Source of the DNA: Bdellovibrionota bacterium
GTDB lineage: Bacteria > Bdellovibrionota > UBA1018 > CAIPTA01 > JAALKR01
Length of the DNA: 64,000 nucleotides
Assembly (NCBI GenBank): GCA_965207455.1
Contig: CBDBMJ010000001.1
Location: 1,120,001-1,184,000 of the forward strand
Direction of reading: 5' to 3'
The translations under genes and the position numbers were made by a program. The notes beneath the pieces were generated by a model. That model was not told where the DNA came from and did not search any database. It worked only from the letters and a program-made list of their open reading frames with translations. Positions 1-64,000 of the stretch are shown here, in pieces (positions within the stretch are counted from its first letter, which is position 1; every line of letters starts with the position of its first letter).

Positions 1-203
1 TCATCATCATACCTCACCAACTCCAAACCCTGATACGCACACTTATAGACCTTGGCAAAAAGACTTGAATCCAAGGCAGGGGCTTCTGAATATATTTTCG
101 CTGACTTAATCTCCTGAGGAACGTTTGGATAACTATCAGCTAGAGCACTAACCGAGAAAAACACTATGGATAAAGCGATAAAAGAAAACTTTTTCACGAT
201 CAT
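1..203 (-). CDS. Secreted hypothetical protein, runs off the window edge
   Basis: Manual translation MIVKKFSFIALSIVFFSVSALADSYPNV...; signal peptide ending ALA; ATGA overlap with the stop of the upstream ORF. Confidence 0.7.
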   Translation of the reverse strand, partial: MIVKKFSFIALSIVFFSVSALADSYPNVPQEIKSAKIYSEAPALDSSLFAKVYKCAYQGLELVRYDD

Positions 204-760
204 AGGAAATCCTCCGGGTTCATTATTGTATTCACTAGACCCACAAAACGCATGCCCATGGGTTTTCTATCCTTAGAAGCCATCGCGCGCAAGAAAATTT
301 CTTGAATTCTTCGCTTATACTCAGTATCAAGCTCCTTGAGTTCTTTCTTTGTCTCCGCAAAGTCGGGAAAAATATAAAAGCGCACCATTTGCTGCTTTCG
401 TTTCCTTTGAATAGTGGAGTCTAACTCCGCATCCTTAATGACCCTCTTCACCGTGATTCGGAAAAGTTTTGGTAAAAACCGTCTTAATTTCTGAGGGTTA
501 GACCCGTAATCTAGCCACTTTTGCTTGTAGGAAATCTTCCCTCCCTCGATGGAAATAATGCCCAAGCCAGCCATGCGCTGCAATACCTCATCCACAAGCA
601 ACAATAGATCCTTAGAAAATGAAAAATGCTCCTTCACCTTTTCCACTGTTTTTATATGAGACAACATTATAGACTGCACAATAAAAAAAGCAGCTAGATC
701 TTCTGTGAAAAGATCGTCCTTTTCTGTATTAAGTAATTCTGTCGTTTTGTCTTCCATCAT
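200..760 (-). CDS. Hypothetical protein resembling the C-terminal (DUF4423-like) half of TIGR02147 proteins
   Basis: 186 aa ORF; wHTH-like 'LQRMAGLGIISIEGGKI' followed by a helix and terminal beta strand; adjacent to a TIGR02147-like N-terminal ORF. Confidence 0.45.
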   Translation of the reverse strand: MMEDKTTELLNTEKDDLFTEDLAAFFIVQSIMLSHIKTVEKVKEHFSFSKDLLLLVDEVLQRMAGLGIISIEGGKISYKQKWLDYGSNPQKLRRFLPKLFRITVKRVIKDAELDSTIQRKRKQQMVRFYIFPDFAETKKELKELDTEYKRRIQEIFLRAMASKDRKPMGMRFVGLVNTIMNPEDFL

Positions 761-769
761 AAGTCAGTC

Positions 770-1366
770 CTATGGGGCTCCTAATTCAAATAAGCGCTTT
801 AGCTTCCTGATAAGGTCGTGCATCTGTTCTACAGCAACTTTGCCCTTTTGTCTATGTGCATAAACACCGGCAATCTCCTGGACCTCCTCCAAAACCTGAC
901 GACGAAACTTTTCTGGCAACTCTTCGAAAACCTCCACTAGGCACTGAGCACTTTGGGAATTAACCGACTTTTTTTCATCAGCACTATCATACTCATGCAC
1001 CGATGAGAGCTTATAATCATGGAGTAGCTGGTGCATGAGGTGCACAAAGGTGGAGCCGTGTTGACCCTCCAGTTCCTCTCCGTCGTTTTCTAAGCGCAGC
1101 AGGAGCAGGTAGCATAACTCCTCGTCCATAAGCCCCATCGCCCTACCCAGTCGAGCCAAAACTTCAGGAGACATGCGATAGCCACTGGCCTCCCTACCCC
1201 TACTCCTCCCCCGAGAAAGAGTCTTTGCCAAAGCAATAAAAGAGACAAAATCCCCATAACGATCAATGAACTGACGATAGCTCCAATTCCGATCCTTTAT
1301 CCAATCACGCAGAAATGCCCTGTAGCTAGTGTAGACAAAGATGGGAGCCATTTTCTTCTTTTCCAT
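770..1366 (-). CDS. TIGR02147-like N-terminal HTH protein
   Basis: 'IFVYTSYRAFLRDW...WSYRQF' resembles the TIGR02147 N-terminal signature; start 1366 or 1351. Confidence 0.6.
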   Translation of the reverse strand: MEKKKMAPIFVYTSYRAFLRDWIKDRNWSYRQFIDRYGDFVSFIALAKTLSRGRSRGREASGYRMSPEVLARLGRAMGLMDEELCYLLLLRLENDGEELEGQHGSTFVHLMHQLLHDYKLSSVHEYDSADEKKSVNSQSAQCLVEVFEELPEKFRRQVLEEVQEIAGVYAHRQKGKVAVEQMHDLIRKLKRLFELGAP

Positions 1367-1499
1367 TATATTATAGATATAACAATATAAAATATAATGC
1401 AATATTTATCTTTTTTTACTTGAGGCATCATCTAAACATGGTATTTATCCAATCAGTTTCTATATATTTTTCTATATTTAGTTATTAGTTAAGTTATAG

Positions 1500-1577
1500 G
1501 CCACCAAATGCTTTAGAAAAGACTTTAATCAGTCTTTTTCCCTCCATATCTACACCAAAGCATTTGGTGGCTTTTTT
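1500..1577 (+). other. Long stem-loop with nested hairpin and T tract (terminator or small structured RNA)
   Basis: GCCACCAAATGCTTT (1500-1514) is the perfect reverse complement of 1557-1571; inner AAAAGACT/AGTCTTTT hairpin; followed by T6. Confidence 0.6.
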
Positions 1578-1677
1578 CAACCCCCCAAATAAGCCCAAAG
1601 ACACCTAACCTATCGCCTGACAATGCTCGGCAATATCTTTTAACCTATTCAAAATCCATATTTAAAGGAGATAGGTT

Positions 1678-2320
1678 ATGAAGCCCAAGAATTTAACTAT
1701 CCACAATAGTTTAGTCGAGTTTTTAATCTTCACCAGCCAGAGTGAGGCTAATGGTAGTAGTATTGAGGTTTACTACAAGGATGGGAGTGTTTGGCTCACT
1801 CAGAAACGAATAGCCCAATTATTTGATGTGAGAGTGCCCACAATCAATGAGCATTTAAAAAAATATTTAAAAACAATGAAGTTAAATAAAATTCAGTTAT
1901 TAGGAAATTCCTAATAACTGCCGCTGACCAAAAACAATACAACACAAAATTTTACAATCTTGATGCTATCATCTCGGTAGGATATCGAGTCAATTCGGTA
2001 AAAGCCACAGAATTTCGACGCTGGGCGACTGAGATTCTAAGAGAGTTTGCCATTAAGGGTTATGTGCTAAGTCACAGATATTTATGCCACTAGCATGATG
2101 TTTCCGTTGGAAAGAATTATCGTAAACAAGAGGAGCTTGAGTCTCTTGCCAGAATTGTGAGCGCCTATCTTGATTTGGCAGAAGATCGAGCTACGCGCAA
2201 TATTCCTACAACAATGCAGGATTGGTCTAGTCGACTAGATGTTATTTTAGATCGTAACGACCGTGAAATTTTAAACGATGCAGGCACTATTAGTGCTAAC
2301 GTTGCCAAAGATTTGAGACT
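1678..2320 (+). pseudogene. rhuM: RhuM-family protein pseudogene (frameshift plus internal deletions)
   Basis: Fragments in different frames (VWLTQKRIAQLF; YNLDAIISVGYRVNS..ATEFRRWAT; SAYLDLAEDRA) are collinear with the intact RhuM at 46433-47464. Confidence 0.8.
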
Positions 2321-2437
2321 AAGAAAATTGCAACCCAGTTCGCTCTCCCCTCGACTAACCCCTATCGGCTCGTATTTGGCACTATTGAGCGCCTGAACTA
2401 TTTTTGGGTTGCTCTCCCAAGTACCCACCGACCTCTA

Positions 2438-3154
2438 CTAATGGCGTCCTCTCCCTAAGCACAGCATCGCCCCAAGGAGAAGAATCCTTAGAATGCCACT
2501 AGCAACGTCGCATTTCAACGTCGCAAAGGATTCATTTAAAAGATTGGGGAGACTAGCTGCTCCTCTTGGATATAAAGCCTCTAACCTTTTTTTAAATTTT
2601 TCTCCCTCTGGATCATTATCAAAGCTCTTCCAAATTGCCTGTTTTTCTCTATCGGAAAGCCAATCCCAATCTATTTCCCCACTCTCTATCAAACCAATAA
2701 GTTGATCTTGAGAGTCATAATACCTGAAATCATACTTTTTCTTAATGTATACACTATACAGTTTATATCCTATGCCTTCTCTCTCTGGATCATGAAATAT
2801 CTCGTATGAAATTCCCAAAGACATTCCCGTGGTTGGGATAATTTCTATCGGTGTGGATTTAGTTTCAAGATACACATTGCATTTTGGATAAATGTCATTT
2901 AATTTTCCCGGATCTTCATAGCGATCCTTAAATTCTTCACTGCTTATTCCATTTCTTATTTGAGATTTCATTTCGTTCACCAATCTAATAGCATCTTCTT
3001 TGTTTCCGCATACCTTAGTATTAGTGCCCTTATAATTTCTATTTCCATAGCGATATTGTATTTCCATTTCTACTGCCCAAGCAAAATCTGTGCATACACC
3101 TAAAAGTGCTGTAACTAGGATGAATAACTTTACTGAACTAAAGAATATGCGCAT
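2438..3154 (-). CDS. Secreted hypothetical protein
   Basis: 238 aa ORF, signal peptide ending AWA, AT-rich. Confidence 0.65.
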   Translation of the reverse strand: MRIFFSSVKLFILVTALLGVCTDFAWAVEMEIQYRYGNRNYKGTNTKVCGNKEDAIRLVNEMKSQIRNGISSEEFKDRYEDPGKLNDIYPKCNVYLETKSTPIEIIPTTGMSLGISYEIFHDPEREGIGYKLYSVYIKKKYDFRYYDSQDQLIGLIESGEIDWDWLSDREKQAIWKSFDNDPEGEKFKKRLEALYPRGAASLPNLLNESFATLKCDVASGILRILLLGAMLCLGRGRH

Positions 3155-3342
3155 AAATAAATTCCTTTTTTGCCCTCTTGGATTCTGTCGAAATATTAAA
3201 CAATATTATCTTGCATAAGTATTATACACTGCATTATAATAGAATGCAAGCTCTATACTTCCTCTACATTCAAGAATAATCTAGTTGACTAAAAAAATCA
3301 ACATAAGCTATACTATAAGTATAACCACAAGAGATACAAATT

Positions 3343-4533
3343 ATGAAAATAATCCTAATTATCTTTTTCCTTTCCTTCCACCCTAGAACTGGACTCACAT
3401 ATGAAAATTGCCAACAAACTAATTATTCTGGTCTTGGTGGGGAAGCTATGACTATTGATGAAAGCCCCACGCTTTGGGTTACTGCTGACGGATCTGAAGG
3501 ATCAATATTGACTGAGGCTGCAACCGCAACAGGACAGTCACTAGACAGTAGTGTTGGGACAGCGGCAGTAATGACTATCATCGACAATGCAAAAGGAAAT
3601 GTCGAAAAATGTATCTCTAGTCTCGCAACCCAACCACCCACAGAAAGATATAATCCTAAGGATGCAGTAGACAAGTATTTAGAAAAAAAAAACTCTCTCT
3701 ACCATCAAATGACTAATCGACAGTTCCGTACTAAGTACCCAGAAATAAAGAATAAACTCACTGCTCGCTATAACCAGTTGAAGTATAAGGAGAAAGTGGT
3801 GAAGAAGGGCAATGAGTTTGCAAAAAAGGTAATAAAGAAGACGGGGGAGGTGTTGTTACAGCAAAAAGATTTCTTAGCCTCTATTCCTAGGGGAGAGGAC
3901 GGGGTTGGAGAAGAAACTTCAACTTATACCCAAACATCTAATACTGAGGTTTATAGCAACAGTAAAAAGGCTAAAAGCAATTTTGTACTTGGAGCTGCTT
4001 TGGGGAATGAGGACAGTCGCCTCGATTTCATGGGTGAAGAGGATATGGCAAAGGTTAAAACTACTGCCATTGATGGTCTCACAGGCAGTAACGAGCCCCT
4101 AGAGAGTGCCTATGAAACTCTTGCTAGTAGCACAGAGGCATCGAAGCAGGAGTCCTTGGATGCGGGGATGAGCGAGATAAGAGACAGTGAAGATTTTGCC
4201 AATCTCCGAGATTTAGTGGGAGAGAAAATTGCGAATAAATACCTTGAATCCATTGGTGTGGGAGTAATGGACAATCAAGAGGACTCTGACATTCTCGGCG
4301 GCTCCGGAGGAGGATACACCAGAGGAGGCACAGGGGGCAGCAAAGGAAAAAGAAGCGATCGCATCGGTAAGCTCATGAAATCCATGCTCTCCTCCCTAAG
4401 GAAAAAGGAAGTTCTCCAGCACAACCAGCGCTTTAGGAGGAGCTTGAGTGCCTATGACCCCAATGAGAGCTTATTTAAGCGCGTCCACCGCACCTTAAAC
4501 AAATACTTTGACCAGTTGTCTCCTTCCATTTAA
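3343..4533 (+). CDS. Secreted hypothetical protein with Gly-rich linker
   Basis: 396 aa ORF, hydrophobic N-terminus, C-terminal 'ESLFKRVHR' helix. Confidence 0.75.
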   Translation: MKIILIIFFLSFHPRTGLTYENCQQTNYSGLGGEAMTIDESPTLWVTADGSEGSILTEAATATGQSLDSSVGTAAVMTIIDNAKGNVEKCISSLATQPPTERYNPKDAVDKYLEKKNSLYHQMTNRQFRTKYPEIKNKLTARYNQLKYKEKVVKKGNEFAKKVIKKTGEVLLQQKDFLASIPRGEDGVGEETSTYTQTSNTEVYSNSKKAKSNFVLGAALGNEDSRLDFMGEEDMAKVKTTAIDGLTGSNEPLESAYETLASSTEASKQESLDAGMSEIRDSEDFANLRDLVGEKIANKYLESIGVGVMDNQEDSDILGGSGGGYTRGGTGGSKGKRSDRIGKLMKSMLSSLRKKEVLQHNQRFRRSLSAYDPNESLFKRVHRTLNKYFDQLSPSI

Positions 4534-4536
4534 GTA

Positions 4537-4565
4537 TTGCCTAAGGGCTGGGGCTTGGCTATAGT
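4537..4565 (+). promoter_or_regulatory. Sigma70-like promoter of kdsB, probably leaderless
   Basis: TTGCCT-17 nt-TATAGT, ending 5 nt before the ATG. Confidence 0.6.
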
Positions 4566-4570
4566 AGGGT

Positions 4571-5332
4571 ATGCTGGACGCTATCGTCGTCATACCTGCT
4601 CGTTTACATTCATCTAGACTCCCCAACAAGCCACTGCTGCCCCTTGGCGGTCGCCCCCTTATACTTCAAGTAGTGGATCAGGTGCGCAGAGCTAAAGCAA
4701 GAGTGGAACGAATTATTGTCGCTACAGACGCTCCTGAGATAGCGAAAGTGGTGGAAGAGGCTGGGGTGGAAGTCTTCCTTAGCGATAAAAACCACAGCAC
4801 TGGCACAGACCGGGTGGCTGAGGTGGCAGAAGGACTAGAAAACAAAATCATCGTAAATGTTCAGGGGGACGAGCCCTTCCTCTCTGCTGCCTGCCTGAAA
4901 GAAGCCATTCAGATGATTGAGGATGGCAACACCATGGGATCGTGTATGACCTCCTTTTCCTCCCTTGCCGAGTTTCAGGATCCTGGGAATGTAAAAGTTT
5001 TGACCGATTGTAAAAGAGAGGCTTTGTACTTCAGTCGATCGCCCATTCCTTACCAGCAAAACGCTGATTTTAATATTTTGGATCAACCCTCTCTGGGTCG
5101 TCACCTAGGGATATACTCCTATAAGAGAGAAACTTTATTGAGTTTGGCAAAAAGTACTCCCGTCCACTTAGAAGAAATAGAGTCTTTGGAGCAGTTGCGA
5201 GCCATCTTTCTAGGCTACCCCATTCATATGAGGTATGTACAATGCGACAGTTTTGGTATAAACACAGCAGAGGATTTATCCCGTGCACAGGTGCGATGGG
5301 AAAAAAACGCAAGGAAGAGGAAAAATGCCTAA
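4571..5332 (+). CDS. kdsB: 3-deoxy-manno-octulosonate cytidylyltransferase
   Basis: [31 protein letters not shown] motifs. Confidence 0.96.
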
Positions 5333-6959
5333 GAAGCAAAAATACATTTTCATTACCGGCGGAGTGATTAGTTCACTGGGAAAGGGGCTAGCTGCTGCCT
5401 CCATGGGAACTCTTTTAGAAAGCCGGGGCATTGGGGTGACCTTTATCAAGATGGACCCCTATATTAACGTTGACCCTGGGACTATGAATCCCAACCAGCA
5501 TGGAGAGGTTTTTGTATTAAACGACGGTGCGGAGACGGACTTGGACTTGGGTCACTACGAGCGATTTGCCAGCGTCACCCTTTCCCGCAAAAACAATTTC
5601 ACCACTGGGCAAATCTACGACAGTGTTATTCAAAACGAAAGAAAGGGAAAGTATTTGGGACAAACCGTTCAGGTCATTCCCCACATTACCGACGAAATCA
5701 AACAATACATTCGCTCCGCTGCCACAGGTGCCGACGTTGCCATCGTGGAAGTGGGAGGCACAGTGGGAGATATTGAGTCCCTACCTTTTATCGAGGCCAT
5801 TCGTCAAATGAAGTTGGATATGGGAGCAGAAAACGTATTGTATGTACACCTCACCCTCGTGCCCTTTATTAAAGCCACCAACGAAATGAAAACCAAGCCC
5901 ACTCAGCACAGTGTGCGCACCCTTCGCTCCGAAGGAATCGACGTGGATATTCTCCTATGCCGTTGCCAAGAAGTTCTCTCCACGGAACTCAAAGCAAAAA
6001 TCAGTCTCTTTTGTAACCTCCCCCAATCCCAGGTTTTCTCAGCCCTAGATGTGGACAGTATTTATGAGGTTCCTCCCTATTTTCATCAGGAGGGTGTGGA
6101 CGAGAAAATCGTGGAGTTACTGGGTATGTGGACGTCTAGCCCCAACATGAAGGCTTGGGATAGAATGCTCCACAGGATTAAGCATCCCACCCATGAAGTG
6201 CGCATTGGAATGGTGGGAAAGTATGTGGATTTAAAGGAATCCTATAAGAGTTTAAACGAGGCTCTTGTTCATGGAGGTGCCCATCAATCGATCCGTGTAG
6301 TGCTGGAACATATCGACGCTGAGAAATTGGATCATAAAAATCTGGACCAAGCCCTGGGATCTCTCGACGGTATTTTAATCCCTGGTGGTTTTGGAAAGCG
6401 AGCAGTGGAGGGCAAGATTGCAGCCATTCGTTATGCGAGGGAAAATAAACGCCCCTTTTTTGGTATTTGTTTGGGTATGCAGTTAGCCGTGGTGGAGTTT
6501 GCTCGAAACGTGGTGGGCTGGAAGGATAGCAACAGTGCTGAGTTTGATGAGAGCTCTTCCCACAAGGTAGTGGATTTAATGGACACTCAAAAGGATGTGG
6601 ACAAGATGGGAGGCACCATGCGACTAGGGAGCTACGAATGTGAGGTGATAAAAAACACAAAAGCCCACCAAGCTTATCAAAAAACAAAGATCTTTGAACG
6701 CCACCGCCACCGTTACGAAATTTCCAACAAATTCTCCGACGAGCTTATTGCCCAAGGCCTAGTGCTATCGGGTTTTTGCAGGGATGAAAAAGTAGCGAAC
6801 AAAGACTTAGTGGAAATTATAGAGCTTAGGGATCATCCCTATTTCGTTGCCTGTCAGTTCCACCCTGAGTTTCAATCCCGTCCCCTAGACCCCCACCCCC
6901 TGTTTCAAACTTTTGTACAAAAAAGTTTGGAATATAAAGAAGAAAGATCCAAGATTTGA
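5325..6959 (+). CDS. pyrG: CTP synthase
   Basis: [43 protein letters not shown] at 5325. Confidence 0.98.
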
Positions 6960-7813
6960 AACCCGTAGAGTTATCCCATATTACTTTCCCCAATAAAAAC
7001 CTTGTGTGTCTTCTGGGCGTAAACGTGCTGGAAGATGAGGGGCTCGCCAAGGAAACGGCAACGGAGCTCCAGCGCATTACCAAAAAACTTTCCCTTCCTT
7101 TTATTTTTAAAGCCAGTTTCGACAAAGCCAACCGCTCCTCCATCCACAGCTACCGGGGTGTGGGAATGAAAAAAGGACTGAAAATTTTAGAAACCATAAA
7201 GAGCACGCTCAATGTTCCCATCGTTACGGACGTTCACGAGTTGGGACAAGCAGCGACGGTGGGTGAGGTGGCAGACCTTATCCAAATCCCTGCCTTTCTT
7301 TGCCGTCAAACCGATCTGTTGGTAGAGGCTGCCCAAGTGGTGGAGAAAACAGGGGGAGCCCTTCATATTAAAAAAGGACAGTTCCTTGCCCCCTGGGATT
7401 GCCGTAATATTTTAGAAAAGGTGTCTCAAGCGGCGCCCTCCAGGCCCCTTGCTATTTTATGCGAGCGGGGAACCAGCTTTGGTTATAATAACCTAGTGGT
7501 GGATGTTTTAGGTATTCCCTATATGCGATCCCTTGGCGCTCCCGTTACCATTGATGCCACCCACGGAGTGCAACTTCCGGGAACGGGTACGGGCCCCGGA
7601 GGAGAGCAATCGGTTGCAGGGGGACGACGAGAGGGCGTGCAATCCATTGCCGCTGCTGCCATTGCCGTGGGTGCCGATGCTGTATTTTTAGAGTTTCACC
7701 CCAACCCCGAAAAAGCCAAGTGCGACGGACCCAGTTGCCTTCCCCTACAGGATGGAGAGAAAATCCTAAGCTATTTGAAAAAAATACACTCAGCGGTTTC
7801 CCATGATCACTAA
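6956..7813 (+). CDS. kdsA: KDO 8-phosphate synthase
   Basis: [40 protein letters not shown]. Confidence 0.97.
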
Positions 7814-8348
7814 AGAAATCTTTCCCACCCTCCAAGGGCTTCGCGCTTTACTGTTAGACGTGGACGGAGTAATGACGGACACTCGCCTATCCTGGATAGA
7901 GGGCAGCGGCTGGGTGCGAACCTTTAGTGTAAAGGACGGCTACGGAGTGCATTTATTAAAAAAAATAGGGCTACATATTGGAATTATTTCTGCGGGAAAA
8001 TCCGAGAGTGTTTTTCAGCGAGCGAAAGCCATGGATATTGAACACATCTATCTGGGTAGTACGGATAAGGTGGCAAGCTATGAAGAAATAAAATCCAAGG
8101 TAGGGTTTGAAGACAGGGAGGCTGCCTTTGTGGGAGACGATCTGTTCGACATTCCTCTACTTAAAAAAGTTGGCTTTGCTGCCACCGTTCCCGATGCGGT
8201 TCGTGAAGTAAAGGAAATAACCATGTACACCACAAAAACACCCGGAGGACTAGGTGCTGTACGAGAAATTGCGGACATCATACGCTACGCCAAGGACGCA
8301 AAAAACTACACTTCTTTTTTAGAACAATATGAAGCTTCTTACCCATAA
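7803..8348 (+). CDS. kdsC: KDO 8-phosphate phosphatase (HAD family)
   Basis: DVDGVMTD, GDDLFD, GGLGAVRE. Confidence 0.94.
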   Translation: MITKEIFPTLQGLRALLLDVDGVMTDTRLSWIEGSGWVRTFSVKDGYGVHLLKKIGLHIGIISAGKSESVFQRAKAMDIEHIYLGSTDKVASYEEIKSKVGFEDREAAFVGDDLFDIPLLKKVGFAATVPDAVREVKEITMYTTKTPGGLGAVREIADIIRYAKDAKNYTSFLEQYEASYP

Positions 8349-9294
8349 ATTATACCGATACATTATCCCTCTTTGTATTTTCACCTCCCTATGGGTGCTC
8401 ACCCCCACCACGCTCCACCCAGGAAATTTGGAAAACTCCAGCGACAACGAATTTTCCGTACCCGACTACCGAATGAAAAATTTTCGCTACATCTCCACAG
8501 AAAACAATAAAAAAGAAATAGAGCTGTATGCGGCAGAAGCTAATTATTTTTTAAAAAAGCAATATCTCCGTAGCAGTCACACGGTGGCCTATATCTACAA
8601 TGAAAAGGGTGAAAAAACAGAGGTAACGAGCAATAAAGGTTTATTTATGATCAAGGACAGGTATTTAGAACTTAGTGGCGATGTGAATTCCATCAGTCAA
8701 GACAGTTTCAGGCTAGCAGGTGAAAAAATACAGTACAATATCAATAAACGAAAAATCTCCATACCCAACCCGTTTTCTGGAGAGCTGGAAAGCCAAAAGC
8801 TAAAAATTTCAGCCAACTCGGGCAGCTTAGATTTAAACGCCAACACCATTGCCTTCCAAGGACGTGTTTCCATAGTCTATAAAGATCCCAGCCATGGAAT
8901 AATGTCCATCAAAGCACAAAAGACTAACCTATATAGGGATCAGTACCGATTAGTTTGTACGGAACGAGTGCGACTGAGGCAAAATAAAATAAAGTTAAGC
9001 AGTGACACCTTATCCTTGAGCTATAACAGCAAGTTAAGGAGCGGAAGAAAAGGATTGAAATATATGCGAGCCAGTGGAAACGTAATCATTAAAGACAATA
9101 GGCTTGGGTATAGTCGATCTCAGGAGGCAGAGTTCTCCCGGTCCACGGATGCGATAGTGCTCAAGGGTCACCCTTCTCTATACAGCAAAAAAGGTACTGT
9201 TACGGGAGATACATTAATTCTCCACCGCTCCACAGGTGTGATAGAAGTAAAATCCACCAACGCCTCTATTACATTCGAAGGAAAGAAAAAATGA
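8329..9294 (+). CDS. lptC: LPS export protein, LptC-like N-terminus plus LptA/OstA-like C-terminus
   Basis: N-terminal TM, repeated beta-jellyroll patterns (LSGDV, FQGRV, ASGNV, LKGHP), located between kdsC and lptB. Confidence 0.75.
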   Translation: MKLLTHKLYRYIIPLCIFTSLWVLTPTTLHPGNLENSSDNEFSVPDYRMKNFRYISTENNKKEIELYAAEANYFLKKQYLRSSHTVAYIYNEKGEKTEVTSNKGLFMIKDRYLELSGDVNSISQDSFRLAGEKIQYNINKRKISIPNPFSGELESQKLKISANSGSLDLNANTIAFQGRVSIVYKDPSHGIMSIKAQKTNLYRDQYRLVCTERVRLRQNKIKLSSDTLSLSYNSKLRSGRKGLKYMRASGNVIIKDNRLGYSRSQEAEFSRSTDAIVLKGHPSLYSKKGTVTGDTLILHRSTGVIEVKSTNASITFEGKKK

Positions 9295-10016
9295 AAAAAC
9301 TCAGTGCCAAGAACCTAAGCAAGACCTTTAACAAAGAGCATTTAGCCGTTGACAACGTCAGTTTTGAGGTAAATCAAGGAGAGATCGTGGGATTGCTGGG
9401 ACCCAACGGCGCAGGAAAAACCACTAGCTTTTATATGGCTATCGGGCTTCTGTATCCCGACCAGGGTGAAATTTTCTTAAACGATGAGAACATCACCCAC
9501 CTTCCCATGCACCAACGCTCCCGACTGGGTATGGGATACCTTCCCCAAGAACCCTCTGTCTTCCAAAACCTAAGCGTATACGACAATATCTTTGGCGTGC
9601 TGGAAATCCAGGGCCTAAGTTCTAAGCTATGTCGTGAGCGCACTGAAGCCATCCTGGGAGACTTCTCCCTCACTGCCGTGGCTAAATCCCTGGGAACTGT
9701 TTTATCGGGTGGGGAACGAAGGCGTGTAGAAATTGCAAGAGCACTGGCCCTAAGCCCAGACTTCTTACTTCTCGACGAACCCTTTGCAGGTATCGATCCC
9801 ATCGCCATGAGCGATATTCAAAACCTCATCTCCATGCTGCAAGCTCGTGGCGTGGGTGTTTTAATAACAGACCATAACGTGAGGGAAACACTAAAAATTT
9901 GTAATTCTGCCTATATTCTTATCTCTGGCAAAATAGAGGCCTCAGGTTCACCGGATACGGTTGCCAAGAGCTCCATAGCAAGAGATAATTATTTAGGTAA
10001 GGATTTTCAGTTTTAA
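9291..10016 (+). CDS. lptB: LPS export ABC transporter ATPase
   Basis: GPNGAGKTT, YLPQE, LSGGERRR, DEPFAGIDP, TDHNVRET. Confidence 0.96.
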   Translation: MKKLSAKNLSKTFNKEHLAVDNVSFEVNQGEIVGLLGPNGAGKTTSFYMAIGLLYPDQGEIFLNDENITHLPMHQRSRLGMGYLPQEPSVFQNLSVYDNIFGVLEIQGLSSKLCRERTEAILGDFSLTAVAKSLGTVLSGGERRRVEIARALALSPDFLLLDEPFAGIDPIAMSDIQNLISMLQARGVGVLITDHNVRETLKICNSAYILISGKIEASGSPDTVAKSSIARDNYLGKDFQF

Positions 10017-10031
10017 AAAACGATAGGGTAA

Positions 10032-11513
10032 ATGATGGCACTAGAAATAAAAGCAAGTTTAAAGCTAAGTCAAAGCCTGGTGATGACTCCTCAGTTGCAA
10101 CAAGCTATCAAACTCCTGCAACTAAACCGCCATGAAATGCAACAGATGATCAATCAAGAACTGGTGGAAAACCCCCTCCTAGAGGAGGTGGGAGCAGAAA
10201 TAGAAGAGTTGGAAAAAACAGACCTAGAGGACAAGGAGTTGGAGGGTCCCAGTTCTGCTGAATCCATGCAACCGTCCAGTGAAAATAAATTAGTGGAAGG
10301 TAAGGCCGATGATATTGATTGGGAAGAATACATGGAAAGCTTTACTTCCAGCCCACCGCTGCCCAATACAAAGTCAGCCCCTGAGGAATTACCAAATTTT
10401 GAAAACATGGTTTCCAAGGAAATGAACTTGGTGGATCACCTTATGTGGCAGGCAGGCACGTCGGGAATGACCTTGAAGGAAATGGAGCTTTGTCGCCATA
10501 TCGTGGGTAACTTGAATGAGGACGGTCACTTTATGGGTTCTCTCGAAGATATAACTCAAGAACTGAGCTTTGATATCGAAGACGCCCAGGAAGTTTTAAA
10601 AATGATTCAAAAGTTTGATCCCGTGGGAGTGGCGTCACGGGATCTGAGGGAATGTTTACTCAATCAAATAGGAGTGACGGAAGAAAATGAAGACTCCCTA
10701 TTGGTAGATGTAATTTCCAACCATTTAGATAATTTAGAAAACCGAAACTACCAGGCCATCATAAAAGCCACAGGCCATTCTTTAGAAGATATCTACACCA
10801 TAACGAAGCAGATACTGCAACTAAACCCCAAGCCGGGAAGGGAATTTACGTCGATGGCTAATACCCAATATATCGTCCCTGACATTTATGTGGCAAAAGT
10901 GGGAGACGAGTACACCATTACGTTAAATGAAGAGGGGCTTCCCAACCTCCGTGTATCCAGTTATTACCGAAAGGTTCTCAAGCAAACACGCCTAGAGGCA
11001 AAATCAAAAGGAGACAATTCCAAGGAATATATACAGGAAAAGCTCCGCTCTGCTGTATGGCTTATTAAATCCATTCACAACCGACAAAAAACTATCTATC
11101 GCGTGATGGAATCCATTGTGGACTACCAACGAGATTTTTTTGATCGGGGAATCCAGCACCTGCGTCCCATGGTTTTACGGGAAGTTGCCAACGACGTGGG
11201 AGTGCATGAAAGCACCATCTCCAGAGTAACCACAAATAAATATGCCCATACCCCCATGGGGATTTTTGAGTTAAAGTTTTTCTTTAATAGCGGCATACCC
11301 TCCACTCGCAGTGGCACTGATATTTCCAGCGAAAGCGTGAGACAAAAAATTAGAAAAATGATCGAGTCCGAGAATTCAATGAAGCCCCTTTCCGATAAAA
11401 AACTCTCGGATCTGCTCAAAGAAGAAGACATACAGGTTGCTAGAAGAACCATAGCAAAATACCGGGAAAGTTTGAGTATATTGAGCTCTACCCGTAGGAA
11501 AAAATTATTTTAA
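10032..11513 (+). CDS. rpoN: RNA polymerase sigma-54 factor
   Basis: MTPQLQQAIKLLQL, HESTISR, RpoN box ARRTIAKYRE. Confidence 0.98.
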   Translation: MMALEIKASLKLSQSLVMTPQLQQAIKLLQLNRHEMQQMINQELVENPLLEEVGAEIEELEKTDLEDKELEGPSSAESMQPSSENKLVEGKADDIDWEEYMESFTSSPPLPNTKSAPEELPNFENMVSKEMNLVDHLMWQAGTSGMTLKEMELCRHIVGNLNEDGHFMGSLEDITQELSFDIEDAQEVLKMIQKFDPVGVASRDLRECLLNQIGVTEENEDSLLVDVISNHLDNLENRNYQAIIKATGHSLEDIYTITKQILQLNPKPGREFTSMANTQYIVPDIYVAKVGDEYTITLNEEGLPNLRVSSYYRKVLKQTRLEAKSKGDNSKEYIQEKLRSAVWLIKSIHNRQKTIYRVMESIVDYQRDFFDRGIQHLRPMVLREVANDVGVHESTISRVTTNKYAHTPMGIFELKFFFNSGIPSTRSGTDISSESVRQKIRKMIESENSMKPLSDKKLSDLLKEEDIQVARRTIAKYRESLSILSSTRRKKLF

Positions 11514-11539
11514 CAACAACAAGAAAAGGAGACAAAATT

Positions 11540-11833
11540 ATGAGACTGGACATAACCCTAAAACACATTAACCACAGCGAGGAAATAAAGAGTTTTATCA
11601 ACGATAAAACACAAAAACTCACCCATTATTTTCATGGAAAAATCCATGCGGTTTGGACCATATCCTATGAACGGGATACCCATATATCTCACCTCCATGT
11701 GTTGGGAAATTCCATAGATTACTATTCGAACCACGAGGATCATAATATTTTAACTTCCATAGAGCACGCCGTGAGTAAGTTGGAAAAACAGTTGAAGAAG
11801 AAAAAGGAACAGCGGATTTCCAGAAGTGCTTAG
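11540..11833 (+). CDS. hpf: Ribosome hibernation promoting factor (short HPF/RaiA)
   Basis: 97 aa directly after rpoN; 'SIEHAVSKLEKQLKKKKE'. Confidence 0.85.
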   Translation: MRLDITLKHINHSEEIKSFINDKTQKLTHYFHGKIHAVWTISYERDTHISHLHVLGNSIDYYSNHEDHNILTSIEHAVSKLEKQLKKKKEQRISRSA

Positions 11834-11850
11834 GCTCTAAAAGGTAAGAG

Positions 11851-12873
11851 ATGAGCCAAACAAACATTTGCCTTAGAAGAGAGTCCCGACTCACGGAAAG
11901 GCGCACTCCCCTTTCCCCCGAAGATGCCCGCACCCTTATAAAATCTGGTCTTCAACTATGGGTGGAAACGAGTACTCAGCGTATATTTAAAGACGGAGAG
12001 TACGAAAACGCTGGCTGCACCATGATCGACTCCTGGGAAACCACTCCCACCCAAACATGGATTCTAGGACTTAAGGAACTCAAAGAGTCGGCTCACCTTT
12101 GCCACCGCCATATCTATTTTGCCCACGCCTTTAAGGGACAACCCCAAGCCCAACAAACCCTCTCCCGATTTGTGGCTGGAGGAGGAGGACTCTACGATCT
12201 GGAATACCTTACCCACCCGGACGGCACTCGAGTAGTGGCCTTTGGATTTTGGGCTGGTTATATGGGAGCCTCCCTAGGCGTTCTGCAAATGCTGGGAAAA
12301 CTCAACTCCCTAGAAACCTTTGATCACGAAGATCTACAAGCCCAACTCCAAGGTAATACCAAGGATATAAAGGCGCTTATAATCGGTCCAGGTGGTCGCT
12401 GTGGAGCGGGAGCCGCCTCTGCTCTATCTGAGGCCCATATCCAACCAACCGGCTGGGGCAAAAAGCATACAAAAAACATCAACCACGAAGAACTCTTTAC
12501 TCACCACCTGCTCATCAATGCAGTTGGGACTTATGGCAACGCTAAACCCTTCTTAACCAAGCAATTGATCGACGAGCACAAGGACCGCAAACTCCACACC
12601 ATCGTGGATGTAACCTGCGATCTGGGTTCCAAGTCCAATGCACTACCCATTTACAAACAGCTAACCACATGGAAGGATCCCGCCCAAGAAATTGCCCCCA
12701 ACCTATATATTATTGCTATCGATAACCTTCCCTCACTCCTACCCAAGGAAAGCAGTCTAGATTTTTCCCGTATCCTTACTCCCCATCTCTTAACACTAGA
12801 GCAGGGAGGAAACACTCCTTGGACCCGAACGTATGAGTGCTTTCAGTCGGCTATTGCTAACCTTGAAAAATAG
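11851..12873 (+). CDS. Saccharopine dehydrogenase (NAD+, lysine-forming; Lys1-like, AlaDH/PNT fold)
   Basis: LRRE..ERRTPLSP, LGLKEL, HIYFAHAFKGQ, LYDLEYL, RVVAFGFWAG, GRCGAGA, DVTCD, IDNLPSLLPKESS. Confidence 0.85.
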   Translation: MSQTNICLRRESRLTERRTPLSPEDARTLIKSGLQLWVETSTQRIFKDGEYENAGCTMIDSWETTPTQTWILGLKELKESAHLCHRHIYFAHAFKGQPQAQQTLSRFVAGGGGLYDLEYLTHPDGTRVVAFGFWAGYMGASLGVLQMLGKLNSLETFDHEDLQAQLQGNTKDIKALIIGPGGRCGAGAASALSEAHIQPTGWGKKHTKNINHEELFTHHLLINAVGTYGNAKPFLTKQLIDEHKDRKLHTIVDVTCDLGSKSNALPIYKQLTTWKDPAQEIAPNLYIIAIDNLPSLLPKESSLDFSRILTPHLLTLEQGGNTPWTRTYECFQSAIANLEK

Positions 12874-12986
12874 CGGCTTACAACTAGGGTTCAAGTGAAT
12901 AAAAATTATTTCCTTTTTCTATTGCGTTTTGTGCGACGTTGCGTATATTCTCTATATTAGAATAAACAACTGGAGAACTATAGTTT

Positions 12987-13463
12987 ATGAGTCAGATTAA
13001 TTACTCAAAGATATTCATCAGCAATCTTAACTTATACATGAAAGCAAAAAACTTAGACCAAGCAGAGGTGGCAAGAAAATCCGGACTTCTCCCCCAGGAA
13101 ATCTATAAATACCTACGGGGAAAGCGCTCTCCGGGCCTAAAAAATATATGTAGAATAGCATCAGCATTGGGAATCAGCCCAGCCCTTCTCCTATCCCATG
13201 AATCCATTCCAGTGGATTATATCCCCCAAGAGAAGTTAAATAGCATACTCATTAAGGTTATGGGCGAAATGAAAAAAGATCAGGTGCTGTTTAAAAATCT
13301 AACTGTAGCGAAGCCTGAGAATCTTCAACAAATGATAGAAAACCTCGGTGGCTGGAATAATTTATATTTTTTATTAAAAGAGGAAATGCACCTGCAAAAA
13401 ATGGGAGAAGAGAATTTTCAAAAATTACGAGATGATTTATTGAAAAAAACACTATTTGCTTAA
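12987..13463 (+). CDS. XRE-family HTH regulator
   Basis: QAEVARKSGL..IYKYLRGKRSPGL..IASALGI. Confidence 0.85.
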   Translation: MSQINYSKIFISNLNLYMKAKNLDQAEVARKSGLLPQEIYKYLRGKRSPGLKNICRIASALGISPALLLSHESIPVDYIPQEKLNSILIKVMGEMKKDQVLFKNLTVAKPENLQQMIENLGGWNNLYFLLKEEMHLQKMGEENFQKLRDDLLKKTLFA

Positions 13464-13475
13464 CCAGATTTTAAG

Positions 13476-13817
13476 GTGAGAGAGAGCATGTCAAACGCAT
13501 CAAGATTTTTAAAAGCTATTCGCTTGCGAAGAAGTTGGTCTGAAAGCCATGTTGCCTATAACGCTAAAATGACCACAGAAGCCTATTTAGATATTGAGAG
13601 CGATCCCTGTAGTGTTCCTCAAAAAACTCTAAATAAAGTATTCGATGCCCTAAAAGTCACCGAAGATGAATACACAGACTTTCAAATAGTTGCCAGACAG
13701 GAGATGTCTGAAGCAAGAAAAAAGGATAGGGAAAAACTCAAAATTGTGCCACTACATAAATCCATTGGCATCAATGATGAGAAAAAAGAAAAGAATGAAA
13801 AGTGTAAGCCCAAATAA
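13476..13817 (+). CDS. Small XRE-like HTH protein
   Basis: LKAIRLRRSWSESHVA..YLDIE pattern. Confidence 0.6.
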   Translation: MRESMSNASRFLKAIRLRRSWSESHVAYNAKMTTEAYLDIESDPCSVPQKTLNKVFDALKVTEDEYTDFQIVARQEMSEARKKDREKLKIVPLHKSIGINDEKKEKNEKCKPK

Positions 13818-13917
13818 TCCATGGGCTAGCAAAATAGAACACCACTAATCTTGCTTCCTCTCTAGGAGCCTCTCCCCCAGCCTTCTCACAGGAATAAAAC
13901 TCGCATAGCCCCCATCC

Positions 13918-14517
13918 ATGTGGTCTCTTCTTTTCCAACCCTTTGTCTGCCTCCATTGTGAATCTCCCTTAGGTCACTGCCGACCCCAAGCCCTTTGCCA
14001 ATCTTGCTATGCGTCATTCAGCCCTTCCTCCCATCCCCATTCCTTATTTTCCTATACTCCGGTTGCCCAAACCCTGCTCCATCAAATGAACAAACGCCAT
14101 AACCCGCTATGCTTGAATATTTTTCTAAGTGCTTTATTAAAAAAAATCCAGCCACTCCAGAAACCTTGGGACTGCATCCTTACCGCTCCCAGCACACCGA
14201 GAATTATACCCAACTCCTTGGAGCGATTGTGCTTCCAGCTCTCCTCCCATCTCGAAATACCTTATTATTGGAGAGTGCTCCTAAAGAAAAAAAAGAGTCC
14301 TGCCCAGCACACAAAAACAGCCCAACAACGCCTAGACAGCCCCATTTTTATGGAAAAAAATCCTAAGCGTATGTTTCCATTGGAAAAAAAGAGAATTCTA
14401 TTGATTGACGACGTATACACAACGGGCACAACCACACTGCAAGCCCAGCATATACTCTCCCAAACCCAGGGCACTCGTGTAAGTGCATACACCCTAGTAC
14501 GACGAGAGGATCGCTAA
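13918..14517 (+). CDS. comF: ComF-family phosphoribosyltransferase-like competence protein
   Basis: N-terminal CxxC..CxxC, C-terminal ILLIDDVYTTGTT. Confidence 0.85.
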   Translation: MWSLLFQPFVCLHCESPLGHCRPQALCQSCYASFSPSSHPHSLFSYTPVAQTLLHQMNKRHNPLCLNIFLSALLKKIQPLQKPWDCILTAPSTPRIIPNSLERLCFQLSSHLEIPYYWRVLLKKKKSPAQHTKTAQQRLDSPIFMEKNPKRMFPLEKKRILLIDDVYTTGTTTLQAQHILSQTQGTRVSAYTLVRREDR

Positions 14518-14996
14518 TAATGGATCTTCAACTGCTCCGAATCCTTGTGACCATGTTCTGCGAATTTAGAAATAAACTTCACAAAATAGAAAAGCGCTTT
14601 ATAGGATTTTGTGCCCTTATCAATCACAGCACCATACCTACGAACCGCTCTTCCATACTCAATGGAATTTATTGCTTGCACTATTTTTATGGAAACAGGT
14701 AAATAACTATCGGGGGAAAAGTATAGACGAAGATTGATATTGTCGTCCTTATCCCATTTCATTTTGCTGTTTTGAGACACACGAAAAGACATATCCCCTG
14801 CACTAATATCAATCATCTCAATGGCGTGTAAATCCTCTTGCTCCGCTTTGGCATACACACCTAAAAAATCTCGAAAAAGTACACGCTCATAGGAGCGCTT
14901 ACGCTTTTCTATCTCATTTTTCCTTGCACCATCAAAATTTAGCACATCTCCTAAAAAATGTTTTTCTTTACCAACCATAGTATTTGCCCTCACCAA
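14514..14996 (-). CDS. PilZ-domain protein
   Basis: RSYER (RxxxR) and DISAG motifs; start may be 14979 region. Confidence 0.7.
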   Translation of the reverse strand: MVRANTMVGKEKHFLGDVLNFDGARKNEIEKRKRSYERVLFRDFLGVYAKAEQEDLHAIEMIDISAGDMSFRVSQNSKMKWDKDDNINLRLYFSPDSYLPVSIKIVQAINSIEYGRAVRRYGAVIDKGTKSYKALFYFVKFISKFAEHGHKDSEQLKIHY

Positions 14997-15047
14997 TAGT
15001 ACTTAACTGGCGTTTCGGCAGAAAATAAAGAAACTAAAGATAAATCT

Positions 15048-15404
15048 TCACACGTTTTCTTCAGGGAATACGGCACAGTCTATAGCCGTCTCTAGGAAAG
15101 ACAGGAAGTGGGAAAGGGCCTTGACGGATTTCACTCTCTTATACTTAACCGCAACGGTATCGTTCTTTGCACGAACAACCCTTACACTAATGGGCAGATA
15201 AAAAGAAGGACATGTATATAAATGAATATTCAACTCTTGGTCTTTGGTATACTTCTCTCCTGAAAAAAAGCTAAGTCCAGTGGTGCTCACGTCTCGCATA
15301 TAAATACGAGACATTCCCTGCTGCTTAGGAATTACTAAAAAAAAAGAAAAGGCATCTTGAATAGCTAGCCTACGATTCTTCCTACGCTCGTCTTCTCTAC
15401 TCAT
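15048..15404 (-). CDS. PilZ-domain protein
   Basis: RKNRR and DVSTTG motifs. Confidence 0.8.
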   Translation of the reverse strand: MSREDERRKNRRLAIQDAFSFFLVIPKQQGMSRIYMRDVSTTGLSFFSGEKYTKDQELNIHLYTCPSFYLPISVRVVRAKNDTVAVKYKRVKSVKALSHFLSFLETAIDCAVFPEENV

Positions 15405-15413
15405 TCCACTATC

Positions 15414-17255
15414 CTAGCGAGGAACAGCCCAGCTGGATTCTGGACCTTTGGTTCCATTCATCACCAATATATCTATGGGCTTCGTCGAAGGAGTAGCATT
15501 CTGGAAATGTTCCAACCCAAACCTATGGGCTAGGAGTTCTGCCACTGCAGACTCTTGAGCTGGCTCTGCAGACACCACCCGTTGCGTCTGGATTTTTAAT
15601 AGTGCTAAAAAACGTAAAAGCTTTTGGTGGTGTACGGGATAAAAGGCTTGCTTTTGAAAATCAGCCCCACTTAACTTTTGCTTTAATAGAGTTTCAATCT
15701 GATTGAGTACCGTATTTGTCTGAATCATAAATTGCTTCCAGGGACTCATCAATATAACAGGAATTAAGGGCTTAGAAGTGCTTGCCAAGGCTCTCCAAAT
15801 AGTGGCTCCCTCTACCTTTAGGAAAGTCCCTAGTTGATCTCTGATGAGTTGTTCCTGCTCAAGGGAAGTCCGTATCATTTCCTTCAATTCCCCCACTTCA
15901 TCTTGATAGCGTTTGCCTAGGGTAAGCTCATATTCCTTCATCTTATTTTTGTATATTTCTCTGTTCTTTGGACCCACAAAGATATTCTCTTTAAATTTTG
16001 CTGTGGGAAATTTTTTCGACATAACTGTGATGGAATAATGCCCCATAGGTATGGGCTTCCCCCGATCACTAAGTGGACCAACTTTAGCCAGACGGGTGTC
16101 TGCCACCAGCCCCCCTTTCTTTACGGTATAAAAAGTCTTGCCGATAATCTTTCCTGGCAATGCCTCCAAGTGAACTTGCAGCGCCGTACCCGGTGGAGCA
16201 TTGCTAGCAACATAAAAGATGGGATTGTACACACTGGTCTTAGACTTTGCTGCCACAAAGGCAATGCCTTGAGAACTTGGCTGCCCAGCAACCACTTTCA
16301 TCTTTTCATACGCACTGGCGTTCACATCGTCCAACTTAGGTAAAGTAGAAGAATAAAACTGCCAATAAAAAACTAAACCTACCAAAACAACAAGCATAGA
16401 GGTACCCATAAAGAGTTTTTTCCCATATTTTCGTTTTTCCACCCCAACATTTTCCATATCCTCATGGAAAACGTCTGTGTTTTCTTTCGTCACTTCCTTA
16501 CCAAAATCTAGGGTCAGGTCCTCTGCCAAAACAGTTGGTGCTTTAGGAAACGGATCCACAAGGCCAGGTTGCTTGCCTTCCAGTATTAACTTGAGTTCTG
16601 GAATACAGGTGGCATCTTGGAAATCCAACCATCCTGAACGCCAAAGCTGGAAGCCAGCAGCAAGCTCTCCCCCTTTTAGCATCTTATGGATACTCTCCAT
16701 GGAAAGCATGCCCGACACCTTGTTACCCGTACCTCGAACAATCCAGAGCGGTTGGCTGGAGTCCACCTCCATAGTGCCTTTTACTATATTTTGTACTGCA
16801 CCCATGGGAAGGACTTTTGTAAAAGACTCCTCTTCTCCTTGTTGCCCCTCCTCAGGAGAACCTAAAATCTTAAAATCTTCTTTATTTTTTAAATCTTGAT
16901 TGATATCCCAATTCGTCAAACTATGGATGGAAGTGCCCAATTCTATGGATTGAGGGTCCACAGCACCCTCATCGTCTCCCTGTAGAATAAATGGATCATC
17001 TAGGAATGAGGTTTTGCTTGCCTCTTCTTGTCCCTTTATGGCAGCGGGGTTCGTGGCCTCCTTGGACTCTAAAAAAACATGGAGTTCTAGAACAGTGGAA
17101 AGGGGCTGCCACTCTGCCATCCCGTCCTTCCAAACAAGGGTACTTGCCGTCAATAAGCCTTGGGAAATTTTAGCCGCTACCTCACCTTTGGTAAAGGGCC
17201 CCTCGTGCTTTTTCGCAAGGTAAAGAAACCAGATCTTTTCATCATTTTCTGTCAT
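15414..17255 (-). CDS. Membrane-anchored protein with two GYF_2 (DUF4339)-like domains
   Basis: WFLY..HEGPF..LVWKDGMAEW plus a second copy (LWRSGWLDF); single TM; ATG at 17255 avoids overlap with the opposite gene. Confidence 0.75.
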   Translation of the reverse strand: MTENDEKIWFLYLAKKHEGPFTKGEVAAKISQGLLTASTLVWKDGMAEWQPLSTVLELHVFLESKEATNPAAIKGQEEASKTSFLDDPFILQGDDEGAVDPQSIELGTSIHSLTNWDINQDLKNKEDFKILGSPEEGQQGEEESFTKVLPMGAVQNIVKGTMEVDSSQPLWIVRGTGNKVSGMLSMESIHKMLKGGELAAGFQLWRSGWLDFQDATCIPELKLILEGKQPGLVDPFPKAPTVLAEDLTLDFGKEVTKENTDVFHEDMENVGVEKRKYGKKLFMGTSMLVVLVGLVFYWQFYSSTLPKLDDVNASAYEKMKVVAGQPSSQGIAFVAAKSKTSVYNPIFYVASNAPPGTALQVHLEALPGKIIGKTFYTVKKGGLVADTRLAKVGPLSDRGKPIPMGHYSITVMSKKFPTAKFKENIFVGPKNREIYKNKMKEYELTLGKRYQDEVGELKEMIRTSLEQEQLIRDQLGTFLKVEGATIWRALASTSKPLIPVILMSPWKQFMIQTNTVLNQIETLLKQKLSGADFQKQAFYPVHHQKLLRFLALLKIQTQRVVSAEPAQESAVAELLAHRFGLEHFQNATPSTKPIDILVMNGTKGPESSWAVPR

Positions 17256-17394
17256 ACCTACCCCAATACCTATACAATAAACCACTAATGGGGAAAAAAA
17301 AACAACTCTTTTGAGTATAGGAGCAGGAAATAACCCCCTGCGTCGCCATATTTTCACCCCTTCCTTTGCCAATTTAAGATAAAATAAATTTATT

Positions 17395-18354
17395 GTGGCA
17401 GTAAAAAAATTGAAAAATACACCCAATCCTGAACAGGAGGAATTTGAAAATGCTGCCACTCGCACCATCAATATACAAAGCAACAAGCTCCAGCTACAGA
17501 AAGAAAAGGCAAAAGTAAAAAATGCGGTGCTGATTATTATTCGAGGAAAGCCCCAAGGGGAAAAATATATTCTCACAGACTCCTTAGTTCTGGGTCGGGA
17601 TAAGTCGGCCGATATATGCATCCCGGACAATAGTATTAGCAGGGAGCACGCTCGTATTCAAAAAGCCTCCGATGGCTATACCTTAGAGGATCTAGGATCG
17701 TATAATGGCACCTTCCTAAACGATAAGAAACTCACCCGCATAAGCCCTTTACAAAAGGAAGATATAATAACCATTGGATCCACCATATTGAAATATATTC
17801 CAGCCGGCGAGTTGGAAATTCTCTATCAGGATAACCTCACCAATGCTGCTTATATAGACTCCCTAACCCAAGTCTATAATCGGAATTATATTACCCAGGT
17901 GTTGGAGGCAGAGTTTAAGCGCGCAAAAGCGCTCCATTCCGACTTCCCTATTCTACTATTCGACATCGATCATTTCAAAAGAATCAATGATAGCCTAGGC
18001 CACGATGCTGGAGACTTTGTTTTACGTCAACTCACGAAATTAATTAAAGATTCGGGGCTACGCGAGCGGGATCTCTTGGGACGCTGGGGGGGGGAGGAGT
18101 TTCTCTTACTTTCCATGAATTCCACAGAAGACGCTGCTCTAAGTATGGGGGAACGGATCCGAAAAAATATTGAAAATCATAGTTTCGACTATAACGGAGA
18201 AAAAATACAGGTCTCCATTAGTATTGGTATATCCAATCTAAAGCCCAGTCATAATTCCTATATGGATCTATATAAAGAAGCCGACCGGGCTTTGTACTCA
18301 TCCAAAGAAAATGGTCGCAATCTTACGACAGTCTTTAAAACCAAGAATCCTTAA
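17395..18354 (+). CDS. FHA-GGDEF diguanylate cyclase (DgcB-like architecture)
   Basis: FHA motifs LGR, SREH, DLGSYNGT; DIDHFK, GHDAGD, RxxD I-site (RERD) and GGEEF. Confidence 0.92.
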   Translation: MAVKKLKNTPNPEQEEFENAATRTINIQSNKLQLQKEKAKVKNAVLIIIRGKPQGEKYILTDSLVLGRDKSADICIPDNSISREHARIQKASDGYTLEDLGSYNGTFLNDKKLTRISPLQKEDIITIGSTILKYIPAGELEILYQDNLTNAAYIDSLTQVYNRNYITQVLEAEFKRAKALHSDFPILLFDIDHFKRINDSLGHDAGDFVLRQLTKLIKDSGLRERDLLGRWGGEEFLLLSMNSTEDAALSMGERIRKNIENHSFDYNGEKIQVSISIGISNLKPSHNSYMDLYKEADRALYSSKENGRNLTTVFKTKNP

Positions 18355-18560
18355 GCCTTAGAAAAAAACCTTAAAAGGTTTATTTCATAAAATTCATATT
18401 TTTAAAATGGAAAAAAGCTAAAAAAAAAGACATGTTGCATCATTTTTTTCTTGCATTGTGATTGAAATCGCTGTACTAACATTGCATCGCGTTATTAAAA
18501 CAACGTGGCGCATTATAAATTGATAAACATAAACCATAAACCTTGAAAGGAAAAAATACC

Positions 18561-21278
18561 ATGGCCGCACCCGTAATATTCATATCATTAGCAATAGCTG
18601 CACTCAGCGGTTGTCTAGGATCTGGAAGCGAACAATCTCAACCCCATGATCAAGATGAACCCCAAACCCCACCCAAACCAAAAGTTCTCACACAATTGGA
18701 TTTAGTCCAAACCCCCCTCGCATACACTAATAGCAAGCAAGCAACATTTATCTTTGAGTGGACAGGAGAGATCAAAGATCCATCTCAAATAGTATATAAA
18801 TTGACCAAGCCCAATGAAGAACCCACCGATGGAAACTGGAAAAACTGTGACCAATGCCATACACTGGATGAGAAAAGATATACCCGAACTTATGTTGCAG
18901 AAGATTTACTCCAAGACGGTCAGTATACTTTTTCGCTAGGGATCCAAAACACCCAAATTGATCAAATAAAAGCTCAACAAAACTACAAATGGACTGTGGA
19001 TACACAACCTCCCACAATTAATTTAACAGTAACTAATCAAGCAGATGCCCCCAATGCAACAGACACCATGGGCTTTCATTTTGAGGTAACAGACACCTAT
19101 GGCACCAACAGTGCCCAATGCCGCCTCAAAACTCCATCAATGGAATTTACCCAATGGGTAGATTGCCAAAATCCCCAAAACTATACTGCTCTCTTAGAAG
19201 GAGCTCATGTCTTTGAATTGCAGGCAACCGATCAAGCAAGAAATACAGCTATGGAGTCCCATGCCTGGAATGTGATGGCACCAAAACCTGAACTTGGCGA
19301 AGATCGCTTAACGATTCCAAAACCTATAGTAGAAACTGTTCCAACCACTCCCACTGATACACTAGAACTTCCCACCGTTAGCAATGTAAGCTACGATCTC
19401 TCTGTTGCTGAAAGTGAAATACGGGTTCTGGAGGGAGAACGTGCACAAGTGGAGATACACCTCTCCAGCCCTCCCGAAACAGATATTTCTTTCTTTTGGA
19501 GTACTGTGGAAGGCAGTGCCAATGGAGGCACGAATCTACAGGAAAAAGACTTTCAAAGAGTAGATGCTAAAAGGCATACCATTAGAGCAGGAGCAATGAG
19601 TTCCACTCTTAATGTGAGTATACATAGAGACCATACCTATGAGTTTCACAAAGAGTCCTTTTCTCTTTCCTTTGCAAAAGATCCTTCTCACCCGAATCTA
19701 TCTCTTCCCAGCAACACTGTTCGAATTTTTATTCAAGATGCTGAAAAGTTTTACTTAAACGAAGACATGAGCTATGTATTCGATGAGGAAACTGATTTGA
19801 GTGATATAACAAGTATTTCTCTTACATTCAATCATGCAGACTCCCAAGTCAATACTCAACTCTACCCAGTAAGATTAGCAGAAAACGAACATTATAATTT
19901 CCACAGAAACATTCCAGCAGATGGAATCACTGTGACTAATAATAAAATCCATATTCCCAAGCATAACTACTTTAACCATGAAGATGAATCAAAACGGCAA
20001 TATAATCTACCCTTTGAAACGGAAATCTCTCTGGAAATAGAGTTTAGCAATAGGGAAAAAACCACAGTTAGCTTCACCACAATTGATTTTCCAACAGTAA
20101 ATAAAAATGTAAGAGAACAATCTAAATTTACAAATAATATTGCTCAATTCGTGTATCAGTTAACTACAAACTTCATAGGAACTGAAACAAAAACAGATTT
20201 TGAACATTGGACGGACCAAATAAAATGGCCTTCCTTAAATACGGAACAAAAAAATAAAATAAAAGATAATCAAGAAACCCATGGACTAAGCTATGCGGTA
20301 AAAAAAGAGATACATGGAGAATCGGTGAAAGTGCTGCTAGTAGGAAGAACAATTCTCCAATCAAGCTCCGTCTATCAAAGTGTGGTTTGGAAAACCTTTG
20401 ATTTTGAAGATGAGCTATTGGACTTAGAAGCCTATCATGAACAGGAGAATGGAGATCATAGCCATGCAATATCTCCCAACCGAAGAGTTCTAGGTGCTTA
20501 TACTGTCAATAATGAAGCCACCAAAATGGCACGTCATATTCTCAACTACGCTCCTAAGGTGGATATATATAACTATAATTTTAGGGATAGGTTTATCCGA
20601 TTAAAAAGAGAGCTTCTGAGAAAAGTTACTTTCATCCAAGATGTACTTGCAAATGAAAATATCGATATTGTGAGCCTTCCTATTCAAGGGGGGGATATAT
20701 TTGAAGTCCTATCCAATCCTGAAGAGTATTTAAAAACTCCCATAGATAATGGACTTGTATTGGTAGCACCCCTAGGAAATGAAATGGCAATAAGAAATAT
20801 CGACGATAACTGTGCCATTAGTAGCGAAATTCTCTTTCTGCCCTATCTGTATGATTTAAAGGATTCCCATGGGGGACTTGTTGCGATACAAGCGGTTAGA
20901 GAAGATACTGAAAATGGAGTAACAAAACACCTAGCTCGCACCCATGCTGGCAATGCTAGACACTATACCCTTTCTGTTCTGGAAACAGGCAACGAGGGCA
21001 CCATGGAAGCCACTGCTGTTTTTAGTGGAATGATGGCTATAATGATAGAAGCCAATCGAAAGTTTCGCAAGAATTATACCAATAGACAGCTACTGGAAAT
21101 TCTCATAGAGTCGGCTCAAGACATCGGTGTGGCCGGGGTGGATGATCTGTTTGGCCATGGCTTAGTGGATATGAAAACTGCCTTGGAACGCTTAGAAAAT
21201 GGCAAGCCACCCAGTTATAAATTATACCACTCTTTAGAAAAATTTGACGTTCATTCATGCTCAGGACACGCTTTATAG
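18561..21278 (+). CDS. Lipoprotein with Ig-like and Calx-beta-like domains and a degenerate S8 subtilase domain
   Basis: Lipobox LSGC; WTVDTQPP/ATDQARN Ig-like motifs; TVEGSA..DF Calx-beta-like motif; SAQDIGVAGVDDLFGHG S8 C-terminus. Confidence 0.75.
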   Translation: MAAPVIFISLAIAALSGCLGSGSEQSQPHDQDEPQTPPKPKVLTQLDLVQTPLAYTNSKQATFIFEWTGEIKDPSQIVYKLTKPNEEPTDGNWKNCDQCHTLDEKRYTRTYVAEDLLQDGQYTFSLGIQNTQIDQIKAQQNYKWTVDTQPPTINLTVTNQADAPNATDTMGFHFEVTDTYGTNSAQCRLKTPSMEFTQWVDCQNPQNYTALLEGAHVFELQATDQARNTAMESHAWNVMAPKPELGEDRLTIPKPIVETVPTTPTDTLELPTVSNVSYDLSVAESEIRVLEGERAQVEIHLSSPPETDISFFWSTVEGSANGGTNLQEKDFQRVDAKRHTIRAGAMSSTLNVSIHRDHTYEFHKESFSLSFAKDPSHPNLSLPSNTVRIFIQDAEKFYLNEDMSYVFDEETDLSDITSISLTFNHADSQVNTQLYPVRLAENEHYNFHRNIPADGITVTNNKIHIPKHNYFNHEDESKRQYNLPFETEISLEIEFSNREKTTVSFTTIDFPTVNKNVREQSKFTNNIAQFVYQLTTNFIGTETKTDFEHWTDQIKWPSLNTEQKNKIKDNQETHGLSYAVKKEIHGESVKVLLVGRTILQSSSVYQSVVWKTFDFEDELLDLEAYHEQENGDHSHAISPNRRVLGAYTVNNEATKMARHILNYAPKVDIYNYNFRDRFIRLKRELLRKVTFIQDVLANENIDIVSLPIQGGDIFEVLSNPEEYLKTPIDNGLVLVAPLGNEMAIRNIDDNCAISSEILFLPYLYDLKDSHGGLVAIQAVREDTENGVTKHLARTHAGNARHYTLSVLETGNEGTMEATAVFSGMMAIMIEANRKFRKNYTNRQLLEILIESAQDIGVAGVDDLFGHGLVDMKTALERLENGKPPSYKLYHSLEKFDVHSCSGHAL

Positions 21279-21317
21279 TCCACATGATGTTTCTCATTAT
21301 AACTCCTGGAAAACTTG

Positions 21318-22715
21318 TCAAGGATGACTTTTTTCTTTCCAAAAGTAGCCTATTTGATAAGCCACACCAGTGGCAAGCAAGCCAATATAAAACTCGTCTA
21401 TATCTTTCCAAAATCCACTACGATCTATGCAATACCACATAGTCATAAAAAATACTCCTGCTAAGCAAGCTATTACAAATTGACTATCTCCAATTTTCTT
21501 GGGAAGAATATAACCCAGTAAAACAGGAAATAATAAGCAAGCTGCAGAGTAACCACCTAAAACCTTCCAAACTTGCTTAATATTTCCTTCAAAAAAAACA
21601 GCTAAGAGAATGGAAAGTAACCCCACGAAAATAATAGAAAGATAGTGACGCACTCGAGTATGGACAGTTTTCTTAGAGAATAGATCGAAAGAAAGAGATG
21701 TGCCTGCAATAAGTAAATAGGAGTCAATGGTGGAAAGTATGGTGCAAACAATCCCTCCCACAATAAAACCACGAACCCCCGGAGGAGCTATTTCCAAAGC
21801 ATAAACAAGGTATGCAGACTTTGGATCTGCATCCGGCATCACAGCACGGGCATATAGGGCTCCCACCGTGGTACAAATATCAAAAATAATCCAAATGCAG
21901 GTGGAAGAAAGAATTCCCACTCGAGCTGTTCTAGCAGAATCAGCAGCAAAACAACGTTGATAGAAGTTTGGATCCACTAAAGTGGAAAGAGCTATAAAGC
22001 CCCAAATGAATGTGCTGGATAGAGGCGCATCTCCCAAAAAAGAAAGATGATTTTCAGGAAGGTGTTCTTGGAGAAATCCCAAGCCACCAAAACCTTGTAT
22101 GGATAAAACAACAATAATAATCACAGAGGAAAACATCACTAAAAACTGCACCACATCGGTAAAAACAATGGCTCGAAACCCTCCAAAAGCAGAGTAGAAA
22201 ACGGAAAAAGATACCCCAAGGCTTACTGCCAATAAAAAATCTAAACCAAAAACAATTTGTAGGATAATACCCAAACTAATAGCGTAAGTAATGGGAACCA
22301 CATTAAAGAAATTAAATACAGCACTTAATTTTGCAGATCTTGGCCCCACCATCTTGCCAATTAAATCTGGCAACGTTAAAGCTTCATAACTTCTCACTTT
22401 ATTCACCAGAAAGAGAGCAAAAATAATATAAGAAATATACCAAAAAACACCTTGAGTAAGAAAACTATAGATTCCGTGCTCAAAAGTAATTTGAGTGACT
22501 CCAAAAATTCCCCCGTACCAAGTGGCTACCAATGTGGCAATAAAAAAAGGCAATGTGAGTCGCCTACCCATTAAAAAATATTCCAAAATATGGGCCCGGC
22601 TATCGGACTCGCTATTCAACTTAGACTGGGCTTTATGGGAGAAATACAGAGCTAAAAAGATACAGGCAAATATGGAAAAAAATACAAGCCAATCAATCAT
22701 TCCAAATACATTCAT
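21318..22715 (-). CDS. Sodium:solute symporter family transporter
   Basis: YFLMGR, ATLVATWYGG, GGFRAIVFTDVVQF, multiple TM helices. Confidence 0.9.
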   Translation of the reverse strand: MNVFGMIDWLVFFSIFACIFLALYFSHKAQSKLNSESDSRAHILEYFLMGRRLTLPFFIATLVATWYGGIFGVTQITFEHGIYSFLTQGVFWYISYIIFALFLVNKVRSYEALTLPDLIGKMVGPRSAKLSAVFNFFNVVPITYAISLGIILQIVFGLDFLLAVSLGVSFSVFYSAFGGFRAIVFTDVVQFLVMFSSVIIIVVLSIQGFGGLGFLQEHLPENHLSFLGDAPLSSTFIWGFIALSTLVDPNFYQRCFAADSARTARVGILSSTCIWIIFDICTTVGALYARAVMPDADPKSAYLVYALEIAPPGVRGFIVGGIVCTILSTIDSYLLIAGTSLSFDLFSKKTVHTRVRHYLSIIFVGLLSILLAVFFEGNIKQVWKVLGGYSAACLLFPVLLGYILPKKIGDSQFVIACLAGVFFMTMWYCIDRSGFWKDIDEFYIGLLATGVAYQIGYFWKEKSHP

Positions 22716-22795
22716 ACCTTAGCCTCAAGTAATTCAAGTCACCATAAGCCACGAATGGAAATTTTTCAATAGAAAAGGATAGTTCCTTTTGTCAG

Positions 22796-23845
22796 CTACA
22801 GAATCTTACTATCTAGAATGAGGTACCTGGTATTGGGCAGAGCAAGCAGCCTACCCTCATGACAAAGCTTTTCAATTCTTGCTATGCTTTGGGGCAGAGG
22901 CAGTTTCCAAGATTTTTGAAGCTCCAGTAAAGAATACTCCTTGGATTTTATTATTTTTCCTTTATTTTTCGGTGAGAAAAGAGGCGTGAGCTTCCCACCC
23001 AGTGGCTGAGCTATGGACACGTACGCTTCCTCAAAAGAACTAACAGGTGTTGCTCCTGATTGTATCAAAGCAATACTGCCCTTTCCATACTGTGTGCGAT
23101 AGTCCTGCACAAAAACCACCACTGTTTTACTTTGTGCTAGGGCATACTTTCCTGTAATCGCAGCACCACTTTTTACGGCTCCCTCCACCACAATAGTTCC
23201 ACTGGAAATCTCCGCAATAAGTTGGTTGCGCCTAGGAAAATTACTGGGATAGGGAGGCGTATGGGCAGGAAATTGAGAAATAACAGTGCCGCCAGAATCG
23301 AGTATGGTGTTGAGTAGTTTTCCATTTTCTCTAGGATAAATAACATCAAGCCCAGATCCAAGCACAGCAATTGTATAGGAACCATGCTGTATACATTGCC
23401 TGTGCGCAATGCTATCTATTCCTCTGGCTAGCCCACTCACAATACCTATCCCTTCCCTGCTAAAATAGTCACTCACACCAATAGCATTACTAACACCGAA
23501 AGAACTGGGTTTTCGTGTGCCCACAATTGTAACTAAAGAGGCAGGCTTGGGAATGCTCTCCCCTTGAAGATACACCACAGGCGGCAAATATACGTTTTCG
23601 GGAGAAAAGGGATAGGTTTTTTCCAAAAAACATAGTCCCATATTCTTTTCTTCTCGCACTAGATCCATGGCTTCCTTCCAGCTTTTGGGCCTAGAGTATT
23701 TAGCCGTGGGTCGCTTAGAAAAAATAGGAACTTGAAAGGGATCCTTATCCCGGTGACTCTCCCAGTAACTCTCCCATAGGAGCCTAGAGAAGTCGAAAAA
23801 GAAATAGGCTGTTTTTAAGTAGATGATTGGATTTTTGCTCAACAT
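22796..23845 (-). CDS. dprA: DNA processing protein DprA
   Basis: IVGTR, VSGLARGID, FPRRNQLI, SGAAIT. Confidence 0.93.
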   Translation of the reverse strand: MLSKNPIIYLKTAYFFFDFSRLLWESYWESHRDKDPFQVPIFSKRPTAKYSRPKSWKEAMDLVREEKNMGLCFLEKTYPFSPENVYLPPVVYLQGESIPKPASLVTIVGTRKPSSFGVSNAIGVSDYFSREGIGIVSGLARGIDSIAHRQCIQHGSYTIAVLGSGLDVIYPRENGKLLNTILDSGGTVISQFPAHTPPYPSNFPRRNQLIAEISSGTIVVEGAVKSGAAITGKYALAQSKTVVVFVQDYRTQYGKGSIALIQSGATPVSSFEEAYVSIAQPLGGKLTPLFSPKNKGKIIKSKEYSLLELQKSWKLPLPQSIARIEKLCHEGRLLALPNTRYLILDSKIL

Positions 23846-23934
23846 ATCAAGGGTATAAGCAAATAAAAGACCTAATTTTAAGCAAGAAGAAAGGCTCTGG
23901 GAGGCTCTTTCCCCATCACAAGGTCCGAATTTTC

Positions 23935-25464
23935 TTACTTATTATCAAATAAAGAGTTCAACTGCTCCTCATCCCTTAAAGGTTTTCTCTTATCTTGCGC
24001 CCGCTTCCTTCGACTATCCTTTTTTTTCTTCTTCTTTTGAAAGGAATTATACTCAACAGGCGGAACAGCAGAACTCTCATCCGACTCTTTTTCCTGCTCT
24101 AATAGGTCCACCTCTTCAGTACCTGCCCCATCCTCACCATTACCATTCCAATCCTCAGAGGGCTCTAGCGGTAGAGAAATGGGATTACCCTGCTTTAATT
24201 CCTGACGATGGAGTTTCGCTAAACGCTTTTGCTCCTTATCCGTAATATCTAAAACACCCACACTTGCCTCCAACCTATCCAACCTATATCGATAGGAATT
24301 CGCTCTTGCAAGCGCATCTTGCTTTAATCTTTCCCTTTCTTCCAGCTCATCCTCATATTGAAATGCAGCTAACTCATCATTATCTCCAATGTCTTTTAAG
24401 GGAAGGGGCTCCTTAGCTATTTCTACCTTAGGCGGCGGATCCTCCACTATTTCTACCTTAGGCGGTGGAGGCGGTGGTTCAGATATTTCAGGCTCTTCCT
24501 CCACTACAGGCTTCTTAACAATAGTGTCGACATAGTCACCCGTGGTGGTCTCCAATAAACTTCCCAACTGAATGGTACTAAACTGGCGAGTAATAATCGC
24601 AGTAGAATAAGCCTCGGAAACATGGGTCACCATTACCTCTCCCAAAATATTTTTTTGAGGAATAGCCTCTTCACTATCCCAAACATATATGGGCGCCACC
24701 ATACGAAACAAAGCTCCTTGCTCCACCCCATCCCTACTACCTCGATTGATATGCACAAAAGAACCCGCTGTGGGAGAAATCCTATCCAAAGGAATACCGG
24801 CTACAATAACAGCAAATAAACGTACGGGACTATGAATTGATTTTATATTCTTATAGGAAGGAAATTTTGCTATAACAAAATCCCCAATTTCAATTTTTCC
24901 ATAAATAGTACGAATACGAGCCTTCACTAAACCTTTCGAGCTACCCATAATCTCTATGAACCCCTTGGACTCATATACATAACCAGCTAAATTATAACCT
25001 TGAGACCGATCTCTTACACCAAATCTATTCACCCTTATCTTAAAGCTACTGTTATCATTTCTATCCTGTAAAACTACCTGTGGAACAAATATATCAAAGT
25101 GTTCCCCTGGTGAAGGATAGATCCCACTAAACCAACGAATATAGACATCTGAATAATTGGAAAAACCATCATCTACAGCACTCAAAGGACCAACGATTTT
25201 CCCCAAAGGCTGTTTTGAATCCAAAGTAATAAACGCCGGGACTCTTAGAAAATTTAAATTCCCACTCTTTAATCTTCGAATTTTTTGACTAAAAACTATT
25301 ACTTTATTTTCAGAATTATTTTTTAAGTATCTTCTACGCTCCTGTGCCTCCAATTTTTCCTCTTTGTTCAGTAAAAGATCTTTTCCTTGATTCTTTGAAC
25401 CCCAAACAGTACTCAGAGTAAATATGGGAAAGGTGATAAGAAAAATTATAAGAATCTTTCCCAT
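23935..25464 (-). CDS. Exported protein with TsaP/FlgT C-terminal-like beta domain and charged tail
   Basis: Signal peptide; 'VHINRGSRDGVEQG..GEVMV' motif; directly upstream of dprA; no LysM motif seen. Confidence 0.5.
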   Translation of the reverse strand: MGKILIIFLITFPIFTLSTVWGSKNQGKDLLLNKEEKLEAQERRRYLKNNSENKVIVFSQKIRRLKSGNLNFLRVPAFITLDSKQPLGKIVGPLSAVDDGFSNYSDVYIRWFSGIYPSPGEHFDIFVPQVVLQDRNDNSSFKIRVNRFGVRDRSQGYNLAGYVYESKGFIEIMGSSKGLVKARIRTIYGKIEIGDFVIAKFPSYKNIKSIHSPVRLFAVIVAGIPLDRISPTAGSFVHINRGSRDGVEQGALFRMVAPIYVWDSEEAIPQKNILGEVMVTHVSEAYSTAIITRQFSTIQLGSLLETTTGDYVDTIVKKPVVEEEPEISEPPPPPPKVEIVEDPPPKVEIAKEPLPLKDIGDNDELAAFQYEDELEERERLKQDALARANSYRYRLDRLEASVGVLDITDKEQKRLAKLHRQELKQGNPISLPLEPSEDWNGNGEDGAGTEEVDLLEQEKESDESSAVPPVEYNSFQKKKKKKDSRRKRAQDKRKPLRDEEQLNSLFDNK

Positions 25465-25467
25465 ACT

Positions 25468-26280
25468 CTACTCTTCCTCTCCTGTGGAAGATATGAAATC
25501 TAAAGTAGTGGGAGAATCCGGAAAACTCCTTAATAATAACTTACGGTAATGATGAGATTGAGATACATTAAAGCTCACTCCATACGCTTTAGAAAGACCA
25601 GCTAATGCTTCAGGCATTTGCAACGCTTTAGGAAACTCTTTCTCTAACTTACTCCAATGGACAATAGCAGATAACCAGTCCTTATCTGCCATACTCGACT
25701 TCCCTGCCCAATACAAAGCACTGGAAGCTAGACCATGATCTTTGTGACGTTCTACAAAATCAATAAACCCTAGAGATGCCCTCTCGTACTTCCTTGCATC
25801 GTAAAGAATTTTAGCTTGCTGGAACTCTTTTTCTATAGGAGAAAGACTAAGATCATCCTCAACAGCAGCTTCTTGCATTGTTTCTTTGCTTGTTTTTCTC
25901 GACATATTCCGGTCTACCGTCGATACCTTTTGTATAATAAAGTCTCGACGCATGGGCATTTCTTCCTCACTATTCCCAATTTCCATTTCTTGTACCATCT
26001 CTTGCGACATCTCTTGCGCTACAATTTTGGGCTGACCATCCCTGCCCTTTAAAATACGCAAGGACTCCGTCAATACTTCCAACTTCGTCTCCAATGAACT
26101 AACCTTGGAACTAAGATGTACAATCTCCTCTTCAAGATTCACTGCTGGAGTAACACCCTCCAACTCCTGAACACCCTTCATTTTAGAAAAAGAAAGAACT
26201 TCTCTTTTTACGGGAATAGCACAATTAGTAAATAAACCTACAGCAAGACCCATAAAAAGAACTGTGAAATATACATTCAT
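25468..26280 (-). CDS. CpoB/YbgF-like lipoprotein (coiled coil plus TPR)
   Basis: Signal peptide with Cys, coiled coil, TPRs (ALYWAG, FPDSP). Confidence 0.75.
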   Translation of the reverse strand: MNVYFTVLFMGLAVGLFTNCAIPVKREVLSFSKMKGVQELEGVTPAVNLEEEIVHLSSKVSSLETKLEVLTESLRILKGRDGQPKIVAQEMSQEMVQEMEIGNSEEEMPMRRDFIIQKVSTVDRNMSRKTSKETMQEAAVEDDLSLSPIEKEFQQAKILYDARKYERASLGFIDFVERHKDHGLASSALYWAGKSSMADKDWLSAIVHWSKLEKEFPKALQMPEALAGLSKAYGVSFNVSQSHHYRKLLLRSFPDSPTTLDFISSTGEEE

Positions 26281-26502
26281 CTACCTTTAATGATAGGAAG
26301 AACTAGTGGTTTTGGTCAAGCAAAGCTTGGGGAAAGTGCTGTAATATAGCCTAGAAAGAAAGCTTTTTAAATAATACCTTAAAACATGTACGGAATGAAA
26401 ACCTGAAAACCTGCTAGGAAATAAAAGCATTCTTTTTCTTACACGGTAGGGGAGGACGGTAAAGCAAATTGTGTAATTGCAGTTTCAACAGCGAGCTAAC
26501 TC

Positions 26503-27134
26503 TTATCTCCCCGATCCATTGCCGCCTTGATACTCAGGTCTCTTCTTATAACTCTCCTCAGAAATACGATCTCCTTTTTTAATACCTTTAGAAGCACTCT
26601 TTTCTTTATAGATATCATCTAAAGCTAATTGAGCTTCTGCATTCCCCTGCTTTGCTGCTTTTTCATACCAATACATTGCTTTTTTTAAATCTTTAGAAAT
26701 ACCCTTTCCTTTATAGTCTTTAGAGCCATCCCTTCCTTTATATATATATCACCTAAAGCAAATTGAGCTTTTGCATATCCCTGCTTTGCTGCTTTTTCGT
26801 ACCAACGAATGGCTTCCTTATAATTTCGTTTAGTCCCTTCTCCTCTATCATACATACGACCCAAAGCAAATTGAGAATATGCATCTCCATCACTCATTGT
26901 TCCAACTTTACTTGCCGCTCTATAATACCAATGCAGCGCCTTTCTGAAATCTTTAGAAGTACCCCATCCATAATAGTATATATCAGCTAATGTTTTCTCT
27001 GCTCCTACCTTTCTTTGCTCTGCCTCTTTCGTTATTCTACTTATATATTCAGCAGAATGACTGTAACCCGTATTGGATACAGTGCTAAAAACAAGTAACG
27101 TAACTAAATAAAAATTAATTCTACTTTTTTTCAT
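26503..27134 (-). pseudogene. Secreted SEL1-repeat protein frameshifted in a (TA)n tract
   Basis: SEL1 motifs continue in another frame after 26739-26749, to a stop at 26503 homologous to the paralog ends. Confidence 0.8.
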
Positions 27135-27306
27135 TTTTGATTATCCTCCTAAAATTTAAACGCTCTTAATATACGTATCGACAAAAATACTGTGTTCTTT
27201 AAGCATCTTCTGAAAAAGAGAGAATTTTCGTCACAGAAACAATAAATACAAGAAATAGTTTTAAAAAACTCTTTGTTTGAGTTCCAATATCGTGTATGAA
27301 AAATAA

Positions 27307-27516
27307 TCATGCATTTTGATCAAACTTCGTCTCCAATGAACTAACCTTGGAACTAAGGTGTACAATCTCCTCTTCAAGATTCACCGCTGGAGTAACCAAC
27401 TCCTGAACACCCTTCATTTTAGAAAAAGAAAGAACTTCTTTTTTTACGAAAGCAGCACAATTAGTAAATAAACCTACAGCAAGACCCATAAAAAGAACTG
27501 TGAAATATACATGCAT
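27307..27516 (-). pseudogene. Diverged 5' fragment of the cpoB-like gene, copy 1
   Basis: Matches the first ~66 codons of 25468-26280 with substitutions and a 6 bp deletion. Confidence 0.85.
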
Positions 27517-27617
27517 TATCAGTAAATTTTAGTAAATAATAATTTGCGCCAACTGAGGGTGTCATGTAAACGCAATTCTTAACTACCGCAGCTTATAGTC
27601 TCTACAGGCTCGCTCTC

Positions 27618-29045
27618 TTATTCCCCCGATCCACTGCTGCTTCCTATTTCCTCGCTGCCTCTATGCCCAGGCCTCTTATAACTTTTAGAGGCATCTCCTC
27701 CTCTATCATAAATAATACTTAAATTATATTGAGCTTTTTTGTGTCCCTGCTTTGCTGCTTTTTGAAACCAATGAATCGCTTCTTTACGACTCTCAGAAAG
27801 AATTCCTCCCTTTCCAAAATATATAAGAGCTAAAAAAAATTGAGCTTCTGCATTCCCCTGATTTGCTGCTTTTTCATACCAATGCATTGCTTTTTTTAAA
27901 TCTTTAGAAACACCTTCTCCTTTATAGTACATATTGCCTAATTTATATTGAGCATATTGAACTCCTTGATCCGCTGCCTTCCGATACCAACGAACTGCTT
28001 CCTTATAATCTTTCTTAGTGCCTTCTCCTCTATAATACATATCGCCTAAAATAAATTGAGCTTTTGCATGTCCCTGAGCTGCTGCTTTTCTATACCAATA
28101 AAATGCTTTCTTATAGTCTCGCTCAGTACCTCGTCCTTTCTTGTACATATTACCTAAAGCAAATTGAGCTTGTGTATTCTCCTGATCTGCTGCTTTTTTA
28201 TACAAATCAAATGCTTTCTTATAATCTTGCTCAGTACCTTCTCCTCTATAATACATACCACCTAAAATAAAGTGAGCTTTTGCATGTCCCCGAGCTGCTG
28301 CTTTTCTATACCAATAAAATGCTTTCTTATAGTCTCGCTCAGTACCTCGTCCTTTCTTGTACATATTACCTAAAGCAAATTGAACTTTTGTATTCTCCTG
28401 ATCTGCTGCTTTTTTATACCAATATAATGCTTTCTTATAATCTTGCTCAGTACCTTCTCCTCTATAATACATATCGCCTAAAATAAATTGAGCTTTTGCA
28501 TGTCCCTGAGCTGCTGCTTTTCTATACCAATAAAATGCTTTCTTATAATCTTGCTCAGTACCTTCTCCTCTATAATACATACCACCTAAAGCAATTTTAG
28601 CTCTTGGAAATCCCCACTTTGCTGCTTTTTTATACAAATCAAATGCTTTCTTATAATCTTGCTCAGTACCTTCTCCTCTATAATACATACCACCTAAAGC
28701 AGTTTGCCCCATCTCTGCTGATTTTCTATACCGATATAATGCTTGCTTATAGTCTTGTTTAACACCTTCTCCATAATGGTACATTCCACCCAAAATAAAT
28801 TGAGAATGCATATCTGCATTATCTGCTGCTTTTTTATACCAATATAATGCTTGCTTATAGTCTTGTTTAATACCTTCTCCATAATGGTACGCATTAGCTA
28901 ATCTATACTGAGAAGTACTATTTCCTTTATATGCCTCATCCTTATATCTAGCTACATTGCTTGCAGTATTACTGTAACCCGTATTGGATACAGTGCTAAA
29001 AACAAGTAACGTAACCAAATAAAAATTAATTCTATTTTTTTTCAT
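27618..29045 (-). CDS. Secreted SEL1-like repeat protein (about 11 repeats)
   Basis: Signal peptide; repeated AQFxLGxMYYRGEGTEQDYKKAxYWYxKAA; internal 216 bp DNA repeats. Confidence 0.95.
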   Translation of the reverse strand: MKKNRINFYLVTLLVFSTVSNTGYSNTASNVARYKDEAYKGNSTSQYRLANAYHYGEGIKQDYKQALYWYKKAADNADMHSQFILGGMYHYGEGVKQDYKQALYRYRKSAEMGQTALGGMYYRGEGTEQDYKKAFDLYKKAAKWGFPRAKIALGGMYYRGEGTEQDYKKAFYWYRKAAAQGHAKAQFILGDMYYRGEGTEQDYKKALYWYKKAADQENTKVQFALGNMYKKGRGTERDYKKAFYWYRKAAARGHAKAHFILGGMYYRGEGTEQDYKKAFDLYKKAADQENTQAQFALGNMYKKGRGTERDYKKAFYWYRKAAAQGHAKAQFILGDMYYRGEGTKKDYKEAVRWYRKAADQGVQYAQYKLGNMYYKGEGVSKDLKKAMHWYEKAANQGNAEAQFFLALIYFGKGGILSESRKEAIHWFQKAAKQGHKKAQYNLSIIYDRGGDASKSYKRPGHRGSEEIGSSSGSGE

Positions 29046-29217
29046 TTTTGATTATCCTCCTAAAATTTAAACGCTCTTAATATACGTATCGACAAAAATA
29101 CTGTGTTCTTTAAGCATCTTCTGAAAAAGAGAGAATTTTCGTCACAGAAACAATAAATACAAGAAATAGTTTTAAAAAACTCTTTGTTTGAGTTCCAATA
29201 TCGTGTATGAAAAATAA

Positions 29218-29427
29218 TCATGCATTTTGATCAAACTTCGTCTCCAATGAACTAACCTTGGAACTAAGGTGTACAATCTCCTCTTCAAGATTCACCGCTG
29301 GAGTAACCAACTCCTGAACACCCTTCATTTTAGAAAAAGAAAGAACTTCTTTTTTTACGAAAGCAGCACAATTAGTAAATAAACCTACAGCAAGACCCAT
29401 AAAAAGAACTGTGAAATATACATGCAT
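29218..29427 (-). pseudogene. Diverged 5' fragment of the cpoB-like gene, copy 2
   Basis: Same translation as 27307-27516. Confidence 0.85.
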
Positions 29428-29528
29428 TATCAGTAAATTTTAGTAAATAATAATTTGCGCCAACTGAGGGTGTCATGTAAACGCAATTCTTAACTACCGC
29501 AGCTTATAGTCTCTACAGGCTCGCTCTC

Positions 29529-30956
29529 TTATTCCCCCGATCCACTGCTGCTTCCTATTTCCTCGCTGCCTCTATGCCCAGGCCTCTTATAACTTTTAGA
29601 GGCATCTCCTCCTCTATCATAAATAATACTTAAATTATATTGAGCTTTTTTGTGTCCCTGCTTTGCTGCTTTTTGAAACCAATGAATCGCTTCTTTACGA
29701 CTCTCAGAAAGAATTCCTCCCTTTCCAAAATATATAAGAGCTAAAAAAAATTGAGCTTCTGCATTCCCCTGATTTGCTGCTTTTTCATACCAATGCATTG
29801 CTTTTTTTAAATCTTTAGAAACACCTTCTCCTTTATAGTACATATTGCCTAATTTATATTGAGCATATTGAACTCCTTGATCCGCTGCCTTCCGATACCA
29901 ACGAACTGCTTCCTTATAATCTTTCTTAGTGCCTTCTCCTCTATAATACATATCGCCTAAAATAAATTGAGCTTTTGCATGTCCCTGAGCTGCTGCTTTT
30001 CTATACCAATAAAATGCTTTCTTATAGTCTCGCTCAGTACCTCGTCCTTTCTTGTACATATTACCTAAAGCAAATTGAGCTTGTGTATTCTCCTGATCTG
30101 CTGCTTTTTTATACAAATCAAATGCTTTCTTATAATCTTGCTCAGTACCTTCTCCTCTATAATACATACCACCTAAAATAAAGTGAGCTTTTGCATGTCC
30201 CCGAGCTGCTGCTTTTCTATACCAATAAAATGCTTTCTTATAGTCTCGCTCAGTACCTCGTCCTTTCTTGTACATATTACCTAAAGCAAATTGAACTTTT
30301 GTATTCTCCTGATCTGCTGCTTTTTTATACCAATATAATGCTTTCTTATAATCTTGCTCAGTACCTTCTCCTCTATAATACATATCGCCTAAAATAAATT
30401 GAGCTTTTGCATGTCCCTGAGCTGCTGCTTTTCTATACCAATAAAATGCTTTCTTATAATCTTGCTCAGTACCTTCTCCTCTATAATACATACCACCTAA
30501 AGCAATTTTAGCTCTTGGAAATCCCCACTTTGCTGCTTTTTTATACAAATCAAATGCTTTCTTATAATCTTGCTCAGTACCTTCTCCTCTATAATACATA
30601 CCACCTAAAGCAGTTTGCCCCATCTCTGCTGATTTTCTATACCGATATAATGCTTGCTTATAGTCTTGTTTAACACCTTCTCCATAATGGTACATTCCAC
30701 CCAAAATAAATTGAGAATGCATATCTGCATTATCTGCTGCTTTTTTATACCAATATAATGCTTGCTTATAGTCTTGTTTAATACCTTCTCCATAATGGTA
30801 CGCATTAGCTAATCTATACTGAGAAGTACTATTTCCTTTATATGCCTCATCCTTATATCTAGCTACATTGCTTGCAGTATTACTGTAACCCGTATTGGAT
30901 ACAGTGCTAAAAACAAGTAACGTAACTAAATAAAAATTAATTCTATTTTTTTTCAT
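29529..30956 (-). CDS. Secreted SEL1-like repeat protein, identical paralog
   Basis: Same 475 aa sequence as 27618-29045. Confidence 0.95.
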   Translation of the reverse strand: MKKNRINFYLVTLLVFSTVSNTGYSNTASNVARYKDEAYKGNSTSQYRLANAYHYGEGIKQDYKQALYWYKKAADNADMHSQFILGGMYHYGEGVKQDYKQALYRYRKSAEMGQTALGGMYYRGEGTEQDYKKAFDLYKKAAKWGFPRAKIALGGMYYRGEGTEQDYKKAFYWYRKAAAQGHAKAQFILGDMYYRGEGTEQDYKKALYWYKKAADQENTKVQFALGNMYKKGRGTERDYKKAFYWYRKAAARGHAKAHFILGGMYYRGEGTEQDYKKAFDLYKKAADQENTQAQFALGNMYKKGRGTERDYKKAFYWYRKAAAQGHAKAQFILGDMYYRGEGTKKDYKEAVRWYRKAADQGVQYAQYKLGNMYYKGEGVSKDLKKAMHWYEKAANQGNAEAQFFLALIYFGKGGILSESRKEAIHWFQKAAKQGHKKAQYNLSIIYDRGGDASKSYKRPGHRGSEEIGSSSGSGE

Positions 30957-31359
30957 CTTTGATTATCCTCCTAAAATTTAAACGCTCTTATATATGTATC
31001 GACAAAAATACTGTATTCTTTAGGCATCTTGTGAAAAAGAGAGAATTTTCGTCACAGAAACAATAAATACAAGAAATAGTTTTAAAAAACTCTTTGTTTG
31101 AGCTCCAGTACCGTGTATGAAAAATAATCATGCATTTTGATCAAAAGTAATTTAACTTTTTAGAATGTTTCCTGACCCAAGAAAAAAGTATACCCATTGA
31201 GATTCTCCGCAAATGATTCAAAGGCTACATGATGAACATTTATTAGTTACAACACCGTATATGTTAAATTCAGCAGAACTAATAACTAGATTAGGATATT
31301 CAGCCAACAAAATGCTTTGCTTTTCTCGAAAAATTATATAGGGTAAATTCATCTCAAAA

Positions 31360-31629
31360 ATGAAGAATAAAATGATCATCAGACTACCCAAAGAACAAGC
31401 CATATTCCTCTATCAAATCTTAGAGTCCCACGATAATTTGGTGAATTACTCCACCCAAACCACAGACTCCACACTGGGCTACCGAGATATTGCCATCTAT
31501 ATCCCCTTAGGGCTGGAAGAGGAATTTGCCAACGTCCTCAAAAGCCTATCCGAACTGGACATAAAAATCATAGATCTACCACAGGCAGAACCCCCACAGA
31601 CGGAGTCCCCCGATAAGATCAAAACCTAG
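31360..31629 (+). CDS. Small protein, DUF4911-like
   Basis: 'KEQAIFLYQILESHDNLVNYST' pattern. Confidence 0.55.
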   Translation: MKNKMIIRLPKEQAIFLYQILESHDNLVNYSTQTTDSTLGYRDIAIYIPLGLEEEFANVLKSLSELDIKIIDLPQAEPPQTESPDKIKT

Positions 31630-33326
31630 GGAACGGAAATCCGCCCCTCACGATCGGTACGAAAGATACTTATTTTCTCCCTCTCCAATCGCTGTAACAA
31701 AACCTTGTGAGGGTGCCCATAACGCCCCCACTTTCCCACACTAATGTACGCAAACCGAGGGTCCACCCATTGCAGAAACTCCAATGAACTACTATATTTA
31801 CTCCCGTGATGGGCTACTTTTAAATGCGTACTCTTTAAAAAATTAGGAAACTGCTCCATATATTTTCTCTCTAAAACTGTGGTACTGTCCCCTGTCAGCA
31901 ATAAAGATTTCCCCTCACCCATATAAAATTTGCAATAAGTGGAACTATTATTTGCCTTCGGCATTGTATCCATAATAAGGGGAATACAGTGCAAAGAAGG
32001 ATGAAGCCTATTGATCCTATTATTTTTAAAAAAACGAATGGGCACTTGCACCCGTTCTGCCTCCTCCAACACAGAAAGGATTTTTAAATACACTAGGTGC
32101 TGCTCCTGCAACCAAAGATCTCCCTCTATTTTGTGTCGAAGAAATAAACTAGCTAACCCTCCCACATGATCCAAGTCCGGGTGAGTAAGTACAACAGAAC
32201 TTAATGTTGCCACAGAAAGACCTGCCAACTCTTGGCTCACAAGCGCAGGATAGGGACCATACCCAGGTGGACCCACATCTATTAATATGGGAAGACTCCC
32301 CTTGGTCTGAATAAGGATAGCGTCGCCCTGATCCACATCTAAAATATAAGCCCGATTACTCTCATCTTTGAAAACACGAAAAACAATAAATGCACAAATC
32401 AGAAAAGCAAATAAAGGTTTCTTTTTCTCCCTCCAGTACAGAAAAAAGCCAAACAAGAGAAGAAAGGCTATTAACCAAAACGTAGGGTTTACCCAAATTG
32501 CAATAAACGGGATCGTTTGAATCCACTGGAGAGCTGTAATGAGAAAAGCAACACTGGTGTTTGCTATAGTGTCGAAAAAATGTCCCAATGTTTCTAAGGA
32601 CAATTGCATACAAAATGCATGCAATAAACCAGGAACAAGTATTAAAATTGCTGGAATTCCCATAAAAATATTCAATACAGGGCTAATGAGACTCACTTGA
32701 TGAAAATTCCAAATCACTAACGGAAGGGTGAACAACCAAGGAGCCAGCACTAACACTAGGAAATAAATCCATTCTTTTTTTAACCAACCCTCGGACCGCT
32801 CCCGAAGGATAATATGCGCAAAACAAAAAGAACTAACAGCAAAAAAAGATAAACTAAAGGAAAGAAGGCTCCCCTCTCCAAAAAACCAAGAACACGAAAA
32901 CGTAAACAGCAAAAAAAATAGCCAGTTTGGGGAATAACCCAAAGCACGGGTAATACTCCAAAATAATATGGCCACATAGGCCCGGGTAAGGGGCTTTGTC
33001 CAGCCCGCTAAATAGACATAATTGGTGAGCAACGGAAAGAGGAAAAAAGCCTCCACTTGGTATAAAGAAAAGGAAAAGCGAAATTTGGGTGCATATGTGA
33101 GGAACAGGCAATACAGGGGATAGATAGACACCCTTCCTAGCTGAGCCACCAAAAGCATGTGTAACCCTGAGGCACAAAGAATATGGGCAAGTCCCAAGTT
33201 GGAAAATAGGAAAAAATACTCCCCACAAAGGTTTTCCGTTTGACCAAGAAGCATCGCTTGGACTACCCCCTCTGTGGAACAATGAACTGCGCTCATGGGC
33301 AAAGAGAAACGCAATAAACGAGCCAT
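31626..33326 (-). CDS. comEC: ComEC/Rec2 DNA uptake channel with MBL domain
   Basis: HILCASGLH, DVDQGDA, THPDLDHVGG, KVAHHGS, YGHPH. Confidence 0.92.
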   Translation of the reverse strand: MARLLRFSLPMSAVHCSTEGVVQAMLLGQTENLCGEYFFLFSNLGLAHILCASGLHMLLVAQLGRVSIYPLYCLFLTYAPKFRFSFSLYQVEAFFLFPLLTNYVYLAGWTKPLTRAYVAILFWSITRALGYSPNWLFFLLFTFSCSWFFGEGSLLSFSLSFFAVSSFCFAHIILRERSEGWLKKEWIYFLVLVLAPWLFTLPLVIWNFHQVSLISPVLNIFMGIPAILILVPGLLHAFCMQLSLETLGHFFDTIANTSVAFLITALQWIQTIPFIAIWVNPTFWLIAFLLLFGFFLYWREKKKPLFAFLICAFIVFRVFKDESNRAYILDVDQGDAILIQTKGSLPILIDVGPPGYGPYPALVSQELAGLSVATLSSVVLTHPDLDHVGGLASLFLRHKIEGDLWLQEQHLVYLKILSVLEEAERVQVPIRFFKNNRINRLHPSLHCIPLIMDTMPKANNSSTYCKFYMGEGKSLLLTGDSTTVLERKYMEQFPNFLKSTHLKVAHHGSKYSSSLEFLQWVDPRFAYISVGKWGRYGHPHKVLLQRLEREKISIFRTDREGRISVP

Positions 33327-33425
33327 CTGTCCAAAATTAAGAGTGCGATAGGGAGCGAGAATTATTTCATAGGTGTCCGATTTTCAAATAGAAAGGGACT
33401 CAAATACGAACTATACTCTGAGGAT

Positions 33426-33896
33426 ATGTCCTTTTTCACCACAGAGGTCCTGCTTCTTATCAATGGCGTATTTGTCGCTATTTTAGCCTACCAAGGCTTC
33501 CGCTTCCTCAAATCCCGGAAGCAAACGAAATTTAAAGGCGACCTGTGGGAGCAGGAGAAAACAGACCCCCGTATTATGAGCCACGAGGAACTGGAAATTA
33601 CCATAGACAATATCGCCATAGGCGAGCACTCCCCCCGTCGCAAAGAAAAGCCCTCCTCTCCACCCAAACCAAAGAGAAAGCACCCTAATTTCTCTGGTCT
33701 TCCTCATCAAATTTTGGCACTCCCAGCCGACCCCACAAAACAGGAGGTTATTGGGGCCCATAAGTACTGGATACGCCAATACCATCCAGATAGGGTGCAG
33801 CATCTGGGCCCTGGCTATGTGAAACAAGCCACACAACGCTCCGTTCAGCTCAATAATGCAAAGAATATCTTGCTCAAAGGAAAATTGACCCCTTGA
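33426..33896 (+). CDS. Membrane-anchored J-domain protein
   Basis: N-terminal TM; C-terminal J-domain with YHPD. Confidence 0.8.
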   Translation: MSFFTTEVLLLINGVFVAILAYQGFRFLKSRKQTKFKGDLWEQEKTDPRIMSHEELEITIDNIAIGEHSPRRKEKPSSPPKPKRKHPNFSGLPHQILALPADPTKQEVIGAHKYWIRQYHPDRVQHLGPGYVKQATQRSVQLNNAKNILLKGKLTP

Positions 33897-34065
33897 CAAA
33901 GCTCTAATCGGGTATATCTTTTGTTTGCGGGAGAATCTCTATATTGATTAATTGTGTCAAATATAGCTTTTCCTGTGGCTGTTTTCATGGTAATGAGAGC
34001 TGTCTACATAAACCATTATGGTGGCAATTTTGCTGCTGTAATCATTTGATAAGGAGTTATACATT

Positions 34066-34353
34066 ATGCAAGTAACACCATTATACGATCGTCTCCTAGT
34101 GAGGCGTTTTGATGAAGAAGAGCGGACAAAAGGGGGAATCATTGTTCCCGATTCCGCAAAAGAAAAACCAGCCCAAGGCGAAGTTGTGTCTTGTGGTCAA
34201 GGACGTATGAGCGATGAAGGGAAGCTAACCCCCCTAACCGTTAAAAAGGGAGACAAAGTTCTCTTCGGGAAATACTCAGGTACAGAAGTAAAACTAGAGG
34301 GCAACGAGTACTTAATCATGCGAGAAGATGATGTACTTGGTGTCGTTCACTAA
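34066..34353 (+). CDS. groES: Co-chaperonin GroES
   Basis: [26 protein letters not shown]. Confidence 0.98.
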
Positions 34354-36033
<1,680 letters not shown>

Positions 36034-36065
36034 GTCTGCTACCAAGCAAATAAACCAATCAAACA

Positions 36066-36102
36066 AAAAGGCTCTCCACACATACAGGAGGGCCTTTTTT
36101 TT
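36066..36102 (+). terminator. Intrinsic (probably bidirectional) terminator after groEL
   Basis: AAAAAGGCTCTCC..GGAGGGCCTTTTTTTT. Confidence 0.85.
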
Positions 36103-36613
36103 ATTCTTTTTCCAAAATTTTATCGGCTGCCTGTTCCAGTGTTTGATTGGTTTTATCTACAGAGATAAAAACCTTGCTGCCTTCCCAGTTTACTTCCTGC
36201 CAACCTGCTGACATGGAATCTATGGCAATGAGAAGAGCTTCTGTGCCCTTTTTATCCGGTTGATCTTCATAGCATTGGCTAATCCAACTGGAAGACAAAT
36301 CCACCATGGTGGTTAAGCAATTTGTGAGTTTTTCTGGTTTTTCTCGAACCGAATCATCTAAATCTTTGGAAAAATAGGCACTTGCGGATCGCAGCCTTCC
36401 GGACTCCATAAGGGAAATGCCAAACAGTACTTCATCCGGATAAATAGCACCGTAGAGGGAAAAGCTAGCCCGTTGCCGTGATTCCTGAAACTGAGTGTTA
36501 AATAAGTTACCCACCTTTTGAATAAACTCTTTTGGCAGGGATTGGCCCTTCCCACTCTGTTTTTTTCGTGGACTAAAGGTGGATGGTAGGGTTGAGTTAT
36601 GTAGGTTTATCAC
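36101..36613 (-). CDS. Hypothetical protein
   Basis: Long ORF filling the gap; GTG at 36613 preceded by AGGAAGGAGG; start uncertain. Confidence 0.6.
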   Translation of the reverse strand: MINLHNSTLPSTFSPRKKQSGKGQSLPKEFIQKVGNLFNTQFQESRQRASFSLYGAIYPDEVLFGISLMESGRLRSASAYFSKDLDDSVREKPEKLTNCLTTMVDLSSSWISQCYEDQPDKKGTEALLIAIDSMSAGWQEVNWEGSKVFISVDKTNQTLEQAADKILEKE

Positions 36614-36640
36614 TGCCTCCTTCCTTGCTATACTATAAGT

Positions 36641-37018
36641 ATGTTGAAAAAACGTCAACTCTCCCGCGTTGCTTTCCAGGACTGCCCTTGGTTCTTCTCC
36701 CTAATGTATGAGGAGGATAGCCCCAGTCCCGTGCAAGTGGAGGCTGTGAATATCAGTTTAGGAGGCATTAAGTTCTTCTCCAATACCCCCATACCCATCT
36801 TTACTCTACTCACCATTCGACTCATCCACAAGGAAGGGGACAAACCAACCATTACCATTAAAGGAAAAGTGGTACGCACAGAAATGATCGATGTGGGCTT
36901 GCCGGAAAAAAGCTATGGCATTGCTGTGAAATTTTCAGAAGAAGATAGCTCTGCCTATAGGGAGCTTATGGATTCTTTGCCCCAATCTTCGGACACATCA
37001 GAAAACTCCAGACTATAA
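36641..37018 (+). CDS. PilZ-domain protein
   Basis: RQLSR and NISLGG motifs, GKVVR..GIAVKF. Confidence 0.85.
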   Translation: MLKKRQLSRVAFQDCPWFFSLMYEEDSPSPVQVEAVNISLGGIKFFSNTPIPIFTLLTIRLIHKEGDKPTITIKGKVVRTEMIDVGLPEKSYGIAVKFSEEDSSAYRELMDSLPQSSDTSENSRL

Positions 37019-38605
37019 GGACTCCATGGACTTACGGTATCCGACTGTCTCCCAAAGGTGATCCTCCCGTACCCTCTCCTCTTGATCCAAGTCCGCAATG
37101 GTTCGTGCCACGCAGGCCATACGGGAAACAGCACGAGCAGAGTGTTCATTGGATTGGGATAATTTTTTGAGTTGTGCCCAAGCGCTTTTGGACCAAGCCC
37201 CTGCCTTCCAAATTTCTTTTTCTCCCAGGTGGGCATTGGGTTTTCCCTGGCGATCGAGCATCCGTGTTCGAGCTGCCTGCACTTTTTTTCCCATGAGTTC
37301 GCTATTTCCCATGAGTTCGCTATTTTCCATGAGTTCGCTATTTTCCATGCCGTCGCAAGAACTGGGAACTGTGTTCAGCGGCTCCTTCTGAATGCCCAGC
37401 CTCAGATCGATACGATCTAGAAACGCATGGGAAATCCGCTTTTGGTAGGAACGAATAGCATGGTTGGAGCAGGTGCACTTATTATTTTCCTCCCCCCACA
37501 GACCGCAGGGACATAAGTTGCTTGTGCCCATAAAGTATATGGACGCTGGTAGTGTGTGGTGAACTTGGACTCGTGCCAAATGTATCTCCTGACTTTCTAA
37601 GGGTATCCGTAAGAAATCCAACGCCTTGGAAGGAAATTCCAATAACTCTTCCAATAGCAAAACCCCATGATGGGCTAAGCTCACTTCTCCAGGAAGGGCT
37701 CTTGCACCTCCCCCCAGTAGAGCAGGTGCCGTAACAGTGTGGTGTGGATTTCTTAAGGGGTGACTCCCATTCCAATTCAATCCAAGCACATTATAGATGG
37801 GAAAAATCTCTTCCTTTTCTTTCTCAGTTAGTGCTGGAAGTATTCCCAAGTAGGCTTGGGCAAGTAGAGATTTCCCGCTACCACGAGGGCCGTGCAGTAA
37901 GCAATGGTGTTTGCCTGCGGCTGCAATGGTGAGCATTCGTTTGGCCATTTCCTGACCCCGAATAATAGAAAAATCGGCTCTGCTTTCGTTGGTATCGCTA
38001 TTTTCCTTGGTTTGTCTCTGTTTTGGTGATTGCAGTTTTACTTCTTGAAGTCTTGCTTCTCGAAGTCTTGCTTCTCGAACAAATGGAGTTTTTTTCTTCA
38101 AAGCACGAACCACCTCTTTTAAGGTGAAAAACCCTCCTCCTTGGTGATTGGGGAAATTTTCAAGGATAGAGCTGTTCTCAAAGGGAAGAACAGCAACTTT
38201 CCACTGTTTAGAGCGCAGTAAGGATGGAACCACATAAGCATTGGGGATGGCTTTGAGTTTTCCTTCTAAGGTAAGTTCACCTAAAAAACCAATACCTTCT
38301 ACTTCTTTTTCTGTTAAGACTCCTTTGGCCACAAGGCAAGCAATGGCAATGGGCAGATCAAAGCTACTTCCTTCTTTGGGAAGCCAAGCGGGTATCAAAT
38401 TCACGATAATTTTTCGTGATAGTATGGGAAATCCTGAATTTGCTAAAGCCACGCGCACTCGTTCACGGGCTTCTCGCACACTTGTTCTTGGAAGTCCCAC
38501 AATATGAAATGTGGGTAGGTGTAGGCTTTGTTGGCATTCCACTTCCACAGGAACCGCCGTAAGACCGACTGTGGCCACAGATTGTATTCGAGCGTATGTT
38601 TGCAT
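37013..38605 (-). CDS. comM: ComM/YifB Mg-chelatase-like AAA+ ATPase
   Basis: IVGLP..EARERV, KEGSSFDLPIA, GPRGSGKS, PHHT, GEVSLAHHGVL, CPCG; ATG 38605 after GGAGG. Confidence 0.93.
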   Translation of the reverse strand: MQTYARIQSVATVGLTAVPVEVECQQSLHLPTFHIVGLPRTSVREARERVRVALANSGFPILSRKIIVNLIPAWLPKEGSSFDLPIAIACLVAKGVLTEKEVEGIGFLGELTLEGKLKAIPNAYVVPSLLRSKQWKVAVLPFENSSILENFPNHQGGGFFTLKEVVRALKKKTPFVREARLREARLQEVKLQSPKQRQTKENSDTNESRADFSIIRGQEMAKRMLTIAAAGKHHCLLHGPRGSGKSLLAQAYLGILPALTEKEKEEIFPIYNVLGLNWNGSHPLRNPHHTVTAPALLGGGARALPGEVSLAHHGVLLLEELLEFPSKALDFLRIPLESQEIHLARVQVHHTLPASIYFMGTSNLCPCGLWGEENNKCTCSNHAIRSYQKRISHAFLDRIDLRLGIQKEPLNTVPSSCDGMENSELMENSELMGNSELMGKKVQAARTRMLDRQGKPNAHLGEKEIWKAGAWSKSAWAQLKKLSQSNEHSARAVSRMACVARTIADLDQEERVREDHLWETVGYRKSMESL

Positions 38606-39142
38606 TTGTCTCCTCCCTCCCAAAAGTATAAAATAAGAGTACAAAAACGGATTCCTGTACACACACACCCTCATGGCCAACTTCTCATCAGCTAAGTTTT
38701 GCCACAAATTTTGCCAATATATATAAATATGAAGATATGCAGGATTCATACCAAAACAAAAGAATGGATAGTGCTTATCACGCTAAATGAAAAAAGAACG
38801 ATGTCTGATTTTCGGAAATCTCAAGAAATAGTGATTTTTTTTGTAATAAAGGAATAAAAGGGCTGTTTTTATGTATTTTTGCTCTTCCCATGCGCAGTTA
38901 TTTCTTATTTTTTTGCACTTTTCATTCATTTATTAAGAAATTTAGAACAAATTTATAAAAAAAACTTCCAATAACTACGGAAAAACCGAATATTTTATAT
39001 AAAAATTGATTTTTTTATTTGCACACTCCAATACTTTGCTTATACTTAAAGTGAACACGAAATACACAAAGTTCCAAATAAAGTTACAGTAATTGAAGCG
39101 AATGTAGAAAAAGGAACTTATTTGAACATAAGGAGATGAAAA

Positions 39143-39460
39143 ATGGCAGCAAGAAAAAAAACTAGAAAGAAAGCGGCAAAAAAGAAAACGAGAAGAAAAG
39201 CTACTAGAAAGACAGCCGCTAAGAAAAAAACTACTAGAAAGAAGGCTACTCGAAAGAAGGCCGCTAAAAAGAAGGCTACTAGAAAGAAGGCCACCAGAAA
39301 GAAAGCTACAAGAAAGAAAGCTACTAGAAAAAAGGTCACCAGAAAGAAGGCTACTAGAAAAAAAGCAGCCAAAAAGACAACTCGTAAACGCAGAAAGAAA
39401 AAGGCCGCTACAGCAGCAGTGCCTCGTAAGCGTAGAAGAAGAAGAAAGAAGAAAGCATAA
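39143..39460 (+). CDS. Histone H1-like highly basic protein (KKATR repeats)
   Basis: SD AAGGAG, upstream TTGCAC-16-TATACT, own terminator, synonymous variation between repeat codons. Confidence 0.85.
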   Translation: MAARKKTRKKAAKKKTRRKATRKTAAKKKTTRKKATRKKAAKKKATRKKATRKKATRKKATRKKVTRKKATRKKAAKKTTRKRRKKKAATAAVPRKRRRRRKKKA

Positions 39461-39488
39461 GCCAATAAGCATTGGCTTTTTCTTTTTT
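39459..39488 (+). terminator. Intrinsic terminator after the H1-like gene
   Basis: AAGCCAAT-AAGC-ATTGGCTT followed by a T tract. Confidence 0.75.
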
Positions 39489-39526
39489 AGACCTCAAAAT
39501 CCACCGCCAGTACACGTTGCTTTTGT

Positions 39527-39904
39527 TCAATGCGAGGATTTTGGGTTTTTATTTTTTCCCCTATAAGCCCAAGCATTCAATGCTTTCCAAGCAGTGGGAT
39601 CCCTTAATTTCCTGCAATCCTTGTTACACTCCACCGACAAGCGCTCAAACAACTTATGAGCCCTCTTCTGAGATCCCACCAATCGCTCCAAGCTAATCAG
39701 AGCAAATAGAGCTTTTGCTCGCTCCATCCTTGCTGCTTTCTTTGTGGGAATGGCTCCAAACACAATTTTTTCCAATAAGGCTCTTGTGCGCAGGTAATTT
39801 TTGCTAGCAATGGCTGTATCCACAGGAGTTTCACTCAGAGCGTTCTGAGAAAAGAAAAGAAAAATAATGGAGAGATAAAATGGAAACAAACAGCCTAATC
39901 CCAC
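39527..39904 (-). CDS. Small exported hypothetical protein
   Basis: Signal-like segment from GTG 39904; downstream of sppA. Confidence 0.5.
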   Translation of the reverse strand: MGLGCLFPFYLSIIFLFFSQNALSETPVDTAIASKNYLRTRALLEKIVFGAIPTKKAARMERAKALFALISLERLVGSQKRAHKLFERLSVECNKDCRKLRDPTAWKALNAWAYRGKNKNPKSSH

Positions 39905-39932
39905 ATCTGAACCTGCCACCTGATCCCAATCA

Positions 39933-40883
39933 TTAGTCGGAGTAACCGGGCAATAAATAGAGCAAAGCCGGGAAGTGGGAATATACTTGGAGGCGAGAGA
40001 AATCAAGCCCTCCCATCACAGCGCTAAGTTTTTTTACCAATTCGTCTCCTTGACTTGAAAGACCTAGATTAGCAAACAATCCCCTTCTCTTTTTCTTAGG
40101 ATAGATAAGGTTCACTTCTCCCTCTATCTTTGCCAGTTTTTTCATTTCTTCCACAGCCACCTCCATTCCACCCAATCCATCGATTAGTTTATTACTTAGG
40201 GCTTGGGCACCAGAATACACTCTGCCATCTGCCAATTTTTTGACCTTGTTAAGGGACATATTTCTACCTTTTGCCACCACACCCACAAACTGTAAGTGCA
40301 ACTCATTGATTAGCGTCTGTACTAAGGCGCGCTCCTCAGGAGTCATGGGACGACTTGGACTCCCAATAGCTTTAAATTTTCCACTCTTTATCGTATAGGG
40401 ATCCATCTTTGCCCATTGGTATAAATTCTTAAGATTCATATATTGGGAAATCACACCTATGGAGCCAGTAACAGTCCCAGGGTTGGCAATAATTTTTGTG
40501 GCAGAAGCAGAAATATAATAACCACCCGAGGCTGCCACTGTAGCAAAGCTAGCTACCACGGGCTTATCCTGTGCAACTTTTCTCACAAAATCATGGATCT
40601 CCTGACTCGGAGCAATGGCTCCTCCGGGCGAATTCACTCTTAGTATAATCCCCCGTATGGACTCGTCCTTGTGAAATTTCTTTAGTTGTTTGATTATTTT
40701 TTCCCCATCCAGAATTACTCCACTCACCTTCACCACTCCCACACGGGAACCCGACGATAAAGCAGAAAAAGTAGCCCCGTCTTTATCTATGACGAACAGG
40801 AGTACGAAATAGACAAAAAGTAGAAATACAAAAAAACAAAGAGCGGAAATGCCAAGCAATACAAGTAGTGGGTTTTTATTCAT
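39933..40883 (-). CDS. sppA: Signal peptide peptidase SppA (S49)
   Basis: RVNSPGG, AASGGYY, GSIGV, ADGRVY. Confidence 0.93.
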   Translation of the reverse strand: MNKNPLLVLLGISALCFFVFLLFVYFVLLFVIDKDGATFSALSSGSRVGVVKVSGVILDGEKIIKQLKKFHKDESIRGIILRVNSPGGAIAPSQEIHDFVRKVAQDKPVVASFATVAASGGYYISASATKIIANPGTVTGSIGVISQYMNLKNLYQWAKMDPYTIKSGKFKAIGSPSRPMTPEERALVQTLINELHLQFVGVVAKGRNMSLNKVKKLADGRVYSGAQALSNKLIDGLGGMEVAVEEMKKLAKIEGEVNLIYPKKKRRGLFANLGLSSQGDELVKKLSAVMGGLDFSRLQVYSHFPALLYLLPGYSD

Positions 40884-41018
40884 ACTATAGAGTTTATGCA
40901 AAAGTATTCTATACAGCAAGTAAATCCCGACAAGAAAAAAAAGACTTGGCGCGCCACCCCCCTTTCCCAGCTTTTAAATATTGCCTTTTCCCTTCGCTCT
41001 ATATAATGTTTCATAGTA

Positions 41019-41942
41019 ATGAGTACTCCCACTAGGATAAAAAAACCACCTTGGCTTCGGGTGCGTCCCCCCTCAGGCGAAAATTATAAAAAAATACAGA
41101 GCATGCTCCATAAGCGAACCTTATATACCGTATGTGAAGAAGCCCGTTGCCCTAATATTGGGGAATGTTGGGCAGGAGGAACGGCCACCATTATGGTCAT
41201 GGGGGATACTTGCACCCGGGGATGTAGATTCTGTAACGTAAAGTCTGGAAACCCAAACGGTTACTTAGATCCCAAGGAACCTGTAAAAGTAGCCCAATCT
41301 CTGAAAGAAATGTCTCTGGAGTATGTGGTGATCACCACCGTCGATCGGGATGATCTTCCCGACCAAGGTGCCCAACACTTTGCCCGTATTATTAAAGAAG
41401 TAAAAAAGCAAAATCCAAAGCTCCTAGTGGAAGCCCTAGCTGGAGATTTTCAGGGCAATAGCGCTTGTTTGCATACTCTCCTGGACTCAGGGTTGGAGGT
41501 TTACTCCCATAATGTGGAAACCGTGGAGCGACTCACACCCAAGGTCAGAGACAGGAGAGCCACCTACTTGCAATCCCTATCCATGCTGGAGGAAGCAAAA
41601 AAATATTCTGCGAACATTGTCACTAAATCTTCCATTATGCTTGGGCTGGGAGAGGAAAGACATGAAGTCATAAAAACCATGCAGGATGTGAGAAATACGG
41701 GCGCAGAAATTTTCACCCTGGGGCAATACCTACAACCTAGCTCGAAACACCTAGCCGTCAGCCGTTACGTCCTCTTGGAAGAATTTCAAGAATATGAAAC
41801 AATTGGGAAAGAAATGGGATATGCGTTTGTGGCCAGTGGTCCTCTCGTGCGAAGTTCCTACCGTGCAGGAGAATATTTTTTAAAGTCGTTCTTAAAGGAG
41901 CGATTGGAAACCAATAAACAAATGGAGAAAATATGGAATTAA
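41019..41942 (+). CDS. lipA: Lipoyl synthase
   Basis: CEEARCPNIGEC, CTRGCRFC, RSSY. Confidence 0.97.
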   Translation: MSTPTRIKKPPWLRVRPPSGENYKKIQSMLHKRTLYTVCEEARCPNIGECWAGGTATIMVMGDTCTRGCRFCNVKSGNPNGYLDPKEPVKVAQSLKEMSLEYVVITTVDRDDLPDQGAQHFARIIKEVKKQNPKLLVEALAGDFQGNSACLHTLLDSGLEVYSHNVETVERLTPKVRDRRATYLQSLSMLEEAKKYSANIVTKSSIMLGLGEERHEVIKTMQDVRNTGAEIFTLGQYLQPSSKHLAVSRYVLLEEFQEYETIGKEMGYAFVASGPLVRSSYRAGEYFLKSFLKERLETNKQMEKIWN

Positions 41943-43108
41943 TACTCCCAGATTTAGGGGAAGGCATTATAGAGGGTGAGATTGTTCAATGGTTGGTAAA
42001 CACTGGCGACGCAGTGGCAGAGGATCAGGTGGTGTTGGAAATAATGACAGACAAAGCTACCGTGGAGATTCCCTCGGTTACTGCTGGAACCGTGAGTGAA
42101 ATCCTAGCAAATCCGGGCGACATCGTGAAGGTGGGCATGGTTATCATGCGCCTAGGAGGAGCGAAAGGTGCACCCAAGAGTGGTGCAGTTTCCAAGGCAC
42201 CAGCGCCGGCAACAACACCAGCACCAAAAATAAATTCCGTCCCCGTCCTACCGGGTTCTGTCCTAGCAGCACCCTCGGTACGAAAAGCAGCACGAGAAAA
42301 AAATATCGACCTTCAAGGTATTAACGGCAGTGGTCCCAGTGGCAGGATTCTTCACAACGACCTTCAACACAGCAACCAAGCCCAAACCACCCCCATAGGT
42401 GCACGCATGGAAAAAGTACCTCTACGGGGATTGCGCAAACGAATTGCTGAAAAAATGGCTCTCTCCAAACAAAAAGCAGCCCACTTTACCTGTGTGGAAG
42501 AAGTGGATGTAACGGAGTTGGTGGCTTTCCGAAATTCCATTAAAGATGCTGCCAAAGCGCAAGGATCGAATATTACCTTTATGCCCTTTATTATGAAAGC
42601 CTGTGTGCTGGGTCTAAAAAAATATCCCATACTCAATGCCACCCTTCACGAAGAAAGGGAAATTCACTATAAGCATTATTTTAACTTTGGTGTTGCTGTG
42701 GACACAGAAGATGGACTCACGGTTCCCGTAGTGGCCGACGTGGATAAAAAAAGCATTATAGAAATTGCCAGAAATATTAAGGAACTCAGTGGTCGTGCCC
42801 ATGCCTCCAAATTAACTATGGACGATTTTAAAGATGGCACTTTCACTATCTCCAATGCGGGAAAAGTGGGTGGACTTTTTGCCACACCCATTATTAATTA
42901 TCCCGAACTTGCCATTCTTGGAGTACACGAAATCCGAAAACGTCCCATGGTGGTAGACGACACTATCGTCATTCGAAATATGCTCTACCTATCCATTTCC
43001 TTAGACCACCGAATCGTTGACGGAGCTATTGGTATCCGTTTCCTCAATGAAATGATTAACTACCTATCCAATCCAAAAGCTTTTATTGGGAGCTTTGTAA
43101 ACCCGTAA
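41933..43108 (+). CDS. 2-oxoacid dehydrogenase E2 (dihydrolipoamide acyltransferase)
   Basis: Lipoyl domain TDKA, PSBD GSGPSGRI, catalytic DHRIVDG. Confidence 0.93.
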   Translation: MELILPDLGEGIIEGEIVQWLVNTGDAVAEDQVVLEIMTDKATVEIPSVTAGTVSEILANPGDIVKVGMVIMRLGGAKGAPKSGAVSKAPAPATTPAPKINSVPVLPGSVLAAPSVRKAAREKNIDLQGINGSGPSGRILHNDLQHSNQAQTTPIGARMEKVPLRGLRKRIAEKMALSKQKAAHFTCVEEVDVTELVAFRNSIKDAAKAQGSNITFMPFIMKACVLGLKKYPILNATLHEEREIHYKHYFNFGVAVDTEDGLTVPVVADVDKKSIIEIARNIKELSGRAHASKLTMDDFKDGTFTISNAGKVGGLFATPIINYPELAILGVHEIRKRPMVVDDTIVIRNMLYLSISLDHRIVDGAIGIRFLNEMINYLSNPKAFIGSFVNP

Positions 43109-44523
43109 TGGAAAAGAGTTTTCAAGCAGTAGTGATTGGAGCGGGACCGGGAGGTTATGTCTGTGCCATTAAACTTGCCCAATTGGGCATACAAACCGCA
43201 ATTATAGAACGGGACCAACTAGGGGGAGTTTGCTTAAACGTGGGTTGCATTCCATCCAAAGCTCTTATACAAGCCTCCTCTGTCTATGAGTCTATCCAAC
43301 ACAGCAGCCGTTTTGGATTTATGAACACAGACAAAGTAAAAATAGATTTTAAAAAGCTCCAAGAATGGAAAACTGGAGTTGTGAGTAAGCTCACCTCAGG
43401 TGTGGGTCAGTTACTCAAGGGAAATAAAGTAACCGTTGTCAAAGGGGAGGCTACGTTTCTATCCCCCACAGAATTAGAAGTACGTTCTCAGAGTGGAGTG
43501 GAAACAATCACGGCCCAGCACTTTATTATTGCCACAGGATCCAGCCCCATTGAGCTTCCACCTTTTCCTTTCGACGAGCAAAATATTCTATCCTCTACGG
43601 GCGGTCTCCTAGTGGATGCCCCCATTCAGTCCCTTCTCGTGGTGGGAGGAGGTTATATTGGTCTGGAGATTGGCACCTATTTAGCCAAGCTTGGCACCGA
43701 AGTAACCATTGTGGAAGCAGAAGATCGACTCCTATCCACCTACGACGAAGACGTTGCTAACGTTGTGATTAAAAATATAAAAAAACAAGGTGTAAAGGTA
43801 ATCACAAGTGCATTAGCAAAGTCGGTGAAAAAGAAAAAAAACCAACAGGAGGTGAGCCTAGAAATAGATGGAGAAATCCACACTCTTTCCGTAGAAAAAA
43901 TTCTTGTAACTGTGGGGCGCAAACCCAATCCCATGGCTGGAATAGAAAACACAGGCGTGAAAACAGAAAATGGATTTATCCCTGTGGACAGTCAATTGAG
44001 AACAAATATTCCCAATATTTACGCCATTGGCGATGTGGCAGGACAACCCATGCTTGCCCATAAAGCGTCTAAAGAAGCTCAAGTGGTGGCAGAAGTAATT
44101 GCCCAAAAACCAGGTGCCCTATACGACGTGCGCGCCATGCCTGCCGTAATTTTTTGCGACCCAGAAATTGCCACCGTAGGCATGAACGAAAGGGAAGCCA
44201 AAAGGGCTGGAATAGAAACCATGGTGGGTGTTTTTCCCTTTGCTGCTCTCGGAAAATCCATTGCTACCCAAGAAACAACAGGCTTTGCAAAAATTATTGG
44301 CAATAAAGCAACGGGACAAATGATTGGCGCTGCTATCGTCGGTCACAATGCTTCTGCACTGATTGGGGAATGTGCTCTTGGCTTAGAAGCTGGTCTACAG
44401 GTAGAGGATTTTGCCCTCACCGTACACGCCCACCCCACACTCTCCGAAGCCATAATGGAGGCAGCAGAAGTAGCCCTCGATCACCCTCTACATATTATGC
44501 CCAAACGAAGCAAAAAAACCTAA
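43108..44523 (+). CDS. lpdA: Dihydrolipoyl dehydrogenase
   Basis: GGVCLNVGCIPSK, HAHPTLSE. Confidence 0.97.
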   Translation: MEKSFQAVVIGAGPGGYVCAIKLAQLGIQTAIIERDQLGGVCLNVGCIPSKALIQASSVYESIQHSSRFGFMNTDKVKIDFKKLQEWKTGVVSKLTSGVGQLLKGNKVTVVKGEATFLSPTELEVRSQSGVETITAQHFIIATGSSPIELPPFPFDEQNILSSTGGLLVDAPIQSLLVVGGGYIGLEIGTYLAKLGTEVTIVEAEDRLLSTYDEDVANVVIKNIKKQGVKVITSALAKSVKKKKNQQEVSLEIDGEIHTLSVEKILVTVGRKPNPMAGIENTGVKTENGFIPVDSQLRTNIPNIYAIGDVAGQPMLAHKASKEAQVVAEVIAQKPGALYDVRAMPAVIFCDPEIATVGMNEREAKRAGIETMVGVFPFAALGKSIATQETTGFAKIIGNKATGQMIGAAIVGHNASALIGECALGLEAGLQVEDFALTVHAHPTLSEAIMEAAEVALDHPLHIMPKRSKKT

Positions 44524-44526
44524 GCC

Positions 44527-45174
44527 ATGCATATTGAAACCTTGGGAACAGTCCCCTACCCAGCAGCTTGGAAACTACAACATCAATATGTGGAAGCTCG
44601 CGCAAACAACGAAATAGAGGATACCCTTCTCACCCTAGAACATCCCCATAGCATCACCATGGGACGAAAATCCCCTGAGTTTACAACACTGAAAGCCCAG
44701 GGTGCCACCAAGTGGAAAGAACTTTCCCTATTTATGGTGGAACGTGGAGGCATGACCACATACCACGGTCCCGGTCAAATTATTCTCTACCCAATCTTCC
44801 GACTTCCCGAAGGATCAGGCCCCAAGGCCTTTCTAAGGCTCTTGGAAAAAACAGTGATACAAACCCTAAAAACATTTAACCTCGACGGCTACGCCGTAAA
44901 AGATAAAACAGGTGTTTGGATCCAAGATAAACAAGGACGGGAAAGAAAAATCGCCTCCATGGGAATTGCAGTTCGAAAATCAGTGACCTACCATGGACTT
45001 GCACTCAATGTAACCACGGACACTCGCTACTTCCAAACAATCCAACCCTGCGGCTTTGAGCCCTCTGTAATGGTAACCATGGAAGAACTCTTGGAACAAA
45101 GCCCATCTCTTGTTGAAGTCACTCATCAGATGAGCACCACCCTATGCTCTTTATTTAAAGGACAGTGGTGGTGA
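44527..45174 (+). CDS. lipB: Octanoyltransferase
   Basis: RGGMTTYHGPGQ, KIASMG, HGLALN, PCG. Confidence 0.95.
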   Translation: MHIETLGTVPYPAAWKLQHQYVEARANNEIEDTLLTLEHPHSITMGRKSPEFTTLKAQGATKWKELSLFMVERGGMTTYHGPGQIILYPIFRLPEGSGPKAFLRLLEKTVIQTLKTFNLDGYAVKDKTGVWIQDKQGRERKIASMGIAVRKSVTYHGLALNVTTDTRYFQTIQPCGFEPSVMVTMEELLEQSPSLVEVTHQMSTTLCSLFKGQWW

Positions 45175-45878
45175 AATTCTCTCCTCCTCTTATTCCCGGC
45201 ACTCTTCAGAAAAGGTGGAAGCGATTTCTTGCCGAAGTGGTGCTAAAGGACGGATCGTTAGTGACCGTACATTGTCCCAACCCGGGCAGTATGCGAGGAA
45301 ATGCCATACCCGGCTCCAAAGTTCTCCTCTTAGACACAGGTAAAGATCACCTTCAAAAAGGCAGAAAGCTCCGCTACCGATGGACTATTGCTCAAACCAA
45401 TGCAAACCCCGTTTGCATCGACACCTCCATTAGTAACCACGTTGTCCAAAAAGCACTGATGGAAAAAAAAATTCCAGAACTGAGCCACTACACCAACATA
45501 GAAGCCGAATACTCCATTGGAAACTCACGCCTAGATTTCCTACTACACACCAACCACAAATCCCCATGCTTTCTAGAAGTGAAAAGCGTGAGCATGGTGG
45601 AAAATGGAATTGCCTATTTCCCGGACAGTGTTACCAAGCGAGGACAAAAACACCTTATGGAACTCATGGAACTCAAACACCAAGGCCACCGAAGCGTGAT
45701 ATTTTTTCTCGTCCAATGCTCTGGACTACAAACCATGCGTCCAGCCGACCATATCGACCCAGTCTATGGCAAAACACTGAGAGCCGCTGCCAACCTGGGA
45801 GTAGAAATCCTAGCCTACGATATTAAAGTCCAATCCCAAGAGATACAATGGGGCAAGAGGATTACAGTGGAGTTATAA
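45165..45878 (+). CDS. sfsA: SfsA-family nuclease-like protein
   Basis: KRFLA, HCPNPGSM, EVKSV, FPDSVTKRGQKHL. Confidence 0.93.
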   Translation: MVVKFSPPLIPGTLQKRWKRFLAEVVLKDGSLVTVHCPNPGSMRGNAIPGSKVLLLDTGKDHLQKGRKLRYRWTIAQTNANPVCIDTSISNHVVQKALMEKKIPELSHYTNIEAEYSIGNSRLDFLLHTNHKSPCFLEVKSVSMVENGIAYFPDSVTKRGQKHLMELMELKHQGHRSVIFFLVQCSGLQTMRPADHIDPVYGKTLRAAANLGVEILAYDIKVQSQEIQWGKRITVEL

Positions 45879-46206
45879 AAATTGCCTTACAAGGAATTAT
45901 TGTTCTTACGAATAATAGCCCTTCTAGAAATAATAGCAACAGAAAAAGGGGTTGTCGGTTTTAATGTATCCCAACTACTTTCTTGCTTTTTGTCCTCTAG
46001 TGTAGTGGAAGCACCCATTGACTCACAAAAAAATCTCCCGAAAGGCCGTATTTTAAATAAGTTATAGATCGACCGTACCATAATGCAGTCCTAAGAAAAT
46101 ACCGCTAAAAAAATTAACAATATATTTATTAGTAATACTGGAACTCTATAGTAAGAGTGCCAAGCCATATAAAGCTATATTCTTTAAAGGTTTTAGCGGC
46201 CCTTTT

Positions 46207-46343
46207 TTGTGCCCTCCTCCTGAACTGTTCGGAAATTCCGAACAGTTGAACTAAGGAAGCTTGCTTTTGTCCGCCACTACACCAAGACCACCGAAGCATG
46301 ATATTTTTTCTCGTCCAATGCTCTGGACTACAAACCATGCGTC
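46207..46343. repeat. Intergenic mosaic: 46 bp copy of internal rhuM sequence plus 65 bp copy of internal sfsA sequence
   Basis: 46207-46252 = 47212-47257 exactly; 46279-46343 matches 45677-45741 with 2 mismatches. Confidence 0.9.
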
Positions 46344-46432
46344 GTATATCATCAGGAATACTTAAAGCAATTTTTCAACTGTATAAGGGTCTAAATTTCT
46401 AATACTTTCAATTGAAAGAACATATTGTGATG

Positions 46433-47464
46433 TCATGACTTCTCACTCTTTAGGATTTTTTTCATTTCTTTTTCAAAATCGGACTCAATTTCTTGAGTTT
46501 TATTAAACTCCTTATATTCATTTATAGCCTTATCATTTGCTTTTTTCCTAGAAATAGCACTCTTGCCATGCAATATCTTGTATTCATTAAAATTTAAAAA
46601 TTTATCCACACTGCCAGCAAGATTCTCCATGGTAAAGGTTTGACGGTTTTCAATAATATTTTCTATATAATCAAAAAAACCAGAAACGGTCCTCTCCAAT
46701 TTTCTGATCTCTTCTTCTTCTAAGTAGTTCTTTGCTACAGTTACATCACTGGACAAAACTCTTCCCTTGGGCGCATTTTTCCAAGTGGAGAGCCCCATAT
46801 GGGGCTGTCTATGATCAGTCTTATCATAAACAATCTCTGCAGCTGTTTTGCCAGTCATGGCAAAATGAAATTTATTCTGTACCATCGCATAGAAGTTTTT
46901 TGTGATTTCTGAACTGGGATTGTAGTCGATACTACACTCAGCAAAAATATCAGTAATCTGTAAATAAACTCTCCGCTCACTTGCCCTGATGGAACGAACT
47001 TTTTCCAGCAATTCTTGAAAGTAGTCTTTGCCAAAAACTTGCGAACCCTGTTTAAGACGTTCATCATCCACCACAAATCCCTTGATAATATATTCCTTAA
47101 GGATTTTAGTGGCCCATATTCGAAACTGAATGGCTCTCTTAGAATTGACACGATAGCCTACGGCAATAATGGCATCGAGATCATAGTACTCTAAGAGGCG
47201 CTTCACATTTCTTGTGCCCTCCTCCTGAACTGTTCGGAAATTCCGAACAGTTGAACTTCGCTCTAACTCGTTGGAATCATAGATATTTTTCAAATGCTCA
47301 CTAATAGTCGTTTTGGATACATGAAACAATTCAGCAATGAGCTTCTGCGTCAGCCACAGTGTTTCATTTTGCAGAAAAACCTGCAATTTAACCTCATCAT
47401 CGGGAGTTGTATAGAAAAGAAAATTTTTGCTTATTGAGATGTCTTGTTCGCTACCCATGCCCAC
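46433..47464 (-). CDS. rhuM: RhuM-family protein
   Basis: WLTQK, LDAIIAVGYRVNS, IRASERR, VQNKFH, WKNAP, AKNYL. Confidence 0.9.
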   Translation of the reverse strand: MGMGSEQDISISKNFLFYTTPDDEVKLQVFLQNETLWLTQKLIAELFHVSKTTISEHLKNIYDSNELERSSTVRNFRTVQEEGTRNVKRLLEYYDLDAIIAVGYRVNSKRAIQFRIWATKILKEYIIKGFVVDDERLKQGSQVFGKDYFQELLEKVRSIRASERRVYLQITDIFAECSIDYNPSSEITKNFYAMVQNKFHFAMTGKTAAEIVYDKTDHRQPHMGLSTWKNAPKGRVLSSDVTVAKNYLEEEEIRKLERTVSGFFDYIENIIENRQTFTMENLAGSVDKFLNFNEYKILHGKSAISRKKANDKAINEYKEFNKTQEIESDFEKEMKKILKSEKS

Positions 47465-47473
47465 TCCTTTGTC

Positions 47474-48760
47474 CTATGGAAAAACCCCTCGCAAAAGCAT
47501 GGCTTGCTCTAAGCGAGATACGGCTCGTACTAGAGCGGCTGCCCTCATGTCGCATTCATACTTTTCTGCCGTTTCATAGACCTCATGAAATGCCTTGGTG
47601 ATTAAATGCTCTAGTCGTTGGTTCACTTGATCCTCGCTCCAAAAAAAACTTTGAAGATCCTGAACCCATTCAAAATAACTCACCATCACACCACCCGCGT
47701 TGGCAAGAATATCGGGAATTACAAGAACTCCTTTTTTTATGAGAACCTCATGGGCCTCCAATGTAACAGGACCGTTGGCACCCTCTCCAATAATAGAAGC
47801 CTTTACCTTGTCGGCATTTTTCATCGTCAATACACCATCCAAAGCACAGGGAAGTAAAATATCTAAATCCAATAAAAGAAGCTCCTTGTTGGATATGGCG
47901 TCCGCATCCGGATAACCTTTTAAAGACTTGTTTGTAGCGACATAATCAGCACAACTTAAAATATCCAAACCACTCTCTTTATAAATACCACCATCCACAT
48001 CACTAACTGCCACAACTCTACAACCTAGTTTTGCCATTTCACGAGCTGCCACTAGACCAACTTTACCAAAACCCTGGACTGCCACCGTGGTATCCCTAGA
48101 AGCAGGAATATTCTTTTTCTTCATTCCCTCCACAACACAAAATACTAAACCCCGTCCCGTGCTTTCCTCTCGTCCCAAAGAACCCCCGATAACCAAGGGT
48201 TTGCCCGTAACCACGCCCGGAATAGCATAGCCACGATTCTGAGAGTAAGTATCCATCATCCAAGCCATAATTTGAGCATCGGTGCCCACATCAGGAGCAG
48301 GAATATCCTCATTAGGACCAATCACCTTATTAATTTCTGTAGCAAACCTCCGGGTAAGCGCCTGCTTTTCCACACGAGAAAGATAGGAAGGATTTACCCT
48401 CACACCACCCTTTGCTCCCCCAAGAGGTAAACTCACTAAAGAACATTTCATCGTCATTAACATCGCAAGACCAGCCATTTCCGAAAGAGTTACATCTTGA
48501 TGAAAACGAATCCCACCCTTGGAAGGACCCAAGGTCATATTATGCTGTACTCGAAAACCCTCAAACGTATGTATAAAACCATTGTCCAAACGAATGGGAA
48601 TACTCACCACCAAGGCACGCTTTGGAACTTTTAGGCGCTCGCCCACATTGCGATCTAAATCCGCAATCGCAATAGCACGGTCTAACTGATCCACCGCATT
48701 TTTATACAGATCACTGCCAGCCCAAATGCTAGTATCACCTTTTTTAGTAGTTTTAGACAT
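47474..48760 (-). CDS. Glu/Leu/Phe/Val dehydrogenase (probably glutamate dehydrogenase)
   Basis: KGGIRF, GGAKGG, PAPDVGT, GFGKVG, NAGGV. Confidence 0.93.
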   Translation of the reverse strand: MSKTTKKGDTSIWAGSDLYKNAVDQLDRAIAIADLDRNVGERLKVPKRALVVSIPIRLDNGFIHTFEGFRVQHNMTLGPSKGGIRFHQDVTLSEMAGLAMLMTMKCSLVSLPLGGAKGGVRVNPSYLSRVEKQALTRRFATEINKVIGPNEDIPAPDVGTDAQIMAWMMDTYSQNRGYAIPGVVTGKPLVIGGSLGREESTGRGLVFCVVEGMKKKNIPASRDTTVAVQGFGKVGLVAAREMAKLGCRVVAVSDVDGGIYKESGLDILSCADYVATNKSLKGYPDADAISNKELLLLDLDILLPCALDGVLTMKNADKVKASIIGEGANGPVTLEAHEVLIKKGVLVIPDILANAGGVMVSYFEWVQDLQSFFWSEDQVNQRLEHLITKAFHEVYETAEKYECDMRAAALVRAVSRLEQAMLLRGVFP

Positions 48761-48787
48761 ATAAATAATACCTCAACAAATACCTTA

Positions 48788-49735
48788 TTACGCTTTTTGC
48801 GCCTCTAAAAACCGTTCCGCATCTAGTGCTGCCATACAACCAGAACCAGCGGCTGTTACGGCCTGTCGATACTCATGATCCTGAGCATCTCCTGCAACAA
48901 AAAAACCCTCCACCTTTGTTTTCGTATGGTGAATAGTTTTAATATAACCCAAATCATCCATATCTACAAAATCCTTAAATAAGGACGTATTGGGCTGATG
49001 ACCAATACCGTAGAAAAGACCCGTTACAAGCAAATCACTAACCTCATTTGTTTTAAGATTTTTAACCTTTATGTGCTCTAACTGGGTTTTTCCCTCCAAC
49101 TTTTCCACCGATGAATCCCAAAGAAACTTTATTTTATCATTCTTTCTCAAACGGTGTTGCATGGCCATGGATGCGCGTAACTTGTCCCGTCGATGAATAA
49201 TGGTCACAGAGCTTGCAAATTTTGTGAGAAAACTGGCCTCCTCAGCCGCAGTATCTCCACCACCCACAACTGCCACATCCTGATCACGAAAGAAAAAACC
49301 GTCACAAGTTGCACAGGCCGAAACCCCTCGTCCCATTAACTCGGACTCCCTATCCAAACCCAATAATTTTGCAGTAGCTCCAGTGGCACAAATCAAAGAC
49401 TCCCCACGAAGGGTCTTGCCACTGCCCGTCTCTATAAGAAAAGGACGCTGCCCAAGGTCCACCCTCACAACTTCGTCCTGAATAAAACGGGTGCCAAAAC
49501 GCTCAGCCTGCTTCGTAAAACGCTCCATCATGTCCGGCCCCATCAAACCATCAGGAAAACCAGGGTAATTCTCCACATCAGTAGTAGTAGTGAGCTGCCC
49601 CCCAGGCTGAGACCCATGCACAAGCAGGGGCGCTAGGTCTGCCCTTGCCGCATAAATAGCCGCAGTAAGACCCGCTGGCCCAGAACCCAAAATAATCAAT
49701 TTCTCAGTTTTTGAATCTTCTTTAATCATATCCAT
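48788..49735 (-). CDS. trxB: Thioredoxin reductase
   Basis: GSGPAG, CATCDGFFF, GGGDTA, HRRD; start 49735 or 49729. Confidence 0.97.
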   Translation of the reverse strand: MDMIKEDSKTEKLIILGSGPAGLTAAIYAARADLAPLLVHGSQPGGQLTTTTDVENYPGFPDGLMGPDMMERFTKQAERFGTRFIQDEVVRVDLGQRPFLIETGSGKTLRGESLICATGATAKLLGLDRESELMGRGVSACATCDGFFFRDQDVAVVGGGDTAAEEASFLTKFASSVTIIHRRDKLRASMAMQHRLRKNDKIKFLWDSSVEKLEGKTQLEHIKVKNLKTNEVSDLLVTGLFYGIGHQPNTSLFKDFVDMDDLGYIKTIHHTKTKVEGFFVAGDAQDHEYRQAVTAAGSGCMAALDAERFLEAQKA

Positions 49736-49856
49736 TCTCGTACACCTAAGAAAATTCCTAAGCAAGTAGAAAAGAAGGTTTTTGAAATTACGCGAAGCAT
49801 CTATTTGTGAGCCGCTACAATTATTGGATATCTAATAATTCCCTCTATATAAATTT

Positions 49857-52800
49857 TCACAGTGCTTCTAATAATCTTTTTACTTTTCTTCCCACTCTCT
49901 TTACTGCCAACCCTTTTTGTTTTTTTCTTGCTGCTGATTTCTCTATTTTTTCTATTGCTAATTCCCCAGCCCTTTTTATTGCCTCTTTTTCATTAAGAAC
50001 ACAACCGCACTTAATTTTATCTTTTAAAGACTCTACTTTGGTTCCTGTTTCCAAAATAATAGCAATCATATCTGTTGGAGTGAAAGATGGATCGACAGAT
50101 TTCACTTTAGCAGCAACTCTAGTCACCTGAGGTGCTGCGAATGAGGTTCCAGACGCATGACCACTAGTATTTTCAGGTTTAAAAGAAAGTATATCTTCAC
50201 CAGGAGCTGCAATATCAACATGAGTTTTGCTAAAATTTGAAAAGTCTGAAAGATTATTATTTCCATCAACTGATGCTACACTAAGTATATTTGGAGAATC
50301 ATTGGCTGCTGGGTAAACTGGGGTCTCATCCAAATTATTACCACTGTTTCCTGCAGCAACAACAAAAAGCATATTAGGAAAAGCTCGTACCGCATAACTT
50401 AGATTTTCTATAATCTTATATAAGAATGGAATAGAACTCCCCATACTTATATTGATAATCCTTGAACCTCTTCCATAGGCCAACACAACCGCATCATAAG
50501 CTTCAGCAAATGAGATCCTTATGGGAAGTATTTCGATATAATCACTTCCTTTAGATACTACCCCAGCAACCTGAGTACCATGATAGAAAGGTTCATCAAA
50601 TATCCTGAAAAATTTTTGTAGTTTTTCGTTGAAATATTTTTTATTATTATAGTCATAGGGCTCAGCATCTCCGTCAGCATAGTCCCAGCCAATATCAATG
50701 TTTTTATATCTTCTATAAATATCAGCGAGTTCAGATTCATATTCAGCCCTACTCCATAACCTTTGAATGGGATTCAAGGATTCAAACGTATTGACTAGTT
50801 TTTGTGCTTCAGCTTCAAGTCTTACTTTCTCTATTTTGCGAGTCTCTTTATCTAATTTATTAACAGACATTTTATTAATTTTGTAAGCAATACCTCTATC
50901 ATTATAACTTATACCCATATCAAATATCGTGACCAATGTGCGATCAATTTTTTTAAGTTTTTCAAATAACTTAATAAGCAATTTAGGATGTGTACAATCA
51001 GCATAAATTTCTTCTAACGATAGCACCTCTTTGTTCACATATACAGTTCGAGTAATATTGCCATTTGAGTTAAACCATTTACGAGATTTTTGCCTTTCGC
51101 CATCGTACTCCCTAAGCTCACCTTTTATCAAATTACAACGAGAGTCAAACCAAGTTTTATTCAATATATTATGATCAAGAAGGAAGAATTGTCTTTCTGT
51201 ATGATTAACCTGCACATAAGATTTCCCTGAATTAAGATTCGCCATAATGTCAATGCTTGAAGGAGGAGGATATTTAGTCCACAGACGAAAATATCTACTA
51301 AGCCCGCTACCACCAGCAGTCAAAGTTACTTCTTTTCCTAATAATCTTTTTGCTTCTTTTCTAATTTTGTTTATATTTAAAGTAAATCCAGGGCCTAAAA
51401 CCTCGGGCTTCATTATATTTTTACATAAGATTTCTTTTCCTGCTTCATGATACTTATACCAAGGTCCAAAGATTTTTTTCAATGCGACAGTATCTCGTTG
51501 GGCCTCTTCCTTTAAATATTTTTGATAATCAGGTTCGTTATCAAGGTCTTTTGAAATAAGCCCGATAAAGGCCTCTGCCGGCTCAAAAGCAGAAAACCAA
51601 AGTGATTGTGCGTATCTTCTTGACTCATAAGACTCCACCTCAGCTATATCTTTACTATGAATACCTACACTAAGCACATCTTCAAAACTTCTAACAAATT
51701 TTGTTTTCTCCAATGCTATTTTAAGTTTTTTAAGACCCTCAAGAAATATATCATCCTCTACAGGAAAATCAGCTCTTTCAAAAAATCTACTCCGTTCATA
51801 ACCGTGTTTCTCTCTCAGTTCCTGCATAATTTCTGAAGTTAGTTTTCCTATGGCTTTTTTTAACATGATAGTTTTTTGTCTGCTCTTCGCAGCAGATTTT
51901 TTATCAGGTTTACCCTCTAGGTATTTTTGATAGGCAGGTTCATTATCAGGATCTGCTGAAATGAACTCGATAAAAGCTTCTGGTGGCTCTAATGTAGAAA
52001 AACCAAAGCTTTCATTCCCAAGCCAATAACGCACCGTGGGCATTTCCCCATTAAGAACATAGAGCTCAAGCACATTTTTAAAACTTCTAATAAACCTTGT
52101 TTTCTCTAGTGCTATTTTAAATTTCTTAAGAGTCTCAAAATACTTATGATCTCCTACATTAGGAGAACCTCCTTTTCTTAAAAAACCTGAGTATTTATAA
52201 CCATGCTTCTCTAGTATCTGATTGATCTCTAACGCCAGATCTGTTATAGCTTTTTTTAATGCAAGAACCTTTTGGCTAATGTTTGCAACAGCTCTTTCAC
52301 CGGGGTTATCCTCTAGATACTTTTGATAAACAGGTTCGTTATCAAGGTCTTCTGAAATAAGCTCGATAAAGATTTCTTCTCGCCCTAATACAGAAAATGA
52401 TAAATCGTCATACCTTACAGTATAATCTGCTTTAAGTATTTCTTCATTATAAAAATATAGTTGACCCACATATTTAAAATTTCTAATAAATTTTGTTTTC
52501 TCCAATGCTCTTTTAAATTTTTTAAGGCTTGTAAAAAGAATACTGTTTTTTACATCAGAAGAATTATCGCTACTTGAAAATCCATTCTGTCGGTAATCAT
52601 GTTTCTCTAGCATCTGTTCGATCTCTAGCTTTATATCTGCTATAGCTTTTTTCAATTTAATATCTTCTTGCCTAGCAATTGCGAGCTCTGGGTAATCCTT
52701 TAAGTACTTTTGATAGGCAGGTTCATTATCAGGATCTGCTGAAATGAGTTCAATAAAAGATTCTTCTTTCCCTAATGCAGGAAAAAAGAAATCTGATTCT

Positions 52801-53117
52801 TTGTAGCTCCTCGTATTATAAACTATTTTGTCGGTTAGTGGGAGATCTTCTTCCATATTATGAATGCTTAAAGAACGCACACCTTTAAAATTTCTAACAA
52901 GCTTTGTTTTCTCCAGTGCTCTTTTAAATTTTTTAAGACCTTCAATAAACATATCATTGCTTATGTTTTTATGATTTGAAAAATAATCCCATCCTTCATA
53001 ACCATGCTTTTCTTTCAATTCTTGCACAATTTCTGACTCTAATTCTCTTATAGTTTCATTAAAAGACAGGGCAAGCAGGAAGAATGTGGTTATTAAGATT
53101 GCAAAAGCACGAATCAT
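49857..53117 (-). CDS. Large secreted S8 subtilase with four N-terminal repeats
   Basis: Triad FDMG / HGTQVAG / GTSFAAP and AAGN; signal peptide; four ~130 aa repeats. Confidence 0.85.
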   Translation of the reverse strand: MIRAFAILITTFFLLALSFNETIRELESEIVQELKEKHGYEGWDYFSNHKNISNDMFIEGLKKFKRALEKTKLVRNFKGVRSLSIHNMEEDLPLTDKIVYNTRSYKESDFFFPALGKEESFIELISADPDNEPAYQKYLKDYPELAIARQEDIKLKKAIADIKLEIEQMLEKHDYRQNGFSSSDNSSDVKNSILFTSLKKFKRALEKTKFIRNFKYVGQLYFYNEEILKADYTVRYDDLSFSVLGREEIFIELISEDLDNEPVYQKYLEDNPGERAVANISQKVLALKKAITDLALEINQILEKHGYKYSGFLRKGGSPNVGDHKYFETLKKFKIALEKTRFIRSFKNVLELYVLNGEMPTVRYWLGNESFGFSTLEPPEAFIEFISADPDNEPAYQKYLEGKPDKKSAAKSRQKTIMLKKAIGKLTSEIMQELREKHGYERSRFFERADFPVEDDIFLEGLKKLKIALEKTKFVRSFEDVLSVGIHSKDIAEVESYESRRYAQSLWFSAFEPAEAFIGLISKDLDNEPDYQKYLKEEAQRDTVALKKIFGPWYKYHEAGKEILCKNIMKPEVLGPGFTLNINKIRKEAKRLLGKEVTLTAGGSGLSRYFRLWTKYPPPSSIDIMANLNSGKSYVQVNHTERQFFLLDHNILNKTWFDSRCNLIKGELREYDGERQKSRKWFNSNGNITRTVYVNKEVLSLEEIYADCTHPKLLIKLFEKLKKIDRTLVTIFDMGISYNDRGIAYKINKMSVNKLDKETRKIEKVRLEAEAQKLVNTFESLNPIQRLWSRAEYESELADIYRRYKNIDIGWDYADGDAEPYDYNNKKYFNEKLQKFFRIFDEPFYHGTQVAGVVSKGSDYIEILPIRISFAEAYDAVVLAYGRGSRIINISMGSSIPFLYKIIENLSYAVRAFPNMLFVVAAGNSGNNLDETPVYPAANDSPNILSVASVDGNNNLSDFSNFSKTHVDIAAPGEDILSFKPENTSGHASGTSFAAPQVTRVAAKVKSVDPSFTPTDMIAIILETGTKVESLKDKIKCGCVLNEKEAIKRAGELAIEKIEKSAARKKQKGLAVKRVGRKVKRLLEAL

Positions 53118-53851
53118 TTCTTTAAACCCTGATGAAGATTACTTGCATACTTTTTTGCTATATCTATTTGTTTAGACCAGATTCTAGTTCTGGATTTCTG
53201 AGCTTTTTCTATAAAAACATTAAATGTATTTAAGGCTTCTTTCTTTTTTCCTAGCTCCATTTCACATTGACCTTTTCTAAAATAAGCAATAATAGCCTCT
53301 TTCTTCAGTTTAAGAACTCTGGAGTATTGATAAATTGCTTTCTTGCAATTTTTTTTCTTGTAAACTTCCCCAAGAGCAAATATGGAGGATATATTTGAAT
53401 CATTAAATTGAATCGATTTTTCAAAGTGCTCTTTTGCTTTATCTAGTTTATTCTGATCGTAAAAAAGTGTTCCAAGGTTGTAGTAAATGGTGTCATCTTT
53501 TTTGTCGTATTCCAATGACTTCCTGTAAAATATTTCAGCAGCTTTGTACTTTTTCAAACGATGATAAGAATAAGCAATACCTCTGGTTGCTGTAATGGAG
53601 AGAGGAGAAATTTTAAAAGCATTTTTAAAATATTTTATGGATTCCAGATGTTTATTTTTCAAAGAAAACATTTGCCCTAGTTCAAGCTGGGAATGTAAGT
53701 TTTTAGGATTCTCTTTAATAAGCCTACTGTGCTCGTCAATAAGAATATCCAAATAGGAAGACTTGCTTTCAAACGTAGGCTTTTTCATTCCCTTATTCTG
53801 AGCAAAGGAAAGTGCTGGAAATAATATAAATAAAAATAATATGAATTTCAT
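53114..53851 (-). CDS. Secreted TPR protein
   Basis: Signal peptide ending SFA; TPR patterns (YYNLG, AYFRKG); ATGA-coupled to the S8 gene. Confidence 0.85.
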   Translation of the reverse strand: MKFILFLFILFPALSFAQNKGMKKPTFESKSSYLDILIDEHSRLIKENPKNLHSQLELGQMFSLKNKHLESIKYFKNAFKISPLSITATRGIAYSYHRLKKYKAAEIFYRKSLEYDKKDDTIYYNLGTLFYDQNKLDKAKEHFEKSIQFNDSNISSIFALGEVYKKKNCKKAIYQYSRVLKLKKEAIIAYFRKGQCEMELGKKKEALNTFNVFIEKAQKSRTRIWSKQIDIAKKYASNLHQGLKK

Positions 53852-54032
53852 CGACCCTCCTTAGCCATCTAGTCAACCCTTTGGAATAAAAAACAAGTGC
53901 CAGATGCAACTCATCAGGCAAGATTTCCAGTGCGACCGTCCCCTTCAATTTTCACATAAACCTTGTTCTATTTCCAGCTACCTTATTTATTGCAACGCAT
54001 TATTTCAGTGCCATCCATAAAACAACGATGAA

Positions 54033-54213
54033 ACCAAATTCCAGCGCTTTTAAGAAATCATCATCTATAGGATAGCGAAAACCATAAAGCCTTTCCTTTA
54101 AGTCCATGTCGGACTCAAAGCGCTGCCTCTGTTCCTGAACATCGGTGAGCTCGCTAAAAGCATTGGCTAACTCCAAGCCATTGATATATATTTCAAATTC
54201 CTCTGCCACCGTA
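54033..54213 (-). pseudogene. Diverged internal fragment of epmA
   Basis: 181 bp collinear with 60576-60756, with several substitutions. Confidence 0.88.
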
Positions 54214-54299
54214 AGAATTGAGTAAAAAGGTCTAGATTTCTTAGATACTTCAATAAAAACAGTTATCTGAAGTTTTTGACATGGTAGACAAAATAATTC

Positions 54300-54328
54300 T
54301 TGACTCTCAGCCCGTCCTGGCGCATTAT
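54300..54328 (+). promoter_or_regulatory. Sigma70-like promoter, repeated at 56361-56389 and 59813-59841
   Basis: TTGACT-17 nt-CATTAT upstream of each paralogous secreted-protein gene. Confidence 0.55.
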
Positions 54329-54414
54329 GCACTTACTGACTTGCTGCATGGTGCGACTCAGCCCGTCCTGGCGGTCATTGGAAATATTAACAACATATGA
54401 AAGGAAATTTTAAA

Positions 54415-54936
54415 ATGAAAAAACAAAACATAATAATAACAACACTAGCAATGGCACTTGGACTTGCCATAGCGTTACCAGGATATTCTGTGTCTGAACC
54501 TAACGAACCAATGGTCATGGAACCAGAATCTGAACCTAGCCCACCAATGTTCTACTCGGAACCATTTAGCCCTATAGATATGATAGGTGGTAAAGAAGCC
54601 GAAAGTTGGCTAAATGAAAAATTTATGAATGCTGGGATTAGCGAAGATCAAGCAAAGACAGTTATAAATACTTACACTCCAGAAGCAACAGAACTTACCT
54701 TATCAACATTAGATTGGATTCTTGTAGAGTTGGAGTTGGAGTTACTCGAGCCAGAATGGACTCCAGAACAAAGGAAGAATTTTCTTCAACTAAGAATATT
54801 CTTAAATTTCACGAAGGTAGACATCCTTAAGCAAAAAATGGGAATGCTCGCTACGAAAGTATTTCCTGTTAAAAGTGTTCAAGATGAAGCTAAACCAGGC
54901 GATAACGTCAGACGAATGCTTGGGGCTGACCGGTAA
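54415..54936 (+). CDS. Secreted hypothetical protein, paralog A
   Basis: SD GAAAGGA, signal peptide, EP-rich linker. Confidence 0.8.
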   Translation: MKKQNIIITTLAMALGLAIALPGYSVSEPNEPMVMEPESEPSPPMFYSEPFSPIDMIGGKEAESWLNEKFMNAGISEDQAKTVINTYTPEATELTLSTLDWILVELELELLEPEWTPEQRKNFLQLRIFLNFTKVDILKQKMGMLATKVFPVKSVQDEAKPGDNVRRMLGADR

Positions 54937-54961
54937 GTATTTATTTACTCTGAAATACAGG

Positions 54962-54994
54962 AAAGCCTTCTTTAGAAAGAAGAGGGCTTTTTTT
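54962..54994 (+). terminator. Intrinsic terminator (homologs at ~57001-57032 and ~60417-60449)
   Basis: AAAGCCTTCTTT..GAAGAGGGCTTTTTTT. Confidence 0.75.
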
Positions 54995-55101
54995 GTGCCT
55001 ATAAAATATTTTAAGAAAATGACGTTTCTCAAATGTTCGTTTCCAGTGGTAATTGAAAAAAGACTGAGGCGACAATAACAACATAGAAAGGAAAGTTTAA
55101 A

Positions 55102-56182
55102 ATGAAAAAAACATTATGCATACTAATTGCTCTAGTCTTGGTTAGTCCACAATACGCATACGCAGATAGCCCTGCCGCAGTAATTGCAGAAAAAGCGAAA
55201 AGGGATGTAAAAGATGAAGCTGCAGCTAGAGAAGCTGAGAAGGCAGCCAAATTAGAGGAAAGAATTAATAGAGCAGTTGAAAGAGTTAAGGAGAGAGCTG
55301 AAATTATTGAGACCGCTGAAATGGATCGGAAAGCACATAAAGCAGCTCAAGAGCCAGTTCTTGACAAACAAAACGCAGAAGCAATTATGTTTTGGAAAAA
55401 TAACAATCATGTTGGTGAAATGGTAATGGTAACGACCGCTACAGTCGCTGGAGCCATCTTGATCCTCAGCCACTCATCAGCAAACGTCATGCGCTCATTG
55501 ATTGGGTTTACTGGAATCGGTTTATTCTTTAGCGGCCTTTACTATGGCGGTATTCTCGTTTTAAAATATAGCCAAGCTAAAGCTTCTGAATATCCACCAC
55601 GTGCCTCCACTTATACTGATGGACCCTCGAAAGAAGTTTTATCCAAACTTGATACGCTAAAAGAACTTAAACACCAAATTGAAGCTTGTAAAATTGTAAG
55701 CGAAGAATGCCATGAGATCCAAGAAACATGCCGTGCTGGTAACCTAAGAGAGGCAGTTTTCAGAGTTAGTTTTAAAATATAGCCAAGCTAAAGCTTCTGA
55801 ATATCCACCACGTGCCTCCACTTATACTGATGGACCCTCGAAAGAAGTTTTATCCAAACTTGATACGCTAAAAGAACTTAAACACCAAATTGAAGCTTGT
55901 AAAATTGTAAGCGAAGAATGCCATGAGATCCAAGAAACATGCCGTGCTGGTAACCTAAGAGAGGCAGTTTTCAGAGTTAGGGACTATAAACGTAATGGCT
56001 GCCTTTCTTATTTTTATGTACTTACCAAGCCATACCAGGTGGATTATATTATAGACAATGATTTAGTTCACAAAGACTTTATCAGTAAAGTGGTTGATTT
56101 CAAAAACCAACATATAGATGAAGTTGGAAAAAATATTAGTACAGTATATGTTCCAGAGAAAGGTACCTATACTCCCCACTAG
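55102..56182 (+). pseudogene. Secreted/membrane protein gene interrupted by a 211 bp tandem duplication
   Basis: Removing one copy restores an 870 bp ORF ending at TAG 56180-56182; currently stops at 55782. Confidence 0.8.
55559..55980. repeat. Perfect 211 bp tandem duplication
   Basis: 55559-55769 = 55770-55980. Confidence 0.95.
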
Positions 56183-56461
56183 AGCCTTATGCTCAATAGT
56201 AACCTTCAGCACAAGGGCTAGAGCACTCCTCTATCCTTGGGAACTGTAGCATACATAATACCTATGGGTCGAATAGCTCTTGAGTAAAAAAATCCAGCTT
56301 TATCAAATACTTTAATAAAAACAGTAATTTAAGTTTTTGACATGGTAGACAAAATAATTCTTGACTCTCAGCCCGTCCTGGCGCATTATGCACTTACTGA
56401 CTTGCTGCATGGTGCGACTGGTCATTGGAAATATTAACAACATATGAAAGGAAATTTTAAA

Positions 56462-56902
56462 ATGAAAAAACAAAACGTAATAATAACAACACTAGCAATG
56501 GCACTTGGACTTGCCATAGCGTTACCAGGATATTCTGTGTCTGAACCTAACGAACCAATGGTCATGGAAGCAGAATCTGAACCTAGCCCACCAATGTTCT
56601 ACTCGGAACCATTTAGCCCTATAGATATGATAGGTGGTAAAGAAGTCGAGAACTGGCTAAATGAAAGATATGCCAGTGTTGGGCTTACTGGAGAGAAGGT
56701 AGATAAAACTTTTCGTACTGACACTTTAGATGAAATAGATTTTGTCTTGGCAGGATTAGATTGGCTTATTGGAGAAGTGAACATGGAATTATTCAATGAA
56801 AAATTGACTCCAGAGCAAAAGAAAAATTTTCATCAACTAAGAACATTCATCAATTCTCGTAGAGTAGAGGTTCTTAAGAAAAAAGTGGAAATACTTCTTT
56901 AA
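56462..56902 (+). CDS. Secreted hypothetical protein, paralog B
   Basis: N-terminus nearly identical to paralog A, divergent C-terminus. Confidence 0.8.
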   Translation: MKKQNVIITTLAMALGLAIALPGYSVSEPNEPMVMEAESEPSPPMFYSEPFSPIDMIGGKEVENWLNERYASVGLTGEKVDKTFRTDTLDEIDFVLAGLDWLIGEVNMELFNEKLTPEQKKNFHQLRTFINSRRVEVLKKKVEILL

Positions 56903-57048
56903 TGATCTTACAGAATAATCGGGTTACGGCTGGTACAGTCGCTAACGTCAGATGAGTGTTTGGCGTCAACCGATAAGTATTTATTTACTCTGAATACAGG
57001 AAAGCCTTCTTTAGAAATGAAGAGGGCTTTTTTCCATCTTTTTTCTAA

Positions 57049-57503
57049 CTACAAAGCGGACCACAGGGAAGCCCACTGTACATCCTTAATATGCTCTGCC
57101 CTCGTCAAGAGCATCAATAGACGGTCGAAACCCAAAGCAATGCCGCTACACTTGGGTAGACCAAATTCCAGCGCTTTTAAAAAATCCTCATCTATGGGAT
57201 AGCGAAAACCATAAAGCTTCTCCTTTAAGTCCATATCGGACTCAAAGCGCTCTCTCTGTTCCTGAACATCGGTGAGCTCGCTAAAGGCATTGGCTAACTC
57301 CAAGCCATTGATATATATTTCAAATCGCTCTGCCACCGTAGCATCCGTTTCTTTTTTTCGAGATAGGGCTGCCATGGAAGCAGGGTATTCATACAGAATC
57401 GTTGGAGCACCTATTCCAAGCTTGGGCTCAATTCTGTCTAAAAAAATACGAAAGAAAATATCTTCCCATCGATCATCCTCCTTAAACGATATACCAATTT
57501 TTT
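57049..57503 (-). pseudogene. Duplicated 3' part of epmA, truncated at the IS end
   Basis: Matches 60465-60919. Confidence 0.9.
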
Positions 57504-59379
57504 CCTGAGTTCGACGCGTCAAAGCTGAAGAGCAGCTCTGGGAGCGATGATTTAGTGCGGCGTGAGGCACTACGTTTACTCTATTTCATAGGGAACAAGC
57601 GAACGCTTCATGCCCATTACTTGGTATAATTTCTTTGCTGCTGGAGATGCTTTTGATGGAACCACATATCTTTTTTTCGTTTCTGTGTCTACAAGAACTG
57701 ATGCTTGGACTCTCAGGAGTTCATCTCTTATTTGGTTGAAGCTTATTCTCTCCCCCTGTTGCACTTCATAGCGATAGCTCAATTGCCTAGCTAAGGCATA
57801 GGTTAAAAAACATATATCAAGGTGAGCCTCAATCCTATACGGCATCCTGTGATAGATTGGGCGGACTTTTAAGTCGTGCTTATTTATTCTAAATGATTCT
57901 TCAATTTCCCAAAGGGACCGATACCTTTTAATAACACTTACTGCTGATTGCTTGGAGTTGGTAATATAGCCTGTTATTCCATCCCATTGCTCGGAAGATT
58001 TAATTTTTTTATCATCGATCACTGCACTTCTTTTGGATTCAAATGTTAAAAATTTATTAGTCCCATTGTTTTTAACCAATTTTTTAACCTCGATCTGGCC
58101 ATCCTTATCAGCTATTTTTTTTACTCTATCCACAAGTCTTTCTCGTGCCTTGCGATCGTTTGATGCCCTGAAGGGGCAGTAGCTTATAACAAGCCTCCGT
58201 CCCTTATAATCCAGATCTGTCGTCTTAAAGCTATTATTTTCATTATTTTTATTAATTTGGAGAATATTCTCCTTCATTGTTTTTGACATATTTTTGAGCT
58301 TTGCCCCCACAACATACCGCAGGTTTTCTCTTTCGAGTTCGCTCAAATTTTGATCAGAGAACATCCCTCTGTCTGCAGCAAAGTCAATATCATTAAGCGT
58401 GTATTTCTCTTTTAATCTTTTAATAGACGGAATCAATGTTTTCATTTCCATCGTGTTACCTGGAAAAACCTCATACGAAATAGGCAGCCCCTTGGGTGTT
58501 GTGATAAGTGCTAGCACTACCTGAGTTTCCTTAAACTTACAATCCTTACTAAATCCAAAATTCCTTAAATCATCAGGAGTAAAGCTCTCAAAGTAGAGAG
58601 TAGTTACATCAAATAGAAGAATATCAACTTTTTGATGTAATAAATCTAACGTGGACTCCCTGACTAAATCTCGGAGCCTCTGCCCTGCAGATTTACTTAG
58701 TTGAGTCATCATTCTGTAAATCTTTTCTACTGGTAATTTTACGCCAAAATCCTCCTCTAAGAGTTCAGATGTCCTCAGCTTGCTGGATGGATTTGCCAAT
58801 CTCGCTAAAACACAGCTTTTTAAAATAGCATTATTTGTTTCGGCAAATCTTCCTGTAAAAACAAAATCAAACTTTAATTGTTTATATAAAGCGCCAAATA
58901 CTTCTGGAACTCCTTCATTAAATCGCTGCTCTTCCCTGAGCTTTTTTAAATCTACTTTTATCGACTTATCTGTTTCTTTATAGGAATGTCGCTCTACCAA
59001 TTGCTCTGGCGTGAATATGGGTAGACTGGGCTGTTTTTCTTCCTCCATACGACATTTAATGGTTGCAGCAAGATGTAAGAGGTCTTTTAACTCTTCATCA
59101 TTATGTGCAGTACCAACATGCCTTACAATGGATTGAGATACTTTATTGCCTTTTCTATTAGCTTCGACAATTTGAACTGATGTTCGCCCATTTTTGTGGG
59201 GCGATTCTTTTTTTCTTATAAACATAACCCAAGGGTAACAAATTTTCAGATTATGTCAACAAAAAAAAATTATGAGGCACTACAATTCGACTTTTCAGAA
59301 AAAAAATTAAATTTGAAATAATTTCAGCTACTTAAAAAAATTAGCAGGGTGAAATTCTCTATGATGCGTCGAACTCGGG
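57504..59379 (-). mobile_element. IS1634-family insertion sequence (1876 bp)
   Basis: Terminal IRs CCTGAGTTCGACGCGTCA / TGATGCGTCGAACTCGGG (16/18 match); single DDE transposase. Confidence 0.92.
57576..59225 (-). CDS. IS1634-family DDE transposase
   Basis: FDVTTLYFES, GFSKD, ADRGM, LWEIEESFRINKHDL..RPIYH. Confidence 0.92.
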   Translation of the reverse strand: MFIRKKESPHKNGRTSVQIVEANRKGNKVSQSIVRHVGTAHNDEELKDLLHLAATIKCRMEEEKQPSLPIFTPEQLVERHSYKETDKSIKVDLKKLREEQRFNEGVPEVFGALYKQLKFDFVFTGRFAETNNAILKSCVLARLANPSSKLRTSELLEEDFGVKLPVEKIYRMMTQLSKSAGQRLRDLVRESTLDLLHQKVDILLFDVTTLYFESFTPDDLRNFGFSKDCKFKETQVVLALITTPKGLPISYEVFPGNTMEMKTLIPSIKRLKEKYTLNDIDFAADRGMFSDQNLSELERENLRYVVGAKLKNMSKTMKENILQINKNNENNSFKTTDLDYKGRRLVISYCPFRASNDRKARERLVDRVKKIADKDGQIEVKKLVKNNGTNKFLTFESKRSAVIDDKKIKSSEQWDGITGYITNSKQSAVSVIKRYRSLWEIEESFRINKHDLKVRPIYHRMPYRIEAHLDICFLTYALARQLSYRYEVQQGERISFNQIRDELLRVQASVLVDTETKKRYVVPSKASPAAKKLYQVMGMKRSLVPYEIE

Positions 59380-60919
59380 ATCCAAGAAACATGCCGTGCT
59401 GGTAACCTAAGAGAGGCAGTTTTCAGAGTTAGGGACTATAAACGTAATGGCTGCCTTTCTTATTTTTATGTACTTACCAAGCCATACCAGGTGGATTATA
59501 TTATAGACAATGATTTAGTTCACAAAGACTTTATCAGTAAAGTGGTTGATTTCAAAAACCAACATATAGATGAAGTTGGAAAAAATATTAGTACAGTATA
59601 TGTTCCAGAGAAAGGTACCTATACTCCCCACTAGAGCCTTATGCTCAATAGTAACCTTCAGCACAAGGGCTAGAGCACTCCTCTATCCTTGGGAACTGTA
59701 GCATACATAATACCTATGGGTCGAATAGCTCTTGAGTAAAAAAATCCAGCTTTATCAAATACTTTAATAAAAACAGTAATTTAAGTTTTTGACATGGTAG
59801 ACAAAATAATTCTTGACTCTCAGCCCGTCCTGGCGCATTATGCACTTACTGACTTGCTGCATGGTGCGACTGGTCATTGGAAATATTAACAACATATGAA
59901 AGGAAATTTTAAAATGAAAAAACAAAACGTAATAATAACAACACTAGCAATGGCACTTGGACTTGCCATAGCGTTACCAGGATATTCTGTGTCTGAACCT
60001 AACGAACCAATGTTCTACTCGGAACCATTTAGCCCTATAGATATGATAGGTGGTAAAGAAGTCGAGAACTGGCTAAATGAAAGATATGCCAGTGTTGGGC
60101 TTACTGGAGAGAAGAGAGATAAAACTTTTCGTACTGACACTTTAGATGAAATAGATTTTGTCTTGGCAGGATTAGATTGGCTTATTGGAGAAGTGAACAT
60201 GGAATTATTCAATGAAAAATTGACTCCAGAGCAAAAGAAAAATTTTCATCAACTAAGAACATTCATCAATTCTCGTAGAGTAGAGGTTCTTAAGAAAAAA
60301 GTGGAAATACTTCTTTAATGATCTTACAGAATAATCGGGTTACGGCTGGTACAGTCGCTAACGTCAGATGAGTGTTTGGCGTCAACCGATAAGTATTTAT
60401 TTACTCTGAATACAGGAAAGCCTTCTTTAGAAATGAAGAGGGCTTTTTTCCATCTTTTTTCTAACTACAAAGCGGACCACAGGGAAGCCCACTGTACATC
60501 CTTAATATGCTCTGCCCTCGTCAAGAGCATCAATAGACGGTCGAAACCCAAAGCAATGCCGCTACACTTGGGTAGACCAAATTCCAGCGCTTTTAAAAAA
60601 TCCTCATCTATGGGATAGCGAAAACCATAAAGCTTCTCCTTTAAGTCCATATCGGACTCAAAGCGCTCTCTCTGTTCCTGAACATCGGTGAGCTCGCTAA
60701 AGGCATTGGCTAACTCCAAGCCATTGATATATATTTCAAATCGCTCTGCCACCGTAGCATCCGTTTCTTTTTTTCGAGATAGGGCTGCCATGGAAGCAGG
60801 GTATTCATACAGAATCGTTGGAGCACCTATTCCAAGCTTGGGCTCAATTCTGTCTAAAAAAATACGAAAGAAAATATCTTCCCATCGATCATCCTCCTTA
60901 AACGATATACCAATTTTTT
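59380..60919. repeat. Right long direct repeat flanking the IS (1540 bp)
   Basis: Copy of 55928-57503, starting at the first base after the IR. Confidence 0.95.
59914..60318 (+). CDS. Secreted hypothetical protein, paralog C
   Basis: Copy of paralog B with a 12 aa in-frame deletion and a V>R change. Confidence 0.8.
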   Translation: MKKQNVIITTLAMALGLAIALPGYSVSEPNEPMFYSEPFSPIDMIGGKEVENWLNERYASVGLTGEKRDKTFRTDTLDEIDFVLAGLDWLIGEVNMELFNEKLTPEQKKNFHQLRTFINSRRVEVLKKKVEILL

Positions 60920-61523
60920 TTGCCTCTTCCCCCAATACCTTAGGATTGTTAGGACTCTCCAAATTTAAATTTACCTCAGCATAACGGAAGAAAGCATCTT
61001 TTACTGTAATCCTTTCCCAGTCTTTATGGGGGTCGCAACTTTTCCCTGCCCAGTGATACTTTCCATCTTTGCTAAGCACGGAAACTCTACGCAAGAGCTG
61101 CTCGCAGTCTTCCATAATTTTTGTATAGTCCACGCCTGTCCTATACCACTCCAAAAGAAGAAACTCAGAGCGATGGGTGGAGGACTCCTCCCTATTCCGA
61201 AAAACAGTGGCCAATTGAAAAATCTTTTCCATTCCTCCCACTAAAATCTTCTTCATGGCAAACTCAGGAGAGGTATGTAAATGAACAGTGGCGCGTTTTT
61301 CACCTGCCTGATCCTCAAGTTGGGTGGTAAATGCCATAAGGTGGGGCTCCAATCCAGGAGAGCGCTGCAAAATCGGCGTGTCCACAGGAGAAAATTCCTT
61401 TTCCATAAAAAAAGCAACAATTTCTTCTTTGAGTTGCTGACGAATTTTTAAAATAGGCTTTTTCTTCTCCAATGTCTTGGGATGCCACCACGGATTTTCA
61501 TATTCTTTCATGTCGATTTTCAT
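60465..61523 (-). CDS. epmA: EF-P lysine aminoacylase EpmA (GenX/PoxA)
   Basis: LHTSPEFAMKK, FRNRE, LEWYR, ERFE..GLELANAF.EL, GIALGFDRL; no anticodon-binding domain. Confidence 0.94.
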   Translation of the reverse strand: MKIDMKEYENPWWHPKTLEKKKPILKIRQQLKEEIVAFFMEKEFSPVDTPILQRSPGLEPHLMAFTTQLEDQAGEKRATVHLHTSPEFAMKKILVGGMEKIFQLATVFRNREESSTHRSEFLLLEWYRTGVDYTKIMEDCEQLLRRVSVLSKDGKYHWAGKSCDPHKDWERITVKDAFFRYAEVNLNLESPNNPKVLGEEAKKIGISFKEDDRWEDIFFRIFLDRIEPKLGIGAPTILYEYPASMAALSRKKETDATVAERFEIYINGLELANAFSELTDVQEQRERFESDMDLKEKLYGFRYPIDEDFLKALEFGLPKCSGIALGFDRLLMLLTRAEHIKDVQWASLWSAL

Positions 61524-61579
61524 ATTGACCCCTAACAACTCTTGTACATAGAAACAGAAATATATACAATAAATATTCT

Positions 61580-62701
61580 ATGGACAATTTATCCCATTGC
61601 CTCGTTGGTTTTGCCATTGCCGAAGCTGCGAGCAATGGCAAAAAGCCACGCCATAAGATTCCCCTATACCTTGCCTCCGCACTGGCTAATAATATTCCTG
61701 ACCTAGACATCCTCTATGGAAACCTAATTACCTCAGGAAAATTAGGCTATCTATTGCACCATCGAGGATATACCCACACCTTGCTGGCTTGTCTTCCCCA
61801 AAGTGCTCTCATCCTTTTGCTCTTCTTCCTCTATGGACGATGGAGAAAAATTCCCTGGACTCCTAAGGAATGGAAATCACTTGTACTGGTGAGTGTATTA
61901 GGTCCCTTGGTACATATTTTCATGGACTGGCTCAATAGCTATGGAGTGCACCCGCTGTGGCCGTGGAATAATGGGTGGTATTACCTCGATTCTATTTTTA
62001 TTATAGAACCTTTCTTTTGGATTTGTATTGTACCCGCTCTATTCCTAGCCACGAAAGATGTAAAAGGAAAATGTTTTTTTGCCACCATCATTGCCCTAAG
62101 CCTATACCTAGTGGCTAAGTTTGCTCCTATACCAATATTGGGATTTTATCTATTTACCACCGTAGTGGTCTTTGGGCTAAGCTATTGGAAACGATGGCTA
62201 AGTTCTTGGTTAGGGCTTTCCCTTATCCTAGTGTTTAGCCTGAGCATGGTAGTTTGCACCCAACATATTCACCAAACTATTATGGACCGTATGAAAAATA
62301 AAAATGGAAACTATACTATTGCTCTTTCACCCATACCAGGTAATTTTTTAAAACGAAGGGTAATTATTGTATCCAGTGAACCTCAAAAAAACACCTATAC
62401 CATAGAACAAGGAAGCTATGACCTGTGGAACGCACGCCTGAAAATAACGAATGTACTAGAAAGAAAACTTAGTCAACTCCAAGACCTATATGAAAACCAT
62501 TGTATTTTTTCTGCCTACCTTCGATTTGCTCGTGCTCCCATCTGGGATAGAAAAATAACTGAACTGCATATGAGGGATATGCGCTTTCCTCCACGAGGTG
62601 GCCCTGGATTTGCCTCGATCCAAGCTCCCATCAAGCCCAAGAAATGCCCCAGCAATGTACCTCCATGGCTACCTCCCATAGAAAGTATCATTAACAACTA
62701 A
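61580..62701 (+). CDS. Inner-membrane metal-dependent hydrolase (YdjM-like)
   Basis: MDNLSH, PDLD, HHRGYTH, HIFMDWLNSYG. Confidence 0.85.
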   Translation: MDNLSHCLVGFAIAEAASNGKKPRHKIPLYLASALANNIPDLDILYGNLITSGKLGYLLHHRGYTHTLLACLPQSALILLLFFLYGRWRKIPWTPKEWKSLVLVSVLGPLVHIFMDWLNSYGVHPLWPWNNGWYYLDSIFIIEPFFWICIVPALFLATKDVKGKCFFATIIALSLYLVAKFAPIPILGFYLFTTVVVFGLSYWKRWLSSWLGLSLILVFSLSMVVCTQHIHQTIMDRMKNKNGNYTIALSPIPGNFLKRRVIIVSSEPQKNTYTIEQGSYDLWNARLKITNVLERKLSQLQDLYENHCIFSAYLRFARAPIWDRKITELHMRDMRFPPRGGPGFASIQAPIKPKKCPSNVPPWLPPIESIINN

Positions 62702-62702
62702 A

Positions 62703-62960
62703 TTAATTGATGGGGAAGTAATATAAATTACCTCCTCCCTGAAACACAGTGTCTGGTAATTTCCAAGAACCTGAAAAATCCTCTAGGTACGGTTTTACAA
62801 CAAGAAGTACTATAGAGAGAATAACAGCAAGTACCAGTATGTATTCCACTACACCTTGCCCATTTTGCTTTTGAAAGGGACTAGAAAACCCGTTTGTAAA
62901 TTTCGTCCACAAACTGCAAACCACGACCTTTGGAGAATTCTTTGCGAATTTGTTGTTCAT
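62703..62960 (-). CDS. Flp/Tad-type pilin-like protein (class III signal); start uncertain
   Basis: GQGVVEYILVLAVILSIV prepilin motif. Confidence 0.65.
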   Translation of the reverse strand: MNNKFAKNSPKVVVCSLWTKFTNGFSSPFQKQNGQGVVEYILVLAVILSIVLLVVKPYLEDFSGSWKLPDTVFQGGGNLYYFPIN

Positions 62961-64000
62961 TTAAATATTTTAACGCAACTTGATCATTACACAAGCGATC
63001 TTCTAGGCGCTCACCTTTTGCCCAAGCCTCTGATGCATTTTTTTGCACCAAACGATAGGCTTTGTCTCTGGGTAAGCCCGCTCGAACAAAAGCAAGTAAA
63101 ACAGCACCCGACCATACCAGCCCCCGTGTATAATCCAAATTTTCCTGGATACGATTTTTGTTTATTTGCAGGTCATCCACTAAACGTCGCATACGAACCA
63201 GCATATAATGGGTAAGGATGGAGGCATCTGGCGCAATTACTCTTTCCACAGAAGAGTGACTAATGTCTCGCTCATGCCATAGGGCTATATTTTCCAAAGC
63301 AGTGTGGGACCAAGAACGCAACAAGCGAGCACAACCAGTAAGGTTTTCCGCAGAAATTGGATTTTTTTTATGTGGCATCGCTGAACTTCCCTTTTGTTTT
63401 TTGGAAAAGCCCTCCTCCACTTCACCCACTTCTGTACGTTGTAAGTGACGAAACTCCACAGCCATTCTTTCCATGCAAGCACCCAACAAAGCTAAAGCCT
63501 GAAATAGTTCTCCATGGCGATCCCTGGGAATTACTTGGGTGGAAACAGGCTCCACCCCTAATTTTAAAATACGGCATGCCTCTTTCTCAATTTTAGGAGA
63601 AAGGGTGCCGTAAGCTCCCACTGCTCCAGAAAACATGCCCACACTAATGGTTTTTTTTGCTTGCTCTAAGCGCCTTCGATTGCGTTCCAACTCCTCATAG
63701 TGGGAAAGAAAACGCAAACCAAAGGCCAATGGCTCTGCATGAATTCCATGGGACCTGCCAACAGCTAAGATTTTTTTTGTCTTATTGGCTAGCTTCTTCA
63801 CTGAACTCTGTAAACGAGCCAGCTCTTTTAAAATTAAAGAAAGTCCATCCCGGAGCTGAAGCGCTAGAGCTGTATCCAGTACGTCGGAAGAAGTAAGACC
63901 GTAATGAAAATAAAATGCGTCCTTGCCCACTTGTTCCTCAATGGACATGGTGAAGGCTATAATATCGTGCTTTACCTCCAGTTCATGTTTCTGCACACTC
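62881..64000 (-). CDS. purB: Adenylosuccinate lyase, 5' end outside the window
   Basis: HYGLTSSD, GRSHGIHAEP, GSSAMPHKKNP, HERDISHSSVER. Confidence 0.97.
   Translation of the reverse strand, partial: SVQKHELEVKHDIIAFTMSIEEQVGKDAFYFHYGLTSSDVLDTALALQLRDGLSLILKELARLQSSVKKLANKTKKILAVGRSHGIHAEPLAFGLRFLSHYEELERNRRRLEQAKKTISVGMFSGAVGAYGTLSPKIEKEACRILKLGVEPVSTQVIPRDRHGELFQALALLGACMERMAVEFRHLQRTEVGEVEEGFSKKQKGSSAMPHKKNPISAENLTGCARLLRSWSHTALENIALWHERDISHSSVERVIAPDASILTHYMLVRMRRLVDDLQINKNRIQENLDYTRGLVWSGAVLLAFVRAGLPRDKAYRLVQKNASEAWAKGERLEDRLCNDQVALKYLNEQQIRKEFSKGRGLQFVDEIYKRVF

Follow-up and report, generated by a model that had tools for sequence, protein, structure and literature searches.

A palindrome inside the coding sequence of rhuM covaries with the predicted recognition helix of its own product and is a candidate operator carried within an anti-phage gene

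Why should two divergent copies of rhuM carry, at the homologous place in their coding sequence, palindromes that differ in their bases and agree in being perfectly symmetrical? Both copies lie in the window, by which is meant the whole analysed stretch of 64,000 nucleotides of a Bdellovibrionota genome. The intact rhuM gene (46433..47464, minus strand) matches PF13310 (profile search, E 3.7e-104, 347.9 bits against a curated cut-off of 33.7) and PADLOC PDC-S05 (E 7e-150), and its product is predicted to consist of an N-terminal winged-helix domain and a helical C-terminal domain. A perfect 25-bp palindrome (12-1-12) at 47228..47252 codes for TVRNFRTV and has its centre 56 nt 3′ of the His55 codon. 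The second copy is a pseudogene (1678..2396, plus strand) with frameshifts, stops and a large internal loss, in which codons for the helix VPTINEH (1834..1854, plus strand) are followed at the homologous place by a perfect 27-bp palindrome (13-1-13; 1894..1920) reading VIRKFLIT, with a predicted specificity that differs from that of the intact gene. The earlier note on this DNA had described the two dyads and four arm differences between them, each mirrored in the opposite arm, and all of this is borne out, the differences lying at -11, -10, -8 and -5 from the centre. Perfect arms of at least 12 bp with a loop of 0-3 nt are found at only eight places in the 2.38-Mb genome, three of which are rhuM-derived, and even one such dyad was present in only 3/100 Markov-simulated windows, so that the palindromes of the window are not a product of chance.

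The arrangement is common to the family. A profile search gave 310 hits, of which 289 could be parsed (the other 21 being fragments or having an unparsed helix), leaving 241 unique rhuM modules, and in 239 of these a 12-1-12 dyad is centred 56 nt (212 modules) or 55 nt (27 modules) after the codon of an invariant helix histidine; in the remaining two the best dyad is mis-centred. Across 100 genes, which carry 62 different 25-mers, an average of 10.4 of 12 positions were paired, compared with 7.4 under synonymous codon resampling, with 49/62 distinct sites at p<0.05, such that the codon-level comparison of homologs proposed earlier shows a symmetry in excess of what the peptide demands. Cognate arms pair at 6.27 of 7 positions and arms taken from different genes at 3.06 (62 distinct 25-mers), while at least 10 pairs were reached by 52/62 sites and, elsewhere in these genes, by only 3/57,452 centres. 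Codon wobble positions face one another across the dyad, and these pairs are kept in 205, 211, 171 and 212 of 212 genes. The central base is A or T in all 239 modules, including 174/174 K/N/E/D codons compared with 67% of such codons elsewhere. The dyad symmetry of the rhuM site is therefore a constraint on the DNA and does not depend on the peptide, the arms covarying at synonymous positions throughout the family, in keeping with the earlier suggestion that the nucleic-acid symmetry itself is maintained. The earlier note had also proposed looking for flips of the central base, none of which was seen in the assembled contigs, a material that cannot show rare flips.

An AlphaFold model of RhuM (mean pLDDT 76.8, pTM 0.56) places this DNA within the predicted structure of the protein. 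The N-domain elements H38-45, H49-61, E71-80 and E83-92 (pLDDT about 74-93) describe a putative winged helix, a helix-turn-helix followed by a beta-hairpin wing, and the palindrome codes for the first strand of the modelled wing. The predicted recognition helix comprises residues 49-61 (KTTISEHLKNIYD; codons 47276..47314, minus strand). The DNA-binding domain of pSK1 Par (8csh) aligns with the N-domain at Z 6.8 and rmsd 2.3 over 53 residues, RacA and Xis also align (Z 4.8-6.8 across the three, all below 8), and phage Bro-N, KilA-N and antirepressor proteins match the N-domain fold in BFVD. Sequence searches gave no significant match to a relative in the PDB, Foldseek against the PDB returned no row at E <0.001, and hhalign of RhuM against single neighbouring KilA-N/Bro-N proteins gave a probability of <1%. 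For the C-terminal domain, fold and sequence searches found no enzymatic fold or catalytic role, a search of the Atlas with this part reached scores of only 0.77, and the whole protein has a weak fold match to DdrC, a DNA-compacting dimer. These likenesses have a bearing on one alternative, in which the palindrome, like the sites of pSK1 Par, RacA and ParB-parS, is a centromere-like loading or nucleation point at which RhuM would be activated or self DNA marked. The nearest folds of the N-domain are indeed centromere-binding winged helices, and the DdrC match and the single unique site per genome would fit; but matches at Z 8 or below are silent on function and an activating site would be useless to phages, so that this alternative is regarded as improbable.

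If RhuM binds the palindrome, the bases of the half-site should be related to the recognition helix. Mutual information (MI) with site bases -3 to -8 across the 239 modules peaks at helix columns -7, -6, -5, -4, -2 and -1 from the histidine, reaching 1.28 bits; it is near zero at the conserved isoleucine, weaker one residue ahead of the N-cap, and at most 0.17 bits at all 14 columns between helix and site. As the AlphaFold helix begins at K49, the peak columns correspond to the N-cap and to helix positions 1, 2, 3, 5 and 6. At position 1, R occurs with G(-7) in 61/62 modules, K with T in 59/59 and Q with A in 6/6; at position 2, K/R occurs with C(-6) in 21/21 and D with C in 13/14; at position 3, N occurs with A(-4) in 42/44 and T with G in 73/74; and at position 6, K/R occurs with C(-4) in 117/119 and E with G in 57/58. 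Such pairings agree with the usual contacts of Arg/Lys with guanine, Glu with cytosine and Asn/Gln with adenine. Both alleles of the window follow the code, KTT-SE occurring with GTTCGG and VPT-NE with ATTAGG, and sites of the type ATT(A/C)GG, resembling that of the pseudogene, are found in intact genes with VPT/IPT-NE helices. There are 23 core types among the rhuM sites. When each wing class was left out in turn, the 4-mer core was predicted correctly in 71/74, 37/41, 24/24 and 15/19 modules (147/158 in total). With 139 unseen protein modules the predictions held in 117/124 and 117/128 cases, compared with shuffled means of 42 and 62 and maxima of 60 and 79, about six of the misses being register mis-assignments that were still counted as misses. 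Half-site bases thus covary with recognition-helix residues in the manner that would be expected of the cognate operator of a dimeric helix-turn-helix protein, a comparison drawn from sequence covariation.

That the helix tracks the DNA rather than the peptide it encodes is indicated by natural controls. In the 27 modules with the shorter spacing the site is read in a frame shifted by 1 nt, giving another peptide (TCAKIAQV compared with NVQKMHIA) with the DNA core kept, the RSV/RTV helices retaining GTGC and four RST-TE helices carrying GTCG. Cross-frame prediction succeeded in 15/19 cases drawn from few helix types, all 15 successes being RSV/RTV and the 4 misses RST. Among 48 genes that encode the same V/I-R-x-x-R peptide, all 16 with K or R at position 2 have a synonymous C/G pair and all 32 with other residues there have T/A, and the near-identical genes L023 and L040 directly show such a synonymous step linked to position 2. 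GC content was considered as a confounder of this choice between C/G and T/A and was excluded, GC3 being equal. Prediction across held-out classes, new proteins, the shifted frame and the synonymous pair (48/48) therefore ties the helix to the DNA and not to the encoded peptide.

Helix, site and wing are exchanged between rhuM genes as a cassette of ~150 nt. The genes concerned are mostly >84% identical on both sides and ~50-70% identical inside the cassette, with swapped tracts that start ~90 nt before the palindrome and stop ~60 nt after it. Close gene pairs differ in core in 17/43 cases, and a tree of the C-terminal part with 192 rows shows 97 changes of core. It might be asked whether the palindrome is itself the means of exchange, as a site-specific recombination site, or else a stem in the mRNA, both of which had been offered in the earlier note beside an intragenic operator for RhuM. 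The ends of orphan fragments do fall within a few bases of the site, whose AAC...GTT ends resemble attC cores. The exchange tracts end well outside the palindrome, which argues against recombination at the site, as does the lack of a constant recombinase partner, a recombinase or integrase being the nearest neighbour at 2/46 loci. For an mRNA stem an excess of G-T mismatches on the coding strand would be expected and is not found (26 G-T compared with 35 A-C among 164 sites). This pair of readings is scarcely credible, and of the options in the earlier note it is the operator that the helix-base code favours, by inference.

Concordance on trees has to be read with the cassette in mind. On supported branches of the C-terminal tree, independent pairs were concordant in 22/22, 18/18, 22/22 and 20/20 cases for the traits listed, a result that in part reflects block swaps, since helix and site are ~65 nt apart and move as one cassette. 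A module tree built without the variable columns gave 83 core changes among 21 states, compared with 157 when shuffled; it offers only 3-7 supported independent pairs per trait, nearly all concordant, with 2/7 traits at p<0.05, its power being weak. The stronger argument is the architecture, in which helix and core are separated by class-specific outer arms, and a given helix-core pair turns up in two or three wing classes and in both frames. The same evidence bears on a reading without any reader protein, in which arm-to-arm template switching keeps the quasi-palindrome perfect and the link to the helix is due to hitch-hiking or to residue-residue coevolution in the fold. The strand does form a hairpin of 11 bp (-13.4 kcal/mol, z -3.8), the parts of the cassette are passed on together and the phylogenetic signal on the module tree is real. 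Such a reading fails on the A/T-only centre, the helix-tracked synonymous pairs, the DNA core kept across the frameshift, the near-zero MI at the intervening columns and the recurrence of helix-core pairs in up to three wing classes with class-specific outer arms between them, and is held to be very unlikely.

Short rhuM reading frames with an N-domain only and proteins with two N-domains were also observed (L037, L045, L046, L097, L104, L182 and L254; P0121-P0125, P0171 and P0196, loci and proteins pooled), each module having its own helix-site pair, and these forms are possibly reservoirs for cassette swaps. Co-located modules share a core in 0/19 pairs, a figure compatible with chance (P about 0.11).

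RhuM has been linked to defence on several grounds. One member of PDC-S05, a candidate system in PADLOC, lowered plating of T7 and T5 about 1000-fold and of T4 about 10-fold on E. coli B (PMC12881386), RhuM is enriched beside predicted targets of programmed inversion in a list dominated by restriction-modification (R-M) genes (PMC9881135), and it has been proposed as a toxin domain in R-M loci (PMC3710099). In keeping with this, an R-M gene neighbours rhuM at 14/46 loci and another defence-type gene at 10 more. The family is very large, the N-domain profile reaching 34,621 clusters (50% identity) at E up to 0.001.

Within bacteria the site keeps almost entirely to its gene. Among 301 genomes of the phylum, 12/13 R-type sites lie inside rhuM genes or their relics and one outside, and the R-type site is absent from the 274 genomes without the domain. 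In the genome of the window (G000) the cognate site of the intact rhuM is found only in the gene and in an orphan copy ~180 bp beyond its stop codon, a 50-bp piece (46203..46252, minus strand) of 98% identity with its palindrome at 46223-46247; a second, related orphan of ~40 bp lies elsewhere in the same genome (G000:C1:1744481-1744519). The first orphan is adjoined by a 65-bp duplicate (46279..46343, plus strand) of an internal piece of sfsA (45677-45741), so that 46203-46343 forms a patchwork insertion of one rhuM and one sfsA piece, which looks like a local templated (template-switch) duplication. An assembly artefact is contradicted here by unitigs from the short reads of run X1, possibly the source sample itself; reads of run X2 gave small pieces only.

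This distribution has to be weighed against ordinary autorepression through an intragenic roadblock operator, the stand-alone copies being relics or the sites of other regulators. Intragenic operators are known, such as the PurR box in purB and lacO2, and rhuM has one site per gene at a median of 208 nt from the nearest upstream Met. Several orphans, namely 46203-46252, L047 and L298, keep gene-like flanks as relics would. Autorepression alone would hardly account for as many as 23 core types or for the frequency of cassette swaps, and cognate promoter copies are lacking: none was found near gene starts across 239 loci, where extra cognate hits number 9 compared with about 3 expected, only two of them perfect and both of these gene fragments. 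A promoter operator or a regulon was accordingly rejected, there being no second cognate site near gene starts nor, beyond the orphan, elsewhere in G000. A scan for sigma-70 promoters and terminators around rhuM gave results at chance level.

It is in viral contigs that the site is found free of the gene. In IMG/VR the exact site of the window lies outside rhuM in 12/18 distinct contexts and a second site of the family in 10/12, or 20/28 for both sites pooled after three contexts of one tail-gene family are merged, whereas two control palindromes gave no viral hits. These stand-alone sites are mostly intergenic among phage genes, and 0/21 viral records that carry one encode the N-domain (7 of the records are at least 90% complete and 14 are under 90%). 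Viruses and bacteria differ in the share of sites outside rhuM (Fisher p 1.7e-4, for samples that are non-independent and differ in pattern). Under autorepression alone, decoys of this kind would derepress the defence gene and so harm the phage that carries them, and this, together with the points above, makes autorepression on its own unlikely as a full account, though it is the most probable of the alternatives considered. An unbiased scan with outer arms gave 21/112 near-symmetric hits compared with 0.74 expected; a RhuM-type core was present in only 6/17 symmetric viral sites outside rhuM-like genes, which indicates that other families share the palindrome design. BLAST of a 35-mer against named phages gave 29 weak records. 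Three viral contexts have a second RhuM-type site in tandem within the intergenic region (L287, L288 and L300), of another specificity in L287 and L288. An exact in-frame site of the xPA type, reading ATVSKMETV, occurs in the gene for a phage distal tail protein (Dit; L428, L461 and L500, 65 viral contigs), and on another viral contig a phage reverse transcriptase gene (L301:2049-3023) lies ~500 bp from a stand-alone site.

Going beyond the observed position, symmetry, code, cassette exchange and distribution of the rhuM site, it is very probable from the covariation that a RhuM dimer binds the palindrome of its own gene. That the bound state restrains the defence protein, and that bare phage copies exploit this, is argued by analogy with BstA-aba and is judged to be evenly balanced. 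Taken as a whole, the reading of the palindrome as the binding site of RhuM's own winged-helix domain, with the bound state holding an anti-phage protein in check, is the one that we favour, with moderate confidence. The dimer would read the two half-sites through contacts of the Arg/Lys-G, Glu/Asp-C and Asn/Gln-A type, in consequence of which each allele would recognise its own gene only. Bound RhuM would dampen its own transcription by a roadblock ~210 nt into the reading frame, and binding would also park the protein on its site. Loss of host DNA, or the replication of DNA without the site, would then unleash RhuM, while phages with bare palindromes would silence it as aba silences BstA, and conflict between host and phage over such sites could drive the 20-odd specificities. 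One difficulty for pure sequestration is stoichiometry, as a single copy of the site would hold only about one dimer.

The nearest precedent is BstA-aba, likewise an anti-phage protein with a KilA-N-like helix-turn-helix domain and a short element that overlaps its own gene, acts as DNA and is cognate to each variant (Owen et al. 2021, PMC8585504). In rhuM as in BstA-aba self-immunity, the locus of the defence gene thus contains a DNA element specific to the variant. The aba element spans 63 bp over the start of its gene and has terminal CCCGCC direct repeats, and in the available text of that paper no palindrome is mentioned and direct binding is not shown (PMC8585504). The RhuM element, by contrast, is a 25-bp dyad that lies ~210 nt inside the reading frame, where the DNA-binding domain is encoded; its helix-base code can be read, and its role in immunity is a prediction. 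It is not aba and, by analogy, may work like it. The available portions of the accounts of PDC-S05 and PF13310 concern the same family, its R-M and defence neighbourhood and the anti-phage activity of one member, and are silent on a DNA site, a winged-helix fold, a code and a mechanism (PMC12881386, PMC3710099). In Nematomorpha mitochondria perfect inverted repeats are likewise kept within protein-coding sequence (PMC6649704); as far as the accessible text goes, these reach 284 bp, are numerous, lie in many genes and have no cognate protein named, whereas rhuM has one short site in a fixed register (PMC6649704).

The kinds to which the rhuM site may be compared are thus intragenic operators and one cognate DNA immunity element. 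Besides purB and lacO2, the protein-binding palindromes parS and OB lie near or in parB and korB. All of these are fixed regulon or partition sites, whereas the rhuM site lies in codons of the very domain that would bind it, is unique genome-wide and has diversified together with the helix. Neither the rhuM palindrome nor the helix-base code was described in the literature searched, most subscription papers being beyond reach, and no example was met there of an operator coded by the binding domain's own codons that combines a readable code with dozens of exchangeable specificities.

For a very large family of obscure mechanism, each gene thereby spells out a concrete DNA target for its protein, so that a binding experiment is fully specified, and the more than 20 cores amount to a natural code of protein-DNA recognition. 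The site provides a candidate mechanism for cognate DNA self-immunity, which was left open by the BstA-aba paper, and short non-coding palindromes in phage genomes may be an unrecognised currency of anti-defence. Codon optimisation of rhuM genes for defence screens would erase what is probably a functional element.

More tentatively, and with rather less confidence than the restraint of RhuM itself, the proposal can be widened. RhuM, and likewise KilA-N, Bro-N and DUF1016 proteins, might carry a DNA antitoxin in the codons of their own DNA-binding domain, a private palindrome that would silence each allele, with the protein firing on destruction of host DNA or on foreign replication and phages acquiring bare palindromes that act against defence as non-coding elements; the ~150-nt cassette might then serve as a programmable library of orthogonal repressor-operator pairs. 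Own in-frame palindromes were observed in neighbouring genes for KilA-N (two genes), DUF1016 and Bro-N, with 12, 12, 12 and 10 of 12 pairs and a next best of 8-9 (L115:4977-5798, L159:3118-3954, L170:5031-5495 and L114:2745-3587), which suggests the same self-site design in other DNA-binding families of defence.

Other long perfect palindromes of the genome include intergenic 13-1-13 dyads, one of them duplicated (G000:C1:1470358-1470384; C3:35701 and C3:39109), and a 24-mer palindrome is repeated at 226-bp spacing (G000 C1:1227684, 1227910 and 1228136). In the window, the same AT-rich quasi-palindrome occurs three times at a spacing of ~1.9 kb (27106-27127, 29017-29038 and 30928-30949) together with two reading frames of equal length, 475 aa (27618-29045 and 29529-30956), suggesting a tandem gene repeat.

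Follow-up and report, generated by a model that had tools for sequence, protein, structure and literature searches.

An insertion sequence (IS) of the IS1634 family in a Bdellovibrionota genome is abutted, at both of its terminal inverted repeats (IRs), by direct repeats of 1,576 bp and 1,540 bp, each holding a complete gene. We consider it probable (roughly 0.7) that the two copies of the 1,576-bp stretch are the target-site duplication of one transposition event. The structure lies within the window, by which we mean the whole 64,000-nucleotide stretch of DNA that was analysed (Table 1). An earlier note on this DNA had claimed that the direct repeats bracket the IS exactly at both IRs, and the assembly confirms this at the same coordinates; no IS is found at the outer ends of the repeats.

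Table 1. Features of the repeat-flanked element, its surroundings and its second genomic copy (window positions unless a contig is given)
Feature	Position	Strand	Remarks
Older partial duplication	54033..54994	+	epmA piece (94%) joined to a diverged copy (82%) of the promoter-gene-terminator cassette
Left neighbour, ORF 55102	55102..55782	+	226 aa here; left target site inside
Perfect 211-bp tandem duplication	55558..55979	+	units 55558-55768 and 55769-55979; spans left boundary; frameshifts ORF 55102; not seen in run X1
Left direct repeat	55928..57503	+	1,576 bp; ancestral alleles (36 bp present in the old paralog; left alleles seen in run X1)
Duplicated gene, left copy	56444..56902	+	152 aa from first ATG; hydrophobic N-terminus; no family match
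Terminator-like hairpin, left copy	56998..57033	+	right-copy counterpart 60414-60449
Orphan 3' part of epmA, severed by the IS	57049..57503	-	
IS1634-family insertion sequence	57504..59379	-	1,876 bp
Terminal IR, downstream of transposase	57504..57521	+	
Transposase	57576..59225	-	549 aa, open frame; NF033559 E=3e-98, 329.9 bits; PF01609
Terminal IR, upstream of transposase	59362..59379	-	
Right direct repeat	59380..60919	+	1,540 bp; carries 36-bp deletion and 2-base change
Duplicated gene, right copy	59896..60318	+	140 aa; 12-aa deletion, V to R
Intact epmA (EF-P lysine aminoacylase)	60465..61520	-	TIGR00462 E=1e-110, above cut-off; right target site inside
Second copy of the element	G000:C1:1666973-1668709		139-bp internal deletion; perfect 30-bp flanking repeat

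The window repeats differ in two places only. The 36 bp missing from the right copy correspond to about 56554-56589 of the left one, between two 7-bp ACCAATG repeats, and the V to R replacement results from a GT to AG dinucleotide change (56699-56700 in the left repeat, 60115-60116 in the right). These differences had been taken to argue against a pure assembly artefact; both are indeed present, but they say little against an artefact, or for age; the right-copy alleles and two bases private to the window IS are not seen in run X1. This run, the only public one, comes from a near-identical strain (a single difference listed across about 4.5 kb of unique flank) and does not show the filled site. 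Its depth over the gene is that of a single copy, and its contigs cross both boundaries unbroken, with none alone spanning the whole site (among the matches listed, 8 of 32 pieces); the X1 allele apparently represents the pre-insertion, empty site. No IS junction at the window site was seen in X1 reads or contigs. Contigs drop rare variants, and non-detection in X1 therefore shows neither absence nor presence. Of the X1 loose ends at an IS terminus, one does not occur in the assembly and another is a chance match.

The assignment to the IS1634 family, already proposed in the note, is supported by the transposase match to the family model NF033559, which lies well above its cut-off of 100 bits. 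The putative DDE triad, picked by motif, is D206, D285 and E442 with a long second spacer, and the YREK motif lacks its R (Y-2-L-3-E-6-K). At both IS ends the terminal consensus C-----YT is present, with C at position 1 and TT at 7-8, and 16 of the first 18 bases of the IRs are identical. With its single ORF, the element also fits the family length of 1,500-2,000 bp given in a 2008 review (PMC2266710). The AT-rich target duplication of 5-6 bp described there as typical is not seen at the window element (30 and 1,576 bp), but IS1634 itself departs from this rule (PMC2266710), so that such a departure does not exclude membership. Long repeats of variable length, a trait of the members IS1634 and IS1549, are found at the window element and its relatives.

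Each repeat holds, as described before, a complete gene and a terminator-like hairpin, together with the 3' part of epmA, which stays intact on the right. For the promoter and the secreted nature of the product, the picture is less clear: a promoter consensus match exists but is weak (9/12; 21 such sites were found against 13.2 +/- 3.6 in shuffles), and the protein has a hydrophobic N-terminal stretch, judged by eye, but no match in Pfam, NCBIfam or Atlas. Both target sites lie inside coding sequence. The idea that the element duplicates without disrupting is correct in part only: epmA is whole on the right, but the left neighbour is frameshifted by the 211-bp duplication that spans the boundary. 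Where the allele has a single 211-bp unit, this ORF encodes 289 aa and stops at 56180. Neither the tandem duplication nor the older cassette copy at 54033-54994 had been recorded earlier. The former was considered as the footprint of an excised IS copy, which is unsupported, since one end, as read from the sequence, violates the A/T rule in either register. We are undecided whether the latter is the footprint of an old IS; its joint contains no IS or IR.

The window element has two copies in 2.4 Mb. A related element in the same genome is flanked by a 302-bp repeat, and none of four copies of a further IS1634 element has a clean repeat. Contig C3 of this genome bears a four-unit, 5.5-6.6-kb surface-protein array. 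A relative of the element occurs in genome G189, where 19 of 21 near-full copies are flanked by repeats, 46-1,406 bp long and in 18 cases free of mismatches; the other two copies have no repeat, nor was one found at four short or nested end pairs. The 1,406-bp repeat is perfect, has just two full-length occurrences in G189 and includes a complete 158-aa ORF, and this independent case supports the earlier proposal of a kilobase-long target duplication that doubles a whole gene. A second IS on both sides was rejected as its source, as only parts of the repeat recur elsewhere (at most about 500 bp of an IS remnant, and a paralogue diverged to 81%). In G045 only 8 repeats of at least 30 bp were found in 20 loci, and in the collection scans no repeat was present at 5 of 8 assessable loci (L001, L004, L006, L008, L070); among 51 metagenome loci, most have flanks too short for judging. 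Matches also occurred in two plasmid records and, once more, in a 350-genome sample of another phylum. The search of 40 genomes for an empty site in relatives gave weak epmA-level matches only and no close relative. The transposase frame is open in two cases, the window and G189.

Repeat lengths at the window element and its relatives spread continuously from 30 to 1,576 bp. The 34 measured repeats, a set that leaves out the G045 indel repeat (194/203 bp), one 8-bp match, L057, the C3 array and all repeat-less copies, have a median of 202 bp, and two exceed 1 kb. Kilobase duplications are therefore the tail and not the rule that the earlier note had made of them. Short repeats at other copies, which that note had named as evidence against its reading, are technically present in the 30-bp case, but they do not refute it, because in the relatives a single curve covers short and long repeats alike. 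The logarithms of the lengths do not depart significantly from a single normal distribution (Shapiro p 0.97 in G189 with n=20 and 0.55 overall with n=34), and the fit puts the probability of a repeat of at least 1,576 bp at 0.7-1.4%; an exponential fit lowers it to 0.2-0.5%. No helical phasing was found at 10.5 bp (p 0.24-0.48, four sets), leaving a defined target loop without support. One of the four sets had its best period at 10.04 bp (p 0.03), a value discounted as lying at the edge of the scan. The first target base is A at 37 of 40 G189 ends and T at three, against a background of 0.33 (p 4e-15, for one element family in one genome), and A at both window ends (chance 0.09). In a loose test for promoter-seeking, -10-like hexamers lay near 12 of 40 G189 junctions compared to 26.5% of random sites, with no enrichment.

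A single event is favoured by the exact abutment at both IRs without outer IS copies, by the 30-bp, 302-bp and 46-1,406-bp repeats at the same or related elements, by the common log-normal curve, by the A-first rule at G189 and window ends, by the X1 allele read as pre-insertion, and by the long variable repeats published for IS1634 and IS1549 (PMC2266710). It is weakened by the failure to see filled-site features in X1, by the exponential fit, by the many relatives and four further IS1634 copies without a (clean) repeat, and by the fact that recombination of two offset copies would leave an identical finished structure. In that scenario, two separate same-orientation insertions 1.5 kb apart on different chromosome copies would recombine through the IS, leaving one IS between copies of the interval, with transposase-made, A-starting junctions exactly as in the window. 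In line with it are the IS-bounded duplications of 8-24 kb published for Mycoplasma mycoides, among them 13-kb repeats that are both separated and surrounded by IS1634 (PMC1798306), and swapped or composite flanks in three relatives (L078, L111, L083). We nevertheless regard it as unlikely, since two hits 1.5 kb apart are not expected from two element copies in 2.4 Mb without local hopping, and since the G189 lengths, unbroken up to 643 bp and then 1,406 bp, follow one curve.

Alternatively, one transposition at a replication fork could join the IS ends to two sister chromatids at offset sites, with repair of the broken arms, giving the duplication without long strand displacement. Lengths without helical phasing, repeat-less copies (which would be deletions) and possibly the 211-bp boundary duplication would be accounted for, but random offsets predict deletions about as frequent as duplications, whereas most near-full G189 copies have repeats, and we find this quite improbable; selection against deletions could conceal some of them. 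Least probable of all is an assembly chimera or consensus error, in which the IS was entered from one allele and left via another and the small differences and 211-bp duplication are errors: X1, the four private changes in 3.4 kb (IS and right repeat) against one listed in about 4.5 kb of unique flank, and the perfect tandem duplication at the boundary (chance about 7e-4, computed post hoc) would fit, but the assembly has three contigs without N, one of 1.9 Mb, suggesting reads longer than the IS, both junctions coincide exactly with the IR ends and follow the A rule, a chimera would still require two genuine insertions separated by 1.5 kb, and the 1,406-bp G189 case does not depend on this assembly.

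As a rule, DDE transposases make their target cuts with a constant stagger of a few bases. Under the single-event reading, the transposase would choose a separate A-starting site for each of its two 3' ends and join them to opposite strands of one duplex; the distance between the sites would be unfixed (through looping or sequential capture), in contrast to the usual stagger of 5-10 bp. The target would be left with two free 3'-OH ends facing each other, and the interval between them would be copied by strand-displacement synthesis or by a passing fork. With the stagger reversed, priming would point away from the interval and the event would be abortive; this would account for the dominance of duplications. 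Most events would copy about 200 bp, and about 1 in 100 would reach 1.5 kb, doubling a whole small gene while each cut gene survives intact on one side. Slips during the long fill-in may, at a guess, have produced the 36-bp deletion and the 211-bp duplication.

The window element resembles IS1634 and IS1549 in its family model, its single-ORF DDE transposase and its copy-to-copy variation in repeat length, and IS1634 also in size (1,872 bp; PMC1798306). The published repeats of these two range over 8-514 bp (PMC2266710), whereas 4 of our 34 exceed 514 bp, two of them with a complete gene. Within the open-access literature searched, the window repeat, probably left by a single insertion, is about three times the longest published for the family. 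By contrast, ISGka5 of Geobacillus kaustophilus, of the same family name, gave a 6-bp repeat on observed transposition (PMC8024623). The 13-kb tandem repeat of M. mycoides PG1, which only some strains have and which is lost on passage, likewise consists of multi-kilobase repeats parted by IS1634 with truncated genes at the joint, but IS copies flank it and it was interpreted as an IS-driven rearrangement rather than a target duplication (PMC1798306), unlike the window repeats with no outer IS. According to the 2008 review, the long repeats of variable length made by IS1634 and IS1549 had no model to explain them (PMC2266710), and we found no later one in the open-access literature searched.

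Copying of 1.5 kb in one event would require that the two ends choose their targets separately and that the host copies the interval. One may speculate further, at clearly less than even odds, that in this IS1634 clade the target stagger is not fixed in any way, that each end picks its own A-starting site and that one insertion can double kilobases; the clade would then be a routine, RecA-independent gene duplicator that seeds paralogue arrays such as that on C3, with the 13-kb M. mycoides repeat as a larger instance of the same event. Predictions that separate the models can be based on the length curve, the A rule and the two open-frame transposases. Should a single event indeed copy 1.5 kb, the IS would be a direct source of whole-gene duplicates.

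The 2.38-Mb genome is assembled in three contigs without N, the window being C1:1120001-1184000, and the structure around the window's IS1634-family element is real in this assembly. The element is 1,876 bp long, its terminal inverted repeats agree at 16 of 18 bases, and its single ORF (549 aa) scores far above the cut-off of the IS1634 model. It is flanked by 1,576 bp on the left and 1,540 bp on the right of the same sequence save for two differences: the right repeat lacks 36 bp, a deletion located between two 7-bp repeats, and carries a two-base change. Because an older paralogue retains the 36 bp, the right repeat is the derived copy. The earlier note had placed the IS and both repeats exactly. 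Each repeat holds a complete small ORF with a hydrophobic N-terminus (no match in family searches), a hairpin and the 3' end of epmA; intact epmA lies on the right.

Two features on the left had been overlooked in that note. A 211-bp stretch is duplicated perfectly in tandem across the left repeat boundary, frameshifting the neighbouring ORF 55102, which otherwise comprises 289 aa and ends at 56182; only one other perfect tandem with units >200 bp occurs in the whole genome. Both target sites therefore fall within coding sequence, and this assembly has one damaged neighbour. The tandem may represent a slip during fill-in or an assembly error. The second feature is a still older cassette copy joined to an epmA piece; its 5' part remains near-identical to the main copy while the middle is down to about 60-80%; gene conversion or diversifying change may account for this.

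Coordinates of the features discussed
Feature	Sequence	Position	Remark
Left repeat	window	55928-57503
IS	window	57504-59379 (-)
Right repeat	window	59380-60919
211-bp tandem	window	55558-55979
Older cassette copy	window	54033-54994
Frame opened by GTG within IS end	window	57049-57570 (-)	173 aa, fused to orphan epmA 3' part; probably non-functional
Subtilase (Peptidase_S8)	window	49857-53117	1,086 aa; four N-terminal repeats, each about 132 aa
Related element	C1	287227-289194	302-bp repeat
Left flank of third element's C1 copy	C1	450573-451224
Recurrence of that flank	C1	1188504-1189155	just past the window
Array (L122, L123)	C3	1207-30660	four 5.5-6.6-kb units, three near-identical copies of third element between them
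1,406-bp repeat (L117, 7463-12140)	G189:C13	518462-523139	perfect, around related IS
Composite L078	G045:C2	13291-22473
Composite L111	G189:C11	399818-409481
Self-closing contig	L057	1-3675	one IS and 1,743-bp unit with two ORFs

Long repeats of variable length also surround related elements in other genomes. In G189, from the same phylum, a 1,866-bp element is present in 21 near-full copies, and its transposase shares 43% identity with that of the window. In 19 of them the repeats measure 46, 69, 71, 128, 137, 140, 179, 181, 201, 203, 237, 252, 298, 302, 461, 504, 522, 643 and 1,406 bp; one copy has no repeat, one is missing an end, and a decayed copy contributes an additional 31-bp repeat. 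The 1,406-bp repeat occurs at full length only twice in its genome and doubles a 158-aa ORF. Another genome, G045, has 8 repeats of 32-374 bp among 20 loci, and others have repeats of 101, 103, 117 and 316 bp; at five further assessable loci no repeat was found. The pooled repeats (n=34) have a median of 202 bp, with 4 exceeding 514 bp and 2 exceeding 1 kb, and on a log scale their lengths fit a normal curve placing 1,576 bp at 0.7-1.4%, statistics that take in only repeat-bearing copies and are weighted toward one genome. Repeats of 190 and 302 bp surround entire 9-10-kb composite transposons (L078 and L111), rather than single elements, bounded by these IS ends, one using a 155-bp MITE. The self-closing contig fits a collapsed long repeat or an excised circle.

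Within the window's own genome, the element has one further copy (copy 2), which lacks 139 bp and is flanked by a perfect 30-bp repeat. A third IS1634-family element has four copies, none with a clean repeat, and two more distant IS1634-family copies (C1:787 kb and C1:812 kb) have different ends. The units of the C3 array each contain a large variable DUF285/Ig-like/LRR gene (1,193-1,563 aa) and end in the 3' part of ppdK, which is whole only beyond the last unit, at the far end. This layout repeats that of the window in amplified form, and the array may have arisen by amplification of a multi-kb target duplication; we count it as a hint only, because another IS at the contig end takes the place of the start of the first unit, and G is the first base of the right junction. 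Separately, a second occurrence (98% identity) of the 652 bp that lie left of the C1 copy of the third element stops exactly at the IS boundary position, where no IS is present.

At the G189 junctions, the first target base outward from the IS end is A in 37 of 40 cases and T in the other 3. It is A at both window junctions, showing that both joints were made by the transposase. Neither 10.5-bp phasing of repeat lengths nor promoter preference of junctions was detected. We favour, at roughly 70%, a single transposition in which two nicks, chosen separately, would be made on opposite strands and then filled in by converging strand-displacement synthesis; the structure, the repeat lengths and the A preference are observed, whereas a single event, looping and fill-in are what general DDE transposase chemistry would suggest. 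The A preference is equally compatible with one event or two. Recombination between offset IS copies is an unlikely origin of the structure, and joining of the IS ends to two sister chromatids is less probable again.

The region was found in one public sequencing run, X1, as contigs, which lose rare variants. Its unique flanks match those of the window, with one difference listed. One contig, from 54569, has just one 211-bp unit and continues into the start of the repeat, the tandem being absent from the X1 contigs, and another passes 60919 without a break. The duplicated gene is at single-copy depth with left-repeat alleles, and cover is zero over 60014-60347, the stretch with the two-base change of the right copy. 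Thus there is a near-identical strain whose site looks empty. The IS carries copy-2 bases at full depth at both 57733 and 58209, and other variants are retained at about 23-27%; an IS end is joined to copy 2's flank and to one flank absent from the assembly. The element seems to be mobile. No support for the filled site comes from these contigs, from which rare variants are dropped. An assembly chimera is the least probable explanation of all.

In published work, 5-6 bp is given as the typical IS1634-family target duplication and 8-514 bp for IS1634 and IS1549, with no model for these long variable repeats as of 2008 (PMC2266710). One family member makes 6 bp (PMC8024623), and 55 bp was termed extremely long for a different element (PMC7002104). 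Repeats of 13 kb that are unstable and have IS1634 both between them and on their outer sides were interpreted as IS-driven rearrangement (PMC1798306); PMC11004492, PMC3053259 and PMC9392320 contribute no further information on repeat length. We found no kilobase target duplication described in the open-access literature; ISfinder and most subscription journals lie outside it, so longer values may already be documented. The window repeat lies at the far end of a trait that is known yet unexplained, and exceeds the published range that we found by a factor of about three. This kilobase tail is backed by an independent case and is now testable.
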